In this document: positions 1 to 64,000 of the stretch, piece after piece
How the letters are laid out: the number at the start of each line of letters is the position of its first letter
How positions within the stretch are numbered: the stretch's first letter is position 1
From: Candidatus Nomurabacteria bacterium
Lineage (GTDB): Bacteria > Patescibacteriota > Minisyncoccia > Phycocordibacterales > UBA9973
DNA length: 64,000 nucleotides
Direction of reading: 5' to 3'
Assembly: GCA_023898605.1 (NCBI GenBank)
Contig: CP060230.1
Coordinates: forward strand, 131,944 to 195,943
Position numbers and translations under genes: made by a program
Notes under the pieces: model-generated
Told to the model about the DNA's origin: nothing
Database searches by the model: none
What the model saw: the letters and a program-made list of their open reading frames with translations, nothing else

Positions 1-564
1 GGTTGTAATTATTCCTGTTTTTTCTCGGGCAAGTCGGAGGTACACTGGTCTTTTTAGTTTTGCTATTTCTTCGGTAGCTTTTTCTGCTTCGATAGAGTCG
101 CATGGCGATACAACTATCATGTTTGGAAGTACTCTCATAAGAGATATGTCTTCTAGTGCTTGGTGCGTACCTCCGTCTGGTCCTACAGAAATCCCAGCGT
201 GACTTCCTACGATGCAAACCCCCCTGTCGTTGTAGCAAATAGTAGTTCTGATCTGCTCCCAGTTTCTTCCTGGACTGAACATCGCGTAGCTACTACAAAA
301 CGGATATTTACCCATAGCAGACATACCAGACGATACGGCTACGAGATTTTGTTCTGCTACTCCAATTTCTACAAATCTTTCTGGGAAACGTTCTTTGAAA
401 AGATGCATCTGTGTAGACTCTGTGAGGTCGGCACAAAGAGCAACTATGCTAGAATCTTTTTCTCCAGAACTAAGTAGTCCACGACCAAAACCTTTGCGAA
501 TTGGTTCCTGCTCGCAATCATCTCCTAATACTTTTGGATTTAGTTTTAGTTTTGGATTCAACAT
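1..564 (-). CDS. Transketolase, C-terminal (pyrimidine-binding/C-terminal domain) subunit; partial, runs off window start
   Basis: Reverse-strand translation starts MLNPKLKL at 564 and contains GISVGPDGGTHQALEDISLMRVLPNMIVVSPCD, the classic transketolase/DXS C-terminal half motif. The listed 160..477 + ORF is antisense to it. Confidence 0.85.
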   Translation of the reverse strand, partial: MLNPKLKLNPKVLGDDCEQEPIRKGFGRGLLSSGEKDSSIVALCADLTESTQMHLFKERFPERFVEIGVAEQNLVAVSSGMSAMGKYPFCSSYAMFSPGRNWEQIRTTICYNDRGVCIVGSHAGISVGPDGGTHQALEDISLMRVLPNMIVVSPCDSIEAEKATEEIAKLKRPVYLRLAREKTGIITT

Positions 565-581
565 TTGTTAGAAAATAGGTT

Positions 582-929
582 TTAGTTTTTAGAAGTTAGT
601 TTATTCAAAATTTTCATTATTTCCAATAAGATAGAGTCAATTTTATTATAATCTAAATTGGATGTTTCCGGTAGTTTTTTAGAGATTATTATTTGAGTTT
701 CTAGTTCTGCACCAGATGCAAATGCTATAAATAAAAATCTCTTAAACTCAGATTCACTGCCCCTCATTCTTCCTTCTGCAATATTTGAGGGTATTGAAAC
801 AGCAGCCCTTCTCATTTGTGAAATAAGACCAAATGATTCGTGTTCGGGAAATGCCCTTGTCAACTTATAAACTTCTTCAACTAACTCTATAGATTTTTGC
901 CAAACGATAAGCTCTTTGTAAGTTTTCAT
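582..929 (-). CDS. Four-helix-bundle protein (23S rRNA intervening-sequence protein family-like)
   Basis: 115 aa; pattern ...FP..E..GL.SQ.RRAAVSIPSNIAEG...S..EF..FL.IA.GS..ELETQ... is typical of the TIGR02436/PF05635 family. Confidence 0.6.
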   Translation of the reverse strand: MKTYKELIVWQKSIELVEEVYKLTRAFPEHESFGLISQMRRAAVSIPSNIAEGRMRGSESEFKRFLFIAFASGAELETQIIISKKLPETSNLDYNKIDSILLEIMKILNKLTSKN

Positions 930-980
930 TTGCTTTTGTCTTTCAAGTCCTAATTTCTAATTTACTAGTTGGCTAAATTT

Positions 981-1901
981 CTATTCATGTTCGCTTCTAA
1001 TTTGTCCTCCTAGAGTTCTTAGTTCTTTGAGGGCCATATCTGCTTCTTCTTTGTTTGGAGCCTTGCCGTGCCAAGTGTAATCTCTTTCGAATTCGTGCAC
1101 ACCTTTACCGGGAATAGTTCTTGCGATTATTACAGATGGTTTTTCAAAGACCGCTTTTGCTTTGTTTACTGCGTCTATTATTTCTTCTATATTGTGACCA
1201 TCTATTTCTTCTACATGCCAATTGAAAGATTCCCATTTTTTCTTGAGCGAATCTAGCGGCATGACATCTTCTGTGTAGCCATCTATCTGAATATTATTTC
1301 TGTCTACTATTGCGATCAAGTTATGTAGGCCTTCTTTTCCTGCAAGCATTATAGCTTCCCAGTTATTGCCCTCGTTTAGCTCTCCGTCACCAGTGAGACA
1401 ATAGAAATACTTATTACTCTTAACTCCATTGTCTATTCTGTCGGCGATTGCCATACCAGCTGCCTGTGACAGACCGCTTCCAAGTGGCCCAGAGCTTGTT
1501 TCTATCCACGGCATAAATTCTCTATGAGGATGTCCTTGGAGTCTAGAGCCTAGCTTACGGAGCGTTTTGAGCTCTTCTAGGGGCATATACCCAGCATGTG
1601 CCATTGTTGCATAATAAACTGGACATATGTGTCCATTTGAGAGGACCAATCTATCTCTCTCTTCCCAATCTGGGTTTTTGGGATCATGTTTTAGTATTTC
1701 AAAAAATAAAGCAGAAAATATATCTGCCATACCAAGAGGTCCAGCGGTGTGACCACTTCCTGCCTCGAGAAGCATTTCGATAGTTGAAACTCTTATATCG
1801 TTTGCTTTCTCTTCTATTTTTTTTATCCTCTCGTCAGTTAGTTCCATCCGTTTTATTATAACAGACTTTTTACAAATTCTACTTCGTTTTCTTTGTTCCA
1901 A
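981..1901 (-). CDS. Transketolase, N-terminal (TPP-binding) subunit
   Basis: GHTAGPLGMADIFSALFF, HPHREFMPWIETSSGPLGSGLSQAAGMA and GDGELNEGNNWEA motifs of the transketolase TPP-binding half. Confidence 0.9.
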   Translation of the reverse strand: MEQRKRSRICKKSVIIKRMELTDERIKKIEEKANDIRVSTIEMLLEAGSGHTAGPLGMADIFSALFFEILKHDPKNPDWEERDRLVLSNGHICPVYYATMAHAGYMPLEELKTLRKLGSRLQGHPHREFMPWIETSSGPLGSGLSQAAGMAIADRIDNGVKSNKYFYCLTGDGELNEGNNWEAIMLAGKEGLHNLIAIVDRNNIQIDGYTEDVMPLDSLKKKWESFNWHVEEIDGHNIEEIIDAVNKAKAVFEKPSVIIARTIPGKGVHEFERDYTWHGKAPNKEEADMALKELRTLGGQIRSEHE

Positions 1902-2527
1902 ATCGCAGAACCCATGACAAATCGGCTAACGCCAAATTCTTTTAGTTTTTCTATATTTTCTTCGCTTACTCCGCCGTCTACAGATATGGTTATATCTCTA
2001 TAAATGCTTTTTATTTCTGAAACAATATCGTATGTTTTTTCGCTAAATTTTTGTCCTTGTAGTCCTATTGTTTCTATACCCATCACCTGTACTCCATCTA
2101 TGAGAGGAACAGCTTTTTGTAGGATAGATAGATCTTTGTCATGCTCTAGGGCTAGAATCACCTCGATAGCTTCTCTTGTTTCTCTGTCTATAGATTCTAG
2201 AAATCCTAGTATTTCTTCTTCTTGTCCAACTTCGTAGTGAAGTATTATCCTCCTTCCACCCAATCCGCAAAATACACCAAAATATTGCCAAGAGTTTTTT
2301 GCCATTATATCTATTTCGTATTTCATTCTCTCTAGATAAGGAAAAGTTTCTTCCATTTCGAAAAGATAATCTAGGGCTATATTTTGATTAAACGGCCAAG
2401 ACGCCTCCCCTGCCAAAACACCATCTACGACGTCGACCTGAAAAGTATCGACAACATCGAGCATCTTTGAGACCTTGGAGTTTATTTCTTCTATACTATC
2501 TGGAATTATTGCAGGGATAATATTCAT
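1856..2527 (-). CDS. Ribulose-phosphate 3-epimerase-like TIM-barrel protein
   Basis: 223 aa; N-terminal IIPAIIPDS...VDTFQVDVVDGV and C-terminal ISVDGGVSEENIEKLKEFGVSRFVMGSAIW resemble Rpe (HVDVMDG...VDGG...GSAIF). Sits in a pentose-phosphate context (tkt, rpiB). Confidence 0.55.
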   Translation of the reverse strand: MNIIPAIIPDSIEEINSKVSKMLDVVDTFQVDVVDGVLAGEASWPFNQNIALDYLFEMEETFPYLERMKYEIDIMAKNSWQYFGVFCGLGGRRIILHYEVGQEEEILGFLESIDRETREAIEVILALEHDKDLSILQKAVPLIDGVQVMGIETIGLQGQKFSEKTYDIVSEIKSIYRDITISVDGGVSEENIEKLKEFGVSRFVMGSAIWNKENEVEFVKSLL

Positions 2528-2569
2528 TTTATTAGGTATTAGTGTTTAGATTATTAGAAAATAGGATTT

Positions 2570-3004
2570 TTAAAACTTTGAAATTCTTCTAGCGTGTCTT
2601 TCTTCACCCGAAAAAGGCGTTTCTAAAAAAGTTTTTATTATTTCTTCTAAGTAAGAATCTTCTACAAAACCACCTCCAATAGAAAGTACATTTGCATTGT
2701 TGTGTTTTCGTAGTAGTTTTACTATCTCTATGTTCCCTCCATAGAAAACACCAGCTCTAACACCACTATATCTATTGGAAACCATAGCTTCTCCTTGACC
2801 GCTTTTTCCAAATACAAATCCGAAACTTCCAGCATCTTTCGATACAGCATCGCCGACTTTTGAAACATAGTCTGGATAGTCGTCATCTTTGTCAAAAGAA
2901 AGAGCTCCGAGATCTTCTACGTCGTATCCAGAAGTAGATAGTATGTTTTTTACTTTTTCTTTTGTCTCAAAACCTGCATGGTCTGTTCCTAGATAAATTT
3001 TCAT
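2570..3004 (-). CDS. rpiB: Ribose-5-phosphate isomerase B
   Basis: MKIYLGTDHAGFETKEKV...DYPDY...LLRKHNNANVLSIGGGFV...FLETPFSGEERHARRISKF matches RpiB/LacAB. The ORF could start 15 nt further upstream (MNKNSMKIY, 3019). Confidence 0.85.
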   Translation of the reverse strand: MKIYLGTDHAGFETKEKVKNILSTSGYDVEDLGALSFDKDDDYPDYVSKVGDAVSKDAGSFGFVFGKSGQGEAMVSNRYSGVRAGVFYGGNIEIVKLLRKHNNANVLSIGGGFVEDSYLEEIIKTFLETPFSGEERHARRISKF

Positions 3005-3005
3005 A

Positions 3006-3308
3006 CTATTCTTGTTCATTTTCTTCTTTATTAAAAGGATGTATTGTTTTACTCATTTCTTTATATTGTCCTGTTCTAAAATATCTTTCATATTCCGAAG
3101 GAGTGACTTTGTCTACATCTTCAAAAGTGACGTCATCTACATAAGACTCTACTATAAATTTTTTTCCATCAGGCGTCTCACACTCTATAAGTGCATAATT
3201 TTCAGTATAGTCTACAGGTCCTATAGGTTTTTCTTTCTTAGAAAAATCCTGACCTCCAGCACTAGATTCTATACCCTTATTGAACATTTTACCTATACCA
3301 CTAAACAT
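3006..3308 (-). CDS. Hypothetical small acidic protein
   Basis: 100-aa ORF in an operon-like position between the YceI and rpiB genes; no recognisable motif. Confidence 0.4.
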   Translation of the reverse strand: MFSGIGKMFNKGIESSAGGQDFSKKEKPIGPVDYTENYALIECETPDGKKFIVESYVDDVTFEDVDKVTPSEYERYFRTGQYKEMSKTIHPFNKEENEQE

Positions 3309-3312
3309 AATA

Positions 3313-3909
3313 TTAATTTAGATTTATTGTTAATTCTACAACTTCATTTGCAAGAGTTTGGTTTATCCCAAAGTCTTTCATGTCTATATTGAAGTTGGAA
3401 GAAAATCCTTCGCCTGTAGTGGTAAATGGTACTGTTATTTCTTTTGTAACACCATGAACGGTTAGGTTTCCAGTTACGGTTGTATCTGTGTTACCTGTGA
3501 TCTTGAAAGTTGCTTCAGGATAAGTTGTCGTATCAAAGAATCGGTCTGATTTTAGATCAGTAGTAAGTAGGTCAATTCCTGTGTTTATACTGTTCACGTC
3601 CGCTACTATTTCTCCAGAGAAAACCATAGATTCATCTGTCGCAAAAGTACTAGTTACAGAATCTATCGTTCCTTTGTGTTCTTTTCCTGGACCGAATCCC
3701 ACAAAACTTATACTAGCGCTATATTGTCGTCCTCTTTGTGCTACTTGGTTATCTACTACATCCTCTTCTACGGTTAGAGTTGTTTCGTCTACTGCCTTGT
3801 TCCCTACTTCTGCAAAAGGAACTATGTTGTCTGGTTTTACTGAAAAAGCGAGATACGCACCTCCAACAAGGATTATTAGTAGAACTGCAATTGTTATCTT
3901 TTTTGTCAT
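3313..3909 (-). CDS. YceI-like (polyisoprenoid-binding) periplasmic protein
   Basis: N-terminal TM/signal, then ...TGNLTVHGVTKEITVPFTTTGEGF..., typical of the YceI family. Confidence 0.7.
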   Translation of the reverse strand: MTKKITIAVLLIILVGGAYLAFSVKPDNIVPFAEVGNKAVDETTLTVEEDVVDNQVAQRGRQYSASISFVGFGPGKEHKGTIDSVTSTFATDESMVFSGEIVADVNSINTGIDLLTTDLKSDRFFDTTTYPEATFKITGNTDTTVTGNLTVHGVTKEITVPFTTTGEGFSSNFNIDMKDFGINQTLANEVVELTINLN

Positions 3910-3910
3910 A

Positions 3911-4939
3911 TTAGTTTATCGTTTCTCCTGTTTTTATAGCGTGATCGACAAGGGTTGCTGTGTATCCCATCTCGTTATCATACCAACCCATCACTTTTAC
4001 AAGGTTTCCATCTACTACTCTTGTCATAGCTAGGTCTGCGATAGATGCATGTGTCCTACCTAGTATGTCACTAGACACAAGAGGTTCTTCTGTAACAGAG
4101 AATATTTTGGACCATCTGTCTGTGCCGGCAGCGTCTTTCAAGATCTGATTTATTTCTTCGGCACTGGTATCTCTTTTTGCCAAAAATGTTATGTCTACGA
4201 TTGATCCCGCTGGAACAGGAACTCTTGTAGATATGCCGTCAAACTTTCCAGTAAGTTCTGTAAATGCTTTTGTTACAGCGATAGCTGCACCAGTACTACT
4301 AGGGACTATGTTTTGTGCCGCAGCGCGACCTTCGCGCAAATCTTTTTTGCTAGGTCCATCAACAAGAGCTTGAGATGCAGTGTATCCATGAACGGTATTT
4401 AGTAGAGCTTTCTCTATACCAACTGTTTCGTGAAGTATAGCGATAAGTGGGCTAGATGCGTTTGTAGTACAAGAAGCGTTACTTGTGATATCACATGTTC
4501 CAAATCTGTCTTCGTTTACTCCAAGTAGGATTGTTTCAGATTTTTGTTCACCTTCTCCATCTTTTGAAGGTGCGCTTATCACAACCCTCTTTGCACCTTG
4601 GTCTAGGTGAAATTTTGATTTTTCGTATGAAGTAAATAGTCCAGTAGATTCTATTACGATATCTACATCCATTTCTCCCCACGGTAGACCCGCTGGTTCT
4701 TTGCTAGAGATAAATTTTACTTTTCTTCCATCTACGATTATATTTTCTCCATCATTTGTTACTTCATGTCCCCAAGTTCGGTAAACAGTGTCGTATTTTA
4801 GTAAGTAAGTTAGTGAATCTATCGATCCGAGGTCGTTTATAGCTACCACTTCTATCTCTGGTCTATCCCAAGACAATTTGAAGAATGCTCTACCTATTCG
4901 ACCGAATCCGTTTATTGCTACTTTGTATGTTTTTGACAT
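3911..4939 (-). CDS. gap: Glyceraldehyde-3-phosphate dehydrogenase (type I)
   Basis: INGFGRIGR NAD-binding motif and SNASCTTN active-site cysteine motif; 342 aa. Confidence 0.95.
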   Translation of the reverse strand: MSKTYKVAINGFGRIGRAFFKLSWDRPEIEVVAINDLGSIDSLTYLLKYDTVYRTWGHEVTNDGENIIVDGRKVKFISSKEPAGLPWGEMDVDIVIESTGLFTSYEKSKFHLDQGAKRVVISAPSKDGEGEQKSETILLGVNEDRFGTCDITSNASCTTNASSPLIAILHETVGIEKALLNTVHGYTASQALVDGPSKKDLREGRAAAQNIVPSSTGAAIAVTKAFTELTGKFDGISTRVPVPAGSIVDITFLAKRDTSAEEINQILKDAAGTDRWSKIFSVTEEPLVSSDILGRTHASIADLAMTRVVDGNLVKVMGWYDNEMGYTATLVDHAIKTGETIN

Positions 4940-5187
4940 TTTGGTTCTTTGTTACTTCTTATAAAGAGTCCTGTATATTGTAACAATAAAATCCCGTATA
5001 CAAAAACCTGTATTACGGGATTGATATTTTTCTGTTTTATTGTATTAATTTGGTTTGTATGAGTGCTTTTTCGTGGTAAAATCTTGCTGTATTTGTTGAT
5101 TGCAGTACTTTATTGAAAGTACGTATAACATACAAATTTTTGTAGCTTACTAGTCGAAAAGTTACGATAAAAATGAGTTATATTCAA

Positions 5188-5226
5188 TTTTACATTTAAG
5201 AACAAAAGGAAAAGCCCACCAAAACT
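5188..5226. repeat. Left arm of nested inverted repeats (outer 5188-5204 ttttacatttaagaaca; inner 5210-5226 aaaagcccaccaaaact)
   Basis: Perfect reverse complements at 5701-5717 (tgttcttaaatgtaaaa) and 5645-5661 (agttttggtgggctttt); seen directly in the sequence. Confidence 0.85.
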
Positions 5227-5256
5227 TTATATAGATTTGAAATTCTACAATATATT

Positions 5257-5643
5257 ATGCAAGAAAATAAAATCACAATCATCATAAATAAACCAATTGA
5301 AGAAGTCTTTGAATTTACAACAAATCCAAAAAATACTCATTTATGGATTCCTTCAATTGTTGAAGAAGTTGCAGAAGAATATCCTCCTCAAATTGGAACA
5401 AAATATAAAAACAGAGGAAATGATTCTGATTGGGATTTCTATAAAGTTGTAGAATTTCAAAATAACAAAATATTCACGCTTTCTGATTTAGAAGATAATT
5501 ATCATGTTAAATACACTTATCGTAAAATTGATGATAATCAAACAGAAATGGAATATTTTGAATGGATGGAAAACGGAGAATTAAATAATCCATTTACTGA
5601 GGATATAATTCAAAAATTAAAGTCAGTTATGGAATCCAATTAA
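5257..5643 (+). CDS. SRPBCC-fold (polyketide-cyclase/AHSA1-like) small protein
   Basis: 128 aa, the only plus-strand gene in a minus-strand block; ...KPIEEVFEFTTNPKNTHLWIPS... resembles SRPBCC N-termini. Enclosed by two nested perfect 17-bp inverted repeats. Confidence 0.5.
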   Translation: MQENKITIIINKPIEEVFEFTTNPKNTHLWIPSIVEEVAEEYPPQIGTKYKNRGNDSDWDFYKVVEFQNNKIFTLSDLEDNYHVKYTYRKIDDNQTEMEYFEWMENGELNNPFTEDIIQKLKSVMESN

Positions 5644-5644
5644 C

Positions 5645-5717
5645 AGTTTTGGTGGGCTTTTCTAATTATTGACTCCCTTTGGTCGATATTTAATAATATA
5701 TGTTCTTAAATGTAAAA
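5645..5717. repeat. Right arm of nested inverted repeats (inner 5645-5661, outer 5701-5717)
   Basis: Reverse complement of 5210-5226 and 5188-5204 respectively. Confidence 0.85.
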
Positions 5718-5719
5718 CT

Positions 5720-5860
5720 CTGAAATTTTCCTTCGGAACGTTGCACTCTGGCTCGGGGCTAACGCCCTCACTTAACACAGAATATGCGGTTTCGCTCGTG
5801 CCCCTGCTCGACTAATATTTGCCTCCGCTATCGTTACGGCAAACACCAGATATACTGAAA
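5720..5860. other. GC-rich (~52%) non-coding block, possible structured RNA of unknown class
   Basis: Compositional outlier in AT-rich DNA, with local hairpins (gggc-taac-gccc) and no ORF. No tRNA T-loop and no SRP or tmRNA signature recognised. Confidence 0.25.
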
Positions 5861-5862
5861 CG

Positions 5863-7356
5863 TTAAATTAATTCTTTCAATAATTCTTGTACAAGTGCTG
5901 GATTTGCACTACCAGCAGTTTCCTTCATAACTTTTCCTACAAGTGACATAAGAGCATTTTCCTTTCCACCCTTATATGTTTCTACAACATCTTGGTTTTC
6001 AGAAATTACTTTTTCTACAATAGCCTTGAGTGCTTCTGGATCATTTTTCTGTATAAGACCTTTTTCTTCTGCAAAAGTAGCTGGGTCTAGGTCACTTTTT
6101 GTCATTTCTATAAGTATGTCTTTTGTACTTCTAGAAGAAAGAGAGCCATCTTTGAACATCTTTATAAGAGAGGAGAAACTTTTATCGTTTGGTATTTTTG
6201 CTTCAGGATCTTTTGCCAAAGTACCGACAAGATCAGAAGTTATAAAGTTTGAAGCTGTTTTTATGAGCTCTTTGTCAGAATCAAAATCAGCTATAACTTT
6301 CTCGAAGAACTCTCCGAGACTTAGATTATTTATATAACTTTCTATATCTTCGTCTTTTATACCAAACTCGTTTCTATATCTATTTCTCTTTTCTTCTGGT
6401 AATTCTGGAAGATTTTTTTCTATTTCTTTTATATCGAAAAGAGTATGAAGTTTGAATTTGGGAATATCTGGTTCTGGGAAATATCTGTAATCAGACGCAT
6501 TTTCTTTGCTTCTTTGAGAGAAGGTTTTTCCTTTGTTTTCGTCCCAGCCACGAGTTTCCTGCCTTATTTCTCCATCTCTTAGCATTGTATGTAGCTCTTC
6601 CATTCTGTCGAATTCGTACAAAACTGCTCTTTCCATGCTCTTGAATGAGTTTAGATTTTTGACCTCTACTTTTGTACCTAGAACAGATTGGAATTTATCC
6701 AAATCTGTTCGGCCGATCAATCCTTCGGATTGATTTAGGCCTTCAAGTTCGAGTTTCTTTGAGCTAGTTATAGATATGTTTGCTTCAACTCTCATCTCGC
6801 CTTTTTCCATGTTTGCTTCAGATACACCCAAATACCACAGTAGTAGTTGTAGATCTCTTGCAAACTTTCCTGCTACTCTTATCGCCTCGTCTTTATCATC
6901 GAAGGTATGAGGTTCTGTAACTAGCTCCATAAGCGGCACGCCAGCCCTGTTTAGATCAACTAGAGTTTTTTCGTCACCATGTTTTGACGTACCTGTATCT
7001 TCTTCTAGGTGTATTCTTGTTATGTCGAAACCAGACAGGTGTCCTCCTGAAACTATAGGGTATTTGTACTGGCTTATCTGATAACCTTTTGGTATGTCTG
7101 GATAAAAATAGTTTTTTCTATCAAATTCAGTAAAGTCTGCAATATTTCCTCCTATTGCAAGACCAACCTTTATAACATTTTTTATCGCCTCTTCATTTGG
7201 AACAGGCAGAGTTCCTGGTTGAGCGCTACACACAGGACATATGTTTCTGTTGGGTTTTTGTTCATCTGGGTCATTCTTACAAGAACAAAACATCTTTGTT
7301 TTAGTAGAAAGTTCCGCGTGGACCTCTAGTCCAATTGTGTAATAAAATTTCTCCAT
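5863..7356 (-). CDS. gatB: Asp-tRNA(Asn)/Glu-tRNA(Gln) amidotransferase subunit B
   Basis: N-terminal YYTIGLEVHAELSTKTKMFCSC...CPVCSAQPGTLPV; 497 aa. Confidence 0.95.
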   Translation of the reverse strand: MEKFYYTIGLEVHAELSTKTKMFCSCKNDPDEQKPNRNICPVCSAQPGTLPVPNEEAIKNVIKVGLAIGGNIADFTEFDRKNYFYPDIPKGYQISQYKYPIVSGGHLSGFDITRIHLEEDTGTSKHGDEKTLVDLNRAGVPLMELVTEPHTFDDKDEAIRVAGKFARDLQLLLWYLGVSEANMEKGEMRVEANISITSSKKLELEGLNQSEGLIGRTDLDKFQSVLGTKVEVKNLNSFKSMERAVLYEFDRMEELHTMLRDGEIRQETRGWDENKGKTFSQRSKENASDYRYFPEPDIPKFKLHTLFDIKEIEKNLPELPEEKRNRYRNEFGIKDEDIESYINNLSLGEFFEKVIADFDSDKELIKTASNFITSDLVGTLAKDPEAKIPNDKSFSSLIKMFKDGSLSSRSTKDILIEMTKSDLDPATFAEEKGLIQKNDPEALKAIVEKVISENQDVVETYKGGKENALMSLVGKVMKETAGSANPALVQELLKELI

Positions 7357-7405
7357 AATTTATAAGGCTATCATAGCAAAAAACCTAGATTTTCTCCAGC
7401 GGGCC

Positions 7406-8341
7406 TTATACCTTATAAAGTAAGAAATTTATGATGTCCAAAGAGTCTATAAACCTACCCTCTTTTGTCGATCCTAGTATGACTGCTATGTATTCTTCTA
7501 GTGGACCTGTCTCAAAGGCTATTATCAAGTTGCCACCAGCAAGGTTTGTAAGTCCGGTTTTTGAGAAAAGTAGCGACGGATATTTTTCTGTTATGTAGTT
7601 TGTATTTTTGAAAACAAGGTTAGGCTTCCCTATTGGCCCAACTGATATTGTCGGCTGGCTTGTTTTGTATATATAGTCGCTTATTTTAATGAGAGAATAT
7701 TTTGCGAGTTTTACCATATCTAGAGCTGTAGAATATGCTCCTGGAAAAACCGAACTCTCATCTAGTCCAGTTTCGTTGAAAAATACCGTATGCTCCATGC
7801 CTATCTCTGCTGCTCTCTGATTCATGATAGCTACAAAAGACTCATCTTCTCCCAAATGATATTCTTCCGATGTCCTACGGAGTGCGTGAGCTATATCGTT
7901 AGAAGAAGTCACAAGAAGTAGCGATATCAAGTCTTCCTTCTTCCACAAGTCTCCAGCGACAAGTCCGTGATCATCCGGCATGGCTAGGTCTTCGTATGTT
8001 ATCTGAATAGGAGCTCCGTCTGGAATTATTTCGTCTGCGACTATCGCGGTCATAAGTTTCTGTAGAGAAGCAACTGGTCTTTTTTCTTCCTCATTTTTTG
8101 AATAAACGATACAGTCGTCACTTTTGTTGTATATAACAAAACTTTCTGCCAGAAGATTTAGTTCAGCTTCTTCTTTGCAATATTTTACCTCTACAGGGTC
8201 TTCTTTGTTTATGATTGTTAGTGGTGTACCGGTAAGATTACTTTTTGTGACATTTGCAACCACGGTCGAAACACCCAACACAAATATGATCAATATACAC
8301 ACCAAAAATATCTTGATGTTTTTTGGGTTATTATTCTCCAT
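7406..8341 (-). CDS. D-alanyl-D-alanine carboxypeptidase (PBP5/S11 family)
   Basis: SxxK (ASLQKLMTA), SxN (SSND) and KTG (SKTGLT) motifs; N-terminal TM anchor. Confidence 0.8.
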   Translation of the reverse strand: MENNNPKNIKIFLVCILIIFVLGVSTVVANVTKSNLTGTPLTIINKEDPVEVKYCKEEAELNLLAESFVIYNKSDDCIVYSKNEEEKRPVASLQKLMTAIVADEIIPDGAPIQITYEDLAMPDDHGLVAGDLWKKEDLISLLLVTSSNDIAHALRRTSEEYHLGEDESFVAIMNQRAAEIGMEHTVFFNETGLDESSVFPGAYSTALDMVKLAKYSLIKISDYIYKTSQPTISVGPIGKPNLVFKNTNYITEKYPSLLFSKTGLTNLAGGNLIIAFETGPLEEYIAVILGSTKEGRFIDSLDIINFLLYKV

Positions 8342-8909
8342 TTTCTTCTACCTCTTCTTCTAAATCTTCTTTTTCTTCGCTAGATTTTTCTAGTAGTATA
8401 TCGTTGATTTCTTGCCAGTTATCCATGCCTTTGGCGTCGCTTATTCCTATATAAGAAAGTAGATCAATAGATGGATAATATATAACTTTTCTAGAATCTT
8501 CTTCTGCGGTTCTTTTTTCTACCAACCCTCTTATCATAAGAGATCTCAGAATAAAAGTAGAATTTACTCCTCTTATATAATCTATCTCGCTTCTAGTTGC
8601 CCCATTTTTGTAGATGATTATAGATAGAGTTTCCAGTGCGCTTTTTGTCAGGTCTTTTTTGAGTTCTTCCCTTTCTTTTTCGGTAAACATATCGAAAATT
8701 TCTTTTTCAAGTCTTATCTCTATATATTCGTCGTTTTCTACAAGCAGTAGGCTGCCCTTGCCCTGATAAGATTCTTTTAGTGAATTTATAGCTTCTTGTA
8801 GTGAGCTAGCATCTAGTCCTAGTATTTTACCAGCCTCTTTTTTAGAAACTGATGTCCCTTTGAAAAAGAGTAGAGCTTCTAGTTTGTTTTGGTTTTCTTG
8901 ATTATTCAT
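8331..8909 (-). CDS. scpB: Segregation and condensation protein B
   Basis: LEALLFFKG...ILGLD wHTH N-terminus; directly follows scpA with overlap. Confidence 0.75.
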   Translation of the reverse strand: MNNQENQNKLEALLFFKGTSVSKKEAGKILGLDASSLQEAINSLKESYQGKGSLLLVENDEYIEIRLEKEIFDMFTEKEREELKKDLTKSALETLSIIIYKNGATRSEIDYIRGVNSTFILRSLMIRGLVEKRTAEEDSRKVIYYPSIDLLSYIGISDAKGMDNWQEINDILLEKSSEEKEDLEEEVEENGE

Positions 8910-9663
8910 ATACTTCTTCTTTTTGTTCTTCCAACTTTTCTATAGTCATGTCAGAATATTTGTCATCCTGGTTTACATCTAACAATCCTGATCTTACCAT
9001 CTCTAGAAGAGCTAGAAAAGAAACAATAGTGAATACTTTTGCTTCTTTTTCGTTCATGCCATTTGTTTCGTTTGAACAAAACTCTTTGAAAGATGTTTTG
9101 AATGATTCTTGTATTCTGTCAGAGATGCTTTCTATAACGTCTTCTATTTTTATAGCAACAGAAACTTCTACTCTAGAAAGAATTTCTTTTTCTGGCATCT
9201 TGGACAGAACTTCTCGCACAGATTCTTCTAGCACCTCTCGTCCTAGATTGTCTCCAGGAGAAAAGAAGCTAACTTCAGCCTTTCTTTCTTTGAGTGGATG
9301 TAGGCTAACTTCTTTTGTGTGATTCAAAAGTATTGGTAGTGCATCAGTTATGGTTTTGAAAAACAAAAGTCTTTTTTCTAGGTCTTTTATGTCACTTTCT
9401 TCTTCTGTTGAAATAGAAAGGTTTGGAAGTAAGCTTTTTGCCTTGATTAGTATCAGGGTTGCTGCAACACGTATAAAGCTCGTGACTTCGCCTATTTTGT
9501 CTTTGTTTTGTTCCAAAAACTTTATATAGTCTTCGGCAACTTCTTTGATAGAGATTTCGTTTATGAACAATTTTCTTTTCTGTATAAGCTCCAAAAGTAG
9601 CTCGAGTGGTCCCTCGAAAACTTGAGTTTTTACTACAAATTGGTTCTTGTTATTGTCCTCCAC
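8902..9663 (-). CDS. scpA: Segregation and condensation protein A
   Basis: FEGPLELLLELIQKRKLFINEISIKEVAEDYIKFL is the canonical ScpA N-terminus. Confidence 0.8.
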   Translation of the reverse strand: MEDNNKNQFVVKTQVFEGPLELLLELIQKRKLFINEISIKEVAEDYIKFLEQNKDKIGEVTSFIRVAATLILIKAKSLLPNLSISTEEESDIKDLEKRLLFFKTITDALPILLNHTKEVSLHPLKERKAEVSFFSPGDNLGREVLEESVREVLSKMPEKEILSRVEVSVAIKIEDVIESISDRIQESFKTSFKEFCSNETNGMNEKEAKVFTIVSFLALLEMVRSGLLDVNQDDKYSDMTIEKLEEQKEEVYE

Positions 9664-9666
9664 GAT

Positions 9667-11100
9667 TTATTTCTTGTCTTTCTTTAGCGATATTCCAAGT
9701 TCGTCTAGTTGTTTGTCAGAAACTTTTGAAGGAGACTGCATCATGAGATCTTTTCCTTCTCCGTTTTTTGGGAATGCTATAACTTCTCTTATGTTTGGTT
9801 CGTTTTCTAGGATCATTACAAGTCTATCGAATCCCCACGCAATTCCTCCATGTGGAGGACATCCTCCATCTAGTGCATCTAGCATGTGAGAGAAATCACT
9901 TTCTACTTCTTCCTTGTTGTAACCCATGATATCAAATACTTTTTCTAGGGCTTCTTTTTCGTGGTTTCTTATACTTCCTCCGCCTATTTCGTACCCGTTT
10001 AGGATTATGTCGTATTGTGAAGTTATTATTTCTCCTATATCTTTTTCGTTCATTAGTTTATCCATGTCTTCCGGTATCGGTCTAGAAAATGGGTTGTGTG
10101 TAAATGTCCAAGATCCTTTCATGTTTGCGTTGTCAGACTTGGCTGTTGATTCGAAAAATGGGAAATCTACAACCCACAAAAATGCCAAAAGGTTTGGATC
10201 GTTTTTGTCTTCTCTTATGTCTGGTCTATCGCTACCATATTTTTCCATAGCGTCTTTGTAAGACATTCTAGGGAAAGGTATTTGTTGTATTCTTTTTTCT
10301 GGATATATTTCTTTGACGATTTTTATGAGAAGTTCTTCGTTTAGATTCATAACGTCTTCCATTTCGACAAAACTCATTTCCATATCGAGTTGAGTAAACT
10401 CTGGTTGTCTGTCACCTCTTGTATCTTCGTCTCTCATACATTTTGCAAATTGGAAATATCTTTCCATTCCTCCAGCCATGAGAAGTTGTTTGTATTGCTG
10501 TGGTGATTGAGGTAAAGCGTAAAAGTTTCCAGGATAAAGTCTAGACGGTACAACATAGTCTCTTGCACCTTCTGGAGTAGACTTTGTTAGAATCGGTGTT
10601 TCTATCTCGACAAAGTTTTGTTGAGACAAGAAATTCCGTACAAGAGTTGTGATCTTGCTTCTGTTTCTTATGTTTTTTTGCAGCCTTTTTCTTCTTAGGT
10701 CTAGATATTTGTATTTTAGTCTCACTTCTTCACCTATTTCTAGTCCATCTGTATGTATATCAAAGTTTGGAGTGTGAGCTTTGTTTAGAACTTCGATGTT
10801 TAGTATTTCTAGTTCTATTGTTCCGTTTTCTTTCTCTGGTTGTTTGTTTCTCTCCGGTCTTTCGTTTACTTTTGCACCGATTCTAACTACCCACTCGTCT
10901 CTAAGTGATTGGCCAGCTTCCATCGCGTCTGATCCTGGCAGTATCACACCCTGGACGATACCTGAGAAGTCTCTTATTTCCAAGAAAATCATCTTTCCTT
11001 GATCGCGTCTTACGTCTACCCAGCCAGAAATACTGACCTCTTCTCCGACCTTATTTTGTAAGTCTTTTATGTATGTTCTCTCTTTCATATAGACTGCCAT
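9667..11100 (-). CDS. aspS: Aspartate--tRNA ligase (short form without GAD insertion, presumably non-discriminating)
   Basis: FYALPQSPQQYKQLLMAGGMERYFQFAKCMRDEDTRGDRQPEFTQLDMEMSF class-II motif 2; 477 aa. Confidence 0.9.
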   Translation of the reverse strand: MAVYMKERTYIKDLQNKVGEEVSISGWVDVRRDQGKMIFLEIRDFSGIVQGVILPGSDAMEAGQSLRDEWVVRIGAKVNERPERNKQPEKENGTIELEILNIEVLNKAHTPNFDIHTDGLEIGEEVRLKYKYLDLRRKRLQKNIRNRSKITTLVRNFLSQQNFVEIETPILTKSTPEGARDYVVPSRLYPGNFYALPQSPQQYKQLLMAGGMERYFQFAKCMRDEDTRGDRQPEFTQLDMEMSFVEMEDVMNLNEELLIKIVKEIYPEKRIQQIPFPRMSYKDAMEKYGSDRPDIREDKNDPNLLAFLWVVDFPFFESTAKSDNANMKGSWTFTHNPFSRPIPEDMDKLMNEKDIGEIITSQYDIILNGYEIGGGSIRNHEKEALEKVFDIMGYNKEEVESDFSHMLDALDGGCPPHGGIAWGFDRLVMILENEPNIREVIAFPKNGEGKDLMMQSPSKVSDKQLDELGISLKKDKK

Positions 11101-11148
11101 TATAACATTTTTATAGCTAAAAGGTAGCCCAGATTTTTGTAATAAAAA

Positions 11149-11180
11149 AGCCTTGAGTTTAAAATTCTAAACTCAAGGCT
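11149..11180. terminator. Intrinsic terminator hairpin (agccttgagttt-aaaattct-aaactcaaggct) with flanking A/T runs
   Basis: Perfect 12-bp stem; on the minus strand it is followed by a T-run, downstream of the 11193..12017 gene. Confidence 0.7.
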
Positions 11181-11192
11181 TTTGATCGTTTC

Positions 11193-12017
11193 TTACAATT
11201 TACGAGCAGACGAGATGCCGAGGTTACCAAGATGGCTGCCCTCCCAGTAGTATCTGATGTTGAGACCGTCCCTGTCGAAGCGACCGACGTCGACGCGGTC
11301 GCTGTATGTAGAAACGGAACTGGTCCTGACGTACTTGTTGGAGCGAAGCAGGTAGATGCCACGCACCTTGTAGTAGGCAGTGACAGCATAGCTGACTTCG
11401 ACGGCATTCGGAACGTATTCATCCTCGCTCAAGAGGTCTTGCTGCTCGCTCCACGTCTTGCTGAAAGAGTTCGGGACTGCTTCCTTCCTGATTGCGAGCC
11501 ACTCGCCAGCGGACACCTTATCCTCACGAGAGAACTTCTGCTTGTCCTCGGCGTACCACCCTTTGGTCTTGAAGGAGAACAGCTTGTTTTCGAGCTCCCG
11601 AACTTCGAGGAGGTTCATCTCCGTCGGCGGTTCCGCGATGAGCATATATCCGTTGGCACGAAGCCAGAGGATGGCCTCCATACCAGGCAGGGTGTCAGCG
11701 AAGTGTTCCAACTGCTCGTCGGTGTAGCTCACGCCGTAGGCGGTTGCCACTTCCTGGGCGCTGATGTAATCGTCGCCGAGAATGAGAAGTGCCAGTTCGT
11801 GACCTTCGGGGAAGCAGGTTTGTATCACCTCGCCGTTGTCTCCCAACTTGGGACAGCCCCGGCGCAGGTACTCGGCGAGATTTCGCCGTGCTACCGGGTT
11901 GTTGGTCGGATGTTGCCAGTGGGACCAATCAATGCCTTCCTTTTCGGTGAGACGAATGAGTTTTGCCATTGTTCCAAGGGTCCTGCTTGGATCTGGATTA
12001 AGATGCGATTTTGACAT
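11193..12017 (-). CDS. Hypothetical protein encoded on a ~55% GC island (foreign composition)
   Basis: 274-aa ORF (MSKSHLNPDPSRTLGT...). GC is much higher than the ~33% flanks and long ORFs open on both strands. An AT-rich promoter-like region lies upstream (12018-12127) and a terminator downstream. No family recognised. Confidence 0.5.
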   Translation of the reverse strand: MSKSHLNPDPSRTLGTMAKLIRLTEKEGIDWSHWQHPTNNPVARRNLAEYLRRGCPKLGDNGEVIQTCFPEGHELALLILGDDYISAQEVATAYGVSYTDEQLEHFADTLPGMEAILWLRANGYMLIAEPPTEMNLLEVRELENKLFSFKTKGWYAEDKQKFSREDKVSAGEWLAIRKEAVPNSFSKTWSEQQDLLSEDEYVPNAVEVSYAVTAYYKVRGIYLLRSNKYVRTSSVSTYSDRVDVGRFDRDGLNIRYYWEGSHLGNLGISSARKL

Positions 12018-12127
12018 CGGATGTTAATTTATAAGTGAACAAAAATAAAATCATGTTATTTTTAACACACAATTAAATTATTGTAAATATCTTAACAAAA
12101 AAGAAGAATTAGTAAGGTGGCATAAAA

Positions 12128-12167
12128 AAGGTAACACCAAACTACGATCGTAGTTTGGTGTTACCTT
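12128..12167. terminator. Perfect 40-nt palindromic hairpin (aaggtaacaccaaactacga|tcgtagtttggtgttacctt), trpS terminator
   Basis: Perfect palindrome 25 nt downstream of the trpS stop, followed on the minus strand by a T-run. Confidence 0.75.
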
Positions 12168-12191
12168 CTGTGGGTTTTAGTGTTTTGTGTT

Positions 12192-13139
12192 TTAGTCTAG
12201 TTTTACTCCTACTCTCTTTCTAACCTCTTCCATTTTTTGAGAAGCTATTTGTTTTGCTTTTTCGCCACCTTTTTTTAGTATTTCTAGAACTTCTTCTTTG
12301 TTATTCTCAAAATATTTCCTTCTTTCTCTCATCGGTGCAACGAAGTTTTCTATATCTTCAAAAAGTGCTTCTTTTAGGTCTTTATACTTCCCTTTCTTTT
12401 CTTCGTATAGATTTTTGAGATAATCTTCGTCTCTAAACAGTTTGTGTATAGCGTAAACATTTTCTGGAACCCCTTCTCCCGAGTCTGTAACTATCCCCAT
12501 AACAGCTTTCTTGATTTCTTCTGTTTCGGCAAAAAGCGGAATAGTGTTTTTGTAGCTTTTGCTCATTTTCTGACCATCTGTCCCTGGAACAGTTTGGACA
12601 CTTTCTACAATCATAGGTTCTGGTAGTTTAAATGTTTCTCCAAATATTCTATTGAATTTTTCTCCAGTGTCTCTTGTAATTTCTATGTGTTGTTTTTGGT
12701 CTTGTCCAACTGGAACTATTTCTGAGTCGTAAAGCAAAATATCAGAAGCCATAAGCATCGGGTAGTTAAATGTTCCTACAGATATCTCTTTGTTTTTTGC
12801 TTCAGCGTCTTTGAAAGCGTGTGCTCTCATGAGATAAGGCATAGTTGTCATGGTATCAAATATCCACGCAGCCTCTGTGTGCTCTGAAACGCTTGATTGT
12901 TGGAATATGACAGACTTTTCTGGATCAAGTCCTATTGCAAGATAATCCATCGCCAGATCTATTATGTTGGAATTCATCTCTTCTTTGTCTTGTATGAAGT
13001 TTAGAGCGTGATAGTCAGCAATCATAAAAAGACTTTCGTATTTTTCTTGATATTCGACAAATTGTCTCATTGCCCCAAAATAGTTTCCGATATGAGGTCT
13101 TCCTGTTGGTTTTACCCCAGATAAAAGTCTCTTTTTCAT
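12192..13139 (-). CDS. trpS: Tryptophan--tRNA ligase
   Basis: N-terminal SGVKPTGRPHIGNYFGA (HIGH) and KMSKS (QKMSKSYKN) motifs; 315 aa. Confidence 0.95.
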   Translation of the reverse strand: MKKRLLSGVKPTGRPHIGNYFGAMRQFVEYQEKYESLFMIADYHALNFIQDKEEMNSNIIDLAMDYLAIGLDPEKSVIFQQSSVSEHTEAAWIFDTMTTMPYLMRAHAFKDAEAKNKEISVGTFNYPMLMASDILLYDSEIVPVGQDQKQHIEITRDTGEKFNRIFGETFKLPEPMIVESVQTVPGTDGQKMSKSYKNTIPLFAETEEIKKAVMGIVTDSGEGVPENVYAIHKLFRDEDYLKNLYEEKKGKYKDLKEALFEDIENFVAPMRERRKYFENNKEEVLEILKKGGEKAKQIASQKMEEVRKRVGVKLD

Positions 13140-13220
13140 AAGAAAAATATAGCATAATTTGGGCCTCTTCGGTACTTTTTGATTTTCAACAGAATAGTCA
13201 CAGTTTTGTTCCAGATTATC

Positions 13221-13250
13221 TTGCGGTCCTCAATCTCTTTTGTGCTACAA
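13221..13250 (+). promoter_or_regulatory. Putative dnaB promoter with extended -10 (tgtgcTACAAT)
   Basis: TGnTACAAT at 13238-13250, about 10 nt upstream of the dnaB ATG, with a TTGCGG -35-like hexamer upstream. Divergent from trpS. Confidence 0.4.
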
Positions 13251-13258
13251 TCGAATTA

Positions 13259-14653
13259 ATGGCAAAAGATAGAGAAAACTATTATGCTATCCCACCTCAA
13301 GATCTCGATGCAGAGAGGGCTGTTATAGGTTCTATTCTGATAAGACCTGGTGCGATGAATGAACTAGTTACGAAAGTAACGCATTTCATGTTTTATCATG
13401 AGAAGCATCGCAATATATACAAGCTTATGCTTGAACTATACAACCAGGGAGAAGCTATCGACATAATCACACTCTCGTCCAAAGCAAAAGAAAAAAATAT
13501 AGATGAGAAGATTGGTGGATCTAGGTATCTAACAGAACTAACTAGAGAGGTTCCAAGTTCTGCCAATGTTCATCACTACGCTTCTATCGTAGAAAAAAAG
13601 CATATCCAAAGAAGACTCATAGAAGCAGCACAAGATATATCTACAATCGCATCAGAAAACGCTGCCGATGATATAGAAAATATCCTAAACAAAGCCGAGT
13701 CAAAAATATTTGAAATAACTCAAGGTGTAAACAAAAGCAAATACGTAACACTAAAAGAAGCCTTGCGAGAAACATGGGAAGAACTCGAGCACTTACATGA
13801 ACACAAAGACGAGCTTCGTGGTATTCCAACTGGCTTCAAAGAACTCGACAACATGCTCGCAGGTCTACAACGTTCTGACCTTGTTATCCTAGCCGCAAGA
13901 CCATCTGTCGGTAAGACTACCCTTGCCCTAGATATTGCACGACAAACTTCTATACACTTTGGTTCTGCTGTTGGAGTATTTTCTCTCGAGATGAGCGCCT
14001 CACAGCTAACACAGAGAATGCTTGCCGCGGAATCACAAGTTTCTGCTTGGAATCTTCGAACCGGTAACATATCTTCTGACAAAGATTTCCAGATTATAGG
14101 AGAAGCGCTAGATAGATTGGCCAAGGCAAAGATATATATAGACGACATGGCAGCGAACAATATAGTTTCGATGAGAAGTACAGCTAGAAGATGGAAGTCA
14201 GAACACGGACTAGATCTTATAATCGTTGACTACCTACAGCTTATGGCATCAACCAAAGACCACGATTCTATGGTTAACCAAGTTACAGAAATATCTAGAT
14301 CACTAAAACAACTCGCAAGAGAACTCAACGTTCCCGTTCTTGCCCTATCACAGCTTTCTCGTGCAGTTGAGTCTCGTGGCGGTAAACCTAGACTTTCTGA
14401 TCTTCGTGACTCTGGTTCTATCGAGCAGGATGCTGATGTCGTTATGTTCCTACACAGAGAAGACAAGTACAAAGATGAGTCAGAAAAAACAAATATCGTC
14501 CAAGTTCTAATCGAAAAGCACAGAAATGGTCCAACAGGTGTAGTAAATCTATTCTTCGACCAAAAGAAAACAACTTACTTGTCTATCGACAAAACTACAG
14601 ACGAAGCTATGTCTTATAGTTCTATTGCAGGACAAAGTTTAGATGATTTCTAA
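13259..14653 (+). CDS. dnaB: Replicative DNA helicase
   Basis: N-terminal PPQDLDAERAVIGSIL, Walker A ARPSVGKTTLALD, and family-wide similarity. Confidence 0.95.
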   Translation: MAKDRENYYAIPPQDLDAERAVIGSILIRPGAMNELVTKVTHFMFYHEKHRNIYKLMLELYNQGEAIDIITLSSKAKEKNIDEKIGGSRYLTELTREVPSSANVHHYASIVEKKHIQRRLIEAAQDISTIASENAADDIENILNKAESKIFEITQGVNKSKYVTLKEALRETWEELEHLHEHKDELRGIPTGFKELDNMLAGLQRSDLVILAARPSVGKTTLALDIARQTSIHFGSAVGVFSLEMSASQLTQRMLAAESQVSAWNLRTGNISSDKDFQIIGEALDRLAKAKIYIDDMAANNIVSMRSTARRWKSEHGLDLIIVDYLQLMASTKDHDSMVNQVTEISRSLKQLARELNVPVLALSQLSRAVESRGGKPRLSDLRDSGSIEQDADVVMFLHREDKYKDESEKTNIVQVLIEKHRNGPTGVVNLFFDQKKTTYLSIDKTTDEAMSYSSIAGQSLDDF

Positions 14654-14665
14654 AAAGATAAGTAT

Positions 14666-15274
14666 ATGAGTGAACTGGACGAGCTAACAGAGTTTTTCAA
14701 AAATTTTCCTGGTATTGGTGACAGACAAGCTAGGCGTTTTTCTTATTATTTTTCGAAACTCGGCAAAGCAACAAGAGAAAGGTTTATAGATAAGCTTTCT
14801 TCTGTCAGTGATATGGTTTCTGAGTGTAAGATGTGTCGTAGAGTTCATATGAAAAGTGGTGCCGAAGTTTGTGATATATGTAGCGATAGTACTAGAGAAA
14901 CCAGCCTTCTTTTGGTTTTGGAAAAAGATTCTGATTTCGAAAATATAAATATAACTCGAAAATATGACGGACTTTATTTTATACTTGGTGGCACTATACC
15001 TATTTCTCACAAAATTCCAACTTATATAAAGCTAGGAGATCTAGAAAAAAGAATAAAAGAAGGAATAGATTCTGGAGACTTGAAAGAAGTCATACTTGCC
15101 TTCTCCCTCAATCGTGATGGAGAAAATACAAGAGAATATGTAGAGGACTTTATAAGCCAAAAGTTCGGGAATGCTATAAAAATATCGAAGCTTGGAAGAG
15201 GCTTGTCGAGCGGTAGTGAAATAGAGTATTCTGACGGAGATACACTCGAATACGCACTAAAAGGAAGATCATAA
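14666..15274 (+). CDS. recR: Recombination protein RecR
   Basis: FPGIGDRQARRF helix-hairpin-helix, C4 zinc finger (CKMCRRVH...CDIC), Toprim C-terminus. Confidence 0.9.
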   Translation: MSELDELTEFFKNFPGIGDRQARRFSYYFSKLGKATRERFIDKLSSVSDMVSECKMCRRVHMKSGAEVCDICSDSTRETSLLLVLEKDSDFENINITRKYDGLYFILGGTIPISHKIPTYIKLGDLEKRIKEGIDSGDLKEVILAFSLNRDGENTREYVEDFISQKFGNAIKISKLGRGLSSGSEIEYSDGDTLEYALKGRS

Positions 15275-15280
15275 AAAACA

Positions 15281-15303
15281 AAAGCCGGATTTATCCGGCT
15301 TTG
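15281..15303. terminator. Bidirectional terminator hairpin (agccggat-tt-atccggct)
   Basis: 8-bp GC-rich stem with A-run and T-run flanks, between convergent recR and rplU. Confidence 0.65.
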
Positions 15304-15306
15304 TGT

Positions 15307-15657
15307 TTATTTGATTGAAACTATTTCTATTTTTGAGTTTGGTTGTCTGTGTCCGTTTTTCTTGTGGTAGTTACTCTTTGCTTTGTATTTTACAACTGTA
15401 ACTTTCTTTCCTCTACCGTTTTCTAGAAACTTTGCACTAACTTTCGCACCTTTGATATAAGGGTCTCCGATAGTTGTTGCTCCTTTGCCATCATCTACCA
15501 AAAGCACCTTGTCAAACACTACACTTTTACCTTCTTCTAGGTCGTCTCCAAGCTTTTCTATCACGATTATTTCTCCTGGTGAGACTTTGTATTGTTTGCC
15601 GCCTGCTTCGATAATAGCAAATTCTATGTCTTTATTTTTACCTTTCTTCTCAGTCAT
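15307..15657 (-). CDS. rplU: 50S ribosomal protein L21
   Basis: FAIIEAGGKQYKVSPGEII...KVTVVKYKAKSNYHKKNGHRQ matches bL21. Confidence 0.9.
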   Translation of the reverse strand: MTEKKGKNKDIEFAIIEAGGKQYKVSPGEIIVIEKLGDDLEEGKSVVFDKVLLVDDGKGATTIGDPYIKGAKVSAKFLENGRGKKVTVVKYKAKSNYHKKNGHRQPNSKIEIVSIK

Positions 15658-15751
15658 GGTTCCTAGATTCTAGCATAAAACTTTATTTTTGCAATGTTTT
15701 TTAGGCTATAATTAGCTTATACTATAAAGGCATTAGAAAAAGCCAATTTTT

Positions 15752-17137
15752 ATGGAAAATATATATTTATACAACACATTATCCAAGAAAAAAGAGACTT
15801 TGTCAAAGAAGTCCGGTGATACCATAACCATGTATAACTGTGGTCCTACGGTATATAACTTCCCTCACATAGGTAATCTTAGGGCATACATACTATCTGA
15901 CATCATAAGAAGAACTTATGAAATAAATGGCTTTTCTGTAAAACAAGTAATCAATATAACTGATATAGGACACCTCCAAAGTGATGGTGATGAAGGTGAA
16001 GACAAGATGACAAAAGCTCTAGAGAGAGAAGGTAAACCTTTTACTCTAGAAGCTATGAGAGAGGTTGCTGAATTCTACGCCGAGGCGTTCAAAAAAGATC
16101 TCAAAGATCTCAACATAGAAACTCCAGAATATATGCCTTTTGCAAGTGACAGCATAGATGAGTATATCGATATAATAAAAAAGATATATGACTCTTCTAA
16201 CGCCTATACCAACGAAGATGGCGTTTATTTCGATACAGCTTCTATAGAATCTTATGGAAAGCTTGGCGGGCTAACACCTAGTGAACAATCCGAAGAAAGA
16301 ATAAGTGGTGCCAACAAGAAAAACAGCGCAGACTTTGCACTATGGAAGTTTTCTAAAAACGATATTGGTTATGAATCTCCTTGGGGCAAAGGTTTTCCCG
16401 GCTGGCACATAGAATGTTCTGGGATGATCAGGAAGTTTTTGGGAGAAACTATCGATATACACACAGGAGGAATAGACCACATACCGGTTCACCATAACAA
16501 CGAGATTGCTCAGTCAGAAACAGCCAACCACAAAGAACTTGCTCATATATGGGTTCACGGGGCTTTTGTGACTATAAAAGACGAAAGGATCGCTAAGTCT
16601 TTGGGCAACATCATAACTCTAGAAGATATAAAAAAGTCTGGTATCAACCCACTTTCTTATAGGTTGTGGCTTATGAGTGCTACTTATCAGAAAGAAGTTT
16701 CATTTTCTTGGGAAGCACTACGGTCTGCGGATAAGGCTCTATCTAGATCTTATGAGGTATTTGATTCTTTGAGAGAAGATGGAGAGGTTGATGAAAAGAT
16801 TGTAGAAAAATACAAAAAAGAAGCTCTTTCTCTTATAAACGACAATCTAGACACTCCTTCTTTCATCGCTCTTTTCTGGGAAGTTATCAGGTCTCAGGAA
16901 ATTGAAGACGTAACAAAGAAAACACTAATTCTGTTTTTTGATCGTGTTTTGGGGCTAGGATTTTCTGATAGAACAGGCGAAGAAATACCAGAAGAAATAA
17001 ATGAGCTTGTTAGACAAAGAATAGAAGCTAGAGAAGCCAAAGACTACAGTAAAGGCGACGAGATAAGAGATAAGATAGAGTCTCTCGGCTATACAATCAA
17101 AGACACCGAAAACGGGACTATCGTCAAAAAGAAATAG
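15752..17137 (+). CDS. cysS: Cysteine--tRNA ligase
   Basis: YNCGPTVYNFPHIGNLRAY (HIGH), WGKGFPGWHIECS zinc site, KSLGN (KMSKS-like). Confidence 0.95.
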   Translation: MENIYLYNTLSKKKETLSKKSGDTITMYNCGPTVYNFPHIGNLRAYILSDIIRRTYEINGFSVKQVINITDIGHLQSDGDEGEDKMTKALEREGKPFTLEAMREVAEFYAEAFKKDLKDLNIETPEYMPFASDSIDEYIDIIKKIYDSSNAYTNEDGVYFDTASIESYGKLGGLTPSEQSEERISGANKKNSADFALWKFSKNDIGYESPWGKGFPGWHIECSGMIRKFLGETIDIHTGGIDHIPVHHNNEIAQSETANHKELAHIWVHGAFVTIKDERIAKSLGNIITLEDIKKSGINPLSYRLWLMSATYQKEVSFSWEALRSADKALSRSYEVFDSLREDGEVDEKIVEKYKKEALSLINDNLDTPSFIALFWEVIRSQEIEDVTKKTLILFFDRVLGLGFSDRTGEEIPEEINELVRQRIEAREAKDYSKGDEIRDKIESLGYTIKDTENGTIVKKK

Positions 17138-17138
17138 T

Positions 17139-18215
17139 TTAGATACCGGTTTTTTGTAACTCCTCGAGTAGTTTCTCTTGATGTTTTGAGAGTTTTTCTG
17201 GGATGTTTATTTTTACTACAACAAAGAAATCTCCTCTTCTGTCGCTTCCCTCTTCTCCAACTCCTTTGTTCTTTATTCTAAGTATATCGCCATGACTTGT
17301 CCCCTTTGGTATTTTGATAGTAACTTTTCCATCTAGTGTTTCTACACTAGCTTCACCGCCAAGTATTGCCATTGTTGGTACTATAGAGATGTTTGTATAA
17401 AGGTTTTGGCCATCTCTTTTTATATTGTCAGATTTTTCAACTCTTATTTTTATATAAAGGTCACCATTTATTCCACCCTTTATTCCATAGCCGCCACCTC
17501 TAACTCTTAGAGTTTCGCCGCTCTGTATTCCTTTTGGTATTTTGACTTTGAGGTTTTCTGTAACTTTTTCTATTCCTTTTCCAGAACAAGAAGAACATCG
17601 TTTTTCGTATGTTTCTCCTTTTCCATCGCAAGAGGCACATTTTTTGTTTGTTTTTATATGTCCAAGTATTGTTCTAACTTCTTCTACTACTGTGCCTTTT
17701 CCTCTACACGTTTTGCAAGATTCTTTCTTGGAAGATTTGTCATCACCTGAACCGTCACAGACTTCGCAGTTTTTTTCTCTTTTGTAAGATATTTCTTTTT
17801 CTGTTCCAAAAATAGAATCTTTGAAAGAAACACTTGTTTCTAAAACAACATCTTTACCTTTTCTTATCCTTGTACTTTCTCTACTAGCTCCTCCGCCAAA
17901 AAAGTCAGAAAATATGTCTCCTAGGTCAAATTCAAATGATCCACCTTGTCCCCCCTGGAAACCAGAGAAATCAAATCCTCCAAAACCTTGTCCTCCACCA
18001 AACCCTGGTCCAGCAGAGCCAAACTGGTCATACTGTGCCCTTTTCTGGTCATCAGAAAGAACCTGGTAGGCTTCGTTTGCCTCCTTGAACTTCTCTTCGC
18101 TACCACCCTGCTTGTCAGGGTGGTATTGATGAGCGAGTTTCCTAAACGCTTTTTTGATTTCATCTTTTGAAGCGTTTTTTTCAACTCCTAGTATTTTATA
18201 ATAATCTTTACTCAT
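17139..18215 (-). CDS. dnaJ: Chaperone DnaJ
   Basis: J-domain (DYYKILGV...HPDK), Gly/Phe-rich linker, four CxxCxGxG zinc-finger repeats. Confidence 0.95.
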
Positions 18216-18235
18216 ATTTTAATTTTGCTTGTCCT

Positions 18236-18249
18236 GCCAAAGCTTTGGC
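18236..18249. promoter_or_regulatory. Perfect 14-bp palindrome gccaaagctttggc in the dnaJ 5' region
   Basis: Perfect palindrome 21 nt upstream of the dnaJ start codon; candidate operator or RNA hairpin. Confidence 0.35.
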
Positions 18250-18338
18250 GAAAGTGAATAATAGTTTTTGGACATATTTATATTATTGACTTTTATAACA
18301 AATATGATATCATATTACATGAATTTAAATCAAAAAAA

Positions 18339-18530
18339 ATGGCTAAATATACTTTTGAACCAAAAGATTCAGAGAAGGAAACGTTTGAAGAATTTGGTAT
18401 TCCCGCTGAAGTAGTGGTTATTACCGAATATAACAAGTATGATGCTTGGAATCTTCTTTCTAAAAGGCTCAATAAAAAAGAAGGATTAATCAGAAAGCTT
18501 TTTAAACATACTCTTACCTCTTACTCGTAA
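18339..18530 (+). CDS. Hypothetical 63-aa protein, antisense-oriented between dnaJ and dnaK
   Basis: ORF preceded by TTGACT-N16-TATCAT-like promoter elements (18280-18310) and followed by a plus-strand intrinsic terminator (18544-18575 plus T-run). Confidence 0.3.
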   Translation: MAKYTFEPKDSEKETFEEFGIPAEVVVITEYNKYDAWNLLSKRLNKKEGLIRKLFKHTLTSYS

Positions 18531-18543
18531 AAAGACGTCAGAC

Positions 18544-18575
18544 CAGCCGCCCCATCGTGCGGCTGTTTTTATTTT
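18544..18575 (+). terminator. Intrinsic terminator (cagccgc-cccatcgt-gcggctg + tttttatttt)
   Basis: GC stem followed directly by a T-run on the plus strand. Confidence 0.6.
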
Positions 18576-18647
18576 CTCAACCCTTCAAATTATATCATTC
18601 TATCTCAAGAATTTTGTAATAGTCTTTGGACATTTTGGGTTAGGAAA

Positions 18648-20546
18648 TTATTCTTTTACCTCCGCGTCCTTTATATTTTCATCATTTTCTTGATTGTTTT
18701 CACTTGAGCCTTCAGGCGAACCAGCTTCGCTGGTTTTAGCCTTCTTAGTCATGACTTCATGAATCTTCTGCATTTCTACTGTCAGTTCATCTGTTGCTTT
18801 TTTGATATCATCGTGTGATCCGTCTGGAAGTTCTTTGACTTTCTTTAGGTTTTCTACTTTTTCTTCGATAGATTTCTTTACATCTTCTGGAATGTCATTC
18901 CCTGCATCTTTTATAGCTTTCTCAGCTGCAAACACTGTCATGTCTGCTGTGTTTCTTACTTCTGCAGCTTCTCTTTTCTTGTCATCTTCTTCTTTGTGTA
19001 GTTCTGCATCTTTCTTCATCTTTTCTATTTCTGCATCTGTTAGTCCTGAAGAAGCTTCTATTCTTATAGATTGTTCTTTACCAGAAGTCTTGTCTTTTGC
19101 TTTTACATTCAATATACCGTTTGCATCTATATCGAAAGATACTTCGATTTGTGGTACGCCTCTCGGTGCTGGCGGTATACCTTCTAGAACAAATCTTCCT
19201 AGTGATTTGTTGTCGTTTGCCATAGGTCTTTCACCTTGAACTATATGTATTTCAGTCGAAGTCTGATTGTCGGCTGCGGTAGAAAAGACTTGAGACTTTT
19301 GTGCTGGTATTGTTGTGTTTCTTTCTATTATTTTTGTTGCAACTCCACCAAGTGTTTCTATACCAAGTGATAGAGGGATAACGTCTAGAAGTAGAACATC
19401 TTTGACATCTCCTTGCAATACTCCACCCTGAACTGCTGCACCAAGTGCCACAACTTCATCTGGATTGATAGATCTATTTGGCTCTTTTCCAAAAAGTTCT
19501 TTTACCTTTTCTTGGATAAGTGGCATTCTTGTTTGTCCTCCAACTAGAATTACTTCGTTTATATCACTTATAGAAAACGGAGATGCTTCTAGAGCTTTTT
19601 TGGTTATATCGATAGATTTCTCAACATATTTTCTTGCTAGAGTTTCTAGAGTTGCTCTAGAAAGTGTCATAACAAGGTGTTTTGGCCCGTCTTGATCAGA
19701 AGTAATAAATGGAATATTTATTTCTGCTTGTAGTGTAGAAGATAGTTCATGTTTTGCTTTCTCAGCAGCTTCATCTAGTCTTTGTAGTGCTAGCGGATCT
19801 TTTCTTAGATCTACACCATTTTCTTTTTGGAATTGTTCTGCAATCCAGTTTATGATTTCTTGGTCTATGTCACGCCCTCCCATGTGAGAGTCTCCGTCTG
19901 TAGATTTCACTTCGATAGTGTCTTCTGAAACTTCTAGAACAGAAACGTCAAATGTTCCACCTCCAAAGTCAAACACAACAACTTTTTCGTCTTTTTTCTT
20001 GTTGAATCCATAAGCAAGCGCTGCAGCTGTAGGTTCGTTGATGATTCTTTTTACATCAAGGCCTGCGATTTTTCCCGCGTCTTTTGTTGCTTTTCTTTGT
20101 GCATCGTCAAAGTATGCTGGTACTGTGATAACCGCTTCTGTTATTTTTTCTCCCAACTTTTCTTCTACGTCGACTTTGATTTTTGCCAAGATCATCGCAG
20201 AAACTTCTTCTGGGGTGTAGAGTTCCCCGTTCATTGTCACTTTTACCCCACCGTTTTCTGCCTTTTCTATCTTGTAAGGCACTATGTTCTTTTCTTTTTC
20301 AACTACAGTATCATCAAATCTGTGACCCATAAGTCTCTTGATACCGTATATTGTGTTTTGAGGGTTTGTAACCGACTGTCTTTTTGCGAGTAGTCCAACT
20401 ATTCTGTCACCTTTTTTGTTTATAGCTACAACTGACGGTGTTGTTCTACCGCCTTCTGTGTTTTCTATTATTTTTGGCTGTCCACCTTCTATGATTGCAA
20501 CAGCTGAGTTTGTAGTTCCTAAGTCTATTCCTATTATCTTGCTCAT
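18648..20546 (-). CDS. dnaK: Chaperone DnaK (Hsp70)
   Basis: [29 protein letters not shown] motifs; 632 aa. Confidence 0.97.
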
Positions 20547-20574
20547 ATTTTCTTTGATTAATTAAACTTATAAA

Positions 20575-21123
20575 TTATTTCTTGTATTCATATACAGAAA
20601 CTTTTGCTGGTCTCAATATCTCATTTCCTCTCTTGTAACCTTTCTGTATTGTTTTTGATATTTTGTGATCGTCTTTTTCTTCTTTTGTTTCTTCGGTTTC
20701 TATTGCAACATGGATGTTTGGATCGAACTCTTTTCCTGTATCGTCGATTTCTTCCAACCCATAACCTTCCATAATACTTTTTATCTGGTTATAGATATAT
20801 TCGACTCCAACTCTCCAGTTTTGATCTACTTTTTCCCAAGCCAGTTTGTTCTTGAATGCCATTTCGAAACTATCTAGTGCCGGAAGGAAGTCTTCTAAAA
20901 TTCTAGATTTTATTATTTCTGTCGTTCTTCCTTTTCCGTCTTCGGACTCTCGTTTCAAATTGGCATATTCTGCTCGAGATCTTTGCCAACCATCTAGATA
21001 TTCTTGGCGCTCTTTTTTGGCTGTCTTTAGTTCCTCTTTTATTTTTTTGAGTTTGAGAGAATCGGTAGAACCTTCTTCTTCAAGCTCTATTTCTATGTCT
21101 TGATCTTCGTTTTTCTTTGTCAT
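20575..21123 (-). CDS. grpE: Nucleotide exchange factor GrpE
   Basis: Coiled-coil N-terminus, ...FDPNIHVAI...GYKRGNEILRPAKVSV C-terminal GrpE signature; lies upstream of dnaK. Confidence 0.9.
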   Translation of the reverse strand: MTKKNEDQDIEIELEEEGSTDSLKLKKIKEELKTAKKERQEYLDGWQRSRAEYANLKRESEDGKGRTTEIIKSRILEDFLPALDSFEMAFKNKLAWEKVDQNWRVGVEYIYNQIKSIMEGYGLEEIDDTGKEFDPNIHVAIETEETKEEKDDHKISKTIQKGYKRGNEILRPAKVSVYEYKK

Positions 21124-21184
21124 ACCAAATAAAAGCTTAATTTATAATTTACGGTGTTTATTTTACACAAACACACTACTTTTG

Positions 21185-21214
21185 ACAAGTTTTTTACGCT
21201 CGCAAAAAACTTGT
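21185..21214. promoter_or_regulatory. Palindromic operator candidate acaagtttttt-N8-aaaaaacttgt in the grpE / PaaX-like divergent promoter region
   Basis: 11-bp perfect inverted repeat with an 8-bp spacer, overlapping the TTGACA (21182-21187) of the regulator promoter and the predicted +1 region of the grpE promoter. Confidence 0.5.
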
Positions 21215-21219
21215 TTAAT

Positions 21220-21248
21220 ATTATATTTATATGATAATATTGTGTCAA
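21220..21248 (-). promoter_or_regulatory. Consensus sigma70-type promoter for the grpE-dnaK operon (TTGACA-17-TATAAT on minus strand)
   Basis: Reverse strand reads TTGACAcaatattatcatataaaTATAAT; perfect hexamers with a 17-nt spacer about 90 nt upstream of the grpE ATG. Confidence 0.55.
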
Positions 21249-21775
21249 TGGCCAAAGGACAGAAGATACAAGAGAAAATACTATCTCTTCTAAGCGGTAA
21301 AAACGCCGCCAAGCGAGACGATATACTAGATATGCTTAAAGAGTCTCAAGAAGAGGCTTACGCGCTTTCTAGGAGCCTAAAAAGCCTCAAAGAAAGTGGT
21401 TTAGTAGAAAGATATGACACAGAATATTCGTCTTTTTATAAAATCACTCCTTCTGGAAGAAACAAGCTTAGAAACATAAAACTTTCTTCAGAAAATAGCC
21501 TAGTCTCTACTTCTTGGGATGGGTTCTGGAGGATAGTTATGATAGATATTCCAGAAAGTAGGAAGAGTGAAAGAAACTCACTCCGATACCTCTTGAAGAA
21601 AGCTGGATTTGTAGCGCTCAAGAATTCTGTCTGGATTTCTCCCCTACCACTAGAACACCTGTTTATGAATATAAAAAAAGATATGGGTTTCGAAGATGAA
21701 ATGATAATAATCGTAACCCAATATCTAGATCCAACGTCCGAAGAAAAAGTTCTAAAAGAATTTATGATGGAATAA
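21248..21775 (+). CDS. PaaX-family-like transcriptional regulator
   Basis: N-terminal wHTH, then WDGFWRIVMIDIPESRKSERNSLRYLLKKAGFVALKNSVWISP, typical of PaaX/PaaX_C. Divergent from grpE; start taken at the internal Met of the 21182 ORF. Confidence 0.55.
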   Translation: MAKGQKIQEKILSLLSGKNAAKRDDILDMLKESQEEAYALSRSLKSLKESGLVERYDTEYSSFYKITPSGRNKLRNIKLSSENSLVSTSWDGFWRIVMIDIPESRKSERNSLRYLLKKAGFVALKNSVWISPLPLEHLFMNIKKDMGFEDEMIIIVTQYLDPTSEEKVLKEFMME

Positions 21776-21799
21776 AAAACTCCCCGATTGGGGAGTTTT
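21774..21799. terminator. Hairpin repeat copy A: aaaaaactccccgattggggagtttt
   Basis: 8-bp stem (aactcccc/ggggagtt) with A- and T-runs; bidirectional terminator between the regulator and the 21805..22389 gene. Identical 26-mer at 22454-22479. Confidence 0.7.
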
Positions 21800-21804
21800 G
21801 GAAA

Positions 21805-22389
21805 TTAGATTACTTTTATCTCTCGCATACCACTTCCGGCTCCAGGGCTGAAGGGAGGCTTTTCTTTAACCTCAATGCCTTTTAATGGAGAATGTCTGGC
21901 GCAGACATTGTAGCCATTGGTAAAAAGACTACTTGTCTTAGTGAGCATATAGTCATTGTCCATGAACTCACCTGTTTGGAACTTCCGAATTCCGGTCATG
22001 AGAAGATACTCCGTAAGATTTGCAAACAAGATATCTTCTGAAGGTGATTCGTAATTCCTCCCAATGTGTATGTCATCTGGAAACCAGTTACCTACAGAAA
22101 GTAGTCCGTACGGACCTTTTGGTCTTTTTTGTTCTTTTTCTTCGTCGATTTGATCAAACCTCCAGGGCAAAGAGCTCTTGACTCCCCACTTTTTTTCATA
22201 GAAAGCCAAAATTTCTTTAGGACTGAATTTTCTGGTATTGTAGCAAAAGCTACAAAAACCTTTTACTTCTGGTATGTCTTCAACCGGAATATTGATTTTC
22301 AGATTGAAGACTCCTCTGTAAAACTTTTCCACCATATCGATAGAATCGTAATATTTACAGACTTTCAAAGTAGTTTGTGCTTCGAACAT
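21805..22389 (-). CDS. Hypothetical protein (Cys-containing, CSFCYN motif)
   Basis: 194-aa ORF bracketed on both sides by the identical 26-nt hairpin; no family recognised. Confidence 0.5.
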   Translation of the reverse strand: MFEAQTTLKVCKYYDSIDMVEKFYRGVFNLKINIPVEDIPEVKGFCSFCYNTRKFSPKEILAFYEKKWGVKSSLPWRFDQIDEEKEQKRPKGPYGLLSVGNWFPDDIHIGRNYESPSEDILFANLTEYLLMTGIRKFQTGEFMDNDYMLTKTSSLFTNGYNVCARHSPLKGIEVKEKPPFSPGAGSGMREIKVI

Positions 22390-22453
22390 AGTTTTTTCTT
22401 TTTATGGTACAAATATAGCTATGATTTTTATAACATAAAACTAGTAATATATC

Positions 22454-22479
22454 AAAAAACTCCCCGATTGGGGAGTTTT
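22454..22479. terminator. Hairpin repeat copy B: aaaaaactccccgattggggagtttt
   Basis: Identical to copy A; serves as the rpsI terminator. Confidence 0.7.
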
Positions 22480-22484
22480 TCTTT

Positions 22485-22895
22485 TTATCTTTTTGACCAC
22501 TGTGCGCTCTTTCTCGCTTTCTTGAGACCGAATTTTCTTCTTTCTTTTGCACGAGCGTCTCTTTTTAGAAATCCTAGTTTCTTTAGAGGGCTTCTTAGAG
22601 TTTCGTTGTTTTCGCTTAGAGCTCTAGATATACCATGTCTTACAGCTTCTGCTTGTGAGTGTATACCTCCTCCTATAACTTTTACACTAACTCCTAGCTT
22701 ATCTAGTCCAGATTCCTTGATAGGACTTTCTACTATTTGTTGCAGTGATGCTGTTGGGAAGTATTCTGCTAGAGTTTTTCCGTTTATTGAAAATGCTGAA
22801 GCTGATCCAAAAGAGATTCTAACTCTTGCAGTAGATGTTTTTCTTCTCCCTATTTTTTCTACGTATTTCTTAGTCTTTTCCATAATATTATTCAA
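22485..22895 (-). CDS. rpsI: 30S ribosomal protein S9
   Basis: GRRKTSTARV...GGGIHSQAEAVRHGISRAL...C-terminal KKARKSAQWSKR. Confidence 0.9.
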   Translation of the reverse strand: MNNIMEKTKKYVEKIGRRKTSTARVRISFGSASAFSINGKTLAEYFPTASLQQIVESPIKESGLDKLGVSVKVIGGGIHSQAEAVRHGISRALSENNETLRSPLKKLGFLKRDARAKERRKFGLKKARKSAQWSKR

Positions 22896-23229
22896 CGATT
22901 AGATTCTTGATTATCTTGCTTCTAAGTTTATTTTTTGGAAGCATACCGTAAACTGCAGTTTTGAAGATCTCTTCGTAACCTTTGCTTTCGATAACTTTTG
23001 CCATCTTTGTTTCTTTCAAACCTCCTGGATAACCAGAGTATCTTTTGTATAGTTTGTTTTCTAGCTTTGCTTCATCGATCAAAACCTCTTTTGAGTTTAT
23101 GATTCTTACAGTTCTATCTGCGATTTCGTTCTTTACGAAGTCAGGAGTATTTTTTCCCATTAGAAAAGTAGCAGCTTCTGTAGCTATTCTTCCTAGTTTC
23201 TTGTTTTTTGCATCTATTGTGTGTTCCAT
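22888..23229 (-). CDS. rplM: 50S ribosomal protein L13
   Basis: LGRIATEAATFLMGKN...YKRYSGYPGG...VYGMLPKN pattern of uL13; directly upstream of rpsI. Confidence 0.85.
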   Translation of the reverse strand: MEHTIDAKNKKLGRIATEAATFLMGKNTPDFVKNEIADRTVRIINSKEVLIDEAKLENKLYKRYSGYPGGLKETKMAKVIESKGYEEIFKTAVYGMLPKNKLRSKIIKNLIVE

Positions 23230-23233
23230 ATAT

Positions 23234-23590
23234 CTAATCTACAAATTCTATTACAGCCATTTTGCTTCCATCACTTTTTCTTGGAGGAAGTTTTGTTATT
23301 CTTGTATATCCACCAGCTCTTTCTTGGTTCTTTGGTGCGATTTCTGTAAATAGCTTCTTTATAACTTCTTTGTCGTTTCCAACTCTTTCTGCTACTAGTC
23401 TTCTGTTGGCTACTGTATCTTTTTTGGAAATTGTTACTAGAGGCTCAACATGCTTTCTCAATTCTTTTGCTTTTGCTTCTGTAGTTCTGATCTTGTCTTT
23501 TAGTATTACAGAACGAACAAGAGAGCGAAGAAGTGATTTTCTCGGTCCTGCTTTTCTTCCAAATTTTCTATTTTTATCTCCGTGTTTCAT
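23234..23590 (-). CDS. rplQ: 50S ribosomal protein L17
   Basis: MKHGDKNRKFGRKAGPRKSLLRSL...TTEAKAKELRKHVEPLVT matches bL17; follows rpoA. Confidence 0.9.
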   Translation of the reverse strand: MKHGDKNRKFGRKAGPRKSLLRSLVRSVILKDKIRTTEAKAKELRKHVEPLVTISKKDTVANRRLVAERVGNDKEVIKKLFTEIAPKNQERAGGYTRITKLPPRKSDGSKMAVIEFVD

Positions 23591-23614
23591 AACAATTTCT
23601 GATTAAATGTACCT

Positions 23615-24580
23615 CTATTCTAGAGAAGCACCGTAACTTTTTAGCACATCTTTGATGTCTTGTACACCCTTGTCTCCTAGGCCTTCAACTTCTAGTAGAT
23701 CTGCTTCTTTTTTTCTTATAAGACCTCCTATTGTTCTGATTCCAGAGTTTGTAAGAGCGTTTATAACCCTTTGAGGGAGGTCTAGGCTCTCGACTCTAGT
23801 CTTCATAACATCTGTCATGTCTTCTTCTGATTCAGGAGTTTCTTCTTCTACATTTTTGTCTTCTTTTGCTTCTAGAATGCTTTGTACAGCACTATCAAAT
23901 CCGATTACAGCTTGTAGTTGTCTTATCATGATCTCGATAGATTTTTCTAGAACTTCTTTTGGACTTATAGATCCATCAGTTTCTATCTTGATTCTTAGTC
24001 TGTTGTAGTTTGTTTTGTCTCCGACACGCATGTCTTCAACTTCGTAGCTAGCTCTTCTTATAGGAGTAAATATAGCGTCTACTGCTATAGTTCCTATTTC
24101 TACTTTTTCTTTTTGTAGTTGATCTTTTGAAACAAAACCGATTCCTTTTTGTACTTTTATTTCTATATTCAAAACTTTACCTTTTTCTGTTATTTCACAG
24201 ATCTCTATTTCTGGGTTTAGTACTTCTACTTGACCTGTAGTTTCTATGTCTTTTGCAGTAACAGTTTTTGCACCTGTTGCTTTTAGAGTAACTACTTGTG
24301 GTTCATCTGTAAGAAGCTTGAATCTAACCTTTCTAAGAGCAAGTATAAGAGTAACAACGTCTTCTTTTACGCCGTCCATTGTAGAAAATTCGTGGTCAAC
24401 ACCATCGATTTTGATAGATGTTATAGAAGAACCAGTTAGAGAAGAAAGGATTATTCTTCTTAGTGAGTTACCAAGTGTGTGGCCGTATCCTGGATACAGG
24501 TTTTCAATTTCGAAAACACCACTTGTTTGGTCTTCTTTTATTATTTTTGGTTTTGTTGGTAGGATGATGGACTCTAGCAT
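23615..24580 (-). CDS. rpoA: DNA-directed RNA polymerase subunit alpha
   Basis: N-terminal dimerisation domain (GYGHTLGNSLRRILLSS) and C-terminal alphaCTD (LDLPQRVINALTNSGIRTIGGL). Confidence 0.95.
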   Translation of the reverse strand: MLESIILPTKPKIIKEDQTSGVFEIENLYPGYGHTLGNSLRRIILSSLTGSSITSIKIDGVDHEFSTMDGVKEDVVTLILALRKVRFKLLTDEPQVVTLKATGAKTVTAKDIETTGQVEVLNPEIEICEITEKGKVLNIEIKVQKGIGFVSKDQLQKEKVEIGTIAVDAIFTPIRRASYEVEDMRVGDKTNYNRLRIKIETDGSISPKEVLEKSIEIMIRQLQAVIGFDSAVQSILEAKEDKNVEEETPESEEDMTDVMKTRVESLDLPQRVINALTNSGIRTIGGLIRKKEADLLEVEGLGDKGVQDIKDVLKSYGASLE

Positions 24581-24628
24581 ATAGTTTTTTGTTTATAAAA
24601 ATGGTTAATAAAATTATTAATAAAAATT

Positions 24629-25228
24629 TTATCTGCTATAAAACTCAAACACAGCATTCCAGTCAAAGACATCGTCTACTGTAGTTGGGCTCGATACCAC
24701 TTTGCCCTCTCCTTTGGCTGCATCGAAGTTTAGCCAAGAAGGTGACATGTAATCTTTCAATTTTTTATCTAGTGTGTTGAATATCGGCTTTGCCTTACTT
24801 CCCTCTTTGATAGATATTACGTCTCCGCTTTTAACACTAAATGAAGGTATTGTTACTTTTCTTCCGTTTACAGAAATGTGACCGTGAGAAACCATTTGTC
24901 TTGCAAATCTTCTGCTGTTTGCTAGACCCATTCTGTATACAACGTTGTCTAGTCTAGATTCTAGTTCAAGAGAAAGCTTTTCGTGAGGAGTTTTTGAAGC
25001 AGTAGCTTTCTTAACATAATTACCAAATTGCTTCTCTGTTATACCGTAAGTAAATCTAATCTTTTGCTTTTCTTTTAGTTGTTGTCCGTAAATAGAAAGT
25101 TTAGCTGGTTTTTTTCTTGTACCTACACTTCTTCTTGATTCAGAAAGTGCAAATTTCTGTGTTTGACATTTGTCATACACAGCGTTTCCAAGTCTTTTAC
25201 AGATTTTGTATTTTTGTACTGGTTTCAT
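24629..25228 (-). CDS. rpsD: 30S ribosomal protein S4
   Basis: S4 domain ...[33 protein letters not shown]. Confidence 0.95.
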
Positions 25229-25233
25229 AATGT

Positions 25234-25662
25234 TTATACTCTTCTAGCCTTCTTAGCTCTTACTCCATTGTGTGGTACAGGAGTCTCGTCCTTGATACCT
25301 GTTAGGTCAAAACCTTTTGCAAGAAAAGCTCTTGCTAGAGGTTCTCTACCTGAACCAACACCTCTTATAACTACATCTACGTCTTTTAGTCCTGCCATTT
25401 CTGCTTTTTCTGCTAGAGTTTCTCCAACCTTTGATGCTGCATAAGGAGTACCTTTTCTAGCGCCCTTAAATCCAAGTGATCCTGAAGAAGACCAAAAGAA
25501 AGAGTTACCGTTCTTGTCTGTAAGAACAGCTTTTGTGTTATTGAAAGTAGCCTCTATGTGTAGAGTTCCTGAAGTCAGCTTCTTTTTAGAAGGTGCAGTA
25601 TTTTTTGCTCCTGCCTTTGCGCTACTTCCTCCTTGTTTTTTTACAATTCTCTTTTTTCCCAT
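25234..25662 (-). CDS. rpsK: 30S ribosomal protein S11
   Basis: ...[17 protein letters not shown]...[14 protein letters not shown]... uS11 signature. Confidence 0.95.
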
Positions 25663-25680
25663 AATATATCTATCTTAGTA

Positions 25681-26061
25681 TTAAGTCTTCTCAACTTTTC
25701 TTCTACCACTACTCATAGTCTTTCTAACGTTTCCTCTTCTTGTTCTTGAGTTAGTCTTTGTTCTTTGTCCTCTTCCAGGAAGCGCTTTTTGGTGTCTTGT
25801 ACCTCTGTATGACTTGATATCTTTTAGTCTCTTGATGTTTGCAGAAATTTGTCTTTTTAGATTACCTTCTATGTTTAGCTCTTCTACTATTCTTCTTATT
25901 TCGTTTTCTTCTTTTTCAGAAAGTTCAGTAGGTTTTTTGTTTGGATCTACTTTTGCTTCTGAAAGAACTTTTTCGGCAGTTTTCATACCAACGCCATAAA
26001 GCGTAGTAAGGCCGTACGATAATTTCTTGTTATCTGGAATTGTTATACCTAATATTCTCAT
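25681..26061 (-). CDS. rpsM: 30S ribosomal protein S13
   Basis: MRILGITIPDNKKLSYGLTTLYGVG... uS13 N-terminus. Confidence 0.95.
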   Translation of the reverse strand: MRILGITIPDNKKLSYGLTTLYGVGMKTAEKVLSEAKVDPNKKPTELSEKEENEIRRIVEELNIEGNLKRQISANIKRLKDIKSYRGTRHQKALPGRGQRTKTNSRTRRGNVRKTMSSGRRKVEKT

Positions 26062-26066
26062 ATGTT

Positions 26067-26177
26067 TTATTGTTTCTGCTTATGTCTAGGGTTATCACAC
26101 AAAACTCTTAGTCTTCCTTTGCGTCGGACTATTTTACATTTGTTACATATTTTTTTTACTGCTGATTTTACTTTCAT
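26067..26177 (-). CDS. rpmJ: 50S ribosomal protein L36
   Basis: Not in the ORF track (36 aa). Minus-strand translation [36 protein letters not shown] matches bL36 and lies between infA and rpsM as expected. Confidence 0.85.
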
Positions 26178-26187
26178 AATTTTGTGT

Positions 26188-26406
26188 TTAACCTCTTCTA
26201 GTTATTCTTGCTTTTCCACCATACTCATCCAATAGCAATTCTACCCTGTCGCCGACAAGGACCTTGATCCTGTGTAGCCTCATTTTTCCGGATAGATACG
26301 CTATTATTTCTTGTTCGGTGTCACTTAGCCTAACCCGAAACATCGCATTTGGCAATGCTTCAGTAACGAAACCAGAAACGGTTTGATTTGAATCCTTTTT
26401 ATCCAT
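26188..26406 (-). CDS. infA: Translation initiation factor IF-1
   Basis: [72 protein letters not shown]; start taken at the internal Met of the longer listed ORF. Confidence 0.9.
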
Positions 26407-26456
26407 CAATGTATGTAGCGAGATTCTAGCAAAAACAGTAAAAAAGGTCAAGTGTT

Positions 26457-27767
26457 TTAAGGGATTTTTATCTCTATATCCACCTTTTCGCTCTTTTGAG
26501 GTATTTTCCTCTTCCAAAATGGGGTTATTTTGACATCTACTCCAGAGTTCTGATCTAGAGAAAGTATTGTATTTTCAGCCTCTTTTCGAGATTTGCCTAG
26601 AACATCTTTTCTTATTAGGAGTGTGTCCTGAACATAAACTATATTGGCAAGACCGCTTATTGTGAAGTATCCTTCGTTCTCTGCTACTTGCCAGGCTCCA
26701 GATTTTTCGGCCAATATCTCATAACTTATTACGTCTTCTGACGCTGTTATATTTTTGGCCAAAATTTTCTTGTCTACTATTGGGACACTTATGCTTCCCT
26801 CGATTGATATAGATTTTTTAGCAGAATCTGATTCGAAAGAAATGTCCTCTTTTTTGCTATAAGTAATAGTTTGTTTTTCATCGATTACTATATAGTCTTC
26901 TGGTATTTCACTAGACACTCTCCCTTCAAGTTTGCTTTTGAGTGAAGATACTAGTTCTTGATAAATTGCGTCCTCTTCTGCATCTGTCATGAAATACACT
27001 TCTCCACTGTATCCTCCAGTCATAGGAGTTTTGCTTCTAGCATAAAAATGATCATATTTATCACTACTTATAAGTCCTGGTAGTGTAAAATCCGTTAGTC
27101 CTATGTTGTAGTCCATTCCTTCCATTTCGGCAAAAACTTCAACTTCGATTGATCCTGGAACGGTTTCTCCGCTTACTGTTTTTTTACCGGGAACAGTTAT
27201 AGGGTCTTCTATCATGTAGATCTTTCCTTCTGGTGTTTCAAATCTTGTTGTTGCTATCAGTTTTTGTGGAGATGTTGAATAATCATTGTAAACAATTATA
27301 GTTCCACTTGCCTTTGCGTTTCTTTCTTCTTTGCTTTCATAACTAACTTCTTGTGACACTGAATCATCGACAACTATATAGTTTAGATATCCAGAATTGT
27401 CTTCTGAGTTACTGTTTATCCTAAAATCAGTCAAAGTAACCTCTTCTGTTTTTGGCGTTATGGTTATAGATGCTTTGCTTGGGCTCAGGAATAAAACAGC
27501 TCCTATTACTCCAAAGAACAAAATAAGCAAACTATAGTTTCTAGTCCTTCTTTTTCTGGTTTCTTCTTTTAGAGGTTTATATTTTGGTCTTTTTGTTTTG
27601 TATATTTCGTCTGATCTGTCTGCATTTACAAAAACCCTTCTCGTATCATGAGAAATTTCTTCTTCTACCATGTCTTCTATTGTTTCTCTGCCCATATCCT
27701 CTCTTTTTATTTCTGGTTGGGTTGGGTTTTCTTGGTTGTTAAAAACAATGTCTTCTATTTTCTTCAT
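26457..27767 (-). CDS. Hypothetical membrane-anchored protein (single TM after ~85-aa cytoplasmic N-terminus, large extracytoplasmic domain)
   Basis: 436 aa; hydrophobic segment NYSLLILFFGVIGAVLFL; no recognisable catalytic motif. Confidence 0.45.
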   Translation of the reverse strand: MKKIEDIVFNNQENPTQPEIKREDMGRETIEDMVEEEISHDTRRVFVNADRSDEIYKTKRPKYKPLKEETRKRRTRNYSLLILFFGVIGAVLFLSPSKASITITPKTEEVTLTDFRINSNSEDNSGYLNYIVVDDSVSQEVSYESKEERNAKASGTIIVYNDYSTSPQKLIATTRFETPEGKIYMIEDPITVPGKKTVSGETVPGSIEVEVFAEMEGMDYNIGLTDFTLPGLISSDKYDHFYARSKTPMTGGYSGEVYFMTDAEEDAIYQELVSSLKSKLEGRVSSEIPEDYIVIDEKQTITYSKKEDISFESDSAKKSISIEGSISVPIVDKKILAKNITASEDVISYEILAEKSGAWQVAENEGYFTISGLANIVYVQDTLLIRKDVLGKSRKEAENTILSLDQNSGVDVKITPFWKRKIPQKSEKVDIEIKIP

Positions 27768-27789
27768 AAAATCAAATGGGGTAACTTAC

Positions 27790-28971
27790 TTATCTATTAT
27801 AGTTTATTAAATAAATTAAACAAATCGCAAGTGAGGCGTCCAAACTTTTCTGCCCATTCATATCAAAAAACTGACTTAGGTATTTAGAATCAAAAGAATT
27901 GATTTTTTTGATTGACGGATTGTTTCCTATAAATGCCGGTTCTTTTTGTATGAGGTTTTTGAATATAGAAAGCATGTCTTTTCTAGCGAATAGATATATA
28001 TTGCTAGGTACGTATCCAGCTATCGCTATGTCGTGGAGTGCTCTTGTGAGATCTTTCTCCCAAGAATCTTCTACTTCTTTTATTTCTGCTAGAAACTTAT
28101 TTTTTTCTTCTTCACTTATTGAACCCTCTTCTATCATTTTGATAGTTTGGAATATTTGTTCATCTTTTCTGTTGTCTGTTCTTAGTTTACTCAAAAAAGC
28201 TTCTCCTCCGATTGGAAATGTTGCAGAAGCACTTATAGAATCATCTGTGACGATAGATATTTCTGTTAGTTCAGCTCCTATGTCACAAGTAAGGTAATTA
28301 TTGTCGTTTTCGTTTATGACACTTATAGCTTTGTAGTTAGAAAAACCAGTACTGTGAAATATCTGATTGTGTCTACCTGTTGCGCTTCGTATAGAGTTGG
28401 TTATTGTGTCGACAATGCTTTTTGGGGATACACTAAAATATAACTTCAAAACTATCGAAGAAACTTCTTTTCCTATTGGGTTTTCTACGTTGTATCCGTT
28501 TGCAAGAATCTTCAGTATTTTTCTTTCTAGAATAATACTTTCTGAGCCAAATTCTTTGTACTTATCTTTGTAGAACTTCTCTACTTTTTCAGCTTCTTGT
28601 TCTATTGTGTTTTGGATTAGTTTTTTTGTAACCAAAAACTTTTTTGGTTTTTCTATTCTTATATCTTTTACTTGTGAGGCGTACCAAGGAGGTGAAAGAA
28701 AGACATGGATATCCTTGACCGAGCTAGAGACAGCCTTGTTCCCGGTGTTTAGTCTTTTGATTGTTTTGTCTAACTCTTCTAGAAATCTTTCAAAACTTAT
28801 ATCGTTTGTTAGACTTATTCTTTCTCTATGAGAATATTCAAATTTTGGTTTTACTGCAGATGAAGTGTCTTCCGGAGTTATACCTACACCCATTGCAACT
28901 GAACCAGACCCAATATCAAAAAAAGTGTACTTATCGAAAGTAACTTCTTTTTTATTCCCCTTCTTTTGCAT
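27790..28971 (-). CDS. Actin-fold ATPase (FtsA/PilM-like superfamily) protein
   Basis: N-terminal FFDIGSGSVAMGV phosphate-1-like motif and later TCDIGAELTEISIV phosphate-2-like motif; 393 aa. Exact family uncertain. Confidence 0.4.
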   Translation of the reverse strand: MQKKGNKKEVTFDKYTFFDIGSGSVAMGVGITPEDTSSAVKPKFEYSHRERISLTNDISFERFLEELDKTIKRLNTGNKAVSSSVKDIHVFLSPPWYASQVKDIRIEKPKKFLVTKKLIQNTIEQEAEKVEKFYKDKYKEFGSESIILERKILKILANGYNVENPIGKEVSSIVLKLYFSVSPKSIVDTITNSIRSATGRHNQIFHSTGFSNYKAISVINENDNNYLTCDIGAELTEISIVTDDSISASATFPIGGEAFLSKLRTDNRKDEQIFQTIKMIEEGSISEEEKNKFLAEIKEVEDSWEKDLTRALHDIAIAGYVPSNIYLFARKDMLSIFKNLIQKEPAFIGNNPSIKKINSFDSKYLSQFFDMNGQKSLDASLAICLIYLINYNR

Positions 28972-29032
28972 AAAACAATTATACCAATCAAAGGCTTGTT
29001 TTTACAAATCAAAATACCCCTTTCGGGGTATT

Positions 29033-29464
29033 TTATCTTTTCCACTTTTTTCCTACTCTGATTCTGTTTAGCTCTTTTTCGATCAATGCTTCAAATCTAG
29101 CGCTATCTACATCTAGAGTGTGAAGAGATTCTTCTTTTATTTGCTTAGCTCTCTCATAGGCCGCCTCAGCTCTTTCTACGTCTATCATGTGTCCAAGTTC
29201 AGATCTTTCTGCAAGTATTATAACCTTACTATCTTCTCTAACCTCTAGAACACCCCTAGAAACAGAAAGACCTACGGGCTCTTTTTCTCCAGTTTTTTTG
29301 ACAATTATTTCTCCAGTTTTTAGTGTGGTTATAAGCGGTATGTGTTTTGGCAGTACTGTTATTTCTCCCGCACCAGTTTTCATATTGATACTCAAAACAT
29401 CGTCACTTTCATAAACAAGTGCTTCAGGACTGATTATTTTTAGTTTTAGAGTATTTTGCGCCAT
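29033..29464 (-). CDS. atpC: ATP synthase F1 epsilon subunit
   Basis: LKLKIISPEALVYESDDV...ITVLPKHIPLIT... epsilon N-terminal beta-sandwich; end of the atp operon. Confidence 0.85.
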   Translation of the reverse strand: MAQNTLKLKIISPEALVYESDDVLSINMKTGAGEITVLPKHIPLITTLKTGEIIVKKTGEKEPVGLSVSRGVLEVREDSKVIILAERSELGHMIDVERAEAAYERAKQIKEESLHTLDVDSARFEALIEKELNRIRVGKKWKR

Positions 29465-29465
29465 T

Positions 29466-30848
<1,383 letters not shown>

Positions 30849-30859
30849 CTAATAAATTT

Positions 30860-31750
30860 CTAACTTGTAATTCCTATTGACCCTCCTATAATTTCCGATA
30901 TTTCTTTGGTTATTCCGGCTTGTCTTTCTCTGTTGTAATAAACCGTAAGTTCTTTGACTATGCCACTTGCACTATCACTCGCGTTTTTCATGGCTGCCAT
31001 TCTCGAAGTGTGTTCTGCGGCGACTGATTCTAGAAATGCGTGATACAGCGCTTGCTCTAGTAATTGTTCGAGGATACTTCCTAGAACTTCTTCGCTGTCT
31101 GGCTCGAAGAGATAGTTTAGGAATTTTTTTGTATCATCTTTTTCTTCTTCACTGCTCAATATATCTCTATAAATTTTTTCTTTTACTGGAAGAACCTGCA
31201 TCAAAAATGGTTTGTATGATGAGATAGACTTGTATTCGGTAAACAAAAGTTTGACCGAACGATACTTTTTAGTAAGAAATTCTTTTGTTATAAGATCTCT
31301 TACTACAGCAAAATCTTCAGCCGTACTTTTTTCATTTAGATCTATAAAACTTCCTAGTATTTCTATACCGTTTCTTCTGGCTGCTTTTTCAGATTGCTTT
31401 CCTATGGTTACAGCTGTTATATCTGCGCCAGAAGATTTTTTGTAGTTAGAAAGTGCTTTGGAAATGTTTACATTATAAGATCCACAAAGTCCCTTGTTTG
31501 AAGATATGACAACCAAAAGGACTTTGTTTGTTCCAGATACATCACTCATAAGAGTATGTCTTACGTTTCTTTCTTTTGATATGTGATGAAGTAGCTCAAG
31601 CGCGTATTTAGAATAAGGCTTACCCAAAACGGCTCTCTCGCTCGCTTTCTTCATTTTGGCAACAGAAATCATCTCCATAGTTTTTGTAACTTTACCTATG
31701 TTTTTTACTGAAGTTATTTTCTGTTTTATTAACCTTATTTGATTAGACAT
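30860..31750 (-). CDS. atpG: ATP synthase F1 gamma subunit
   Basis: Gamma-family N- and C-terminal helices (...ITKEISEIIGG...), in operon position. Confidence 0.85.
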   Translation of the reverse strand: MSNQIRLIKQKITSVKNIGKVTKTMEMISVAKMKKASERAVLGKPYSKYALELLHHISKERNVRHTLMSDVSGTNKVLLVVISSNKGLCGSYNVNISKALSNYKKSSGADITAVTIGKQSEKAARRNGIEILGSFIDLNEKSTAEDFAVVRDLITKEFLTKKYRSVKLLFTEYKSISSYKPFLMQVLPVKEKIYRDILSSEEEKDDTKKFLNYLFEPDSEEVLGSILEQLLEQALYHAFLESVAAEHTSRMAAMKNASDSASGIVKELTVYYNRERQAGITKEISEIIGGSIGITS

Positions 31751-31754
31751 ATTT

Positions 31755-33239
31755 TTATGCTGATATTTTGAACTCTTCTAGAGCTGAAACTAGTTTTTGT
31801 TTTATTTCATCATTCCAGTCTTTTTGTATTTCTTTTAGCAAATCGCTAAACCTATTTTCCATAAAAGAAGATAGTTCAGATTCTTTCTTTTTTACATCTT
31901 CTACTTTTACTTCGTCGAAGTAACCTTCATTCATAGCAAAGATTGATACAACTTGTAGAGGAGTTTTTATCGGAGAATATTCGTTTTGCTTTAGCATTTC
32001 TGTGATTCTTTTTCCTCTTTCTATTGTTTTCTTTGTTTCTGGATCTAGATCAGAATCAAACTGCGCGAAGCTTTCTAGTTCTCGGTATTGTGCCATTGTA
32101 AGCTTGAGTGTACCGGCATTTTTCTTCATAGATTTTATTTGTGCAGATCCTCCAACACGAGAAACAGAAAGTCCTGGGTTTATAGCAGGTCTGACACCTT
32201 TGTAGAATAGGTTTGTTTCTAGAAAGATTTGTCCATCTGTGATTGATATAACGTTTGTTGGAATATATCCAGAAACATCTCCTGCTTGAGTTTCGATTAT
32301 AGGAAGAGCCGTGATTGATCCGCCCCCGTATTTTTCGTCTATTCTACAGGCTCTTTCTAGTAGTCTTGAGTGTAGGTAGAAAACATCTCCAGGGAACGCC
32401 TCTCTTCCTGGTGGTCTTCTAAGAAGTAGAGATATCTCTCTGTAAGCAATAGCATGTTTTGTCAGGTCATCATAGATTATAAGAACGTCTTTTCCTTGTC
32501 CCATAAAATACTCTGCGATAGCAACACCTGTATAAGGAGCGAGGTATAAGTTGGATGGACTTTCTCCAGCTGAAGCAGATACAACAACTGTGTAATCAAG
32601 AGCACCTCTTTCTTCTAGGTCGGCAACTATTTTTGAAACTTTTGAGTTTTTCTGTCCTATGGATACGTAGATACAGATAACATCTTGTCCTTTTTGGTTG
32701 ATTATAGTGTCTAGAGCAATTGTTGTTTTACCAGTTTGTCTATCACCGATTATAAGTTCTCTTTGACCTCTTCCTACTGGGATCATGGAATCTATAGCCT
32801 TGATACCAGTTGAGAGTGGTTGGTCTACCGGCTTTCTCTCTATAACACCAGGAGCAATTCTTTCGATAAGAACTTCTTTAGTTCTTTGTATACTTCCCTT
32901 GCCGTCTATTTCTTCTCCGAGAGCGTTTAGAACTCTACCCAAAACGCCATCTCCAACACTTAGAGAAAGTATTTTTCCTGTTCTTTTTGCTCTGTTTCCT
33001 TCTTTGATTCCATTGCCTTCACCTAGGATAATCGCACCTATGTAGTCTTCTTCTAGGTTTAGAGCTATACCTTTTTCTCCAGATTCAAACTCTATGATTT
33101 CTGATGCCATACAGTCTGGAAGTCCAGATATCTTTGCGATTCCATCTCGCACACTAACAACTTCGCCAAACTCGTTCTCAGAAATTTGAGGTTCGAAGTT
33201 TTCTATTTTTTGTTTTATTTTGTTTATAAATGTATCCAT
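31755..33239 (-). CDS. atpA: ATP synthase F1 alpha subunit
   Basis: GDRQTGKT Walker A; 494 aa. Confidence 0.97.
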
Positions 33240-33241
33240 AA

Positions 33242-33622
33242 TTATACTCTCAGAATTTCCTCTTCTAATTTTCTAATATTTGTTTTTATACTTGCGTCGT
33301 ACAATTTACCTTTGTTTTCTAGTATGAATCCTCCTATGAGTTCGTTTTCTTCTATTATTTCAGTCTCTTTTGGATCGATATCATACTTTTGTAGAATCTT
33401 TTTTATAGTCTCGTCTCCAAACTTGTGCGAGGTGTATAGTTTTATTTTGTTTTTCTTTTTTTCTTTTTCATCTATCTTGTATATTTCTTCTAGTACCTTT
33501 GGGATTATTTTGAATAGATTATTTTTCTTCAAAACAGAAAAAAGCTTGTCCAAAAAATTATCGAAGTCTTTCGAATCTCTTTCTTTGTATATATAAGATG
33601 CGAGTTTTTTTGAACTTATCAT
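33242..33622 (-). CDS. atpH: ATP synthase F1 delta subunit (short, 126 aa)
   Basis: Operon position between atpF and atpA; C-terminal ...[26 protein letters not shown] resembles delta/OSCP C-terminus. Shorter than typical (~180 aa). Confidence 0.55.
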
Positions 33623-33627
33623 GATAT

Positions 33628-34122
33628 TTATATCTTTTTGAGCATTTCTTCTGTATATTTTTCAGCCTTTTCTTGACTAACTTCTACACTCGAAACACTT
33701 TCTATACCTCCCACCAGGGTTTCCAAGAAGTTTTTCTTGAGCTCACCAAGTACTTTTTCTTTTTCTTGCTTGATAGACTCTTTTCCTTCTTCTATTATTT
33801 TTTCTCTACTTTTTTCTCCTTCTATCTTGTTTTTTGCTACGATTTCTTCGCCTCTTGTTTCGGCACTCTTAAGTATCTCACCAACTTTTTGGTTTGCTTC
33901 TTTTAGTATTGCTGACTTTTCGTTCTCTGCTTCAAGCATAAGAGACTTACTTTTTTCAGCGTCTTCTAGACCTTCTTCTATCTTTTGTTTTCTTTCATCT
34001 ATCACAGATGTGATTTTTTTGAGAAAGAATCTTTTTATAAGATAGAAAACTATCAAGAAGTTTATGAGGTTTGCTAGGGCTACCTGCCAGTCAAAACCTA
34101 TTTTTTGAAGAATATCAAGCAT
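33628..34122 (-). CDS. atpF: ATP synthase Fo subunit b
   Basis: Single N-terminal TM then a long charged coiled-coil (E/K-rich), in operon position. Confidence 0.7.
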   Translation of the reverse strand: MLDILQKIGFDWQVALANLINFLIVFYLIKRFFLKKITSVIDERKQKIEEGLEDAEKSKSLMLEAENEKSAILKEANQKVGEILKSAETRGEEIVAKNKIEGEKSREKIIEEGKESIKQEKEKVLGELKKNFLETLVGGIESVSSVEVSQEKAEKYTEEMLKKI

Positions 34123-34140
34123 AACTTTTTATTTTGTTTC

Positions 34141-34365
34141 TTATAGCAAGAAGAATACAACCATAGCGTAAATAGCTGTAGACTCAGCTAGCGCAACACC
34201 GATGATCATCTTTGAGAAGATAGAACCTGTTTGTTCAGGGTTTCTTCCGATAGCTTCTAGTGCTTTACCAATAAGGTAACCTTCACCGATAGCAGAACCG
34301 AACATAGAAAGAGTTGCCATACCCTTGGCGATAACTCTTGCTGTTTCAAAATCCATGTTTTCCAT
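34141..34365 (-). CDS. atpE: ATP synthase Fo subunit c
   Basis: 74-aa two-helix proteolipid with GRNPE loop and conserved carboxylate helix (ALAESTAIY). Confidence 0.85.
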   Translation of the reverse strand: MENMDFETARVIAKGMATLSMFGSAIGEGYLIGKALEAIGRNPEQTGSIFSKMIIGVALAESTAIYAMVVFFLL

Positions 34366-34400
34366 ATATTTTTTATATTAAAATTAATAATTCTTATAAT

Positions 34401-35186
34401 TTAACTCTGCGACTCGTCTTCTTTGACTGACAACATATAGTATGCCGTCACCAAAGATCCGAAAACCAGAGCTTGTATTACTCCTACGAGCAGGTTCATC
34501 GAGAGCCATACACTAGGTAGTACGTACGCAAGAGAGCCCACGATAATTATCATGAGCACCTCTCCCGCATACATATTTCCAAACAAACGAAGTGAAAGCG
34601 AAAAAACCTTTGCAAGTTCTCCTACTATATCTAGTAGTCCTATAAAGAAGTCTATAAGCGCCATCATTCCGCTTTTTATTCCACCTTTGAAACCCTTTAC
34701 AAGGTCACTTATTTTAACGAACTTATTTATATGTCCCCATAGACCCCACTCTTTTATACTTACAAACTGCAGAACTAGAACTGATCCAAACGCCAAAACA
34801 AAAGTCGTATTGAAATCTGCTGTTGGGGTTCTAAATATAGATAGTCCATCGTAAGTGATACTTGTAAGACCTGGTATAAGTCCTATAAGATTAGAAATAC
34901 CAACAAAAACTAAAATAGAAAAAACAATAGCAAAAACTTTTTTAGATCTTTCTTTGTTTCCTGTTATTTGATCGATAAGATCTATAACTCCTTCGTATAG
35001 CATCTCTACTCCTACTTGGATACTTGTCGGCTTTGTTTTGAATTTCTTCATGACTGTTTTATAAAAAACAATCATTAGAATTATCATAAAGACTATAAAA
35101 AGAGTTGAGTTAGCTACTCTGAAACCACTTATTTCAAAAATAGTTTCTGGACCTATCGGCGATATCTCTCTCTCAATTCCAAGCAT
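34401..35186 (-). CDS. atpB: ATP synthase Fo subunit a
   Basis: LSLRLFGNMYAGEVLM motif with the essential Arg; polytopic. Confidence 0.85.
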   Translation of the reverse strand: MLGIEREISPIGPETIFEISGFRVANSTLFIVFMIILMIVFYKTVMKKFKTKPTSIQVGVEMLYEGVIDLIDQITGNKERSKKVFAIVFSILVFVGISNLIGLIPGLTSITYDGLSIFRTPTADFNTTFVLAFGSVLVLQFVSIKEWGLWGHINKFVKISDLVKGFKGGIKSGMMALIDFFIGLLDIVGELAKVFSLSLRLFGNMYAGEVLMIIIVGSLAYVLPSVWLSMNLLVGVIQALVFGSLVTAYYMLSVKEDESQS

Positions 35187-35191
35187 AAAAA

Positions 35192-35542
35192 TTATTTACT
35201 ATTAGATATTTCTGACTCAACTTTTTCTAACTCCCTAGAAAGCCTTTTGTATTCCATGTAGACCATAAACCAAGAAGAAACAAAAGCAATAAAAAGAACT
35301 ATTATTTTCATCCAAGGACTTGTCCCTAGATATTCGTCTAGTTCTCGGCCTATTATTGCTCCAAGAACTGCTGGTATGCCAAATATAAGGGCTATCTTGA
35401 GCCCTAGTAAAAATATTTTGTTAGTTATTTTATCTCTCCTTTTCTTGAGATCTTGGATGTTTTCTTCGTTCATATAAAAAGGCAAAGAGACCCCTCTCTG
35501 GAATCTCGCCACTATTGTACTTGAAAGGAATATTTTTGGCAA
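35192..35542 (-). CDS. AtpZ/AtpI-like small membrane protein (ATP synthase protein I family)
   Basis: Two-TM small protein directly upstream of atpB; possible shorter start at the internal Met (MNEENIQ..., 35473). Confidence 0.45.
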   Translation of the reverse strand: MPKIFLSSTIVARFQRGVSLPFYMNEENIQDLKKRRDKITNKIFLLGLKIALIFGIPAVLGAIIGRELDEYLGTSPWMKIIVLFIAFVSSWFMVYMEYKRLSRELEKVESEISNSK

Positions 35543-35665
35543 ATAAAAAACCGCCTATTTATACGGTCTTTTTTGCTTTTTTATTATCTTTTTGAAATCT
35601 CTGGAAAGAACATGCTTTGTGCTTTTTTCTCATCCTGACACACATAATAAATCTTGTAAATAAAA

Positions 35666-35690
35666 ACCCCCGCGAACGCGAGGGTTTTTT
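35666..35690. terminator. Terminator hairpin aaaaaCCCCCGCGaaCGCGAGGGtttttt
   Basis: GC stem with A-run and T-run, immediately after the ABC transporter stop (35695). Confidence 0.65.
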
Positions 35691-35694
35691 GGGG

Positions 35695-37497
35695 TCAAAC
35701 AATTTCAGGATTTGTTTGGAGTTGCCACATCCTACTGTAAGTTTCAGATTGTTCTAGTAGTGTATCGTGATCGCCGCTTTCAACAACGCTTCCGTTATCC
35801 ATAAGAACAATTTCATCTAAAACCGCTACAGTAGAAAGTCTGTGTGCAACAACAATCATTGTTTTACCCATAAAACAACTAGTTATGGCATCCTGGATGT
35901 ACTTTTCTGTTTCTGCATCAAGTGCAGAAGTTGGTTCATCCATTATTACAACAGGCGCATCTTTTAGTATTGCACACGCTATTGCCAATCTTTGCCTTTC
36001 TCCTCCAGAAAGCTTGATGCCACGTTCTCCGACAATGGTTTCGAAACCTTTTGGAAGTTTTTCCCAGATAAAGTTACAAGACGCTTTTTCTGCAGCTTCC
36101 TGTAGTTCTTCGTCCGTTGCACTTAGCTTTCCCATTTTGAGTATTCTCTTTATGGTCCAAGATGGAAAATGTGGATCTTGAGGAACATAAGAAATCCAGC
36201 TTCTGATTCTGTTCTTTTCTATAGAACTTATATCTTGACCGGATATACTTATACTGCCTTGACTCTTTTCGTAAAGCCGGAGGATTAATTTTACAAGAGT
36301 GGATTTGCCACTGCCTGTATGACCTACCAGCCCATAACGTCTTCCCTCCTGAAAAACAAAAGAGAATTGATGCAAGGCCTTTCCTCCTCCCGGATAAGAA
36401 AAATCAACATCTTGGCAAGAAACAGAAAATCTTCTCGAGATTTCGTTTTGAAGAATAGAAGTATTTTCAACTTCTTCTTCATCCAAAAGTAGAGAGAGTT
36501 CGTATGCATCTGCCATAGAAATTCTAATCCTGTTTAGACTTCTACCAAGCGAATACATATAATTTGCCAAAGATGCAATAAATGATTGAACTAGTGCTAT
36601 GGTTCCGATTGTTTCGATGCCACCAGATACTCTAGTCAAAACACTCATCATTACAAAGATTTCTAAAAAAACCACAAGTGCTGATTGGATTGCCCACTGG
36701 AAATTACTAACTCGCCACGAAAGAAGTCTTTTTTCATGTTCATCTTTGGTAAGATTTTTGAAGTCTACCAAGACATTTCCAACGATGCTAAATGCTCTCA
36801 ATGTAAAAACTGAAAGGAATATATCTGATATACTCCCAGTCGTTACAGAGTCAGCAGTTGACTCCGAAAGATCATATTTTAGTCTAAACTTCAAAATAAG
36901 TACTGTTACAACGACAAATACTAAAACCCAAGATGAAACAAAGATTCCTAAATATGGAAGTTTGATCCATATGTAAGTGGCAAGTCCTATAACAAACAAG
37001 CATGCTCGTAAAATAACGAAAACAAACTCATCTATTACCGCTTCTGAGTTATGGGAGAATCTTTTTGACTTGGCGACTAGTTTTCCGGAAGAATTACTAG
37101 TAAAAAAATCAGATGATTTTCCTAATAATTTTTCCATCGCGTAGTCACGAAGACCTTTGATGATATTAGATTCACTTTTGGTCAAAAAGTAGTCTCCTGA
37201 CCTATTGAGAATCCATCCCAAAACTAAGGCATAAATAATAAATGAAAAGTGCATCCAGATTTTTGGATCTGGCGCACTGTCAAAAATTATTTTCCACTGC
37301 ATAGGTCGAAAGAATAATTCGATAGATACAGCAGAAAGATACAAACAGATTGTCACTACTAGGGCCAATCTGTTTTGGAAGAAGGTGTTTTTCCAGTGTT
37401 TCCAAACATTGGTAAAAACTTTGGCTTTTTCTTGTTTTTCCATAAGTAATTGTTTTGATTTATATTTAGTTTTTAAGGTTCTTTTTTCGCTAAACAA
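35695..37497 (-). CDS. ABC transporter, fused permease/ATP-binding protein (exporter type)
   Basis: Six-TM N-terminal domain; Walker A GHTGSGKST, ABC signature LSGGERQR, Walker B VIMDEPTSALD. Confidence 0.9.
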   Translation of the reverse strand: MFSEKRTLKTKYKSKQLLMEKQEKAKVFTNVWKHWKNTFFQNRLALVVTICLYLSAVSIELFFRPMQWKIIFDSAPDPKIWMHFSFIIYALVLGWILNRSGDYFLTKSESNIIKGLRDYAMEKLLGKSSDFFTSNSSGKLVAKSKRFSHNSEAVIDEFVFVILRACLFVIGLATYIWIKLPYLGIFVSSWVLVFVVVTVLILKFRLKYDLSESTADSVTTGSISDIFLSVFTLRAFSIVGNVLVDFKNLTKDEHEKRLLSWRVSNFQWAIQSALVVFLEIFVMMSVLTRVSGGIETIGTIALVQSFIASLANYMYSLGRSLNRIRISMADAYELSLLLDEEEVENTSILQNEISRRFSVSCQDVDFSYPGGGKALHQFSFVFQEGRRYGLVGHTGSGKSTLVKLILRLYEKSQGSISISGQDISSIEKNRIRSWISYVPQDPHFPSWTIKRILKMGKLSATDEELQEAAEKASCNFIWEKLPKGFETIVGERGIKLSGGERQRLAIACAILKDAPVVIMDEPTSALDAETEKYIQDAITSCFMGKTMIVVAHRLSTVAVLDEIVLMDNGSVVESGDHDTLLEQSETYSRMWQLQTNPEIV

Positions 37498-37529
37498 AAG
37501 TCCTAGCTTTGTGTTCAGCTAGGACTTTT
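37496..37529. terminator. Terminator hairpin aaaagtcctagct-ttgtgttc-agctaggactttt
   Basis: Perfect 13-bp stem. Confidence 0.65.
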
Positions 37530-37753
37530 CAAACGATTTAAATTAGGAGTTTAAAAATTCTTCAGCTTAACACAATAAGGAAGCTTTACTTCTTTTGTAG
37601 AGACAAAAACCAGGCATGAAATTCCCCAGTGATTTGTTCTATTTACTTTTGTGTTATCTGAATTCATAACTCTAAAATAATAGCATTATTGCAAGAAAAG
37701 TCAATACGAAAAAACCCCCGCAGTATTTTACGAGGATTTTTGTAGTTTTCTAT

Positions 37754-38158
37754 TTATTCAGTGGTTACTCCGTCAAACTCAGCTTCGTTTGCCATTGCTT
37801 CTTCCCTGGTAATCCTCTCTATGCCGTCTTTGTGATGAGCTGGAGAATATATGGTGTATAGTTTTAGATCGACAGATCCTGTGTTTACAACATTGTGCTC
37901 CGCGCCAGATGGCACTATTATTGCATCTCCGTCCTCTACATCATATTCATTGCCGTCTATTAGAACCTTTCCGGTTCCCGCTTCGAATCTGAAGAATTGA
38001 TCGTTTTCTTCGTGAACTTCCATACCGATCTCTTCTCCAGGCTTTAGACTCATGAGTACGAGTTGTGAATGCTTGCCGGTGTATAGCACCTTTCTAAAGC
38101 TAGAGTTATCTTCTGTTAGATTTTCTATTTTTCCAAAATATCCTTTCATATGATTCAA
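37754..38158 (-). CDS. Cupin-domain protein
   Basis: 134 aa; ...GMEVHEENDQFFRFEAGTGKVLIDGNEYDVEDGDAIIVPSGAEHNV... is a cupin_2 two-motif pattern. Confidence 0.7.
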   Translation of the reverse strand: MNHMKGYFGKIENLTEDNSSFRKVLYTGKHSQLVLMSLKPGEEIGMEVHEENDQFFRFEAGTGKVLIDGNEYDVEDGDAIIVPSGAEHNVVNTGSVDLKLYTIYSPAHHKDGIERITREEAMANEAEFDGVTTE

Positions 38159-38251
38159 TTATAACATACGAGTTTACACAAAAACAAACTAAATCTTGAC
38201 CAGAGAATAAGTATGTTGTACAATCTTTCCCAAAACTAAAACCCTCGAACT

Positions 38252-38512
38252 ATGTTCTTTATTGACATCACAAATGAGACTCTCTGGGAGAAGATCAAAA
38301 GGATCACCAAAGAAGTCTTTCCTTTTTCCGGAGAAGACATTCTCATAACCGAAGAAAGAGAAGGCCACCTCGGCTTCAGTCTTTCTATGGCTATAGAGCC
38401 AGAAAAAGAACGCTGGCGTAATTGTATCTACCACATCACAGAAAGTGGTGAGATAATTATGGAAGAAAAGGAAGGCAAAATGGAAAAAGTCCAGGTTAGC
38501 TTCTGCTACTGA
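38252..38512 (+). CDS. Hypothetical 86-aa protein
   Basis: Plus-strand ORF followed by its own intrinsic terminator (38519-38549: taccaccc-tttgc-gggtggta + T-run). Confidence 0.4.
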   Translation: MFFIDITNETLWEKIKRITKEVFPFSGEDILITEEREGHLGFSLSMAIEPEKERWRNCIYHITESGEIIMEEKEGKMEKVQVSFCY

Positions 38513-38549
38513 AAAAACATACCACCCTTTGCGGGTGGTATTTTATTTT

Positions 38550-38981
38550 CTACAAACTACAAACTTGTGCACATCGGAGAGTGCATATCTCGGCATCTGG
38601 ATCATTCCTACAATCACTAGCGCATTCATCAAATACTCCACCTATTTCTGTACATATTTCTTGCGACACACCCAAGCATTCACTAAACTCTTCATCCCAG
38701 GCACCGCCCGCGTTTTGACAAGACTCACCTTTCCCACTTTCTGGTATATCATCTCCTACTATTTCTTCTTTTTCTATAGGACAGGCTGCAAACTCACAGT
38801 TTGGTCCGACTCTACCGACGGCAGTCCCGTCTGGACAAATCTTTGCCTCAAGAGTACAAGAAACTTCTTCTGGTTCTGGCGCAAAAACTCTAGGTTTGCC
38901 TATATTGAAAGCGGCCATGATTACACCTATAAGAACTAGAAGTAGTATAACTATAAATATTTGTAAAATTGTATTTTTCAT
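38550..38981 (-). CDS. Cysteine-rich secreted/membrane-anchored small protein (14 Cys in 143 aa)
   Basis: N-terminal TM/signal (ILQIFIVILLLVLIGVIMAAF), then an acidic Cys-rich region (CxxGxxxGxxGPNC, CPxxxE, CxNAGG, ECLG...C...C...C). GC higher than flanks. Confidence 0.5.
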   Translation of the reverse strand: MKNTILQIFIVILLLVLIGVIMAAFNIGKPRVFAPEPEEVSCTLEAKICPDGTAVGRVGPNCEFAACPIEKEEIVGDDIPESGKGESCQNAGGAWDEEFSECLGVSQEICTEIGGVFDECASDCRNDPDAEICTLRCAQVCSL

Positions 38982-38985
38982 ATTT

Positions 38986-39381
38986 TTATTTATTCAAAAT
39001 AGTAATCGACACTTGTAATACTGTTGCAAAAGAAACCCAGAGTAGATAAGGAATGTTCATATACGTAACCCACTTGACATAAGGATATACAGCTACCAAC
39101 GCCCAAATCAAAGTTATAAGAACTAGAAATATATCTATCATCGCAAGAGTATTGTTTTGGAGGCGAAATTGTATAGGACTAAACGCGAAGTTGAAGACAA
39201 GATTCAGTATAAATGGCAGAACTACAACAAGCGGTATTTTTTTCTCAAAAAACATAAAAAATACTTTTGTAAAAGAAATAGCGATAAGTATATAAAGAAC
39301 TGACCACACAGGTCCAAACAAATAACTTGGCGGTGCCCAAGACGGCTTTACTAGAGTTTGATACCAATCAAATGTTTTCAT
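38986..39381 (-). CDS. TspO/MBR family (tryptophan-rich sensory protein)
   Basis: WYQTLVKPSWAPPSYLFGPVWSVLYILIAISF... is the canonical TspO N-terminal motif; 5 TM, 131 aa. Confidence 0.7.
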   Translation of the reverse strand: MKTFDWYQTLVKPSWAPPSYLFGPVWSVLYILIAISFTKVFFMFFEKKIPLVVVLPFILNLVFNFAFSPIQFRLQNNTLAMIDIFLVLITLIWALVAVYPYVKWVTYMNIPYLLWVSFATVLQVSITILNK

Positions 39382-39448
39382 GTATATATTTTACCAAAAT
39401 AAAAACACGCACCCAAACGGGCACGTGTGCAGACTTTTTAGAAAACGA

Positions 39449-39745
39449 CTAAGAAGTGGCTATTTTAGTCAGCATCTCAGGAAGATTTTCCAGAAAATTT
39501 TCCACGCTGGGAAAAATATTTCTTTTGGTCCGAGGTTCGCCGTATCGACTGAGGCTAATGCTTCCGTCGATATTTACTGCCACAAGTCCTATGTACTTAT
39601 CACTGGTCCTGATTGTAACAGTGGTACCGATTCCACTGTAGAAAGATGGCTCATTGAAAGATATATCTTTTCCAAGTTCTTCCATGATCTTAGGCAAGAT
39701 TTGATCAACTATCTTTCCTTGCTCTATTTGATTGAGGTTTCCCAT
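39449..39745 (-). CDS. Hypothetical 98-aa protein
   Basis: More protein-like composition than the overlapping plus-strand ORF 39380..39799. Confidence 0.35.
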   Translation of the reverse strand: MGNLNQIEQGKIVDQILPKIMEELGKDISFNEPSFYSGIGTTVTIRTSDKYIGLVAVNIDGSISLSRYGEPRTKRNIFPSVENFLENLPEMLTKIATS

Positions 39746-39846
39746 AAGTTGTACGTTTTTTCAAAAAATACATTATTTAACCCCATGTGTCAAATATAGA
39801 AATTTGCAAAGTATACATATTTTGTCTAGTATGAACTCAAAAGAAA

Positions 39847-40299
39847 TTGCACATGAACAAACAATTGTTACTCCTAGAAGCCAGGGCAAGAGACCCTGAT
39901 TTTGATTTTAAGGTTGTTTATAGGAAAAGAGGCTCATTGTCTTTGTTTAATCTAGAGATAAGAGAAACAAACGTTTCTTTTTATTATCTGATGGACAAAG
40001 AAAGAAACTGGATTATTCATCCAGAGGCAACTTATAGACCTCAAAAAACTTATACGATAATCGTGAAAGAATATGGGGTCAAAAAAGTAAGCCAGATCGG
40101 AGAATATTCACCTGAAAAAGTTTTGAGGTTTTGGAAAGATTTGAGGTTGGTCGCTAGCGACTTTACCCTTTTGATCAAAACCATGGGATTTCATCAGGTT
40201 TCCAGAGAAACGGCAGCAAAAATCCTTTTTTTGAAAAAGAGAAAAAAAAGGTTGAAAAAAATTGCCAAGAGAATAAACAATCTTCTACCGCCATGGTAA
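39847..40299 (+). CDS. Hypothetical 150-aa basic protein
   Basis: ORF followed by an intrinsic terminator at 40304-40329 (ccgcccc-cacaa-ggggcgg + ttttt). Confidence 0.4.
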   Translation: MHMNKQLLLLEARARDPDFDFKVVYRKRGSLSLFNLEIRETNVSFYYLMDKERNWIIHPEATYRPQKTYTIIVKEYGVKKVSQIGEYSPEKVLRFWKDLRLVASDFTLLIKTMGFHQVSRETAAKILFLKKRKKRLKKIAKRINNLLPPW

Positions 40300-40325
40300 C
40301 CACCCGCCCCCACAAGGGGCGGTTT

Positions 40326-40838
40326 TTATATTTCTAGTATAGATTTTATTTTATCAATATTGTATTGATCTTCTTTTTTAATCCTAACCAATTTTATATT
40401 TGCACTTTCTAAAATCTTTTCTACAACAAAGTCCCTTTCTTTTCTGTCTTCTCTTTCATGAGATTTATCATCAAGTTCTATTGCAACAAGTGGGGTTATG
40501 TATTCTTTATCACAAATCAAAAAATCAACTGATTTTCTCTGTATGTGAGAAAGCGCAGCACTCCAATTTTGACCTTTTATTTTGTGGTCTAAAAATGAAG
40601 AAAGATGTACTTGAGGAAAGATATAATATTTATTACCAAATTCTTGAATCAATAGATTAAATAGTTCTGCCTCACTTTTCGTTATAAGAAACTTCTTCTT
40701 TGAATATTTGTAAATTGGTTTTTTATCTTTTAAAACTTCTTCTTTGTTTCCAGATATTATTTTCCAAATTATCGGAAAAATGGTTACCAATAAAGTACCG
40801 ACAATAATTGTAATAAATATTTTTATTAATCCTTGCAT
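40326..40838 (-). CDS. DUF2726-like (PD-(D/E)xK nuclease-related) protein with N-terminal TM
   Basis: ...SVDFLICDKEYITPLVAIELDDKSHEREDRKERDFVVEKILESANIKLVRIK... matches the DUF2726 core (DFxICD...P..AIELD..SH...R..RD..v...l...G..l.R). Confidence 0.55.
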   Translation of the reverse strand: MQGLIKIFITIIVGTLLVTIFPIIWKIISGNKEEVLKDKKPIYKYSKKKFLITKSEAELFNLLIQEFGNKYYIFPQVHLSSFLDHKIKGQNWSAALSHIQRKSVDFLICDKEYITPLVAIELDDKSHEREDRKERDFVVEKILESANIKLVRIKKEDQYNIDKIKSILEI

Positions 40839-40842
40839 TTCA

Positions 40843-41169
40843 TTAATCTAAATCTTCCAAAGAGTAAATATCGTAAGCCATTTCCTCATACGGATGAACT
40901 TTCTTAACTTCTTCTACAACCTTTTTTATAATTTCTCTTGAAACAATTACTTCTATTCTTTCTTCTTGTACCTCTTCTAGAACTTCAGCTTTTCCAATTG
41001 CTGGATTTGACTCTTTATTTCCTCTAAATCTACCAGTGCCAATAGAAGAAAATGAACAAAAATCATAATTTCCTATAATTCCAGCACCAAGTTCACCTAA
41101 CACTTTTCTTATACCGTCAGAAGAGTTTATGGGAGAAAATATTACAAGTTTTACATTTTTTGAAAGCAT
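40843..41169 (-). CDS. Small alpha/beta protein resembling the NIF3/YqfO C-terminal region (HPYEE-AYD motif)
   Basis: 108 aa ending ...VHPYEEMAYDIYSLE. Family assignment tentative; a CutA-like fold is an alternative. Confidence 0.3.
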   Translation of the reverse strand: MLSKNVKLVIFSPINSSDGIRKVLGELGAGIIGNYDFCSFSSIGTGRFRGNKESNPAIGKAEVLEEVQEERIEVIVSREIIKKVVEEVKKVHPYEEMAYDIYSLEDLD

Positions 41170-41170
41170 T

Positions 41171-41593
41171 TTAATTCCAATTCATCAAGATAATGCCAAA
41201 AATTATAAACATGCTTAACTGATAACCTGCTTGAATCATAAATCTGGAACGCATTATTTTACTAGAATCATTAGTCCACATAGCGCATCCGGCTATAGTC
41301 GGCATAACAAAACCAGCCCAGATCCAAAGTGATCTAGATAGACCTGTTACTGATTGTGTATCGTTTATCAGGTGTGATAATACAAGTACTTGGAATAAAA
41401 CTAGAACAAACTGAATAATATACTGAGGCATAGCCTTTTTCTGCATTTCTTTTCTTCTTGATTCATCCATTTCTGATACGCCAACTATTCTCATCCAGGT
41501 TTTTCCAAAAAGTGGCCCATACCATACTGAGCCCACAACCATTGCGATTACACCACACACTATTATTGCTAAATAATTTATAGATGTTTCCAT
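41171..41593 (-). CDS. DUF1761-like integral membrane protein
   Basis: 140 aa, 4 TM; GSVWYGPLFGKTW motif typical of DUF1761. Confidence 0.4.
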   Translation of the reverse strand: METSINYLAIIVCGVIAMVVGSVWYGPLFGKTWMRIVGVSEMDESRRKEMQKKAMPQYIIQFVLVLFQVLVLSHLINDTQSVTGLSRSLWIWAGFVMPTIAGCAMWTNDSSKIMRSRFMIQAGYQLSMFIIFGIILMNWN

Positions 41594-41674
41594 AAAAAAA
41601 TTGATTACTTTTAATTATTTAAATTATATCATTTTGTAAAATAAAAAGTCTCCTACTAGAGAAGACCTGTGTTT

Positions 41675-41847
41675 TACTGCGAGTTACGAGGCCCGCCATT
41701 TTGATTGGAAGTTTTTTGCTTTGTGGATGGATAACCATAAGGAATGCTTTTGGTACCTTTGATGCCTTTTGCTGCAAAAAGAAACATCAGGATAAACACA
41801 ATTGCAAACAAAATTAATCCAATAGTAATTAATAATGTAATATCCAT
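41675..41847 (-). CDS. Hypothetical 57-aa small membrane protein
   Basis: Own translation (not in the ORF track): MDITLLITIGLILFAIVFILMFLFAAKGIKGTKSIPYGYPSTKQKTSNQNGGPRNSQ; one TM. Confidence 0.25.
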
Positions 41848-41869
41848 GTGCGTTAATTTTATTCAAAGA

Positions 41870-42490
41870 AATGAACGGCCATGCTTACGCACGGCCGTCT
41901 CTGTGGCGGGGTTGCTTAACCCTCAATCTCCCCCGCTTTAAATTCATGACCATGGAAGGGAAATCCCTCCCATGATCGTGAACCTTATGAATAAACCAAC
42001 AAATAATTTATACACACTATAAATCATTTCTTATAAAAAGTCAAAACTGGCCGTCCACGAAGAACGACCAGCCACCTATGAAAACAAACACTACTTGGAC
42101 GAATTACCCCAGGAACTGAGCACGTAAACGTCATTCATGGACCCAGTATCCTGAGACAAAACAACCAAACCAATGGTTAAAAGGTGCCCGGTCCCCCGAC
42201 CGGGCATAGGTGACAGACTTGTTAATAGAATAACAAGACATAGTCACCCGCAAGAACTTTAGTTAGATGTTTTCTAAGATCTATCTATATAAACTGTACT
42301 AGTTATTTGAGAAAATGGCAAGTTTTTGAGCTACCTTAAAAAGCTTGACAAAAAATACGGGATTCGCACCTGGGTTATGCCTTATCAAAAGGGTGGCAAT
42401 GAGAAAGACCCGCGTGAGCGGGCATATATGGGACACATTCCTGATACCTAACGTATCAAGAAAAGGAACCATAAAAAATCGAAAGAAACA
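41870..42490. other. ~620-nt ORF-free region with multiple GC-rich hairpins (candidate structured ncRNA(s), class unknown)
   Basis: No ORF of 60 aa or more on either strand. Hairpins: acggcc-N12-ggccgt (41873-41896); gcgggg/ccccgc with alternative inner gggtt/aaccc pairing (41905-41938); catggaaggga-aat-tccctcccatg (41950-41975); gcccggtc-cccc-gaccgggc (42187-42206); GNRA-type cccgc-gtga-gcggg (42409-42422). Confidence 0.3.
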
Positions 42491-42516
42491 AGCCCGAACG
42501 GATTCCGTTCGGGCTT
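42491..42516. terminator. Terminator hairpin agcccgaacgga-t-tccgttcgggct for the 42515..42961 gene
   Basis: Near-perfect 12-bp stem overlapping the gene's stop codon, followed on the minus strand by a T-run. Confidence 0.6.
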
Positions 42517-42961
42517 AAATTTTAAGCTGACCTACTTTTACACCAGATTGGCTGAAGTATATGCGAACCTTTTTAATATCTTTTTCTACTGCATCTATGT
42601 ATTTTTCGTTTGGTAAGATGAATTTGAAAATTTTGAACTTCTGCTCAACATTTTGAAGTCTTTTTTCTATATTATCTTTCCTGATCAATATATTTCTGAG
42701 TTCAATATTGATATTTGAAAAAAGATAGAAAAAGATAATCTCTCTTACAAAGAAAAACATAGACATAAAAGAAAGAGTTGTCAGTACTGACTTATTTGCT
42801 TTTTCACCTGATGCAAGTGAAATAAAAATCAGAAGGAAACCAGAGGTAAGAAATATCATTATTCCAGTTACAAATTTTGAAACGTCTTTCTTGGCTTCGT
42901 TTGTTTTGAGTTCATCAACAATCTGATGTCCTCTGTCTGAGTATTTGGTTTTGAGGGTCAT
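42515..42961 (-). CDS. Hypothetical membrane protein (2 TM)
   Basis: 148-aa ORF with its own terminator; no family recognised. Confidence 0.4.
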   Translation of the reverse strand: MTLKTKYSDRGHQIVDELKTNEAKKDVSKFVTGIMIFLTSGFLLIFISLASGEKANKSVLTTLSFMSMFFFVREIIFFYLFSNINIELRNILIRKDNIEKRLQNVEQKFKIFKFILPNEKYIDAVEKDIKKVRIYFSQSGVKVGQLKI

Positions 42962-43052
42962 GATAAAGTGCTTTGTTTATTAAAACAATATAAAAATAAG
43001 GCTCTTTTGTCAAACCAAACAAAAATGCCCGGCACAAAGCCAGGCAAATGTT

Positions 43053-43409
43053 TTAATCTACATAACATAGATTGAGTCTATCCATGTTGAGATAGAGACC
43101 TTTCACAAAGTCGTACTTCTCCATGAGCTCATCAAGTGGTTTTTGATACTTACTCCATTGGAAGAAGTAGAAAAACAGTCTTTTGATCAAAGCACTGGAA
43201 ACCTCGTGATTGAGAAGGAATCTTCTCTTGTCGATTTCTTGAGCGATTCTGTCGATAGACTTAACATGACCCCAACATACAAGATTCCAGAAGGCTGTTT
43301 CTTTTTTAGAGATCTTACTGTTTTTCATATATTCGTGAATATCTGCCTCTATTACAGAGAACTTTTCCACGCCACTTGCTGTCCCGACAGTATTTCCTAT
43401 TGTTTTCAT
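43053..43409 (-). CDS. Hypothetical 118-aa protein
   Basis: ORF with protein-like composition; no motif recognised. Confidence 0.35.
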   Translation of the reverse strand: MKTIGNTVGTASGVEKFSVIEADIHEYMKNSKISKKETAFWNLVCWGHVKSIDRIAQEIDKRRFLLNHEVSSALIKRLFFYFFQWSKYQKPLDELMEKYDFVKGLYLNMDRLNLCYVD

Positions 43410-43455
43410 TGGTTGAACGATTTATTTACTCGAACAATACAAAAAGATATACCTT

Positions 43456-44283
43456 TTGTCAAACTTGTTTTATTGTGCTATTGTCTCTCTGAAAGAACAA
43501 AAAAATATGGAAATACTAGTTTTTTGCCTGCTATTTGCAGCGCATCACTACGCATCTTTGTCGATGCAAACCCTGTTTCTTCACCGCTATTCTGCCCACG
43601 GACAGTTTAGTATGGAGCGCAGGACGGAAAAAGTCTTCTTTGCCCTGACCTGGATTTTCCAAGGTTCTAGTTATCTCTCGGCACATGCTTATGGAATCAT
43701 GCACCGCATGCACCACGAGTATGCCGACACAGAACTGGATCCTCACTCACCGAGATTTGTCCGCTATGGTCCGATAGGACTGATGGCGAGAACCTGGAAG
43801 TTCTACAATGGAATATCTTCGGGAAAGATAAAGATTGAGAAAAGGTTTTTGGAAAGATATCTTCCGAAATGGTATAAGTTCGACAGATTTGCTTCTCACT
43901 GGGCGACGAGAGTGTCGTGGATAGGGATTTATGCCCTACTCTACTATGCTATTCTCGGATCTTGGTGGACGATGTGGTTTATGTGGCCGCTTTTCATAAT
44001 CACTATTTTTATGGGACCGACACACGGACTCATAATCAACTACTTCAACCACAAGGTTGGGAGTAAGAAATTTAGTATGAAAAACGACTCTACCAACATA
44101 CCTATAAGTTCGGTCATGCTAGGAGAGAATTATCACAACAACCACCACAAGCATCCATGGAGTCCAGACTTCAGTCTAGGAGAAGGAAGCGATCCTGGGT
44201 ACAGCCTTATGCTGATTCTTGACTATTACAAGGTAATACGTCTAAGACCCGACATCGACACAAATCACGCCAGTAGCTACTAA
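43456..44283 (+). CDS. Membrane fatty-acid desaturase (acyl-lipid/acyl-CoA desaturase family)
   Basis: Three histidine boxes: HRYSAH, HRMHHEYADTELDPHSP, NYHNNHHKHPW. The start may be the internal Met at 43507. Confidence 0.85.
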   Translation: MSNLFYCAIVSLKEQKNMEILVFCLLFAAHHYASLSMQTLFLHRYSAHGQFSMERRTEKVFFALTWIFQGSSYLSAHAYGIMHRMHHEYADTELDPHSPRFVRYGPIGLMARTWKFYNGISSGKIKIEKRFLERYLPKWYKFDRFASHWATRVSWIGIYALLYYAILGSWWTMWFMWPLFIITIFMGPTHGLIINYFNHKVGSKKFSMKNDSTNIPISSVMLGENYHNNHHKHPWSPDFSLGEGSDPGYSLMLILDYYKVIRLRPDIDTNHASSY

Positions 44284-44336
44284 ACTACTGGCTTTTTTTA
44301 TTTAAAATAAAAAGACGCCCGAAGACGCCTTATAAG

Positions 44337-44534
44337 TTATGCGGCTTGTCCTCCACGGATAAGCCTCATTGGTTGGTAAGACCTTTTTTGATCTGGTGTT
44401 TCCTCCTGTATAGGAGTTTGTATAACAAGTTCTTTTTTTCGGTTTTTATAATCCCGAATGATCTTGTTTACAACAAAAACCGCAACACACAAAAGGATCA
44501 AACTTCCCAGAAAAAAATCTGTATTGTATTCCAC
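44337..44534 (-). CDS. Hypothetical 65-aa single-TM protein
   Basis: Short ORF with a hydrophobic N-terminus. Confidence 0.25.
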   Translation of the reverse strand: MEYNTDFFLGSLILLCVAVFVVNKIIRDYKNRKKELVIQTPIQEETPDQKRSYQPMRLIRGGQAA

Positions 44535-44590
44535 TTTAATTTACATTTTTCGTACAAATAATAACATACGAAATAAAGTGTAGTCAATTT

Positions 44591-44636
44591 TTATAGTGTG
44601 GGCGACATAAGAATCGAACTTATGACCTCTGTCTTA
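44591..44636 (-). repeat. 46-bp exact duplicate of the 3' half of tRNA-Ile (T-arm + acceptor 3' strand + anticodon-stem 3' strand)
   Basis: ttatagtgtgggcgacataagaatcgaacttatgacctctgtctta is identical to 44662-44707; the copies are 25 bp apart. Confidence 0.8.
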
Positions 44637-44669
44637 CTGTGCCCCGTATCAAACCAATAAATTATAGTG

Positions 44670-44742
44670 TGGGCGACATAAGAATCGAACTTATGACCTC
44701 TGTCTTATCAGGACAGCGTTCTACCACTGAACTAGTCGCCCA
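44670..44742 (-). tRNA. tRNA-Ile (anticodon GAU)
   Basis: Reverse complement folds as GGGCGAC-TA-GTTCAGTGGTAGAAC-GC-TGTCC/CTGATAA/GGACA..., T-arm GTTCGATTC, acceptor GTCGCCC + A. The anticodon loop CTGATAA gives GAT. No encoded CCA. Confidence 0.85.
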
Positions 44743-44901
44743 TAAGGTTATTGGTTGTGATATTGATGGGGTCAGGACCCCTCGTAATAAATTGCTTTGT
44801 GCGGGGCAGATAGTCGCCCACTCAAAAGCAGTATGAAAGAATATAACAATTTTCCGATTTATTTGCAATTATAGAAAGAAGGGCTATTATGATCATGGTT
44901 T

Positions 44902-45624
44902 ATGAAAGACAATCTAAAACAAGAAATTGCGTGGCTTTTACGTGATAAATACAACGGAATAGTTGGAGAAGAGTTCGAACAAGACACAAAAAGACTAGAG
45001 AAAGGTGAACCTCTGGCCTACGTTATAGGTTGGGTACCGTTTTCTGGTACCCAAATATATCTTGACTCCAAGCCCCTTATTCCTAGGCCTGAAACTGAAT
45101 TTCTAGTAGAAACTATTTCAAAAAACATACCTCAAGAAAAATCTTCAGTTCTGGACTTATGTGCTGGATCTGGTTGTATAGGTATAGCTCTCGCAAAAAA
45201 GTTTCCATCTACAAACATAGACTTTGCCGAAATTGATGAAAATCATCACAAAACAATACAAAAAAACCTAAAAGAAAACCAAATACAAAACAAAACAAAT
45301 ATATTTGGTGGAAATCTATTTGAAAATATAGACAAGAAGTATGACATCATAGTCACAAATCCACCGTACATAGATAGTAGTCTAGACAGAGTTCCAGATT
45401 CTGTACTAAACTACGAACCACACATCGCACTCTTTGGAGGTAAACAAGGCATGGAAATAATAGAAAAAATACTAAACGAGTACAAAAACTATCTAAACGA
45501 TGGAGGGATACTATACCTAGAGCATGAACCAGAACAAACAGAAATCATATCTCGGTTTTCTGGTTTTGAGAAAACTATCAAAGACCAGTTCGATGTAGAT
45601 AGATTTTCTATTTTTAGAAAGTAG
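44902..45624 (+). CDS. prmC: Release-factor glutamine methyltransferase (PrmC/HemK)
   Basis: SAM-binding VLDLCAGSGCIGIALA and catalytic NPPY motif; convergent with prfA. Confidence 0.85.
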   Translation: MKDNLKQEIAWLLRDKYNGIVGEEFEQDTKRLEKGEPLAYVIGWVPFSGTQIYLDSKPLIPRPETEFLVETISKNIPQEKSSVLDLCAGSGCIGIALAKKFPSTNIDFAEIDENHHKTIQKNLKENQIQNKTNIFGGNLFENIDKKYDIIVTNPPYIDSSLDRVPDSVLNYEPHIALFGGKQGMEIIEKILNEYKNYLNDGGILYLEHEPEQTEIISRFSGFEKTIKDQFDVDRFSIFRK

Positions 45625-45625
45625 A

Positions 45626-46636
45626 TTATTCCTCGTCTTCGTCTCCTACTTCACCGCTTTGTATGGCATCTAGGATTTTGTCTATGTTTCCAGACATGAT
45701 ACTTGGCAAGTTTGACCAAGATTGTTTTATTCTGTGATCAGTAACTCTGTCTTGTGGGAAGTTATATGTACGGATTTTCTCGCTTCTGTCCCCTGTTCCG
45801 ATTTGAGCTTTTCTCTCTCCAGCATATTTTTTTGCTTCTTCTTCCTCTTTTAGTTGTTCTAGTTTAGAAATCAAGATAGACATAGCTCTTTCTCTGTTCT
45901 TGAGCTGGCTTCTCTCTGCAGTAGATCGAACATCTATACCAGTGGGTTTGTGGATTATACGTACAGCAGTTTCAACTTTGTTGACGTTTTGTCCACCAGC
46001 ACCACCAGACTTTGAATACTCCATTTCCAAGTCTGAGGGATTTATTTCTATTTTTGTTTTTTTCCTTATCGGCAAGATTGCAACAGTAACTGTCGAAGTA
46101 TGCACTCTACCGTTTTTTTCTGTTTCTGGAATTCTCTGAACTCTGTGTACGCCAGTTTCAAATCGTAGATTTTTATAAATATCTTTTCCTCTCATTTCAA
46201 ACACAACTTCCTTGTACCCACCAACTTCACTCTGTGATTCATCAACCTTGGAATAGTTCCAACCTACTTTTTCTGCATAACTTGTATACATAGCGGCTAG
46301 CTCTGCTGCAAAAAGAGACGCCTCATCTCCACCCGCACCAGCTCTTATTTCCATGATTATCTCGTTTGGAAAAGCTTCTTCTTCTTTCTCACTTTTCCAT
46401 ATTTCTTCAATCTGATTTTTTATAGAATCTATTTGTGTGTTTAGATTGCCCTTTTCTTCATCAACCATGTCTTTCATGTCTTCGTTTTGAGAAAGCAAAA
46501 CATCGAGCTCAGTAAAAGCTCGAGTTAATCTCTCATATTCACTAGCCAAAAACGCTGTTTTTGGATTTTCTTTTGCTTCCTCTATGTTGAAATTTTCGTT
46601 TTCCATAAAAATAGACAAGGAGCATTGCCTAAACAA
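45626..46636 (-). CDS. prfA: Peptide chain release factor 1
   Basis: GGQ motif ([17 protein letters not shown]) and RF1-type tripeptide region ([21 protein letters not shown]). Confidence 0.93.
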
Positions 46637-46654
46637 TGCTCCTAGAAAAGGTAT

Positions 46655-46918
46655 TTATTTTTTTGCAGATTCTGCTTGCTTTTGGAGTTTCTTGAATCTT
46701 TCTACTCTACCAGCTGTGTCGAGAACCTTCTCGTTTCCTGTATAGAATGGGTGAGAAGAGCTTGAGATTTCTACTTTGTATAGAGGATATTCTTTTCCAT
46801 CACCTTTGTACTTACCTGTTTCTTCTGTCTTTATACTAGACATGATCAAATACTGCTCAGAGTTTCCTGAGTCCTCAAAAATCACGTATCTAGCGTCTGG
46901 ATGTATATCTTTTTTCAT
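46655..46918 (-). CDS. rpmE: 50S ribosomal protein L31 (type B, no zinc-binding cysteines)
   Basis: [14 protein letters not shown]...[25 protein letters not shown] matches bL31; no CxxC pairs. Confidence 0.85.
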
Positions 46919-46963
46919 ACTGGGCTTTATGCTATCACAGTTTTATGAACCTTTCAAGGGCTA

Positions 46964-48361
46964 TTAGATTCCCTCGATTATATCGATATTGGCCTGTATA
47001 GCAGCTGCTTTTGCCATAACCTGATTACCGTAAAATGTGTTTGGAGGACTTTTTGTGTCGCAAACTCGGCCAGAATAATATCTACAAGCAGCGTTTCTCT
47101 CGGCTGTATAGGTCTGAGCTCCAGCGCCTAGGTCTTGCAAATACATAGAAGTAGCAGTTATGGCGTGATAAGGAATCCATGGGTCAGCAACAGCAGCTCC
47201 TACAGAAGCGGCTATTCTGTTCTCAAAGATTTTCCATGTAGAAGGTATAAACTGTGATGGCCCCATAGCACCACCGTACCCTACTCCTCCTATAGGACAA
47301 GAAACTGGTGTGTTATAAGGATCTCTACCGGTTTTAGCTGTTATGTCCAAGAAAGGTGTAACGTCTCTGGTTGGCTTCATAACGTTTGCAAATGGTGTTC
47401 CTGTGTTTTTACCAACTCCAGAACCAGTTACAGGGTCTTTTAGATAACAAGAACCGATATTTGCTCCGTATGCTGATTCCTGTTCAAGTATCGCAAGCAC
47501 AAGAGCTGGTCTAACGCCTGTTGTTTTAGAAGCAAGATTTGCATAGTCTAGGGCATCTCCAAACGGTATCGCAGCAGTGTCACGAAGTGAGAATAGCGCA
47601 GCACGAAGTTGTGCAGCTCTAGCTTGTCTCTCTGAAAGGATTTTCTGATATTCTGATTCTTTGTTTTTACTTATAGAAAGAAGTTTTTGTTTTTCTGATT
47701 CACTCAACTCTATCTGTTTCTTGGACTGTTCTAGTTCATACTTGGCATCTAGTTCAGCGTTTTGTTTTTCTTGTAGACTTTTCTTTTCTATTTCTGTTTT
47801 GCTTTTTACGTTTTGTAGATTGTCTAGAGAATCCTTGAGAGCGACTCTTATACTCGCATAAGAATCGTTGTCTGAATAATACTCAGAAAGAGACTCGTCA
47901 CCCAAAATTATGTGTAGAATTGTCGTATCTTTGTATTCGTTTGTTTTGCGAAGTAGTTCTGCAATAGAAGACTCCTCTCTTCTTATTTCTTCTTCTAGAG
48001 AAACTATAGTCGAGTTTTTCTGAGATATGTCTTTGGATATATTGTTTATAGCGATAGTTTTTGCTTTTACTTCTGCTTTTGCTTTCTCGATTTTGGAAGT
48101 TAGGACATTGATTTCACCTGTTATGCTTCCAGATTCTTTTTTCTGTGTAGAAAGAGTATTTTCCCATTCAGCAATTTCTTTCAAAAGAGCGTTGTATTCT
48201 GCTTCTAGTTTTGCTCTTTCGGCTTCTTGGGTTGATGTAGCTTTGACATGATTTGTTATGTCAAAAATATTTGGCAAAACCAAAGAGGCAAGGATCATGA
48301 TTCCCGCCACTTTTGGAATGAATTTTATAGAATTGTGAAGATTACTCTTCATTTTCGACAT
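46964..48361 (-). CDS. Coiled-coil protein with C-terminal lytic-transglycosylase (SLT/lysozyme-like) domain
   Basis: N-terminal TM, ~250 aa of heptad-like E/K/L-rich sequence, then ...LVLAILEQESAYGANIG... (catalytic E-S motif of SLT domains). Confidence 0.6.
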   Translation of the reverse strand: MSKMKSNLHNSIKFIPKVAGIMILASLVLPNIFDITNHVKATSTQEAERAKLEAEYNALLKEIAEWENTLSTQKKESGSITGEINVLTSKIEKAKAEVKAKTIAINNISKDISQKNSTIVSLEEEIRREESSIAELLRKTNEYKDTTILHIILGDESLSEYYSDNDSYASIRVALKDSLDNLQNVKSKTEIEKKSLQEKQNAELDAKYELEQSKKQIELSESEKQKLLSISKNKESEYQKILSERQARAAQLRAALFSLRDTAAIPFGDALDYANLASKTTGVRPALVLAILEQESAYGANIGSCYLKDPVTGSGVGKNTGTPFANVMKPTRDVTPFLDITAKTGRDPYNTPVSCPIGGVGYGGAMGPSQFIPSTWKIFENRIAASVGAAVADPWIPYHAITATSMYLQDLGAGAQTYTAERNAACRYYSGRVCDTKSPPNTFYGNQVMAKAAAIQANIDIIEGI

Positions 48362-48974
48362 CTTGTTTACCTTTAGATTCTACCTCAATCTGTGATAAAT
48401 CGACATCTGTACTAGTCTCTTCTGATTCTTCTTCTTGTTTCGAAATTGAGGCGATTATATCCTCGTCACTGTGCATATGAGACACACCTTTTGGAAGCTT
48501 TATATCGCCTACGCTTATGTGTGAATCTACACTAGCTAGTGAAGATATATCTACCATTATCTCATGTGGAAGATCTTTTGGAAGACCTGATATGTTCATA
48601 TCGTGCATAACCTTTACCAAAACTCCTTCTCCAGCCCTTACTGCAGGAGAAACTCCTTCAAATTCAAGAGGAATAGAAACCTCGATAGGTTTATTCATAT
48701 CTACTACCAAAAAATCGACGTGTGCTGGTGTATTTCTAACTGGATCAAACTGAACATCATGTATTAGAACATCTAGTTCTTTTCCGCCGTCATTTAGCTT
48801 TATAGTTGTGGATTCTCCAGCTTCAGCAAAAATCTTGTTGAATTCAGTCTGTTTTACTGAAATACTCTTTGTTTCTTTGCCTTGACCATAATAAATAGCT
48901 GGAATATATCCTTGTTTTAGAAGAGCATCTCTCTTCTCATTTGTTCTTTCTTTTGCTTCTATTGTTACTGTCAT
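48342..48974 (-). CDS. rplY: 50S ribosomal protein L25 / general stress protein Ctc
   Basis: ...GYIPAIYYGQGKE...VQFDPVRNTPAHVDFL... bL25 beta-barrel plus an acidic C-terminal extension. Confidence 0.85.
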   Translation of the reverse strand: MTVTIEAKERTNEKRDALLKQGYIPAIYYGQGKETKSISVKQTEFNKIFAEAGESTTIKLNDGGKELDVLIHDVQFDPVRNTPAHVDFLVVDMNKPIEVSIPLEFEGVSPAVRAGEGVLVKVMHDMNISGLPKDLPHEIMVDISSLASVDSHISVGDIKLPKGVSHMHSDEDIIASISKQEEESEETSTDVDLSQIEVESKGKQDVENEE

Positions 48975-49015
48975 ATGGGGCTATTATACCCGAAAAACCC
49001 CTTATGGTCAAAGAC

Positions 49016-50764
49016 TCAAGAAGAGTGGGCGTTTGTCACTCCAAAAGTCATATGATCCTTGAAAAACTCCATATTTGTTCTGACTTTTTTGTTTGGATTG
49101 AATATATTTTGTGGATCAAATATATCTTTTGTTTCTTCGAAAAGATTGATGACTTCTCTGTCGTACATCATAGATAGATACGGTGTTCTAACGATACCGT
49201 CGTTGTGCTCTGCCGTTATAGATCCTCCGTATGACAAAACGAGTTTATAAACCTTGTCAGAAAGTTCCAAAACCACATCTTTGAGCGTTGGATCTTTTGG
49301 ATCTACAAGAGGAATTATGTGGAAATTTCCGTTTTCAGCGTGGCCTGCGATTGTGTAAACAAGATTTGGATAAGCCGCAACGAGCTCATTGACCTTGGGC
49401 AAGAATTCAGAGAGATATTCTGACCTAACAATAACATCGTCGATAAACGGAGCAGTTTTTTTACCCGCAACGTGCTTTCTTAGGAGTGCGAAGCTATCAC
49501 GTCTCATCTGCCAGTACTTTTCTGCTTCACGAGAAGACTTGGTAACTCTAACTCTTAGGTTTAGATCCTTGATTACTTCTTTTGCTGCTCGAGCTTTTTT
49601 GTCTATTTCTTTTTCATCTTTGCCGGCATATTCAGAAAGAATGATAAGTTTTGGAACACCGCCAAAGAGTGTCATCAAAACTTCTGGCAAGAATTCTAGA
49701 CCGAACTTGAGTGTAGAAAAGAATCCCTTGTTTTTTACAAAATCTTTGAAGAACTTAACTGCCAACCAAAAAGTTTTGTCATCATAAGACTCGATACTTA
49801 TAGGCCCTGTCGCTAGAAGTCTGTCTACAATCTCACCTATATTGTTGAAATCTTTCAAGAATACAACCATTAGTTTTGATTTTGGAATAGCGTCTACAAG
49901 ATAAAACTTGATCTTCGTAACAGCACAAAGTGTGCCCTGTGATCCAACAACAAGCTTACATAGATCGAAAACGTCTTCCATCTCGTCGCCACTTTCTGAT
50001 TTTGTAAGTACATTCCACAAGTAATATCCTGCAGAGTTTTTTGTGACGTTTGGCTTGGCAGCGGCTATAGTTATCTCGTTTGATTTGATAAGTTCATACA
50101 TTCTTTTGTATATTTCACCCTCTGCTGTTTGTTCTGTGATTTTTTTGTAAAGCTCTCTTCTTGTTATAGGTTTTATTGTATATATATTTCCATCACGCAA
50201 AACAACTTCAAGCTCTGCTACATAGTCTTCTGTTTTTCCATAGCGAAGTGTAAGTTCTCCACCAGAGTTATTTCCAACCATACCACCAAGAGCGTTGAGA
50301 GACTTGGAGGCTGTGTAGCATGGGAGAAGTAGTCCCTTGTCTTTTGCTAGAGGTTCAAAATCTCGATAATAAACACCTGGGTCAACAACTGTATATCCTG
50401 TGACTTTCACTTCTTGTGAGCATGGAAAAACAGGTAGGATTTTTATAGGTTTTTTTAGTTTTTCTATAACATGAACTTTGTTCATGAATCTTGTTGTGTC
50501 CAAAACAAAAGATTCCCCCAATGGTCCACCAGACATACATGTTCCAGCGGCTCTCATCGTTATATTGATCTTCTGATCATGAGGAAGATTTCTATTTTGA
50601 TCATTTATCCATTTTGTGAGGTTCGATACGTCTTCGCTATCTTTTGGAAAAAGAACTATTTGGGGTTTGATAGAAAATATACTTGCATCATGACTGTATT
50701 TCTCCAATGTTTCATCTGAATTTTCTATGTCACCTTTCCAAAACTTTTTTATTTCTTGAATCAT
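49016..50764 (-). CDS. FAD-linked oxidase (PCMH-type FAD-binding + C-terminal oxidase domain; GlcD/D-lactate dehydrogenase-like)
   Basis: LEKYSHDASIFSIKPQIVLFPKDSEDVSNLTKWIN...RAAGTCMSGGPLGESFVLDTTRF; C-terminal ...HAENGNFHII.... The start is set at the internal Met (MIQEIKK); the longest ORF (to 50875) would overlap the RT gene by 65 nt. Confidence 0.75.
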   Translation of the reverse strand: MIQEIKKFWKGDIENSDETLEKYSHDASIFSIKPQIVLFPKDSEDVSNLTKWINDQNRNLPHDQKINITMRAAGTCMSGGPLGESFVLDTTRFMNKVHVIEKLKKPIKILPVFPCSQEVKVTGYTVVDPGVYYRDFEPLAKDKGLLLPCYTASKSLNALGGMVGNNSGGELTLRYGKTEDYVAELEVVLRDGNIYTIKPITRRELYKKITEQTAEGEIYKRMYELIKSNEITIAAAKPNVTKNSAGYYLWNVLTKSESGDEMEDVFDLCKLVVGSQGTLCAVTKIKFYLVDAIPKSKLMVVFLKDFNNIGEIVDRLLATGPISIESYDDKTFWLAVKFFKDFVKNKGFFSTLKFGLEFLPEVLMTLFGGVPKLIILSEYAGKDEKEIDKKARAAKEVIKDLNLRVRVTKSSREAEKYWQMRRDSFALLRKHVAGKKTAPFIDDVIVRSEYLSEFLPKVNELVAAYPNLVYTIAGHAENGNFHIIPLVDPKDPTLKDVVLELSDKVYKLVLSYGGSITAEHNDGIVRTPYLSMMYDREVINLFEETKDIFDPQNIFNPNKKVRTNMEFFKDHMTFGVTNAHSS

Positions 50765-50800
50765 AAAATGAATTATATCATGCAAATTTTCTAAAATAAA

Positions 50801-50821
50801 AAGCTGGTTTTTACCCAGCTT
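50801..50821 (-). terminator. Intrinsic terminator at the RT gene end (aagctgg-gtaaaaa-ccagctt followed by TTTATTTT on the minus strand)
   Basis: 7-bp stem whose loop contains the RT stop codon; T-run at 50786-50798. Confidence 0.55.
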
Positions 50822-51809
50822 TGTTGTGAAAACTTTCTCGAAAGATTTCATAATTTTCGACAATCCAATCGTCATCTTTTGTCCAACTATCCACGTTTTT
50901 TGGCACCAGCTTTTTGAATATAGCCATCATGCCGTTGATTTCAGGAAAGTTAGATGGGTCATTCAACCTACCGTTTTCATCCAAACCATAAAGGGCTACG
51001 TGAAGTAATCCTTTTATTTTGGCTCGATAATCACGTGGCAAGAAAAGTTCTCCTTTTGAAACGGTATTTCTGATACCAATTCCATTAATGCTCGCGCCGT
51101 GGTTTTTTGTTAGATCAATTACTTTTGTTTTCCTTTCGGAAATCGTAAATCCCTGATTTCTAACAAAACCAAGTATTGCTTTTCTTTTTCTTTTGCCAAA
51201 TGGCTCTGGTGAAGAGAAGATCAAGTCGTCTCCCATCCTAGAGTATCTGGCATTATATTTATGCGCCAATAAAGCAAGATATATATCGAGCTTATAATGA
51301 GCATATATATTGAAAAGCCAAGGAGAAACAGGAAGCCCCTCTGCAAGAGTCATGTTCGGATCAGTACAATACAAAATCATAGATATAGTCCAATCGATTA
51401 CTGGATTAATCCCATTAATTTGGCAAAATATTTCAACGTAAATACTTGCTTCAATAAGATCCATACTATGATATGCAGACTTTAGATCTGTAACAAACCA
51501 GTGTCTAGGGTAAAACTTTCTGTTTTCTTTGTGATGCTGAAGGGCGGCAATGGGTGGAGTACTGATTCCCTTTATCCACTGATATGCATAAGGAAGATTC
51601 TTTTTATTGTAAACCGGGCTCAATACTTCTTTCATGATATCGTGCATGATTCGAAGAGTTTCGTTTGGTTTACATATAACCCTAACTTTTCTTTTACCAG
51701 AAGAAGAATATGTGACTATTTCTTCTGTTTTATAACCTGGTAAAGGACTTTTGTTTTGTAGTAAAAAATGATCGGTTGGAAAATCAATTGATAATTGTTT
51801 TTCCGACAT
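50811..51809 (-). CDS. Retron-type reverse transcriptase
   Basis: RT motifs close to retron Ec86: A FVTDLKSAYHSM (cf. NIDLEDFFPSL); B GLPVSPWLFNIYAHYKLD (cf. GAPSSPKLANLICSKLD); C YSRMGDDLIFS (cf. YTRYADDLTLS); D FTISERKTKVI (cf. LVINSKKTCIS); thumb ASINGIGI (cf. KVTGLVIS). 332 aa, no extra domains. Confidence 0.8.
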   Translation of the reverse strand: MSEKQLSIDFPTDHFLLQNKSPLPGYKTEEIVTYSSSGKRKVRVICKPNETLRIMHDIMKEVLSPVYNKKNLPYAYQWIKGISTPPIAALQHHKENRKFYPRHWFVTDLKSAYHSMDLIEASIYVEIFCQINGINPVIDWTISMILYCTDPNMTLAEGLPVSPWLFNIYAHYKLDIYLALLAHKYNARYSRMGDDLIFSSPEPFGKRKRKAILGFVRNQGFTISERKTKVIDLTKNHGASINGIGIRNTVSKGELFLPRDYRAKIKGLLHVALYGLDENGRLNDPSNFPEINGMMAIFKKLVPKNVDSWTKDDDWIVENYEIFRESFHNKAG

Positions 51810-51835
51810 TGTTAATTTTCTATTTATTTGACATC

Positions 51836-51864
51836 TTTATATAAAAAAATAATGTTCATGTCAA
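51836..51864 (-). promoter_or_regulatory. Putative RT-proximal promoter TTGACA-17-TATAAA (minus strand)
   Basis: Reverse strand reads TTGACAtgaacattatttttttaTATAAA about 30 nt upstream of the RT ATG. Confidence 0.4.
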
Positions 51865-51871
51865 TTTATAA

Positions 51872-51898
51872 AAAAGTCCGTGCATTGCACGGACTTTG
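51872..51898 (-). terminator. Hairpin gtccgtgc-att-gcacggac with flanking A/T runs between the putative ncRNA and the RT gene (terminator/attenuator)
   Basis: Perfect 8-bp stem; the minus strand is followed by TTTTTAT. Confidence 0.5.
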
Positions 51899-51899
51899 A

Positions 51900-52195
51900 A
51901 TGAGTTGTGGTACCCTTGTAGAAAATTTTAGATTAGTTTTGTTTGCTTTGTTTTGTTTTTTTGGCTTTAGGCGAAAAAACTCATCAGATTTCGTCTTTCG
52001 TCATAAAATCACGTTAAAGACTAATCTTTGTGAATTGTCATTGCAAATCTCATTTCTAAGATTTACTACTCTGGACATCGATCCAGATATTTTGATTGAT
52101 TGGCTTTAGCCAAAAAAACAAAACTACCTATGATTTAATCTCCCTTCAAAATATACAAAACTATTACTAAAAGATTCAAGGTACCACGTCACCGA
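51900..52195 (-). ncRNA. Candidate retron msr/msd non-coding RNA
   Basis: Upstream of and co-directional with the RT. 8-bp inverted repeats gtggtacc (51907-51914) and ggtaccac (52180-52187) are positioned like retron a2/a1. A perfect 16-bp long-range inverted repeat (51950-51965 gttttgtttttttggc with 52109-52124 gccaaaaaaacaaaac) encloses a ~140-nt hairpin-rich segment. ORF-free. Confidence 0.4.
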
Positions 52196-52230
52196 GATTC
52201 GCCTCTGGTGAAAATATCTTTTTCATATTG

Positions 52231-52259
52231 ATTGTAATTATAAATAAAAATATTTGCAA
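52231..52259 (-). promoter_or_regulatory. Putative promoter for the ncRNA/RT unit: TTGCAA-17-TACAAT (minus strand)
   Basis: Reverse strand reads TTGCAAatatttttatttataatTACAAT, about 35 nt upstream of the a1 repeat. Confidence 0.4.
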
Positions 52260-52279
52260 ATATTTTTTCCACTTTTATC

Positions 52280-54043
52280 CTACTCCAAAATTGCCTTTAT
52301 TCTCCTGACTCCAGCAGACGATGCTTCTTCTTTTTTTATCTTGAAGACCTTGGGCGTCCCATCGGAATTGGCCCCTAGTTCACCAGTGTTTTCTACGTGA
52401 GGTCCACCACAAAACTCTATGCTATATGGATTTCCATTTTCGTCTTCTATAAAGTAGACCGATACTATATCTGGATATTTCGCGCCAAACTCCATTTCTG
52501 CGCCAAGTTTTTCTGCTTCCTCTTTTGGCATTTCTCTTTTTATAACCTTGTATTTCTTCTGTATTGCTTCATTCACCAATCTTTCTACCTCTTTCTTTTC
52601 TTCGTCTGTCATCTTGCGATCAAACGCAAAGTCCATCCTTAGTCTATCTTCTGTTATGTTTGAACCTTTTTGTTTTACCTCATGCCCCAACACTTCCTGA
52701 AGTGCTTTTAGTAGGAGGTGGTGAGCAGTGTGAAGCTTTATGGTTTGTGGTTCATGGTTTACTAGACCGCCCTTAAACATACCAGCCGAAGAACTTTGCG
52801 AAAGATCTTTGTGTTCTTTCATTTTGTTTTCGAAATCTGTCATATCTACAGACACACCTTTTTCTTTTGCGAGTTCAAGTGTCATTTCGATAGGAAAACC
52901 GTATGTTGTAAAAAGAGTAAATGGATCTGTTCCCTTCTCAAACTCTTTTAGTCCAGCCGATAGAGTTTCTCTAAACTTTGTTTCTTCTTTTTGTATAACT
53001 TCTTTTATTTTTACAAGGTCTATATTCTCGTATATATCACCGTATAGATGAACAAATTCTTCTACTATTTCCAGAAGCGCTCCTTCTCTCATGCCAATCT
53101 TTTCGCTTATCCTAACAGCTCTTCTTATAAGTCTTCTTAGTATGTACCCTCGTTCATTGTTAGATGGTAGAACTCCATCAGATATAAGAAACATCGCAGT
53201 TCTAGCATGGTCGGCTATTATCCTTTTTGAAGAAAGGTCGTCAACACTTGTCATAGACTCTATCTTTTCAAAAACTTTTTCAAACAAGTCTGTATCATAA
53301 ACACTTCTTTTGTTTTGTACGGTTGCAAGAAGTCTCTCGAATCCCATACCAGTATCTATACCCAGAGTTTCTGACTTTGTAAGTTTTGCTTCACCTTTGT
53401 CTAGTTTTTCTCTAGAACCGTCGCACATATACTCGTTGAAAACGATATTCCAAACTTCCACATCTTCACCAGCTGCGTTTTTACAATATATTTCTGTTGT
53501 CGGTCCACATGGTCCACTATCTCCAGTTGGTCCCCAGAAAACATCTTCTCCATCTTCTCTTATGTCTTTGATTCCAAGTTCAAGCCATATATCGTGCGAC
53601 TCGGTATCTTTTGGAACAAAGTCATTGCCACGGAAGTAAGTAACATAAGAAATCTCTAAACCAAGCTCTTTTGTGATAAAGTCATGTGCGTAGACTATAG
53701 CTTCGCGTCTTCCATAACCACCCTTGGGCGAGGCAGACTCGCTGGGCCTATAGCCAAAAGAAAAGTTTCCGAGCATTTCGAAGAAAGTAAGGTGTGTAGA
53801 GTCTCCTACTTCTTCTATATCGCCTGTTCTTACGCATTTTTGGATACTAACTACGTTTTTTGACCCGAAGTCTTTGGTAGCGTCGTCTGGATGACTATAA
53901 TAGAGCTTGAATTGTTGCATCCCGGCTGTTGTAAACAAAACAGTAGGATCAGCCTCTGGGACTAGAGAAGAAGACGGTATCCTCTTGTGACCCTTGCTGA
54001 AAAAGTATGCCAAGAACTTCTGTCTTATGTCGCTTGAATTCAT
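52280..54043 (-). CDS. alaS: Alanine--tRNA ligase (catalytic + tRNA-binding + editing domains; lacks C-Ala domain)
   Basis: N-terminal FLAYFFSKGHKRIPSSSLVP...PTVLFTTAGMQQFK; editing HxxxH (HTAHHLL) and CGGPHV motifs; ends after ...SAGVRRIKAILE at 587 aa. Confidence 0.9.
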   Translation of the reverse strand: MNSSDIRQKFLAYFFSKGHKRIPSSSLVPEADPTVLFTTAGMQQFKLYYSHPDDATKDFGSKNVVSIQKCVRTGDIEEVGDSTHLTFFEMLGNFSFGYRPSESASPKGGYGRREAIVYAHDFITKELGLEISYVTYFRGNDFVPKDTESHDIWLELGIKDIREDGEDVFWGPTGDSGPCGPTTEIYCKNAAGEDVEVWNIVFNEYMCDGSREKLDKGEAKLTKSETLGIDTGMGFERLLATVQNKRSVYDTDLFEKVFEKIESMTSVDDLSSKRIIADHARTAMFLISDGVLPSNNERGYILRRLIRRAVRISEKIGMREGALLEIVEEFVHLYGDIYENIDLVKIKEVIQKEETKFRETLSAGLKEFEKGTDPFTLFTTYGFPIEMTLELAKEKGVSVDMTDFENKMKEHKDLSQSSSAGMFKGGLVNHEPQTIKLHTAHHLLLKALQEVLGHEVKQKGSNITEDRLRMDFAFDRKMTDEEKKEVERLVNEAIQKKYKVIKREMPKEEAEKLGAEMEFGAKYPDIVSVYFIEDENGNPYSIEFCGGPHVENTGELGANSDGTPKVFKIKKEEASSAGVRRIKAILE

Positions 54044-54106
54044 GTGACTAAAATATAGCGTATTTTGGCAAAATAAAAAAGCACCCCTATGAGGGGGCTT
54101 GTTAAG

Positions 54107-54514
54107 TTATTCCAAAGATCGCATTGGTTTAGAGAATCTTTTTCTGTTGAGAGATTTCTCCACAACTCTTGAAAGCTCTGTGTTCGATAGTCTCAACATC
54201 TCTTCCACATCTTTCCGATTCTCATCCTTGATTATCATCCCCCTACGACGAAGAATTTCTTCCCAATACCGGATCTTTATACGAGACCCGCTACTTAACC
54301 TCGTGAGCACGTTGTAATCAGGATTGAAAATTTGATTGATTCTCTTCCTTCTCCATCTTTCTATCAAACCAACTGAATCAGGATCTACATTCTGAAGAAG
54401 TCGACCTCCGTCTTCTCCTATGAACCTCGTTTTTGCAAGGATGGGAGTAACACGTGAGAGAAGATGAACGTGCCATAAGAATAAGACACATTCCAAAGGT
54501 TTATTAGTTATCAT
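54107..54514 (-). CDS. Hypothetical protein with HuH-like (LWHVHLL) motif; possible degenerate Y1/IS200-RayT-like transposase remnant
   Basis: 135 aa, Arg-rich; HVHLL near the N-terminus resembles the HuH motif of IS200/RayT transposases, but the rest aligns poorly. Composition differs from neighbours. Confidence 0.25.
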   Translation of the reverse strand: MITNKPLECVLFLWHVHLLSRVTPILAKTRFIGEDGGRLLQNVDPDSVGLIERWRRKRINQIFNPDYNVLTRLSSGSRIKIRYWEEILRRRGMIIKDENRKDVEEMLRLSNTELSRVVEKSLNRKRFSKPMRSLE

Positions 54515-54557
54515 ACGGTACTAGTTTTTCCTCATACTAGCACAAAGAATAGAGATT

Positions 54558-54977
54558 CTAAAGTGCGATAAGTATAGCTCCGCCTAGAACCAAAAGTGCT
54601 CCTATAACAGACTTTATAGTAAGGGTTTCTCCCAAGAAAAGTGCTGCAAATATGATAGCAAAAACAACAGAGGTTCTGTCTAGTGCAACAACAGGAGAAA
54701 CGCTCCCATCTCTGATCGCGATAAAATAAAAGAGCCATGACAATGCTCCAGCTATACCAGACAGGAGTATAAAAACCCAAGTTCTAGACAATCCAAATAT
54801 GTCTCCTATCATATTTATTTTTCCAGTAAACAAAACCACCCCCACAAGAAAAAGCGCCATAACAACAGCTCTTACAGCAGTAGCAAGAGTTGTATCTACA
54901 TCTTTTAGACCAATTTTTGCAAATATAGAAACAAGAGCAGCAAAGACGGCAGAAAGTATCGCATAGACTACCCACAT
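54558..54977 (-). CDS. EamA/DMT-superfamily small transporter (4 TM)
   Basis: 139-aa, four-helix hydrophobic protein with the EamA-like pattern (...ALFLGETLT...LVLGGAILIA). Confidence 0.65.
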   Translation of the reverse strand: MWVVYAILSAVFAALVSIFAKIGLKDVDTTLATAVRAVVMALFLVGVVLFTGKINMIGDIFGLSRTWVFILLSGIAGALSWLFYFIAIRDGSVSPVVALDRTSVVFAIIFAALFLGETLTIKSVIGALLVLGGAILIAL

Positions 54978-54981
54978 AAAA

Positions 54982-55464
54982 TCATTCTTGATTATCTATT
55001 TTTTCTTTTTTCTTGTATCTTTTTGACCTACGTACGATTTCTTCCAAGAACCAAAGTGCGATAAATATAAATAGTGTGAGTATTGTTCCCAAAAATGCCA
55101 AGTAGAAAAGTCCAAATCCAGAAGCAACTCCTATAGCAGCGGCAACCCATATACTAGAAGCAGTTGTTACTCCGACAACATGATCGCCTTTGACGAGTAT
55201 TAGTCCAGCTCCGAGAAATCCTATACCAGCAACGACTTGGCTCGCCACACGGAGATAGTCTCCATCAAAAAACTGACCGTACTTACCGATTATTGTTTCA
55301 GATATGATTATGAAAAGTGCTGCTCCCATAGAAACAAGAGAATACGTTCTCATGCCAGCTGTCTTGTGAGCATAGAGTCTCTCTGTACCAACAGCGATAC
55401 CACAGACAAGTGCTACGGCCAATCTCATAAAAATATCTATTTCACCTAAAGCAAAGTTTTCCAT
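54982..55464 (-). CDS. MgtC/SapB family membrane protein
   Basis: RLAVALVCGIAVGTERLYAHKTAGMRTYSLVSMGAALF...GIGFLGAGLI...TTASSIWVAAAIG matches the MgtC core. Confidence 0.8.
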   Translation of the reverse strand: MENFALGEIDIFMRLAVALVCGIAVGTERLYAHKTAGMRTYSLVSMGAALFIIISETIIGKYGQFFDGDYLRVASQVVAGIGFLGAGLILVKGDHVVGVTTASSIWVAAAIGVASGFGLFYLAFLGTILTLFIFIALWFLEEIVRRSKRYKKKEKIDNQE

Positions 55465-55480
55465 ATAGATATTTTATAAA

Positions 55481-56626
55481 TTAAACAGAAATTATTCCAC
55501 CACCTTTGCACACATTTTTTTCATACACCACCATGGACTGTCCACTAGATAGTAGTGGCCTTTCAACGTCGAGCGTGAAAATTGTAGATTTATCACTTTC
55601 TTTTTTAGACAAACATTTTGCTTTGTAAATCTTGCCATGATAACGAAACTCTACATCATACTTTTCTCCGACAGAAAATCCACCAGAAAGTTCGTTGCAA
55701 GCTTTGACCAAAACTAGTTTTCTTTCGTCCATCTTTTCAAGACCATAAGAAGACAAGTCTTCAAATATAGTTCCGCTTCCCCATTTTACTTTTGGATAAG
55801 GTGAGACTGTTATTGTGTTTTTTTCTATATTTTTATCTACAACATATAAAGGTGAGGAGTTTGGAGAAGGTTTGTCTAGAGTAAATCCATGTCTTTCTCC
55901 CATCGTATAAAATATCGCTCCGTCATGAGAGCCGATTTTGTTTCCTTCTGTGTCTAGAACATCTCCACTAGAAGCCTCTACAAATCTAGATAGAAAATCT
56001 TTCATATCTATCTCTCCCAAGAAGCAAACACCCTGACTATCTTTTTTCTTTGCAGTATGTAGTCCTATTTTTTCTGCGATTTTTCGAACTTTAGTTTTTT
56101 TTATGCCACCTATTGGAAAAATTATATCTTTTAGTTTGTCTTGGCTTATCTTCCACAAGAAATAGGACTGATCTTTTGCTTTGTCGAGTCCTCTTATTAG
56201 TTTTTCGTTCTTTATATCGGCATAGTGACCAGTAGCTACCATCGCACCGTTTGATTTTGCAAAATCATAAAAAACACCAAACTTAACTTCTTCGTTACAC
56301 AAAACATCTGGATTTGGAGTAAGTCCTAACTTGTATCCTTCGATCATCACCTCTCCTACTTTTTGTTTGTATGCCTCTTCTGCGTCAAACTCTAAAAACG
56401 GTACACCTAGTCTTGCACATACGCGCATAGCATCTCGTCTATCATCCTTCCAAGAACAAGAAATAAAATCTGGATGCCAAGTACGGATAAAAACGCCGGT
56501 TACGTCATAACCAGCTTTTTGTAGTAGATATAGAGAAACAGACGAGTCTACTCCACCAGAAACACCAATAAAAACTTTTTTGCCTACTGTTTCTTTATTG
56601 CTTTTTTTCGTTAATAATTTTTTCAT
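55481..56626 (-). CDS. mnmA: tRNA-specific 2-thiouridylase
   Basis: PP-loop VFIGVSGGVDSSVS, catalytic cysteines and family-wide similarity; 381 aa. Confidence 0.9.
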   Translation of the reverse strand: MKKLLTKKSNKETVGKKVFIGVSGGVDSSVSLYLLQKAGYDVTGVFIRTWHPDFISCSWKDDRRDAMRVCARLGVPFLEFDAEEAYKQKVGEVMIEGYKLGLTPNPDVLCNEEVKFGVFYDFAKSNGAMVATGHYADIKNEKLIRGLDKAKDQSYFLWKISQDKLKDIIFPIGGIKKTKVRKIAEKIGLHTAKKKDSQGVCFLGEIDMKDFLSRFVEASSGDVLDTEGNKIGSHDGAIFYTMGERHGFTLDKPSPNSSPLYVVDKNIEKNTITVSPYPKVKWGSGTIFEDLSSYGLEKMDERKLVLVKACNELSGGFSVGEKYDVEFRYHGKIYKAKCLSKKESDKSTIFTLDVERPLLSSGQSMVVYEKNVCKGGGIISV

Positions 56627-57149
56627 AAAGTTCTGCTAGAACCCTAGCATCAGAAAGTGCAGTATGTGCCTTTTTGTTATTTATACCATAGTGTTCACAC
56701 AAAGACCTGAGTGAATATCGCAAGTCATCCTTGTGGTGAAGCTTGGCAAAAGCAACAGAAATAGAGTCTATCCTAGGATAGTGCATAAGAGAAGTAATTC
56801 CTGTTTTTTTGAAAGCCTTGTCTATAAATGCCGCATCAAAAGAAAGGTTGTGAGTTACCATAATCGCATCTTTTGTTTTATCGACAAATATTTTCATAGC
56901 TGTTTCGAGGTCATGTGCAAAAAGCCAGTCAGCCTCGTTGTAACCGTTTATTCTCAAACTTTGTGGATCTGCATCTTGTATTCTTTCTGGTTTGATCTTG
57001 ATCTCTACTTCTTCTAGAACTTCGAGCTTTATATCGTCACCATCCCAAGACTGTTTTGCCAAAACTATACCTATTTCAATAAGCTCGTGTTTGTCAAAAT
57101 CGAGACCAGTAGTTTCTGTATCTATAAATGCCAAATTGTGTTTTTTCAT
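56595..57149 (-). CDS. DEDDh 3'-5' exonuclease (DnaQ/epsilon-like)
   Basis: Exo I FIDTETTGLD, Exo II VTHNLSFDAAF, Exo III HTALSDARVLAELY. Confidence 0.8.
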   Translation of the reverse strand: MKKHNLAFIDTETTGLDFDKHELIEIGIVLAKQSWDGDDIKLEVLEEVEIKIKPERIQDADPQSLRINGYNEADWLFAHDLETAMKIFVDKTKDAIMVTHNLSFDAAFIDKAFKKTGITSLMHYPRIDSISVAFAKLHHKDDLRYSLRSLCEHYGINNKKAHTALSDARVLAELYEKIINEKKQ

Positions 57150-57158
57150 AACTATTTT

Positions 57159-58112
57159 CTAAAGATAAAGGTCTTTGTTACGCTTGTGCTCTTCAAAGTC
57201 CTTGCCGTAGTGTATATTACCATCTTTGTCGTGCAAGTAGTAAAGATACGGAGATTCTACTGGGAAAAGAGCTGCTTCTATCGATTCTAATCCGGGATTT
57301 GTTATAGGAGACGGCGGAAGACCCCTGTTCTCGTATGTATTCCACGGTTCATCTATATCTAGGTCAGACAAGGTCAAGCTATCACTTCCCTTGCCATGAT
57401 AAACCAAGAAAGGCGCGTCGACTTGAAGTGCCATACCGATTCTTATCCTTTTCCAGAGTATGCCAGAGACAATTGGTCTTTCTTCTCCAAAATTTGTTTC
57501 TAGCTCTATGATGGACGCCATTGTTAGGATTTCGTTTTCTGTTTTGTCTCCAAGTATTTCTGGAGTAAACAAATCTTTTGTTTTCTTGTCGAAGTTTTCC
57601 AACATAACTTCCAATATATCTTCTTCGTTAGATTCTGGATCTACAAAATATGTGTCTGGAAAAAGTCTTCCTTCATAACTTTGTGAAATAGAAAAGAAAT
57701 TTTCTTTGTCAAAGTTTGGAAGAGATTTTTCAAATGCTTCTCCTATTTCGATAAAAGTATCACCCTCTTTGATAACAACCTTGGTTGAGTTTCTTTGTAG
57801 AAGATTATGACTTATATAGTAAGAGAGTTTTATTGTGTTCAGTGGCTGATTTATAGTGTAACTACCAGATTGTATAGACTTTTCTTTGCCAAAAATTTTC
57901 AGGAATACTAGAAAAACATACTTTTCTCTTATAACACCTATTTCTTCCAGGTCTTGTCCAACACTATACAGACTCTCGCCACTTTCTATAGAAAATTCTT
58001 TTGGATAATCAAAAAAATCTTTTGGCATACAAACCAAGAAGAGAAAAGCTATAACAGAAAGTAGTAGAAAAGAAGCAAAAACCTTTTTCTTGTGCGTAAG
58101 AATAAATTTCAT
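57159..58112 (-). CDS. mltG: Endolytic murein transglycosylase MltG (YceG family)
   Basis: N-terminal TM; ...YEGRLFPDTYFV... and ...GLPPSPITNPGLESIEAALFPVESPYLYYL... conserved MltG blocks. Confidence 0.8.
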   Translation of the reverse strand: MKFILTHKKKVFASFLLLSVIAFLFLVCMPKDFFDYPKEFSIESGESLYSVGQDLEEIGVIREKYVFLVFLKIFGKEKSIQSGSYTINQPLNTIKLSYYISHNLLQRNSTKVVIKEGDTFIEIGEAFEKSLPNFDKENFFSISQSYEGRLFPDTYFVDPESNEEDILEVMLENFDKKTKDLFTPEILGDKTENEILTMASIIELETNFGEERPIVSGILWKRIRIGMALQVDAPFLVYHGKGSDSLTLSDLDIDEPWNTYENRGLPPSPITNPGLESIEAALFPVESPYLYYLHDKDGNIHYGKDFEEHKRNKDLYL

Positions 58113-58114
58113 AT

Positions 58115-59368
58115 TTATATAGGTAGGTTAGCAGGAGGAGCAGATTTTTGTGACTCTATCCTATCGACAGTTGGAGTTGCAGCGACTCTACCCGGTATAT
58201 GGAATATAGTTGCAAGTTCTTCTGTTGTTAGAACAAATGGAGTTCTGTGTGCAGGATGATAGAAATATGCTCTTTGCTTGTAAAGTTCAAGCATAATTGT
58301 TTTTTTAAGAGATGCACCCTTTCCAGAAAAGTCTTGCCAAGGATAATCAAAAGTTGTAAAATTTGACGGTTTAAAACCATTTAAAGATTCTGAGTTGTAT
58401 TGTCTAACAACACTTGTGAGAGCTGGTATAACACTTGGATCAAACTTATCCTTAGCGGTGATATATAGGATTCTCATACCAGTATCAAATCCGGGTTTGT
58501 CGGCTGCTCTTTCTAGAGCGTTTATGATATTTTCTTCACCTTTTGTTAGTTTGAATTCGCTTCTTGCAGCCTCTCCTTCTCCTATCTTTCTAACACCCTT
58601 GCTCAAGAGTTCGTTCTTTAGTCTCTCGGTTTCTTTTTGCCATTTTTGTTTTGCGAGATATCCATCTTTGGTTGAATCTTTCTTATCTTTGTCGAATCTT
58701 TCCCAGTTAGACGGTCTTACCAGAATCTGAAACCATAATTGTTCACCTTCTTTTAGTGAACCGAAAAATTCAATCATAGGAGTTATCGGGTCTATCTTTT
58801 CCTCTTCTTCTAGGCTTCCTGTAGCTCTATCGAGACCGTAATCTACGTATGTTTTTATCGGATAGGCATCGTTTTTTGTAAGAGTAAATTCTGTACCTAT
58901 CATGCTCCATTCACCATTTTTATCATGAGGAGGAACTGCATAAGCATAATCTTCTCGTTCGAAAATCTCTACATTTGGATACTGAGCATACATCTGACTT
59001 TCTATAAGTCTTTTGAATTTTCTCTCTGTTCTTATAAAGAATCTGACTTTCCCTTCTATCGAAACGATCTCTAGAGAAAACCATGCTGGCACATTTCCGA
59101 GCCAGTATCTTTGGTACCAAGTACCGACGCCCCCAGACTGATAAAGCGCTGTTGTAAAAAATATTTCCATGGCCTGAGGAGATTTACTAACCTCTCTTGG
59201 GATAACAAGTTCTAGAAGAACCCAATCGATTTTTGAAATGTATTCTGTTCTGATATATCTAATCCATAAAAACCATGCGAACAAAAGTAGAGGAATAGTA
59301 AGCCAAAGCCAATAAAACCTTCCGGCTAAGGCAAAGAAATCAGATGTTAGTGATCCGAAAAATTCCAT
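58115..59368 (-). CDS. Hypothetical protein with N-terminal TM (417 aa)
   Basis: Long ORF co-directional with mltG; no family recognised. Confidence 0.45.
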   Translation of the reverse strand: MEFFGSLTSDFFALAGRFYWLWLTIPLLLFAWFLWIRYIRTEYISKIDWVLLELVIPREVSKSPQAMEIFFTTALYQSGGVGTWYQRYWLGNVPAWFSLEIVSIEGKVRFFIRTERKFKRLIESQMYAQYPNVEIFEREDYAYAVPPHDKNGEWSMIGTEFTLTKNDAYPIKTYVDYGLDRATGSLEEEEKIDPITPMIEFFGSLKEGEQLWFQILVRPSNWERFDKDKKDSTKDGYLAKQKWQKETERLKNELLSKGVRKIGEGEAARSEFKLTKGEENIINALERAADKPGFDTGMRILYITAKDKFDPSVIPALTSVVRQYNSESLNGFKPSNFTTFDYPWQDFSGKGASLKKTIMLELYKQRAYFYHPAHRTPFVLTTEELATIFHIPGRVAATPTVDRIESQKSAPPANLPI

Positions 59369-59392
59369 ATATATAAAATTATATCACAGAGA

Positions 59393-59962
59393 TTAGTACT
59401 TTACAGGCAAAACGTAAGTGAGTAGTGGATCTTCGTCTGCAACCTGTTGATGAGTGAAAAGTATGTATCCTTCTTTCTCACCACCTGCACCAGTAAATGT
59501 AAGGTTCGCTTCAAAATATACCGGACCTGCTGTCATCCAGTCTGTAGTTGTGTTCATTATTGCAGGACTACTTATCTTGTTTCCTGTTTCTAGGTCATAG
59601 AGTTCTGCTACGCCAACATTGGCCTCAAACGCACCCCAACCACAACCGTCAGTGTTTCCCTCTATAAGAAGTGGCGAAGTTATAGTTTCTCCTTCTGCCA
59701 GATCTTTGAGATAAAATCCGCAAGTACTTGTAGCTTCTGGATATTCTCCAGCGTTTTCTGATGTACTTTTAGAAGAACCTATTTCTTCTATTCTTTTTTC
59801 TGTCTCGTTTGTTATTGCTCCGATTGAGTCTTGATCATATATATCATCTACAACCAAAGAGCCATCTTGGAAAAACCCGATAGCTAAAAATACCAAAACA
59901 AAACCGACTATTATAAGAATGATGTTTATAAAACCGGATTGTTTGTTTGTATTAGATTGCAT
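59393..59962 (-). CDS. Hypothetical secreted/membrane-anchored protein (189 aa)
   Basis: N-terminal TM then an acidic/Gly-rich domain; no motif recognised. Confidence 0.4.
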   Translation of the reverse strand: MQSNTNKQSGFINIILIIVGFVLVFLAIGFFQDGSLVVDDIYDQDSIGAITNETEKRIEEIGSSKSTSENAGEYPEATSTCGFYLKDLAEGETITSPLLIEGNTDGCGWGAFEANVGVAELYDLETGNKISSPAIMNTTTDWMTAGPVYFEANLTFTGAGGEKEGYILFTHQQVADEDPLLTYVLPVKY

Positions 59963-60977
59963 GATATAGACCGTTTTTGTCTTTCTTGAAGTATTTTGAG
60001 TTTTGTAGATTTACAAGAATAGTGTTTCTTTTTAGATATCTTTCTTTTAGAACTTTTTCTACAACTTCTTCCTTTGTCATAGGACCTTCTTTTACAAGAA
60101 TTTCTTTTATAACTTCTCTAACTATTCCTGGTTTGTATCCCCAATCAGAAATGCTGTACATACCTCTACCAATCAAAACAAATCTATCGTCTTTGATAAG
60201 TTCGTTGTGACATGTAGCTGTGTGACATTTCTTTCCGAAGTCTTTTTGGATAGCTTTTGCTACTTCTGTGAAGTGCATAGGTGAACCATTCTTTCTCATA
60301 GTAAGGTATGCGTAGTCCTTGATACCTCTAACTTTGATACCTGAAGAATCAGATTTGCCCCATTCTCCTAGTGGGTTTGCTTTTACTTTCTTAGAGAGAG
60401 TTAGCCATCTTTTTGCTATTTCTTCTTTCTTGTATTCTTCTCTTATGTCTTGTAGAGATTCGATAAATCTTTTTACGACGTCGTTTTCAGTTAGAAGTTC
60501 TGCGTCGTCTAGAGATGCATATAGTCCTTTTAGTGCTGTGTGGATCTTTTCAGAAAGCCCTTTGTCGATAGTCCATCTTGATCTTAGGTGATCATCTTCT
60601 TTGAATTTGTGGAATCTGTCCTCAAGAACTAGATAGAAGTGTATATGATTTTGAACTACAGGATCTTTGGATATGTGGTTTAGTAGATCTTCTTCAGCCA
60701 CAACTAGACCCATGTCTTTTACTATTCTATGAAGTTCTTCGAAAATACCGTCGAACTCTTTCATTTCTCCACTTTTTCTTATTGAGTTGATAGCGGCATT
60801 CTCTATTTGTCTTACTCTTTCTCTTGTAATGCCGTATTTTTGACCTATAGATTCGAGAGTTCTTCTGTCTCCGTCTTCTAGGCCATATCTAGCAACAATA
60901 ACGTCATAACTCCTGTTTTTTAGGGGTGAAATGATCTTTTTTGTTACTTGCTTTGGTTTAAAACTGATAACTGACAT
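59952..60977 (-). CDS. DNA-binding protein: N-terminal sigma-70 region-4-like HTH plus C-terminal HARE-HTH-like motif
   Basis: LESIGQKYGITRERVRQIENAA (region-4-like); C-terminal ...GSPMHFTEVAKAIQ...RFVLIGRGMYSISDW resembles the HARE-HTH (G-PMH-..I....F...GRG.Y.L..W) pattern. Confidence 0.4.
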   Translation of the reverse strand: MSVISFKPKQVTKKIISPLKNRSYDVIVARYGLEDGDRRTLESIGQKYGITRERVRQIENAAINSIRKSGEMKEFDGIFEELHRIVKDMGLVVAEEDLLNHISKDPVVQNHIHFYLVLEDRFHKFKEDDHLRSRWTIDKGLSEKIHTALKGLYASLDDAELLTENDVVKRFIESLQDIREEYKKEEIAKRWLTLSKKVKANPLGEWGKSDSSGIKVRGIKDYAYLTMRKNGSPMHFTEVAKAIQKDFGKKCHTATCHNELIKDDRFVLIGRGMYSISDWGYKPGIVREVIKEILVKEGPMTKEEVVEKVLKERYLKRNTILVNLQNSKYFKKDKNGLYHAI

Positions 60978-61050
60978 AGGGCTATATATGCTTGATTAAA
61001 TTTGTATTCTGAAATATTACACTATTTTCAGAATAAGTCAAATATATATA

Positions 61051-61078
61051 AAACCCCGCCGAGGATACGGCGGGGGTT
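61051..61078. terminator. Hairpin repeat copy 1: aaaaCCCCGCCGaggataCGGCGGGGgtt
   Basis: 8-bp GC stem with loop aggata; a near-identical copy sits at 61601-61635. Confidence 0.65.
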
Positions 61079-61108
61079 ATGTGCTAGTTAACATTTTTAT
61101 ACAAAGAT

Positions 61109-61546
61109 TTATTGATCTTCCGTGGATAAATAACAGAAGCTGATTAAGCTGTAAGAAAAATATACAAAAGAAAAAGTAAAGAACCTTGCTTCGATTAACT
61201 TCTGATTATGATCAGAAGGAATTTTTTCTTTTTGCAAAAAACAAAAACCAATTTTTTGAGAAGAAACCTTACCGGCATTTTGATACAAAGCTAATCCAAA
61301 AAGTCCAAAAGCATAAACTCCTGCGTCTTGAAATATAGGAAAAAGTGAGTACACACTCCCGTCAGGATTATATCCACCCCAAATAGAGTAAATATTTCCT
61401 CCAACTTTCCACGTATAACAAAAAACAAGGATAATTAAAACTTTTTCTAATTGACTATAATCTGACATAAAACCAGGAAAAAAATCTTTAGACAAATGAT
61501 ATGTTAACAATGTAGTAATAAAACTCAGAAAAAAGTTTTGATTCAT
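61109..61546 (-). CDS. Hypothetical membrane protein (145 aa)
   Basis: ORF bracketed by two near-identical hairpins; Trp/Tyr/Phe-rich, several TM segments. Confidence 0.4.
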   Translation of the reverse strand: MNQNFFLSFITTLLTYHLSKDFFPGFMSDYSQLEKVLIILVFCYTWKVGGNIYSIWGGYNPDGSVYSLFPIFQDAGVYAFGLFGLALYQNAGKVSSQKIGFCFLQKEKIPSDHNQKLIEARFFTFSFVYFSYSLISFCYLSTEDQ

Positions 61547-61600
61547 TTACAAAGTTTTTTTTGACATTATAACAACTTTATAGTTTTGTCAATATAAAAC

Positions 61601-61635
61601 CCCGCAGAGGATACGGCGGGGGTTTATGGCTTAGA
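61601..61635. terminator. Hairpin repeat copy 2: aaaaCCCCGCAGaggataCGGCGGGGGttt (rseP terminator)
   Basis: One mismatch relative to copy 1; 33 of 35 flanking nt are shared. Confidence 0.65.
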
Positions 61636-62713
61636 GGGCGATTATGTCCTTGATACTTATGAAAACCATGAGAAGTATGAGGATCAAGAATCCTATAGTA
61701 TTGACCCACTGGAATATCTTGGGTGGTATTCTTTTCTTGGTTATAGACTCGATTATAACGAATAGTAGTCTTCCTCCATCTAGTGCTGGAAATGGTATCA
61801 AGTTTAGTATCACGAGGTTGATAGATATAAGTGCTGTGAAAAATAGGATGTAAGAGAATCCTAGAGAACTGGCCTCGCTTAGAACAGGAACAATACCGAT
61901 AGGTCCAGATATTGTAGAAAGATCTGTTCCACCGCTAAATATTCCTACGAAACCTTTCCATATTTCTCTAGTTAGTTCGATAGATCTACCAAATCCTTTG
62001 TAGAAAGATTCGAAGAATCCATACTTAACAAACTCAAACATACTCATTCCAACTCCTATAACATAAGAAGAGTTATCTTCTCTATATTCTGGAATCACAG
62101 AAAACGAAAGTTCTTGTCCTCCCCTTTCTACTGCCAGAAGAATTGGCTTACCAGAAGAGTCTTTGACCGAAGACTGAAACTCACCGACAGTTGGTGTTTC
62201 TATAACAGTGTCTTCTATTGTTAGACTTTTTACAACGTCACCAGAAAGTATTCCCGATGTGTATGCTGGAGAGTCAGGAGAAACTTCTGTTATGAGTAGT
62301 GAAGCATCGACAGAAGAAGATTCAGATCCATAAGAATAAACTCCGATCATAAATGTAAAAGATAGAAGTATCCAAGCCACGATGAAGTTCATAAACACTC
62401 CGGCTAGAAGTGTCGCAGCTTGTGCATACTTGGGCGCTTTTGAGAAACTTCCAACATCTTCTTTTGTATCGCGTTTTTCTCCCCCATCTTCTTCTATATA
62501 ATTTTCTCCAAATATTTTTACAAAACCTCCAAACGGTATGTAGTTCAGTGTATAAACTGTCTCTCCGCGCCTGAAAAGTGTCACAGCTCTCGGTGGAAAT
62601 CCGATACCAAACTCGTCTACTCGTATTTTGAAAAACTTAGCAACGATAAGATGCCCAAACTCGTGGACCAAAATCAAGAAGAATAGTACAACGATAAGTA
62701 GTAAAACTCCCAT
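61631..62713 (-). CDS. rseP: Site-2 protease RseP (M50 zinc metalloprotease with PDZ domain)
   Basis: HEFGHLIVAKFF (HExxH), PDZ segment, LNLIPFPALDGGRL motif. Confidence 0.9.
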   Translation of the reverse strand: MGVLLLIVVLFFLILVHEFGHLIVAKFFKIRVDEFGIGFPPRAVTLFRRGETVYTLNYIPFGGFVKIFGENYIEEDGGEKRDTKEDVGSFSKAPKYAQAATLLAGVFMNFIVAWILLSFTFMIGVYSYGSESSSVDASLLITEVSPDSPAYTSGILSGDVVKSLTIEDTVIETPTVGEFQSSVKDSSGKPILLAVERGGQELSFSVIPEYREDNSSYVIGVGMSMFEFVKYGFFESFYKGFGRSIELTREIWKGFVGIFSGGTDLSTISGPIGIVPVLSEASSLGFSYILFFTALISINLVILNLIPFPALDGGRLLFVIIESITKKRIPPKIFQWVNTIGFLILILLMVFISIKDIIAL

Positions 62714-62715
62714 GA

Positions 62716-63270
62716 CTAACCATTCATTATGTCGTTCTTTTTCTTATCAAAAATTCCTTCTAGTCCAGAATTTCCAGCGTCTACAGATTTTTGGATATTT
62801 TCTTTTGCTCTTTCCCAATCATCTTCTGTCATCGTTTTGTCTTTTTTCATACTGTCTATTTCGCTTATAGCTTTTTCGCGAACTTTTCTGATTGAGATTC
62901 TAGCTTCTTCTAGTCTTCCACCTAGGATTTTTACAAGCTTTTCTTTTCCTTCTGTTGTAACTTGTGGAAATATAACTCTCAATCCTTCGTCATCTACAGA
63001 TGTAGAAAGTCCGAGATCAGAAGAAACGATAGATTTTTCTATTTCTTTTATAAGAGTTTTGTCCCAAGGAGAGATTCTCAGTGTTTTACTATCTTCTATC
63101 GATATAGACGCCACATTCTTTACTGGTGTACGTGCTCCATAAGAGTTTACAGAAATACCGTCTAGGATTTGTGGGCTAGCTTTTCCAGTGTGCACAGCAC
63201 TGTACTCTTTGGAAAGCCAAGCTTCTACTTCTTTTAATTCATTATCAAATTGTTTTATATCAAATGCCAT
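62716..63270 (-). CDS. frr: Ribosome recycling factor
   Basis: Frr family similarity across its length (...KASPQILDGISV...RISIRKVREKA...); start taken at the internal Met MAFDIKQ. Confidence 0.88.
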   Translation of the reverse strand: MAFDIKQFDNELKEVEAWLSKEYSAVHTGKASPQILDGISVNSYGARTPVKNVASISIEDSKTLRISPWDKTLIKEIEKSIVSSDLGLSTSVDDEGLRVIFPQVTTEGKEKLVKILGGRLEEARISIRKVREKAISEIDSMKKDKTMTEDDWERAKENIQKSVDAGNSGLEGIFDKKKNDIMNG

Positions 63271-63324
63271 ATACAAAAATGTACACTTTTTAGAGAACCT
63301 CGGCAAGGTGTTAGTAAAAATTTT

Positions 63325-63963
63325 CTATTCAATAGAAAGCGAAAGCATTTCTATAAGGTGCTTTCTAGAAGAAAGTCCTTTTTTGAGCATCTTACTTGTT
63401 TCAAAAAGTGTTTTTAGATTATCTTCTCGTGGATTTGTCTCGATTATTTCTTTGTAAATATCTTCCATTATGTTTTCTAGTGTGTCTATATCTTCTTCGT
63501 ATTTTGTAAGCAAATCAATTCTTTCTTTTGGAGAAAGTTTCAGAAAAGAATCTACGATTCTAGAATTTCTTTCTTTTTCGAAAACTGGGAGGCATATCAT
63601 TCTAGACTGAAGTGTTTCCGATATATAGTCTTTGTTTTTTGTCTGAAGTATCACGATACTGTGACCTTCTAGCTCTTCTACAACTTTTAAAAGCACGTCT
63701 TGTGATTCTCTTTTCATCTTGGAGAAACAAAGTAGTCCAACCTTTTTGTAATCTAGATTTATTGGTTTGAGTAAAAGCCAGTTTTTGAAGTTGATCGCGT
63801 CTTCTAGGAGAATCTCTTCTTTTTCAAATATAAGAAAATCTTGTGAGAGATCTTTTATAAGACCACTTTCAGAAAGAGATTTTTTTGTATATTCGATAGC
63901 GCTGTCTTTGGATCCAGTCAGTATAATTTTGTTGAAGTTTTTTAAAACGTTTTTTAGATCCAT
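63325..63963 (-). CDS. DNA polymerase III delta-prime-like (clamp-loader AAA+-like, degenerate) protein
   Basis: ...QDVLLKVVEELEGHSIVILQTKNKDYISETLQSRMICLPV resembles the QNALLKTLEEPP...FIL.T....LL.TI.SRC block of HolB/HolA-like clamp-loader subunits. Confidence 0.4.
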   Translation of the reverse strand: MDLKNVLKNFNKIILTGSKDSAIEYTKKSLSESGLIKDLSQDFLIFEKEEILLEDAINFKNWLLLKPINLDYKKVGLLCFSKMKRESQDVLLKVVEELEGHSIVILQTKNKDYISETLQSRMICLPVFEKERNSRIVDSFLKLSPKERIDLLTKYEEDIDTLENIMEDIYKEIIETNPREDNLKTLFETSKMLKKGLSSRKHLIEMLSLSIE

Positions 63964-64000
63964 TTTATTTTTTAGAGATTATCGCTCTCTTGTATTCGTC

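Follow-up and report, generated by a model that had tools for sequence, protein, structure and literature searches.

A self-complementary integron-type gene cassette stranded in the chromosome of a Candidatus Nomurabacteria bacterium

Introduction

Integrons are the main gene-capture system of bacteria, and both the construction of their cassettes and the evolution of their integrases are still debated. Folded single-stranded attachment sites are also used by Xer recombinases, in IMEX of the CTX-phi type. In RNA, 5'-3' UTR pairing is known from the icaR mRNA of Staphylococcus aureus and the hbs mRNA of Bacillus subtilis, and comparable stalks serve rRNA processing. The standard description of integron cassettes has the R and L boxes as their only inverted repeats, and bringing two attC sites nearer to each other on single-stranded DNA raises excision (PMC5371416). 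The I2 helix of the integrase is regarded as the innovation that enabled recombination of single-stranded attC sites, and according to the literature no intermediates that recombine cassettes as single-stranded DNA without I2 are known (PMC7790495).

Here we describe a locus in a 64,000-nt stretch (the window) of a Candidatus Nomurabacteria chromosome. An earlier note, made from the sequence of the window, had pointed to two nested inverted repeats around a single gene and had offered two readings, a mobile cassette with terminal inverted repeats or a transcript whose ends pair into a long-range stem enclosing the coding sequence.

Results

Inverted repeats and the gene that they enclose

The outer repeat is present as claimed, 17 nt with 100% complementarity, and the inner one is also real, at 18 nt instead of the 17 first reported; an additional perfect pair of 15 nt had been overlooked (Table 1). 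The three arm pairs are three unrelated sequences. That such repeats are not expected by chance was confirmed by simulation: the window holds six perfect inverted repeats of at least 15 nt with arms within 1.5 kb, three of them at the cassette, compared to a mean of 0.28 in Markov simulations of the 64-kb window, and at least one occurred in only 0.16% of simulated 594-nt stretches of the local AT-rich composition. The sequence of the locus is identical in three independent assemblies (NCBI, ENA and Logan) and is therefore not an assembly artefact. Apart from one chance-level match, no further copies of the 17- and 18-mer arms were found in the 64-kb window at up to three mismatches, and neither a gathering scan of the window against Rfam nor a permissive scan of 4850-5950 returned a match to the GC-rich patch or the repeats. 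As for the additional hairpins reported nearby, atcccgta/tacgggat exists at 4991-4998/5014-5021 and not at 4966-5004, and the one placed at 5108-5126 proved to lie at 5105-5111/5116-5122.

Table 1. Features of the cassette locus, in positions of the 64,000-nt window
Feature	Position	Strand	Remarks
attI-like site	5117..5176	+	two direct repeats, AAGTACGTATAACATACAA (5117-5135) and AAAAGTTACGATAAAAATGA (5157-5176), the last ending at the crossover
Left cassette boundary	5177..5185	+	remainder of R' core, G/TTATATTC
Outer repeat, left arm	5188..5204	+	starts at cassette nt 12; covaries with right arm
Inner repeat, left arm	5209..5226	+	18 nt; compensatory changes in L004, L068 and L070
TTTATATA box	5226..5233	+	23 nt before ATG; top conserved 5'-region motif in alignment A2
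Third repeat, left arm	5236..5250	+	-21 to -7 relative to start codon
Cassette gene	5257..5643	+	128-aa SRPBCC-fold protein
Third repeat, right arm	5447..5461	+	inside ORF, at VVEFQN codons
Inner repeat, right arm	5645..5662	+	begins 2 nt past stop codon
Hairpin GACT-CCCTTT-GGTC	5671..5684	+	small, conserved; internal loop between inner and outer right arms
Outer repeat, right arm	5701..5717	+	
Hairpin TTCC-TTC-GGAA, then conserved GTTGCACT motif	5728..5747	+	starts a module of ~50 nt
attC-like site	5770..5868	+	only window match to covariance model R1 (46.3 bits, E 1.9e-8)

The enclosed ORF is, as had been observed, a lone plus-strand gene in a minus-strand block, the sole one in at least 12 kb, and is of foreign composition, with a GC content of ~25% versus 37% for the window. 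The SRPBCC fold first proposed for its product is borne out by an AlphaFold model (pLDDT 91.8) and a structure search, in which the best PDB matches by Foldseek were of the Bet v1/START/AHSA1 type (3ijt, 2flh, 2m89, PYL receptors and TcmN; TM up to 0.77). The Pfam match to Polyketide_cyc2 (PF10604) falls just under the cut-off (26.5 versus 27.4 bits), and a sequence search of the PDB with an SRPBCC profile gave no match, so that the fold search was needed. As modelled, the protein is a helix-grip fold of the SRPBCC (START/Bet v1/AHSA1) superfamily.

Upstream of the start codon, the TTTATATA box resembles a promoter element, whether a bacterial -10 or an archaeal TATA element, and its distance to the ATG is the same in non-cassette homologues; a promoter/terminator scan was uninformative, with 8 promoter-like sites compared to 5.8 expected. 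Downstream, the first of the two hairpins in Table 1 is conserved in alignment A2, carries a double change in L084 (L numbers denote the related loci) and is predicted in both DNA and RNA folds. The second covaries, TTCC/GGAA alternating with TCCC/GGGA in L116, L070, L075, L084 and L036, and several unrelated cassettes (L015 4297-4770, L026 and L100) likewise carry the ~50-nt GTTGCACT module in the interval from outer arm to R''. Homology to most relatives stops at 5747.

An attI-like site, one cassette and one attC-like hairpin

Positions 5117-5868 are the remnant of an integron-like element, comprising an attI-like site, one cassette and one attC-like hairpin, inserted directly past the gatB stop codon, between gatB and gapA. 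The left boundary was set by comparison with 20 related cassettes. The cassette runs from G/TT at 5177 to G/TT at 5862 (the slash marks the crossover), its left boundary being 11 nt outside the outer left arm and its right core 145 nt outside the outer right arm. Homology begins at 5177 in L004, L005, L013, L015, L017, L021, L036, L010 and L008, with different upstream DNA in each; counting further loci, the left end G/TTATATTC is found in more than 10 with unrelated upstream DNA, and right ends fall at G/TT; no relative departs from G/TT at the left boundary. In L015, L017, L021, L005, L036 and L074, the R'' box of the cognate attC reads GAATATAAC, the reverse complement of the TTATATTC core.

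In alignment A5 the attI-like site matches the DNA that separates the start codon of the recombinase from the first cassette of L005 and of L025, as well as sequence preceding the first cassettes of L096, L100 and L026; blastn homology to L005 begins at 5116. This conserved 60-nt element with two direct repeats, a putative attI at 5117-5176 of the window, adjoins the recombinase start in L005, L025, L140 and L141. Positions 5120-5190 were also considered as a degenerate attC upstream of the cassette and do not fold (z +1.0), and the attI-like site is preferred.

The attC-like site was found with a covariance model, R1, built in this analysis from 19 attC-like sites of other loci and distinct from that of IntegronFinder; no Rfam family matches the site. 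Its boxes are R'' TTAAC at 5772-5776 (AAC at 5774-5776), L'' at 5778-5789, L' at 5846-5857 and R' GTT at 5862-5864, the R' core overlapping the gatB stop codon (5863-5865, minus strand). The site is of a type not cognate to its cassette, has mismatches at 3 of 12 L-box positions and has its homologue in the site that precedes the cassette in L015, L017 and L036. Its bottom strand is predicted to fold with R box, 3-nt bulge and L box; the conserved bulge, together with an A-C position that is T-G when read on the bottom strand, would suit extrahelical bases and bottom-strand recombination, and this strand sits on what is probably the lagging-strand template. By tblastn, the 64-kb window contains no recombinase or recombinase remnant, and with one attC-like match and no related recombinase in 64 kb the locus falls within the definition of a SALIN.

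Horizontal transfer, and arrays in relatives

The SRPBCC gene is a horizontally transferred integron-type cassette that is now stranded in the Nomurabacteria chromosome. Cassette DNA is 95% identical to that of L004 (574 nt) and 87% identical to that of L005, in unrelated genomes, whereas no relative of the host's GatB exceeds 65% identity, and no neighbouring gene is common to the window and any of 52 genome loci, the same organism aside. One relative keeps the gatB...gapA-rpiB-rpe synteny without the cassette; with the nearest GatB at 65%, this empty-site comparison is limited to gene order.

The window itself has a single attC-like site and no array. In relatives, the same cassette lies within arrays of attC-separated cassettes that adjoin a divergently transcribed recombinase. 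Loci fetched through the SRPBCC gene contain 59 R1 matches, all 59 in gene orientation and up to 5 per 6 kb. Exchange is evident from L140 and L141, genomes 99.8-99.9% identical that differ by cassettes, with a breakpoint exactly at G/TTAT.

Among solved structures the recombinase of these arrays is closest to IntI4 (VchIntIA, PDB 2A3V; 173 bits, versus 129 bits for XerA), and its best NCBIfam family is the integron integrase TIGR02249, which two full-length proteins match at 205-225 bits in two stretches, the cut-off being 265. The alignment to 2A3V likewise falls into two pieces, skipping IntI4 residues ~211-240, and at 270-287 aa the protein is colinear with XerA. Judged by these alignments, it is nearest to the integron integrases and lacks the I2 domain. 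The IntI-specific I2 domain that marks a complete integron is absent from the locus and its relatives alike, the window having no recombinase and the relatives' proteins no I2. More than 6600 related recombinases were found.

Cassette ends complementary to each other

The arms are conserved as pairs. With the true partners 78.8% of cells are paired, compared to 33-52% with partners slid, and changes on both sides affect 11 pairs (27 cells), a level reached in 0 of 500 shuffles. The two arm differences of L004 are the two sides of one base pair of the inner repeat (C to G and G to C), and in L068 and L070 a change from CCCACC to CCCGCC is matched by one from GGTGGG to GGCGGG. In the window all 50 paired positions are perfect. 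The third repeat is common only to the close relatives L004 and L116; in other lineages the last 16-20 nt of the leader pair with the ORF end instead. Pairing has been lost in L013, a natural recombinant, and several relatives have lost an arm and retained the gene, so that, for a short time at least, a cassette can do without pairing. Predicted folds of the whole cassette hold all three helices, as bottom-strand DNA (z -9.5) and as plus-strand RNA (z -8.45, -150.5 kcal/mol), the RNA fold being as significant as the DNA fold. What stands of the long-range stem proposed for the transcript is a conserved, covarying pairing potential; in mRNA the stem is a predicted one.

These nested repeats are a local case of a rule that extends across unrelated cassettes of this attC family. 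A 9-nt R' core at the crossover is followed by a 2-3-nt mismatch. Beyond it, the 5' leader is complementary to the cassette's own 3' UTR and ORF end through a series of nested blocks, each perfect over 10-29 nt; in unrelated cassettes of the arrays it is the first ~100 nt that pair in this way. Over 27 cassettes the summed length of cognate blocks averages 41 nt, compared to 9.5 nt with non-cognate 5' ends, and in 14 of the 27 the alignment score is above the 99th percentile for permuted pairs. Complementarity to the 5' end of the next cassette does not score above permuted pairs. Among loci retrieved via the recombinase, array genes have blocks of at least 15 nt that link leader and ORF end, compared to 0 of ~40 other genes. 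Mismatches within blocks number 13 in 29 cassettes, with top-strand and bottom-strand G-T at 4 each, too few for a wobble test.

Two further observations concern these blocks. Perfect pairing next to a non-cognate attC, with no recombinase, fits a function in situ (in RNA, for example) and a very recent arrival equally. Moreover, perfect blocks with abrupt ends can arise via templated repair without a selected function.

Discussion

With moderate confidence, we read the locus as an integron-like cassette whose self-pairing ends act as an architecture of single-stranded DNA. The pairing most likely functions in that form, in which attC sites recombine. In the excised circle, the arms would flank attC, lengthen its stem by 35-70 bp and so make the fold more stable when the cassette inserts. 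Once the cassette is part of an array, the arms would close the ORF into a loop, placing the attC hairpins on either side of it next to each other and favoring excision. More speculatively, the longer self-complementary stem may hold the folded substrate in place of the docking of extrahelical bases by I2, in which case it would represent another natural route, or an intermediate one, to single-stranded cassette recombination. The excised circle would carry the junction ...ATATACTGAAACG/TTATATTCAATTTTAC, and the empty site would join the attI-like sequence to TTAAATTAATTC.

We prefer DNA to RNA as the medium of this pairing because the pairing starts at the crossover, continuous with the R box, because the TTTATATA box is downstream of both the outer and the inner left arms, because the mismatches show no G-U bias, and because the attC bottom strand probably sits on the lagging-strand template. 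At the RNA level, the 5' leader of a transcript started upstream would pair with the ORF end and the 3' UTR, either sequestering the 20 nt before the start codon and silencing translation, or forming a double-stranded stalk that would serve as an RNase III substrate or shield both mRNA ends, as flanking stems do for the 16S and 23S rRNA precursors. Such a role would suit the RNA fold with its three helices, the placement of the arms across lineages and unrelated cassettes (the innermost left one without exception just ahead of the ATG, the right one often at the stop codon), the pairing still perfect in a window without recombinase, and two G-U-type intermediates, in L036 and L075. We consider it unlikely all the same. 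Complementarity that runs from the DNA crossover and extends the attC R box is not required by an mRNA function, G-U is no commoner than A-C among the mismatches (4 versus 4), the gene's own transcript would probably lack the outer and inner left arms, which precede the promoter-like box, and no plus-strand gene or recognizable promoter lies upstream of the cassette within the window. The pairing could also be a functionless by-product, with attC hairpins in single-stranded DNA provoking fold-back or template-switch synthesis and mismatch correction in the circle, so that the palindrome is extended outward and homogenized and both perfect blocks and compensatory changes are mutational footprints. 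This would account for blocks that are perfect, end abruptly and are separated by asymmetric loops, for the rarity of internal mismatches, for a leader-proximal arm whose partner varies by lineage (mid-ORF, ORF end or 3' UTR), for pairs in which both arms may be coding sequence (as in L015 3583-4161) and for the relatives that lost arms and kept the gene. Against this, the 5' end of the neighboring cassette has no complementarity, which would confine the process to the circular form, and circles would have to replicate often enough to mark most cassettes; pairing that regularly starts at nt 12, past a conserved 2-3-nt mismatch, and that recurs in unrelated cassettes looks like constrained design, and we regard a by-product as improbable.

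Scarcely credible is a transposon with terminal inverted repeats, or a MITE-like cassette, whose transposase recognizes the 17-mers, which is where a lone gene of foreign composition between two perfect inverted repeats would first lead. It is already contradicted, because the arms lie inside the unit, there is no duplication and there are no copies: homology runs 11 nt past the left arm and at least 30 nt past the right arm and ends at G/TT cores; the target-site duplication to be looked for beside 5188 and 5717 is absent, as are a second copy in the window and a transposase; the arm pairs are unrelated in sequence; and a scan of viral contigs with the outer-arm pattern gave two matches, both by chance, inside unrelated genes. 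The unit is mobile nonetheless, as one of the two readings in the earlier note had it, with its arms inside an integron-type unit instead of at the ends, and its mobility comes from the attC/attI-like system and not from the repeat ends. The same note held that repeats unique to the locus and conserved with the gene in relatives would speak for a regulatory structure and against mobility; they are unique in the window and conserved with the gene, on a unit that moves, so that the choice between regulatory and mobile was a false dichotomy.

Returning to the cassette with self-complementary ends, we note that this one locus opened the way to a numerous and little-described set of cassette arrays in ultra-small bacteria. 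Tentatively, CPR bacteria and contigs binned as DPANN archaea may harbor a widespread, active integron-like class, with an IntI-like recombinase devoid of I2 and with rod-forming cassettes, in which extensive complementarity of the two ends would make the attC stem far longer than the standard one. Two departures from the standard description, this recombinase and the self-complementary ends, which should change how cassettes fold, could bear on models of how integrases evolved, of the dynamics of cassette excision and of how genes pass between CPR bacteria and DPANN archaea. A literature search, of incomplete coverage, for integrons in CPR bacteria or for extended pairing of cassette ends returned nothing relevant.

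Comparison with known systems places the locus closest to integrons, CALINs and SALINs (PMC9668308, PMC9024848, bioRxiv 10.1101/2022.09.11.507474). As with integron cassettes, the units are promoter-poor, carry single genes and are bounded by G/TT cores; the attC-like sites are imperfect palindromes, R''-L''...L'-R', with conserved AAC/GTT; in relatives, the arrays are co-oriented, divergent from a tyrosine recombinase and beside an attI-like site with direct repeats; and cassettes are gained, lost and shuffled at the crossover. A solitary chromosomal cassette resembles the integrase-free attC clusters (CALINs) and single attC sites (SALINs), although, unlike typical SALINs, this one retains an attI-like site. 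We examined ~35 cassettes in total and compared canonical integrons by their standard description alone, from which self-pairing cassette ends are absent. Relative to that description, the complementarity does not stop at the R box but takes in a further 35-70 nt, in the 5' leader and ORF end of the same cassette; the extra GTTGCACT module is present in many sites; and the elements are found in CPR bacteria and in contigs binned as DPANN archaea. The recombinase is below the curated IntI cut-off and without I2; between IntI (VchIntIA, 2A3V) and Xer, its nearest matches are IntI4 and TIGR02249, but its length and colinearity are those of XerA.

Two other systems share part of this design. IMEX of the CTX-phi type also form their site by intrastrand pairing of distant inverted segments of single-stranded DNA and use a tyrosine recombinase without I2, but they are phage genomes that integrate at dif and not arrays of single-gene cassettes with an attI. 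In the icaR and hbs mRNAs and the rRNA stalks, long-range pairing of the flanks likewise loops out a functional unit. Those structures act in RNA, tolerate G-U and are gene specific, whereas the pairing of the cassettes is anchored at a DNA crossover and is shared by cassettes that are unrelated.

Nested inverted repeats around the SRPBCC gene

The earlier note described two nested perfect 17-nt inverted repeats. The outer pair is present as claimed, and the inner pair is also perfect but is 18 nt long, while a third perfect pair had been overlooked, in which the 15 nt immediately before the start codon are complementary to the VVEFQN codons within the ORF (see table). This locus accounts for three of the window's six perfect inverted repeats of at least 15 nt with arms at most 1.5 kb apart. 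Simulated sequences hold a mean of 0.28 such repeats per window, and a 594-nt stretch of local composition contained at least one in 0.16% of trials, in agreement with the view that the repeats are not expected by chance. The search for further copies of the arms proposed in the earlier note found none elsewhere in the window, and the locus DNA is identical across three independent assemblies. The ORF, which has an SRPBCC fold, is indeed the sole plus-strand gene in a long minus-strand block, here at least 12 kb.

The additional hairpins noted previously exist, with the first of them misplaced; in its true position, it lies between the insertion and gapA, is flanked by T-rich sequence on either strand, and may have served as the terminator of gatB before the ~750-bp insertion parted the two. 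Elsewhere, the window holds one other long-range perfect inverted repeat, as well as a perfect palindrome and a 16-nt hairpin that are probably terminators.

Coordinates of features (window positions unless a locus fetched from another genome is named)
Feature	Position	Remark
attI-like site, putative	5117-5176	
Outer repeat	5188-5204 / 5701-5717	17 nt
Inner repeat	5209-5226 / 5645-5662	18 nt
Third repeat	5236-5250 / 5447-5461	15 nt
SRPBCC ORF	5257-5643 (+)	
GTTGCACT motif	5740-5747	
attC-like site	5770-5868	46.3 bits, E 1.9e-8
Core GTT	5862-5864	
First additional hairpin	4991-4998/5014-5021	8 bp
Hairpin	11146-11183	16 nt
Palindrome	12128-12167	20 nt, arms adjacent
Other inverted repeat	51950-51966 / 52108-52124	17 nt, 141 nt between arms
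Recombinase	L005 2035-2889 (-)	IntI-like, without I2 insertion
Recombinase	L025 2017-2877 (-)	IntI-like, without I2 insertion
Recombinase	L140-L146 9001-9813	IntI-like, without I2 insertion
SRPBCC cassette with its attC	L015 2929-3589 and 4876-5536	two copies
GTTGCACT module	L015 2795, 3468, 4732	
Different hairpin element	L007 ~1515-1590 and ~2030-2105	~75 nt
Recombinant cassette	L013 1860-2442	
Cassette at different array positions	L140 8387-8776; L141 5762-6152	391 nt
Breakpoint	L140 8754 / L141 8754	...GCGCG|TTAT
Array beside recombinase	L145 5575-8878	

A mobile unit with attC- and attI-like sites

The gene is mobile, as had been suspected, but the repeats are not the ends of the mobile unit, as homology passes both outer arms. 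On the left, it ends at G|TTATATTC (5177) in all relatives, 11 nt outside the outer arm, with unrelated DNA upstream, and on the right, it reaches 5747, 30 nt beyond the outer arm. The 128-aa protein has 323 relatives in the database at 70-93% identity, labeled Parcubacteria, Peribacteria, Gracilibacteria, SR1, Saccharibacteria, and several DPANN archaeal groups, although the taxonomic bin labels of these MAGs are unreliable. None of 52 genome loci shares neighboring genes with the window. Identity of the cassette DNA is 95% over 574 nt to locus L004 and 87% to L005, whereas for GatB of the host, a Candidatus Nomurabacteria bacterium, the best relative reaches at most 65%; a 63%-identical GatB relative retains the order gatB...gapA-rpiB-rpe and lacks the cassette. 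The GC content is ~25% in the cassette region versus 37% in the window.

In L015, a complete Peribacteria genome, the SRPBCC gene occurs twice within a row of short ORFs parted by GC-rich imperfect palindromes of 85-140 nt, of the form ...ATAAC-A-(11 nt)...(11 nt complementary)-AAAC-GTTA..., which is the R''-L''...L'-R' layout of integron attC sites. A heuristic scan gave 37 candidate sites, mostly of the same geometry and in 35 cases on the gene strand. When 19 of these were used to train a covariance model, with the window left out, the model had a single match in the 64-kb window. At other loci, it finds 59 sites, all on the gene strand, at most 5 per 6 kb. The window match accounts for a GC-rich patch that has no Rfam match, and its core GTT overlaps the stop codon of gatB, so that the inserted DNA ends exactly at the gatB end. 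At the other end, a putative attI-like site aligns with the segment between recombinase and first cassette in L005 and L025; in that segment, G|TT comes after a pair of direct repeats (AAGTTYGYATAACA... and AAGTT.CGATAAAAA...).

The two L015 copies, each with its attC, share a single array. In loci L007, L060, and L073, the gene lies between direct copies of a different hairpin element, TATAAATCCCTATAAG...CTTATAGGGATTTATA, which may be another attC-like family.

A module of ~50 nt (about 45 to 70 nt across cassettes) separates the outer right arm from R''. Its start is formed by a hairpin that covaries and by the motif GTTGCACT, and, with small covarying hairpins, the module recurs in several unrelated cassettes (in L015, L026, and L100). 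To the right of this motif in the window, the attC type changes: the cognate attC has GAATATAAC as its R'' and is present in L015, L017, L021, L005, L036, and L074, and the window's type precedes rather than follows the SRPBCC cassette in L015, L017, and L036. Because of this switch, the motif may be a secondary crossover site.

Pairing of cassette ends as a family-wide rule

Both the outer and the inner helix covary in an alignment (A2) of 20 related cassettes. In place of TTTTACA/TGTAAAA, the outer helix has TTTTGCA/TGCAAAA in one clade, and its AAGAAC/GTTCTT is replaced by GAGAAC/GTTCTC in L070 and L075. Within the inner helix, a C-to-G change in L004 is matched by G to C, CCCACC to CCCGCC is matched by GGTGGG to GGCGGG in L068 and L070, and one clade has largely different yet complementary arms (GAAAGCCAATAAAATT / AATTTTATTGGCTTT). 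Paired cells amount to 78.8%, versus 33-52% with slid partners, and 27 cells changed on both sides, a level reached in 0 of 500 shuffles. What the last 15-20 leader nucleotides pair with in the third helix depends on the lineage: in the window group it is codons in the middle of the ORF, in the L015 group it is the end of the ORF, and in a compact cassette type it is the final 20 nt of the ORF.

What settles the matter is that nested pairing is not confined to the SRPBCC gene. The left end of the compact type, GTTGTGCGAAATTAAATAATTTTTTTCAAAT, is the reverse complement of ATTTGAAAAAAATTATTTAACATCGCACAAC, which comprises the R'' box of the attC belonging to that cassette and a further 20 nt. Within their first 110 nt, 27 cassettes whose genes are unrelated carry nested perfect blocks complementary to the cassette's own 3' part, ordered as a 9-nt R box, a block from nucleotide 12, and up to three further blocks. 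These blocks add up to 41 nt on average, compared with 9.5 nt for noncognate 5' ends. Of the 27 cassettes, 14 have an alignment score above the 99th percentile of permuted pairs, and the following cassette's 5' end scores at the permuted-pair level. At recombinase-anchored loci, leader/ORF-end blocks of at least 15 nt are found in array genes and in 0 of ~40 other genes. This pattern makes the window's outer repeat the first extension past the R box, with the inner and third repeats as further extensions.

The recombinase of the relatives

No recombinase of this family is present in the window. In L005, L025, L013, and L033, a tyrosine recombinase of 270-287 aa lies divergent from the array, and loci fetched with it always have a facing array of small genes with attC-like sites on the array strand. 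The recombinase has its best NCBIfam match in TIGR02249 (integron integrase), to which the two full-length proteins score 205-225 bits (cut-off, 265) in two separate stretches; against archaeal XerA they align colinearly, at 207-218 bits (cut-off, 220). Among solved structures, the Vibrio integron integrase 2A3V comes closest (173 bits), followed by XerA (129 bits), and the 2A3V alignment leaves out IntI4 residues ~211-240, the integron-specific insertion. The family exceeds 6,600 proteins at E ≤ 1e-40, with 80-98% identity in the best 120, which span many CPR lineages; this is unusually high given host divergence.

Genomes L140 and L141 are 99.8-99.9% identical and differ in ~3 kb of cassettes beside the recombinase, with a breakpoint that falls precisely on the G|TTAT of an attC-like site and one cassette at different array positions. 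These differences point to recent cassette shuffling and thus to a recently active system. In L145, the array beside the recombinase includes a HicA toxin with a partner gene and MazG-like cassettes.

A proposed role in single-stranded DNA

The boundaries, the attC- and attI-like sites, the family-wide cognate complementarity, the covariation, and the strong fold potential stand firmly. Predicted folding reaches -89.8 kcal/mol (z, -9.5) for the DNA bottom strand and -150.5 kcal/mol (z, -8.5) for RNA, with all three helices in both minimum-energy folds. DNA is favored over RNA because pairing begins at the crossover and carries on from the R box, because mismatches are rare and without G-U bias (4 versus 4), and because two of the three left arms lie upstream of the most conserved leader motif in A2, a TTTATATA box at 23 nt upstream of the ATG. 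Pairing probably works in single-stranded DNA: in an excised circle, the arms would stand on both sides of attC and lengthen its stem, and in an array, they would loop out the ORF and draw consecutive attC hairpins together. In assays, excision goes up when two sites are closer on the lagging-strand template (PMC5371416), and by GC skew, the cassette bottom strand is the lagging-strand template at this locus.

Certainty is lowered by the window itself, which has no recombinase and a noncognate attC, yet 50 of 50 pairs are perfect. It is lowered too by the loss of arms in some relatives and by the broken inner pairing of L013, a natural recombinant cassette with a window-like 5' half and an L015-like 3' half. 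The perfect blocks could also have arisen without selection, as traces left by fold-back synthesis or by conversion in hairpin DNA.

Relation to known systems

On its own, the feature in the window amounts to a stranded cassette; its interest lies in the design rule that it exposes and the recombinase family to which it points. In the literature, incompletely covered, we found nothing on integrons in CPR bacteria or on extended cassette-end pairing. The element works like an integron cassette in its sites, its boundaries, and, in the relatives' loci, its arrays. Having no recombinase in the window, it fits CALIN and SALIN, the published notions of integrase-less cassettes (PMC9668308; PMC9024848; bioRxiv 10.1101/2022.09.11.507474), but is unusual among these in keeping an attI-like site. 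Compared with a complete integron, the relatives' recombinase lacks the I2 domain, a helix regarded as the innovation permitting single-stranded attC recombination and for which intermediates are lacking (PMC7790495). In the standard description, the inverted repeats of an integron cassette are R and L only (PMC5371416); the cassettes studied here depart from it in their complementarity beyond R and L.

Follow-up and report, generated by a model that had tools for sequence, protein, structure and literature searches.

A DGR-type variable-protein gene, probably an orphan, frozen and recently gained, between trpS and aspS of a Candidatus Nomurabacteria bacterium

What is a solitary GC-rich gene doing between trpS and aspS on an AT-rich contig of Candidatus Nomurabacteria, and how did it come to be there? 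The initial annotation of this locus, which lies in the 64-kb stretch of DNA analyzed here (the window), described a high-GC island with one unrecognisable gene and read it as a recent horizontal acquisition. The jump in composition is borne out. The minus-strand CDS at 11193-12017 has a GC content of 0.552, compared to a mean of 0.365 (sd 0.026, maximum 0.446) for 2453 other 825-nt segments of the 64-kb stretch (z = 7.2), and the bin with the island is the only 1-kb bin in the window above 0.41 GC. In a 200-nt profile, GC moves from 0.34 to 0.55 and then to 0.28–0.35, with steps that coincide with the ends of the ORF. A codon-usage comparison, which the initial annotation had proposed as a check, showed that the contrast with the neighboring genes is mostly synonymous. 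GC1, GC2 and GC3 of the island gene are 0.56, 0.41 and 0.69, compared to a GC3 of 0.30–0.32 in aspS, trpS, dnaB and scpA. Codon preference is reversed relative to the neighbors: the island gene uses CTC and not CTA, AAG and not AAA, and GGC, GCC and ACC and not GGA, GCA and ACA.

As long ORFs had been noted on both strands, we asked which of them is the gene. Both ORFs are present, at 11193-12017 on the minus strand (274 aa) and at 11232-12014 on the plus strand (260 aa). The codons of the 260-aa ORF coincide with the reverse complements of the sense codons, and its frame is open only because the minus-strand CDS has no TTA or CTA codon and just a single TCA. Furthermore, the antisense frame is interrupted at differing places in relatives (for example after 193, 160, 188, 112 and 136 codons). 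Therefore, the 260-aa ORF is a codon-aligned shadow and can be ruled out as a real gene. The minus-strand ORF, which had been taken as the gene, is confirmed as such by its homologues, by N-terminal conservation and by the broken antisense frame in relatives. The NCBI record of this gene (H6791_00735, Candidatus Nomurabacteria) has its annotated start 16 codons downstream of the ATG at 12017; N-terminal conservation in the family alignment favors the ATG at 12017.

The description of the 274-aa protein as unrecognisable and of unknown function does not hold. A BLASTP-type search, also proposed initially, recovered 141 homologues (E <= 1e-3), the NCBI record H6791_00735 among them. They come from metagenomes and MAGs of Patescibacteria and have 50–76% identity over 95–100% of length. 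An exhaustive profile search extended this to 2180 cluster representatives at E <= 1e-3. As detailed below, the relatives are DGR variable proteins. The protein is a member of a large family that, by these searches, is confined to Patescibacteria and has no Pfam model. Pfam and PHROGs searches with the 274-aa protein gave no match. Pfam searches with 43 aligned family members gave scattered chance matches only, with no model (FGE-sulfatase, for example) fitting any member, and the family profile matched nothing significant among PDB sequences. The longer family members show only incidental fusions in Pfam. Many members lie on 1–2-kb contigs, and others lie inside Patescibacteria contigs of up to 447 kb. 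A scan of viral contigs returned a single distant homologue, matching in the C-terminal domain only, and no sign of phage carriage.

Two parts of the protein can be distinguished. The N-terminal ~69 residues (11811-12017, minus strand) are a predicted helical module that differs between subfamilies (pLDDT 48–76 over residues 1–70). The family alignment contains three N-terminal types, and many members match only profile positions ~70–272. The remainder is a conserved core of ~205 residues (residues ~70–274; 11193-11816, minus strand) with a predicted fold nearest to the FGE-type C-type-lectin (CLec) fold. The AF2 model of the full protein has a pLDDT of 84.5, and the AlphaFold model of the core only has a pLDDT of 94.7 and a pTM of 0.92. 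When the core model was compared to PDB with Foldseek, 30 of the 31 top matches were proteins that we assign to the FGE/CLec fold. Among these, the assignment is sure for SenA, EgtB, FGE, pFGE and the DGR protein TvpA (2y3c). CarF, PorK and Bd2740 are presumably of the CLec fold as well, an assignment that is less sure, and PvdO, which we also count as FGE/CLec-fold, stands at rank 36 of the list. The core is thus likely to have an FGE-type CLec fold, as predicted from Foldseek matches that are themselves non-significant (none at E <= 1e-3, best E = 0.035). Foldseek searches of PDB and BFVD with the full-length model gave no significant match. By eye, the protein has no evident signal peptide and no evident membrane anchor.

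The genomic context of the relatives shows what kind of family this is. In two loci (L004 and L006), the last 114–120 nt of the gene are repeated ~500 nt downstream at 86% identity, and bAvd (PF22296) and RVT_1 lie immediately behind the repeat. A third locus (L001) has the same VR/TR repeat at 91% identity, with an RT ~4 kb further on. Mismatches between the repeats fall at TR adenines in 16 of 17 cases in L004, 15 of 16 in L006 and 9 of 10 in L001, and adenine-biased TR copies are found in further loci, such as L147 (25/25) and L178 (19/19). The variable positions fall on AAC-type TR codons, and an IMH/IMH*-type difference marks the end of the repeat in the DGR-linked relatives. Adenine-specific TR/VR differences with an IMH/IMH* change at the repeat end are the hallmark of a DGR. 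Of the 35 family loci that extend 2.5 kb or more downstream, 19 have TR, Avd or RT by tblastn and repeat search and 16 have none of these. Identified in this way, by genomic context, the family is the variable (target) protein of Patescibacteria DGRs. The DGR-linked relatives also have in common a ~110-nt 5' leader with a Shine-Dalgarno sequence, and conserved hairpins after the stop codon.

A clade of DGRs that is found in Patescibacteria only has been described (clade 2 of Roux et al. 2021, PMC8144416). The relatives agree with this clade, and with DGR variable proteins of the FGE-type CLec fold such as Treponema denticola TvpA (2y3c), in having a VR at the extreme 3' end of the gene, a nearby TR that differs at adenines, an adjacent Avd and RT, and a repeat end of the IMH/IMH* type. 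The best structural neighbors of the core are FGE/CLec proteins that include TvpA, at similarities below significance. Unlike in these systems, TR, Avd and RT are all missing from the 64 kb around the window copy, as are the conserved flanks, and no Pfam model fits in the 43 members searched.

The island gene is a full-length homologue of the family, VR segment included. The stretch encoding its last ~40 residues (11201-11314, minus strand) gives a gap-free alignment with the TRs of 17 relatives. Of the positions at which the nearest TR (L132) has an adenine, 13 of 28 differ in the window gene; of the other positions, 14 of 86 differ. By this comparison, 11201-11314 carries the footprint of past adenine mutagenesis. 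Furthermore, dN/dS relative to the closest relative is 1.35 within 11201-11314, compared to 0.52 in the remaining gene. The 3' end of the gene (11198-11213, minus strand) is IMH-like, with 14 of 16 bases matching when compared to relatives. While the VR is present, blastn and tblastn searches with VR, RT and Avd found no second copy of any gene part, no cognate TR, no RT and no Avd in the 64-kb window. None of the best 120 of more than 7771 matches among RT relatives lies on the 619-kb source contig, which is weak negative evidence. Homology of the island to its relatives extends from 6–7 nt before the ATG to the stop codon, with nothing beyond. In Rfam, neither the leader nor the TR nor the hairpins matched a family.

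The flanks of the gene are correspondingly its own. Upstream is an AT-rich leader (12018-12121, minus strand; GC 0.22) that has no relationship to the ~110-nt leader conserved in DGR-linked relatives; the latter and its Shine-Dalgarno sequence (AAGGAAGG) are lost in the island copy, and no other Shine-Dalgarno is present. The initial annotation called this region AT-rich and promoter-like. It is AT-rich and, as described below, it is part of the insert, but the single weak -35/-10-like match at 12087-12058 is no more than shuffled sequence would give. Downstream, 12 nt after the stop codon, there is a hairpin (11146-11183, minus strand) with a 12-bp G+C core at 11149-11180 that can be extended to 16 pairs. 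Its fold has an energy of -22.2 kcal/mol, and T6 follows on the minus strand. The hairpin that was reported here as a perfect 12-bp terminator is real, and it is likely the intrinsic terminator of the island gene, with the completing T-run supplied by the recipient site. It has no homology to the post-VR hairpins of relatives. No copies of the insert leader and trailer were found in the window or in the retrieved loci. The 40-nt palindromic trpS terminator at the upstream boundary (12128-12167, minus strand) was likewise correctly placed; it lies immediately 3' of trpS, with a T-run behind it on the minus strand. It is outside the insert and also present in strains that lack the island. Other assemblies break or fold back at this palindrome.

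The initial annotation also proposed a check of aspS-trpS synteny in relatives. Conspecific assemblies were located by TrpS proteins identical or nearly identical to the window TrpS. In six same-species assemblies (L208, GCA_020428735.1, and L209–L213) the site is empty, and trpS is directly followed by aspS. The flanks of the empty site are 98.4–99.7% identical to the window; on contigs that reach far enough, identity is 99.3–99.7% across ~4.9 kb on each side. When the window is aligned to L208–L213 by blastn, the alignment breaks exactly at 12122 and 11149. The inserted segment is thus 972 nt long (11150-12121), comprises leader, CDS and hairpin, and replaces ~14 nt (CTATTTTGCTATGG) of the empty site. 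Junction sequences, read directly, are at T-runs on both sides, with no target-site duplication beyond T5. The insert encodes the 274-aa protein only; there are no terminal inverted repeats, no transposase or integrase, and no other mobility gene. The segment does not have the marks of a mobile element (IS, transposon or integrative element). Five further assemblies (L221–L225) have a filled site, with an identical 274-aa protein adjoining aspS. The DNA of the filled allele is 100% identical in L224 and L225 and 99.9–99.98% identical in L221–L223, and the trpS-side junction could be read through into the terminator palindrome in L221–L224. Filled and empty alleles both occur in samples ERZ27309389 and ERZ27309384, and therefore the polymorphism segregates in natural populations.

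The explanation that we prefer, and consider probable, is that the island gene is an orphan and currently frozen DGR target under relaxed constraint that was recently gained as a 972-nt cassette. The last ~40 residues of the core would form a ligand-binding surface, and in relatives these residues would be rewritten by mutagenic retrohoming. There, an Avd-RT complex would copy the transcript of the TR ~500 nt downstream, misincorporating at random at adenines, and the resulting cDNA would replace the VR. The window copy keeps the footprint of this retrohoming with no TR, Avd or RT in 64 kb, and with the conserved leader and 3' hairpins gone. Within the lifetime of the species, the ~14 nt that separate the trpS terminator from the aspS promoter would have been exchanged for the 972-nt cassette; illegitimate or microhomology-mediated recombination at the T-runs is the most likely route. 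Filled and empty alleles still coexist. The gene would now encode one frozen binding specificity and would be drifting (dN/dS ~0.63, with a mild GC-to-AT excess). Its high GC would be inherited from the family, in which the targets of these retroelements are GC-rich wherever they are located.

The present state of the gene was assessed from its variation. Six assemblies from at least five samples (the window genome and L221–L225), all compared as consensus sequences, encode one and the same protein, also in the VR. No adenine-position differences in the VR were found between samples at the consensus level, at which minority variants are invisible. Outside the VR, the window branch has a dN/dS of 0.63, compared to 0.2–0.3 for DGR-linked pairs, and it has changed 14 residues that all six nearest relatives share. 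Polarised changes show a mild excess of GC-to-AT (26, compared to 17 AT-to-GC) in the window copy. The sister orphan, L216, has 13 GC-to-AT and 4 AT-to-GC changes, and DGR-linked copies are balanced.

The raised dN/dS, the 14 replaced residues and the excess of GC-to-AT changes, along with the loss of AAGGAAGG and the conserved leader and the weakness of the promoter-like match, would also suit a decaying pseudogene-in-waiting, with little or no transcription and its function gone. We regard this as plausible but unlikely. The 825-nt ORF is intact, with no frameshift and no stop, its dN/dS is still below 1, and the gene is identical in the six assemblies. Furthermore, the ORF of the sister orphan L216 is also intact, with a dN/dS of 0.65.

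Alternatively, the gene could be a live remote target, with a DGR elsewhere in the 619-kb genome providing TR RNA and Avd-RT in trans, so that 11201-11314 is still diversified and the hairpin serves as a homing-promoting cruciform. Remote or orphan DGR targets, in which the VR gene is away from the RT, have been reported for Legionella, Treponema and others, and are undetectable in contig-based surveys (PMC8144416). The window gene resembles these in that it bears a VR and has no DGR components nearby, just as 16 of 35 family loci have no adjacent DGR. The intact 274-aa ORF, the 14 of 16 matches at the IMH-like 3' end and the stable hairpin 12 nt after the stop codon are consistent with continued activity. 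However, we find it doubtful that the gene is still being serviced. The protein does not vary in its VR among the six assemblies from at least five samples, the source contig is absent among the best 120 of more than 7771 RT relatives, and the conserved post-VR flank of DGR-linked relatives is missing. In addition, the empty-site strains show that the gene is dispensable, and dN/dS outside the VR has risen to 0.63. Unlike known remote targets, the window gene lies in a 972-nt insertion that only some strains have, with flanks that are foreign and a VR that does not vary, which points to a stranded copy and not to a serviced remote target.

The polymorphism by itself gives no direction, and Patescibacteria genomes are streamlined and deletion-prone. 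The island could thus be an old resident that is ancestral at the trpS-aspS locus and was deleted in other strains, but several observations make this very unlikely. The empty allele has 14 nt that are missing from the filled allele, so it is no simple deletion product. In a genus-level relative, L215, the gene between trpS and aspS encodes an ABC ATPase, and the family is not represented at that spot. The closest relative, the gene in L216 (76% aa identity; 84% nt identity in a codon alignment and 86% by blastn), also stands alone as a GC island, at a locus unrelated to this one, and the homology between the two genes ends at the stop codon. Other orphan family members are found among housekeeping genes at still other loci. 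Because of the 14-nt filler, the ABC ATPase of L215, the unrelated locus of L216 and the orphans elsewhere, we conclude from these comparisons that there was, in all likelihood, a recent single-gene gain within the species, with the direction set by parsimony. The recent horizontal gain of a single gene between trpS and aspS that the initial annotation proposed is therefore upheld, with six conspecific empty-site assemblies and flanks at 98.4–99.7% identity. The same high-GC gene at the same locus in relatives would have spoken against that proposal. Relatives do have the high-GC gene, but at other loci. Lastly, an assembly chimera, with DNA of a GC-rich organism joined into an AT-rich contig, might be suggested by the sharp GC steps and the many family members on 1–2-kb contigs, but can be dismissed with near certainty, as the gene-aspS junction is the same in five independent assemblies at 99.9–100% identity, L221–L224 also cross the trpS-side junction into the palindrome, and the family is found inside long Patescibacteria contigs (up to 447 kb).

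While the recent gain is supported, the high GC of the gene is not a sign of it. High GC is evidence neither of recency, as the initial annotation had read it, nor of a GC-rich donor. Across the family, GC is higher in the target gene than in its flanks in 70 of 70 loci (median +0.14, range +0.04 to +0.24), with flank GC ranging from 0.29 to 0.57, and no locus among the 70 has surroundings as GC-rich as the gene. Targets have a GC3 of 0.6–0.77 and a C3 of ~0.45 whatever the host. Within the same cassettes, target GC3 is 0.62–0.72, compared to 0.27–0.34 for the AT-rich Avd and RT. GC-richness also holds across pairs of members with saturated synonymous sites (dS >1.3) in AT-rich hosts. A second, unrelated target of the L001 DGR is GC-rich as well, with a GC3 of 0.65, compared to 0.285 for the RT and 0.36–0.46 for the host. 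Since target genes are GC-rich wherever they are located, high GC is no sign of recent arrival.

Two other causes of the high GC were considered and rejected. Unameliorated DNA from a GC-rich donor is not supported because GC-richness is kept at saturated dS and no equally GC-rich flanks were found. Adenine depletion by off-target mutagenesis is not supported because T3 is as depleted as A3 and C3 dominates. The locus does resemble single-gene genomic islets in its atypical composition, within-species presence/absence, position next to a terminator and lack of mobility genes. Unlike in such islets, however, the composition is common to the family in all hosts and contrasts with that of the cassette partners, and therefore it does not reflect a donor genome.

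The histories of target and RT are decoupled. In distant cassette pairs, target dS is 0.4–0.6, about half of the RT dS of 0.8–1.1, and in close cassette pairs target dS is two to four times RT dS. It is conceivable, although we hold it to be a long shot, that a process tied to the retroelement keeps the GC of Patescibacteria DGR targets high from end to end, in contrast to the AT-rich Avd and RT. Candidate processes may include selection on synonymous sites for homing or expression, biased conversion, and a target-plus-TR module that circulates apart from the RT backbone. Wu et al. found that ~20% of DGRs differ from host GC by at least 5% and read this as horizontal transfer; the GC split between target and Avd/RT has no mention in the DGR surveys PMC5758913, PMC8144416 and PMC11661182. 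In the two sister orphans (the window gene and L216), common homology reaches precisely to the stop codon, and the 5' ends break off at differing points. This pattern is reminiscent of 5'-truncated retrocopies, and the bare CDS might be able to move by itself.

These results place an ORFan of an uncultivated ultra-small bacterium in an identifiable class: by analogy, it would be a ligand-binding protein that was shaped by hypermutation and then stranded. The locus provides a clean natural presence/absence polymorphism of a DGR-type gene within one species, which is useful for studying the role of binding proteins in episymbiotic Patescibacteria. For genome scans, it shows that a sharp GC island alone is no evidence of recent arrival or of a GC-rich donor. 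The GC contrast within cassettes across the family is worth following, as is the apparent relocation of bare target genes, and GC-rich targets set against AT-rich Avd and RT could point to an undescribed constraint on DGR targets.

A leader of about 110 nt is conserved upstream of the target gene in the family members linked to a diversity-generating retroelement (DGR), namely L001, L004, L006, L128, L129, L131, L132 and L135 (for example, L006:~760-868 and L004:~7890-8000). It follows the pattern …GAGATGAGCATTTTG…TTGGTATTTGAAATGTTCGTCTCAT…GTTAGGGCGAACCTAAC…AAGGAAGGCAxCCGATG and comprises a Shine-Dalgarno sequence and two apparent hairpins. In the window copy this leader is missing, and in L216, the closest relative and itself an orphan, it is truncated. 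It has no match among the Rfam families and may act as a regulatory RNA. Separately, a LOOT RNA (RF03000, 72 bits) lies downstream of the DGR at L006:8144-8268, near a DNA methyltransferase/ResIII gene pair, and the sole Rfam match at gathering score within the 64-kb window is a tRNA at 44670-44741 (-).

In L133 and L134 the target gene ends at 4199 and the accessory gene Avd begins at 4248, leaving 49 nt from the target stop codon to the Avd start; an ungapped search found no template repeat (TR) between the two genes. The TR of these loci may be located elsewhere, or the architecture may be different. The only relative on a viral contig is a 183-aa ORF (L218:5986-6537; IMGVR_UViG_3300038829_000053), which is 38% identical to the C-terminal half only of the 274-aa protein (residues 132-274).

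At the insertion site, several independent assemblies (L219, L220 and L221-L224, the last four being conspecific and carrying the insert) stop within the trpS terminator, a perfect palindrome of 40 nt (window 12128-12167), and one of them, L224, has a fold-back duplication there (bases 1-91). Assembly graphs are broken by this palindrome, which adjoins the polymorphic site. A genus-level relative (L215; TrpS 77% identical) has a 595-aa ABC-type ATPase gene between trpS and aspS (L215:5957-7744). Therefore, the trpS-aspS spacer is a recurrent site of gene gain.

We compared dS for cassette pairs among L004, L006, L129, L132, L134, L136 and L141, and found that the divergences of target and reverse transcriptase (RT) are decoupled. 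For distant pairs, target dS was 0.4-0.6 compared to 0.8-1.1 for the RT. Where RTs are near-identical, the target is the more diverged of the two (L004/L141: target dS 0.096-0.11, RT dS 0.024). The pattern points to recombination in the target module or to a mutation regime that differs there.

L001 encodes a second DGR target of 253 aa (L001:11352-12113; variable repeat 11983-12108, TR 12383-12508) that is unrelated to the window's gene family. This gene is GC-rich along its entire length (GC 0.54), with a GC3 of 0.65 compared to 0.285 for the RT and 0.36-0.46 for host genes. Since a second, unrelated target is also GC-rich, GC-rich targets may be a general feature of this DGR clade.

Follow-up and report, generated by a model that had tools for sequence, protein, structure and literature searches.

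What does a reverse transcriptase (RT) of retron type do in the tiny genome of Candidatus Nomurabacteria, a member of the CPR, where its gene adjoins its own folded RNA gene of about 350 nt? The locus lies in a 64-kb (64,000-nucleotide) stretch of DNA, here referred to as the window, and had been described in an earlier note as a retron-like unit with an Ec86-like RT. That description stands with regard to the retron-superfamily RT, the structured and conserved RNA with its terminal repeat, and the promoter and terminator layout, which is kept in orthologs; the locus departs from a classical retron in that there is no effector and that the RNA forms a transcription unit of its own. We consider it fairly probable that the locus represents a self-contained two-gene module of retron type, consisting of a small-RNA gene and a retron-superfamily RT behind its own promoter. 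The orthologs compared are the window and four related Nomurabacteria loci (L001, L003, L006 and L007).

Reverse transcriptase gene and its classification

The following features were assigned to the RT gene:

50811..51809, minus strand: RT gene, retron superfamily, 332 aa (ORF, Pfam, profile and fold matches)
51836..51864, minus strand: RT promoter, TTGACA (51864-51859), 17-nt spacer, TATAAA (51841-51836)
50790..50822, minus strand: RT terminator, 8-bp stem with four G-C pairs and a T-rich tail

The proposed 332-aa RT is borne out by a match to Pfam RVT_1 (E=2.8e-10, residues 39-231), the sole domain found by Pfam, in agreement with the claim that no domain is fused. All RT motifs quoted before (SPWLFNIYAHYKLD, YSRMGDDL and ISERKTK) are there, as are the catalytic residues D108, D194 and D195 and the motif-D residue K227, and the ORF is intact, with every invariant and nearly invariant residue of the family being kept. 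The second promoter (TTGACA-17-TATAAA) can be read directly in the sequence and was omitted by our promoter scan because the scan demands T at the last position; all four orthologs possess its counterpart, with TTGAC(A/T), a spacer of exactly 17 nt and a TA-rich hexamer. An intrinsic terminator at the end of the RT gene was recovered by scan (50822-50800 plus T-run) and overlaps the stop codon.

Both sequence profile and predicted fold indicate that the RT is nearest to, and a member of, the retron RT superfamily. In PADLOC, the 25 top RT matches were all to retron RT models (best, RT_III-A, 3e-19), and in NCBIfam retron_St85_RT reached 3.7e-17, compared to about 6e-6 for Drt2 and group II. 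The 17 best Foldseek matches in the PDB to an AlphaFold model of the RT (pLDDT 84.9) were all retron RTs. Searched against the PDB, a profile of 60 family members matched retron RTs at 6e-33 to 2e-23 (Ec83 and Ec86 at about 1e-32); the same profile gave 8e-13 for group II, 7e-10 for DRT2, 6e-6 for DRT9 and 5e-5 for DGR RTs. A grouping of the RT with those of group II, DGR or Abi elements, which the earlier note had named as an outcome that would speak against a retron, was hence not observed, the E-values for retron RTs being better than those for the next group by some 20 orders of magnitude. The designation 'Ec86-like' is too narrow, as all retron types match about equally and the type-level score is not reached (best NCBIfam retron type score 62.6 bits, cut-off 235).

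Weak matches of the RT to group II, DRT2, DRT3 (Drt3a, 13.2 bits, cut-off 200) and Cas-RT models might point to a different class of retroelement (group II intron, DGR, CRISPR-associated or Abi/UG), in which case the RNA would be a piece of an intron, the template repeat of a DGR or a mere cis-regulatory leader. Palm and fingers are common to all RTs, which accounts for these matches. We regard such an origin as highly improbable: retron RTs are the best matches in both sequence profile and fold, the RT comprises only 332 aa with no extra domain, the RNA matched neither group II introns nor any other Rfam family up to E ≤ 10, no second, diverged copy (variable repeat) of the RNA region occurs in the 64-kb window, and no relatives of the RT were found in IMG/VR viral contigs. 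In addition, the RNA has its own promoter, terminator and covarying helices (see below) and is thus not a simple leader. Two specific candidates were rejected individually. For a group II intron, the interval 50500-52600 yielded no model match at E ≤ 10 and the orthologous loci none at the gathering threshold; for a DGR, blastn of 51810-52279 against the 64-kb window returned the self match and intramolecular matches only, and the DGR RT E-value was 5e-5.

The RT carries variant motifs, with M/LGDD replacing YxDD, ING replacing VTG and AxxxH replacing NAxxH. The Tyr position of YxDD is occupied by Leu in the close clade, including a near-identical strain, and by Met in the window, and its replacement could alter processivity or activity. 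In retron RTs, region X (NAXXH) lies between RT2 and RT3 and region Y, with the VTG triplet, in RT7, their most conserved residues being His and Gly, respectively (Mestre et al. 2020, PMC7736814). Within the present family, H93 of region X is invariant in 60 members and the consensus is N-x-x-x-H; the close clade has lost this Asn, and so has the window, which reads A89-L-Q-H-H93. The region Y triplet aligns as I-N-G (INGIG, residues 241-245), Thr being replaced by Asn throughout the family, and G243, which is nearly invariant, aligns with the Gly of VTG in Ec83 and Ec67.

A separate RNA gene upstream of the RT

The gap upstream of the RT extends over 470 nt (51810-52279) and contains:

52231..52259, minus strand: sigma-70-like promoter of the RNA gene, TTGCAA (52259-52254), 17-nt spacer, TACAAT (52236-52231)
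51868..52224, minus strand: predicted ncRNA transcript, about 355 nt (fold and ortholog covariation)
51868..51897, minus strand: intrinsic RNA-gene terminator, a G+C-rich stem of 12 bp followed by a T-run

As proposed, this leader is free of conserved ORFs. The frame of a mechanical 69-aa antisense ORF (51900-52109, plus strand) is not kept in relatives, and among contiguous frames in the five orthologs none is conserved as stop-free on either RNA strand: open stretches of 40-80 codons do occur in the RNA region, in frames and strands differing among the five, and the sense strand of the window RNA is closed to translation over the conserved core. The promoter upstream of the RNA was found by scan with 9 of 12 matches, about 20 nt past the alaS stop codon; all four orthologs have TTGAC(T/C/A), a 16-17-nt spacer and a TA-rich hexamer, likewise just past the alaS stop. 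The 5' end of the transcript is placed according to the -10 box and its 3' end at the terminator T-run. The hairpin plus T-run previously noticed between RNA and RT consists of 12-bp arms (51897-51886 / 51884-51873) and a T-run to 51868, and in the orthologs all 7 of its modelled stem pairs covary, with 100% of cells paired (helix 7). This terminator also matched the terminator portion of unrelated leader models.

The minus strand of 51860-52240 folds at -112 kcal/mol (z = -9.0; not equalled by any of 100 shuffles). In the five orthologs the order of the RNA elements is identical, 89% of cells are paired and 29 of the 58 modelled pairs show double (compensatory) changes, the window helices having been aligned by hand to fit the model, so that their pair counts lean towards the structure. 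Controls were clearly different, with 0 of 500 shuffles as good and 29-43% paired when the alignment was slid; an nhmmer model built from the four relatives did not find the window RNA. Between L006 and L012, the RNA region of about 410 nt is free of substitutions and the adjacent RT differs by 2.2% of nucleotides (15 synonymous and 5 non-synonymous codon changes). Taken together, the gap reads as a genuine, separately promoted and terminated RNA gene with a predicted transcript of about 355 nt, and comparison of the orthologs indicates that its helices are maintained by compensatory substitutions.

Predicted architecture of the RNA

The elements of the RNA are:

52198..52204, minus strand: leader segment L (AGGCGAA), complementary to L'
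52178..52187, minus strand: a1, 5' arm of the terminal stem, GTGGTACCTT, pairing with 51916-51907
52108..52124, minus strand: 5' arm of the long A/U-rich stem, including the P5 GGC core (17-nt perfect inverted repeat)
52071..52086, minus strand: hairpin Pa, CTGGATCGATGTCCAG, with conserved loop AUCGAUGU (MAFFT alignment and covariation)
52043..52066, minus strand: hairpin Pb, 10-bp stem with GAAA loop (MFE fold)
51978..51985, minus strand: internal segment T', GATGAGTT, complementary to the 3' tail
51969..51975, minus strand: internal segment L' (TTCGCCT), adjoining T' and complementary to leader L (helix 1)
51950..51966, minus strand: 3' arm of the long A/U-rich stem (inverted repeat and fold)
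51907..51916, minus strand: a2, 3' arm of the terminal stem, AGGGTACCAC, pairing with a1
51899..51906, minus strand: 3' tail T, AACTCATT, directly after a2

The inverted repeat that the earlier note had counted among the retron hallmarks, gtggtacc (52187-52180) / ggtaccac (51914-51907), is present and can be lengthened to 10 bp if one G-U pair is included. Taken alone it is not above chance, its 8-10 bp scoring like the best repeats of shuffled sequence, and it gains weight only because the orthologs keep it with covariation: in all five, the GUAC/GUAC core is invariant and the flanking pairs covary (helix 2). Directly 3' of a1, where the branching G would be sought, no invariant G is present, the residue being G in the window, A in L001, G in L003, C in L006 and T in L007, with the helix ends uncertain; Gs near a1 comprise the invariant G of the GUAC box and a UUAG after leader L in three of four relatives.

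The strong internal hairpin was also recovered, with 17-bp perfect arms (52124-52108 / 51966-51950) and a score of 19.5 against a shuffled maximum of 10.5, and an equivalent A/U stem with a GGC/GCC helix is found in the orthologs (helix 3). Unusually, the tip of this hairpin carries several further hairpins that are conserved. Pa is among the few short stretches aligned by MAFFT across all five loci, with 5 of 9 stem pairs compensatory and 96% of cells paired (helix 4), and for the hairpin homologous to Pb in the orthologs, compensation is seen at 4 of 9 pairs and pairing in 98% of cells (helix 5). Two long-range pairings were detected in addition. L:L' is a 7-bp Watson-Crick match (shuffle p ~0.03 given the positional constraint), and its counterpart in the orthologs joins UAUGCUGUU to AACAGCAUA at the homologous position, one G-C pair being replaced by U-A in L003. 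T:T' is a match of 7-8 bp (51906-51899 with 51985-51978; shuffle p ~0.01) and covaries in the orthologs, with C-G / U-A / A-U at one position and A-U / G-C at another (helix 6); the tail reads AACUCAU in the window, L001 and L003, and the covarying GACUUAU and AACUAAU in L006 and L007, respectively. Added to the terminal stem, the long A/U stem and the two tip hairpins, the two long-range pairings would make a three-way-junction pseudoknot, a fold that to our knowledge has not been described for retron ncRNAs.

The RT family comprises 255 representative clusters at E ≤ 1e-10, mostly from CPR. Several members have terminal stems of 12-14 bp about 300 nt apart, ending some 30 nt before the RT, and a tail-to-internal pairing analogous to T:T' is seen in distant members.

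Genomic context and inheritance

The neighbours named previously, alaS (52280-54043), bL25 (48342-48974), bL31 and prfA, are all present as judged by orthology, together with genes for an FAD oxidase and an SLT-domain protein. The RT is directly flanked by the RNA gene and alaS on one side and the FAD oxidase gene on the other, and the gene order alaS-RNA-RT-...-FADox-L25 is common to the window, L001, L003 and L012; in all four orthologous loci the module lies between alaS and an FAD oxidase gene. Identity between relatives and window amounts to 49-52% for the RT, 53-55% for bL25 and 54-60% for AlaRS; the module thus diverges at the rate of its housekeeping neighbours. In the sister genome L077, a stretch of 1475 bp corresponding exactly to RNA plus RT is cleanly missing. 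The comparison indicates that the RT-RNA pair is inherited vertically at a single chromosomal site and can be lost as a unit.

The effector question

An effector is found in about 75% of retrons, forming a tripartite system (PMC8632793). At the window locus there is neither an effector gene nor a fused effector domain; thus, the unit is not a classical tripartite retron. In relatives, the RT is directly followed by a 117-119-aa protein with two transmembrane segments (two-TM) and/or a protein of 214-230 aa, and two-TM proteins are known retron partners (PMC7736814). The window copy might accordingly be a decaying remnant of a tripartite retron that has lost these effector genes, as a tblastn search of the entire 64-kb window with the proteins encoded downstream of the RT in relatives gave no match and the RT has Met in place of Leu at a catalytic-motif position. 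We judge this to be rather improbable, since the RT ORF is intact with its family residues kept, the RNA helices are retained by compensatory change, and neither small protein matches a PADLOC or Pfam family above threshold. Furthermore, L077 retains both small genes in the absence of RT and RNA, with synonymous/non-synonymous ratios of 17/5 and 47/27, comparable to 42/20 for bL25, indicating purifying selection; hence they are neither toxins requiring the RT nor dependent on it. As the window lineage is the outgroup, the two genes may never have been present there.

The two-TM gene, which follows the RT in L003, L012 and L007, recalls type IV retrons (Retron-Eco6/Ec48, with a two-TM effector). 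In contrast to these, it is absent from the window and L001 and is kept in L077 without RT and RNA; its product of about 118 aa has no PADLOC match, and the RT does not score best against the type IV model.

Comparison with known systems and proposed mechanism

The module resembles the retrons Retron-Eco1/Ec86, Ec83, Ec78/Eco7 and Eco2/Ec67 in RT sequence and predicted fold, in an RT of about 300-330 aa with thumb, no extra domain and the region X His and region Y Gly kept, and in a structured ncRNA directly upstream on the same strand, with complementary 5' and 3' segments and a long hairpin. It differs in lacking an effector, in its longer RNA, with a predicted transcript of about 355 nt in which some 280 nt separate a1 from a2, in the pairing of leader and tail with an internal strand, in having L/MGDD rather than YADD, in lacking a type-level HMM match, and in its CPR host with a fixed, vertically inherited rather than patchy locus. 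Some differences count against a retron reading, namely the missing invariant G at the branching position after a1, ING for VTG, A89 for the Asn of NAxxH and the loss of the Tyr of YxDD. The strong terminator and second promoter that separate RNA and RT count likewise, classical retrons being described as co-transcribed (PMC7736814).

Another type of system comes into view when protein partners are considered. The RNA gene, with its own promoter and terminator, and the RT are the only conserved components: no neighbour protein is conserved across about 30 CPR loci of the family, and none is present in the window. DRT2 (UG2) and DRT9 share this two-component layout, in that a structured ncRNA encoded upstream serves the RT as scaffold and template and further proteins are not needed. 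The RT-RNA particle might be the whole of a two-component defence system in which triggered cDNA, either repetitive or homopolymeric DNA or DNA becoming a gene, is itself the effector. By analogy, the closed pseudoknotted RNA core and the Leu/Met at the motif C Tyr may recall enzymes copying a short internal template, a likeness that derives from telomerase motif C. We nevertheless consider a DRT2/DRT9-like system unlikely. With 332 aa, the RT is about 100 aa shorter than the chains of these systems (425-499 aa), model and profile scores place it outside the UG/Abi clade and some 20 orders of magnitude closer to retron RTs (Drt2 25.8 bits, cut-off 390), no open (neo-type) frame is conserved in the RNA, and, apart from ordinary A/U-rich stems, the RNA has no conserved long tract of U or A alone that could serve as template. 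UG38 is a small, CPR-restricted group of UG/Abi RTs (Mestre et al. 2022, PMC9226505) and, compared by description, shares with the module the stand-alone RT and the occurrence in genomes of Parcubacteria and other CPR. The profile of our RT family aligns with retron RTs end to end, thumb included, which argues against UG/Abi membership.

Based on the self-contained retron-type module, the following mechanism might be envisaged. The RNA would fold as a rod closed by a1:a2, and L and T, which flank this stem, would pair with the contiguous internal strand T'-L' to give the pseudoknotted junction. The RT would bind the upstream RNA, probably via those elements whose sequence is conserved, namely the GUAC box in the terminal stem, the loop of Pa (AUCGAUGU) and Pb, and, in analogy to retron RTs, may copy part of it, most likely the long hairpin enclosed by a1 and a2, into a small satellite cDNA. 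As for priming, one might guess that, as in retrons, a G close to the junction provides its 2'-OH. Since the locus encodes no effector in cis, the particle of RT, RNA and possibly cDNA would act alone or together with something encoded elsewhere.

Judged by its sequence, the module is a mainly CPR, two-component variant of the retron kind that matches no defined retron type. An effectorless pair, vertically inherited at a housekeeping locus, would thus represent a stripped-down variant of a known bacterial DNA-making system.

A retron-type RT among housekeeping genes

The 332-aa reverse transcriptase (RT), which is identical to USN94992.1 (Candidatus Nomurabacteria, CPR/Patescibacteria), and the RNA gene upstream of it are located between alaS on one side and a gene for an FAD-linked oxidase on the other, with bL25, an SLT-domain protein, bL31 and prfA farther out.

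Genes of the RNA-RT locus
52280-54043: alaS
51868-52224, minus strand: predicted RNA gene
50811-51809, minus strand: RT, 332-aa ORF
49016-50875, minus strand: FAD-linked oxidase, mechanical ORF of 619 aa

The same synteny (alaS, a gap of 400-550 nt, RT, FAD oxidase, bL25, SLT, bL31, prfA) occurs in four relatives (proteins P0002-P0005, about 50% identity). The mechanical oxidase ORF overlaps the 3' end of the RT; however, oxidase orthologs have 579-581 aa and the N-terminus MxEEIKKFxKGD, and the true start in the window is therefore the ATG at 50764, just beyond the RT terminator. In the window, the RT is followed directly by its own terminator and then by the oxidase gene. A further example of an RT among translation-related housekeeping genes is found at the distant family locus L011 (3103-3890), where smpB and a tmRNA gene (Rfam RF00023, 122.6 bits) lie immediately after the RT.

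RVT_1 is the sole Pfam domain of the ORF (E=2.8e-10), and all RT motifs quoted in the earlier note were found in it. The best PADLOC matches were all retron RT models, led by RT_III-A (3e-19), and among NCBIfam models retron_St85_RT scored 3.7e-17 versus about 6e-6 for Drt2 and group II intron RT, its 62.6 bits lying far under the family cut-off of 235 bits. When 1.84 billion representative proteins were searched exhaustively, 255 clusters matched at E<=1e-10, rising to 1210 at E<=1e-3; the majority are proteins with about 300 aa and 30-40% identity. A profile built from 60 family members matched the solved retron RTs (Ec83, Ec86, Ec78/Eco7, Ec67, Kva2) at 6e-33 to 2e-23, as compared to 8e-13 for group II intron RT, 7e-10 for DRT2, 6e-6 for DRT9 and 5e-5 for DGR RT. 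Similarly, the 17 best Foldseek PDB matches of an AlphaFold model of the RT (pLDDT 84.9) were retron RTs. The retron affiliation proposed in the earlier note is thus borne out by PADLOC, NCBIfam, the 60-member profile and Foldseek, all of which rank retron RTs first, whereas the narrower label 'Ec86-like' had to be abandoned: when scanned singly, the 60 members scored much alike against many retron types (best about 1e-33), and not one gave a type-level match. According to reviews, DGRs dominate CPR RTs (PMC8632793); a small UG/Abi RT group, UG38, also exists in CPR (PMC9226505). No account of CPR retrons emerged from our literature search. A DGR reading of the unit was rejected because a variable repeat is absent from the window. 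That the enzyme belongs to another RT class altogether we regard as highly improbable.

Retron RTs are defined by NAXXH in region X, with His most conserved, and the VTG triplet in region Y, with Gly most conserved (Mestre et al. 2020, PMC7736814). In the present family, H93 is invariant within the consensus N-x-x-x-H, the Asn being lost in the clade of the window, and the region Y triplet of the RT is ING with a nearly invariant Gly. The catalytic residues D108, D194 and D195 as well as K227 are invariant. The YxDD motif is YLDD in the wider family, LGDD in the Nomurabacteria clade and MGDD in the window. The Met at the Tyr position is encoded by codon 192 (51234-51236), and MCA9353723.1, a MAG protein from a near-identical strain, differs from the window RT solely by Leu at this codon; Leu is also present in the four orthologs (R-L-G-D-D). 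Judged by these comparisons, the RT is a member of the retron superfamily from a clade not typed before.

The upstream RNA gene

The region 51860-52240 (minus strand) is predicted to fold with -112 kcal/mol (z = -9) and contains a perfect 17-bp inverted repeat (52124-52108 / 51966-51950), which scores 19.5 versus at most 10.5 in shuffles. No Rfam family was found for the RNA, either in the window region at permissive thresholds or in 12 related loci at the gathering threshold. Similarity between the gap of the window and those of the four relatives is limited to short elements, and nhmmer with the RNA core of the four relatives returned the relatives only, missing both the window RNA and distant loci. 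The case for homology of the window RNA is therefore built on its architecture and on short conserved elements, the order of which is identical in all five loci (window and four relatives).

Order of elements from alaS to the RT in the five loci
1. Promoter, immediately downstream of the alaS stop in the four relatives and about 20 nt past it in the window
2. Leader L, all five loci
3. Terminal-stem arm a1, GUAC invariant
4. Variable hairpin, all five loci
5. Long A/U-rich stem, all five loci
6. GGC/GCC helix, all five loci
7. Hairpin Pa, loop AUCGAUGU
8. Hairpin Pb, all five loci
9. Internal strand T'-L', contiguous
10. Return arms of the stems, all five loci
11. Arm a2, again with GUAC
12. 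Tail, AACUCAU (GACUUAU in L006 and AACUAAU in L007, two loci of related genomes)
13. Terminator, G+C-rich
14. Promoter before the RT, TTGACA-17-TAnnnn
15. RT

Accordingly, the structured RNA which the earlier note had placed upstream of the RT is a real, constrained gene. In an alignment of the helix strands of the five loci 89% of the cells are paired and both-sided changes occur in 29 of 58 pairs, counts that lean towards the structural model since the strands were picked by eye; none of 500 shuffles reached any of the pairing measures, and sliding the partners lowered pairing to 29-43%. RNAalifold, run on an unsupervised alignment of the four relatives, likewise found Pa, Pb, a1:a2 and the terminator. 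The loci L006 and L012 of two nearly identical genomes differ by 2.2% of nucleotides in the RT (15 synonymous and 5 non-synonymous codons) but are identical over the approximately 410 nt that extend from the alaS stop to the end of the RNA terminator, which, at the sequence level, is independent evidence of constraint on the RNA.

The GUAC boxes (52184-52181 and 51913-51910) are palindromic and invariant on both strands of the terminal stem, and the Pa loop includes the 6-nt palindrome AUCGAU (52081-52076; AUCGAC in locus L003). Palindromic loops can mediate RNA-RNA kissing dimers. An ATG-initiated ORF of 69 aa (51900-52109, plus strand), unusual at 32% G+C, runs antisense to the ncRNA and thus in cDNA sense; as neither its frame nor its strand is kept in the four orthologs, it is probably a by-product of A/U-rich palindromic stems. 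A neo-like ORF reading of the RNA was rejected because no frame is conserved. An attenuator reading was rejected by inspection, as no position of the tail (51906-51899) is shared with the terminator stem (51897-51873).

A predicted pseudoknotted three-way junction

The terminal stem is bordered by L on one side and by the tail T on the other, and each of the two is complementary to a part of the contiguous internal strand T'-L'. The strands L-a1, a2-T and T'-L' would therefore make three helices at one junction, a predicted three-way junction equivalent to an H-type pseudoknot stacked on the terminal stem. For the window alone, and given the positional constraint, shuffle p values are about 0.01 for T':T and about 0.03 for L:L'.

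Pairings of leader and tail in the window and related loci (L001-L007) and of the tail in distant family loci (L008-L039)
Window, T':T: GAUGAGUU (51985-51978) : AACUCAUU (51906-51899)
Window, L:L': AGGCGAA (52204-52198) : UUCGCCU (51975-51969)
L001, T':T: GAGUU : AACUC
L001, L:L': UAUGCUGUU : AACAGCAUA
L003, L:L': AUUCUGUU : AACAGAAU
L006, T':T: AAGUCUA : UGGACUU
L007, T':T: UAGUUC : GAACUA
L008, tail: UCAGCGG : CCGCUGA
L038, tail: GAGAAAUUAG : CUAAUUUUUC
L039, tail: GAGAAGAUCC : GGGUCUUCUC

Distant members appear to follow the same pairing logic with unrelated sequences, the tail being complementary to a site 18-49 nt 5' of the a2 arm. At five such loci (L024, L028, L030, L031, L039) a terminal stem of 12-14 bp spans about 300 nt and ends about 30 nt before the RT start. 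To our knowledge, pairing of leader or tail with an internal segment has not been described for retron ncRNAs.

RNAs of about 300 nt also lie upstream of the RT at L008 (4780-5000), L011 (1860-2067), L030 (3570-3900) and L036/L038 (3590-3910). These are richer in G+C and often share, behind the terminal stem, a tail resembling CGCUGAAA; a terminator before the RT is usually lacking, and none of these RNAs is in Rfam. Around about 35 family RTs, z-scores of crude fixed 300-nt windows up- and downstream suggested a strongly structured upstream flank in many members, not in all. At L009, the upstream gap has a length of just about 127 nt, and downstream of the RT there is a non-coding, G+C-rich stretch of about 780 nt (6949-7730), with a raw MFE of -343 kcal/mol over 800 nt, yet z = -1.1 for its first 300 nt; in some members the partner RNA may be located downstream of the RT.

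Inheritance and neighbouring small genes

In a scan of one genome per GTDB species, the closest relatives of the RT were nearly all CPR (Paceibacterota, Saccharibacteria, Parcubacteria, Campbell-, Kerfeld-, Zambryski-, Harrison- and Andersenbacteria), with weaker matches in Melainabacteria, Planctomycetota and Anaerolineae. No relatives were found in IMG/VR viral contigs, and a metagenome scan for additional close relatives returned a duplicate of L007 only. The window shares 49-52% identity with its relatives in the RT, as compared to 53-55% in bL25 and 54-60% in AlaRS; within the group of relatives, RT identity (67-78%) runs parallel to that of bL25 and of the oxidase. As identities track those of housekeeping neighbours and the insertion site is fixed, sequence comparison indicates long vertical inheritance of the RNA-RT unit with occasional clean loss. 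Defence islands are typically patchy and mobile in distribution, and that of the unit does not look like this pattern.

In some relatives, the RT is followed by a gene for a two-TM protein of about 118 aa (L003, L012, L007) and by one for a protein of 214-230 aa (L001, L003, L012).

Small genes after the RT
L003: 7081-7437, two-TM protein; 7488-8159, 214-230-aa protein
L012: 4963-5316, two-TM protein; 5368-6060, 214-230-aa protein
L001: 7108-7752, 214-230-aa protein

Pfam and PADLOC gave no family above threshold for either protein, and tblastn of both against the whole window was negative. A word-index search with the 223-aa protein gave two near-identical matches only, one of which led to L077, a related locus with flanks about 91% identical to those of L003 and the order alaS, 4 nt, two-TM gene, 223-aa gene, oxidase. 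L077 (3589-3594) is without exactly the 1475 bp of RNA gene and RT (L003 5604-7078), and neither a remnant nor a target-site duplication is visible at the junction. Synonymous/non-synonymous codon differences between L077 and L003 are 17/5 and 47/27 for the small genes, similar to the 42/20 of bL25; both small genes are under purifying selection in the RT-less L077. As they are kept without the RT in L077, and the RT without them in the window, they are unlikely to be RT-controlled effectors. No recurring neighbour family was found across about 30 more distant CPR loci, and in the window a cis effector gene for the RT is absent; it is possible that a retron core is here partnered by something encoded elsewhere.

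Discussion

Retrons are regarded as three-part toxin-antitoxin-like defence systems that move between genomes, and their RTs reverse-transcribe part of their RNA into small DNA. The present unit agrees with them in RT clade, region X, a1/a2 and the long hairpin, but has no effector; its region Y triplet is ING, with a nearly invariant Gly, in the place of VTG. It consists of a catalytically complete retron-type RT and of a cognate RNA that is under strong constraint and has a promoter and a terminator of its own; that such a unit is a decaying remnant appears improbable.

Most likely, the unit descends from retrons and resembles them in its working. The RT would then recognise the invariant elements of the RNA, i.e. 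the GUAC box, the Pa loop and Pb, and copy a portion of it into a small DNA, the most plausible template being the long hairpin inside a1:a2. In the five loci, a1 is followed by G, A, G, C and U, and candidate priming Gs might be provided by the GUAC box or by the L-a1 linker, which contains UUAG in three relatives. We consider it fairly probable that the unit is of retron type and that part of its RNA is copied into DNA. Self-sufficient DNA-producing defence, as in DRT2 or DRT9, is an unlikely alternative, for while the two-component layout is common to these systems and the unit, the RT clade is different. A non-defence role of the RT-RNA particle is also possible.

Beyond a retron-like working, it might tentatively be speculated that a retron-derived RT family, found mostly in CPR, was turned by domestication into an RT-RNA particle that is fixed on the chromosome and has no effector, its cDNA synthesis differing from that of classical msDNA. 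The pseudoknot-closed RNA core and the Leu/Met variant of motif C might serve this distinct synthesis, for example by repeated copying of a short internal template or by trigger-dependent synthesis with the DNA product as the active agent. If true, RT systems that do without a protein effector would have arisen by a third route, independently of both DRT2 and DRT9.

In bacteria whose genomes measure about 0.6 Mb, an RT of retron type occurs with its RNA but without an effector, both co-diverge with ribosomal-protein and tRNA-synthetase neighbours, and RNA and RT can be lost together with the flanking genes unaffected. This raises the question of the role of a retron core alone, and whether it has a function beyond toxin guarding. 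The RNA family, about 300 nt in length and absent from Rfam, is undescribed, and with its invariant GUAC box, conserved loop and predicted three-way-junction pseudoknot it is a compact target for structural and biochemical work; the unit could also offer a minimal RT-RNA pair for DNA-writing tools. We regard the finding as of moderate to high significance, since it singles out a retron core retained on its own through evolution in minimal genomes, together with an undescribed RNA family.
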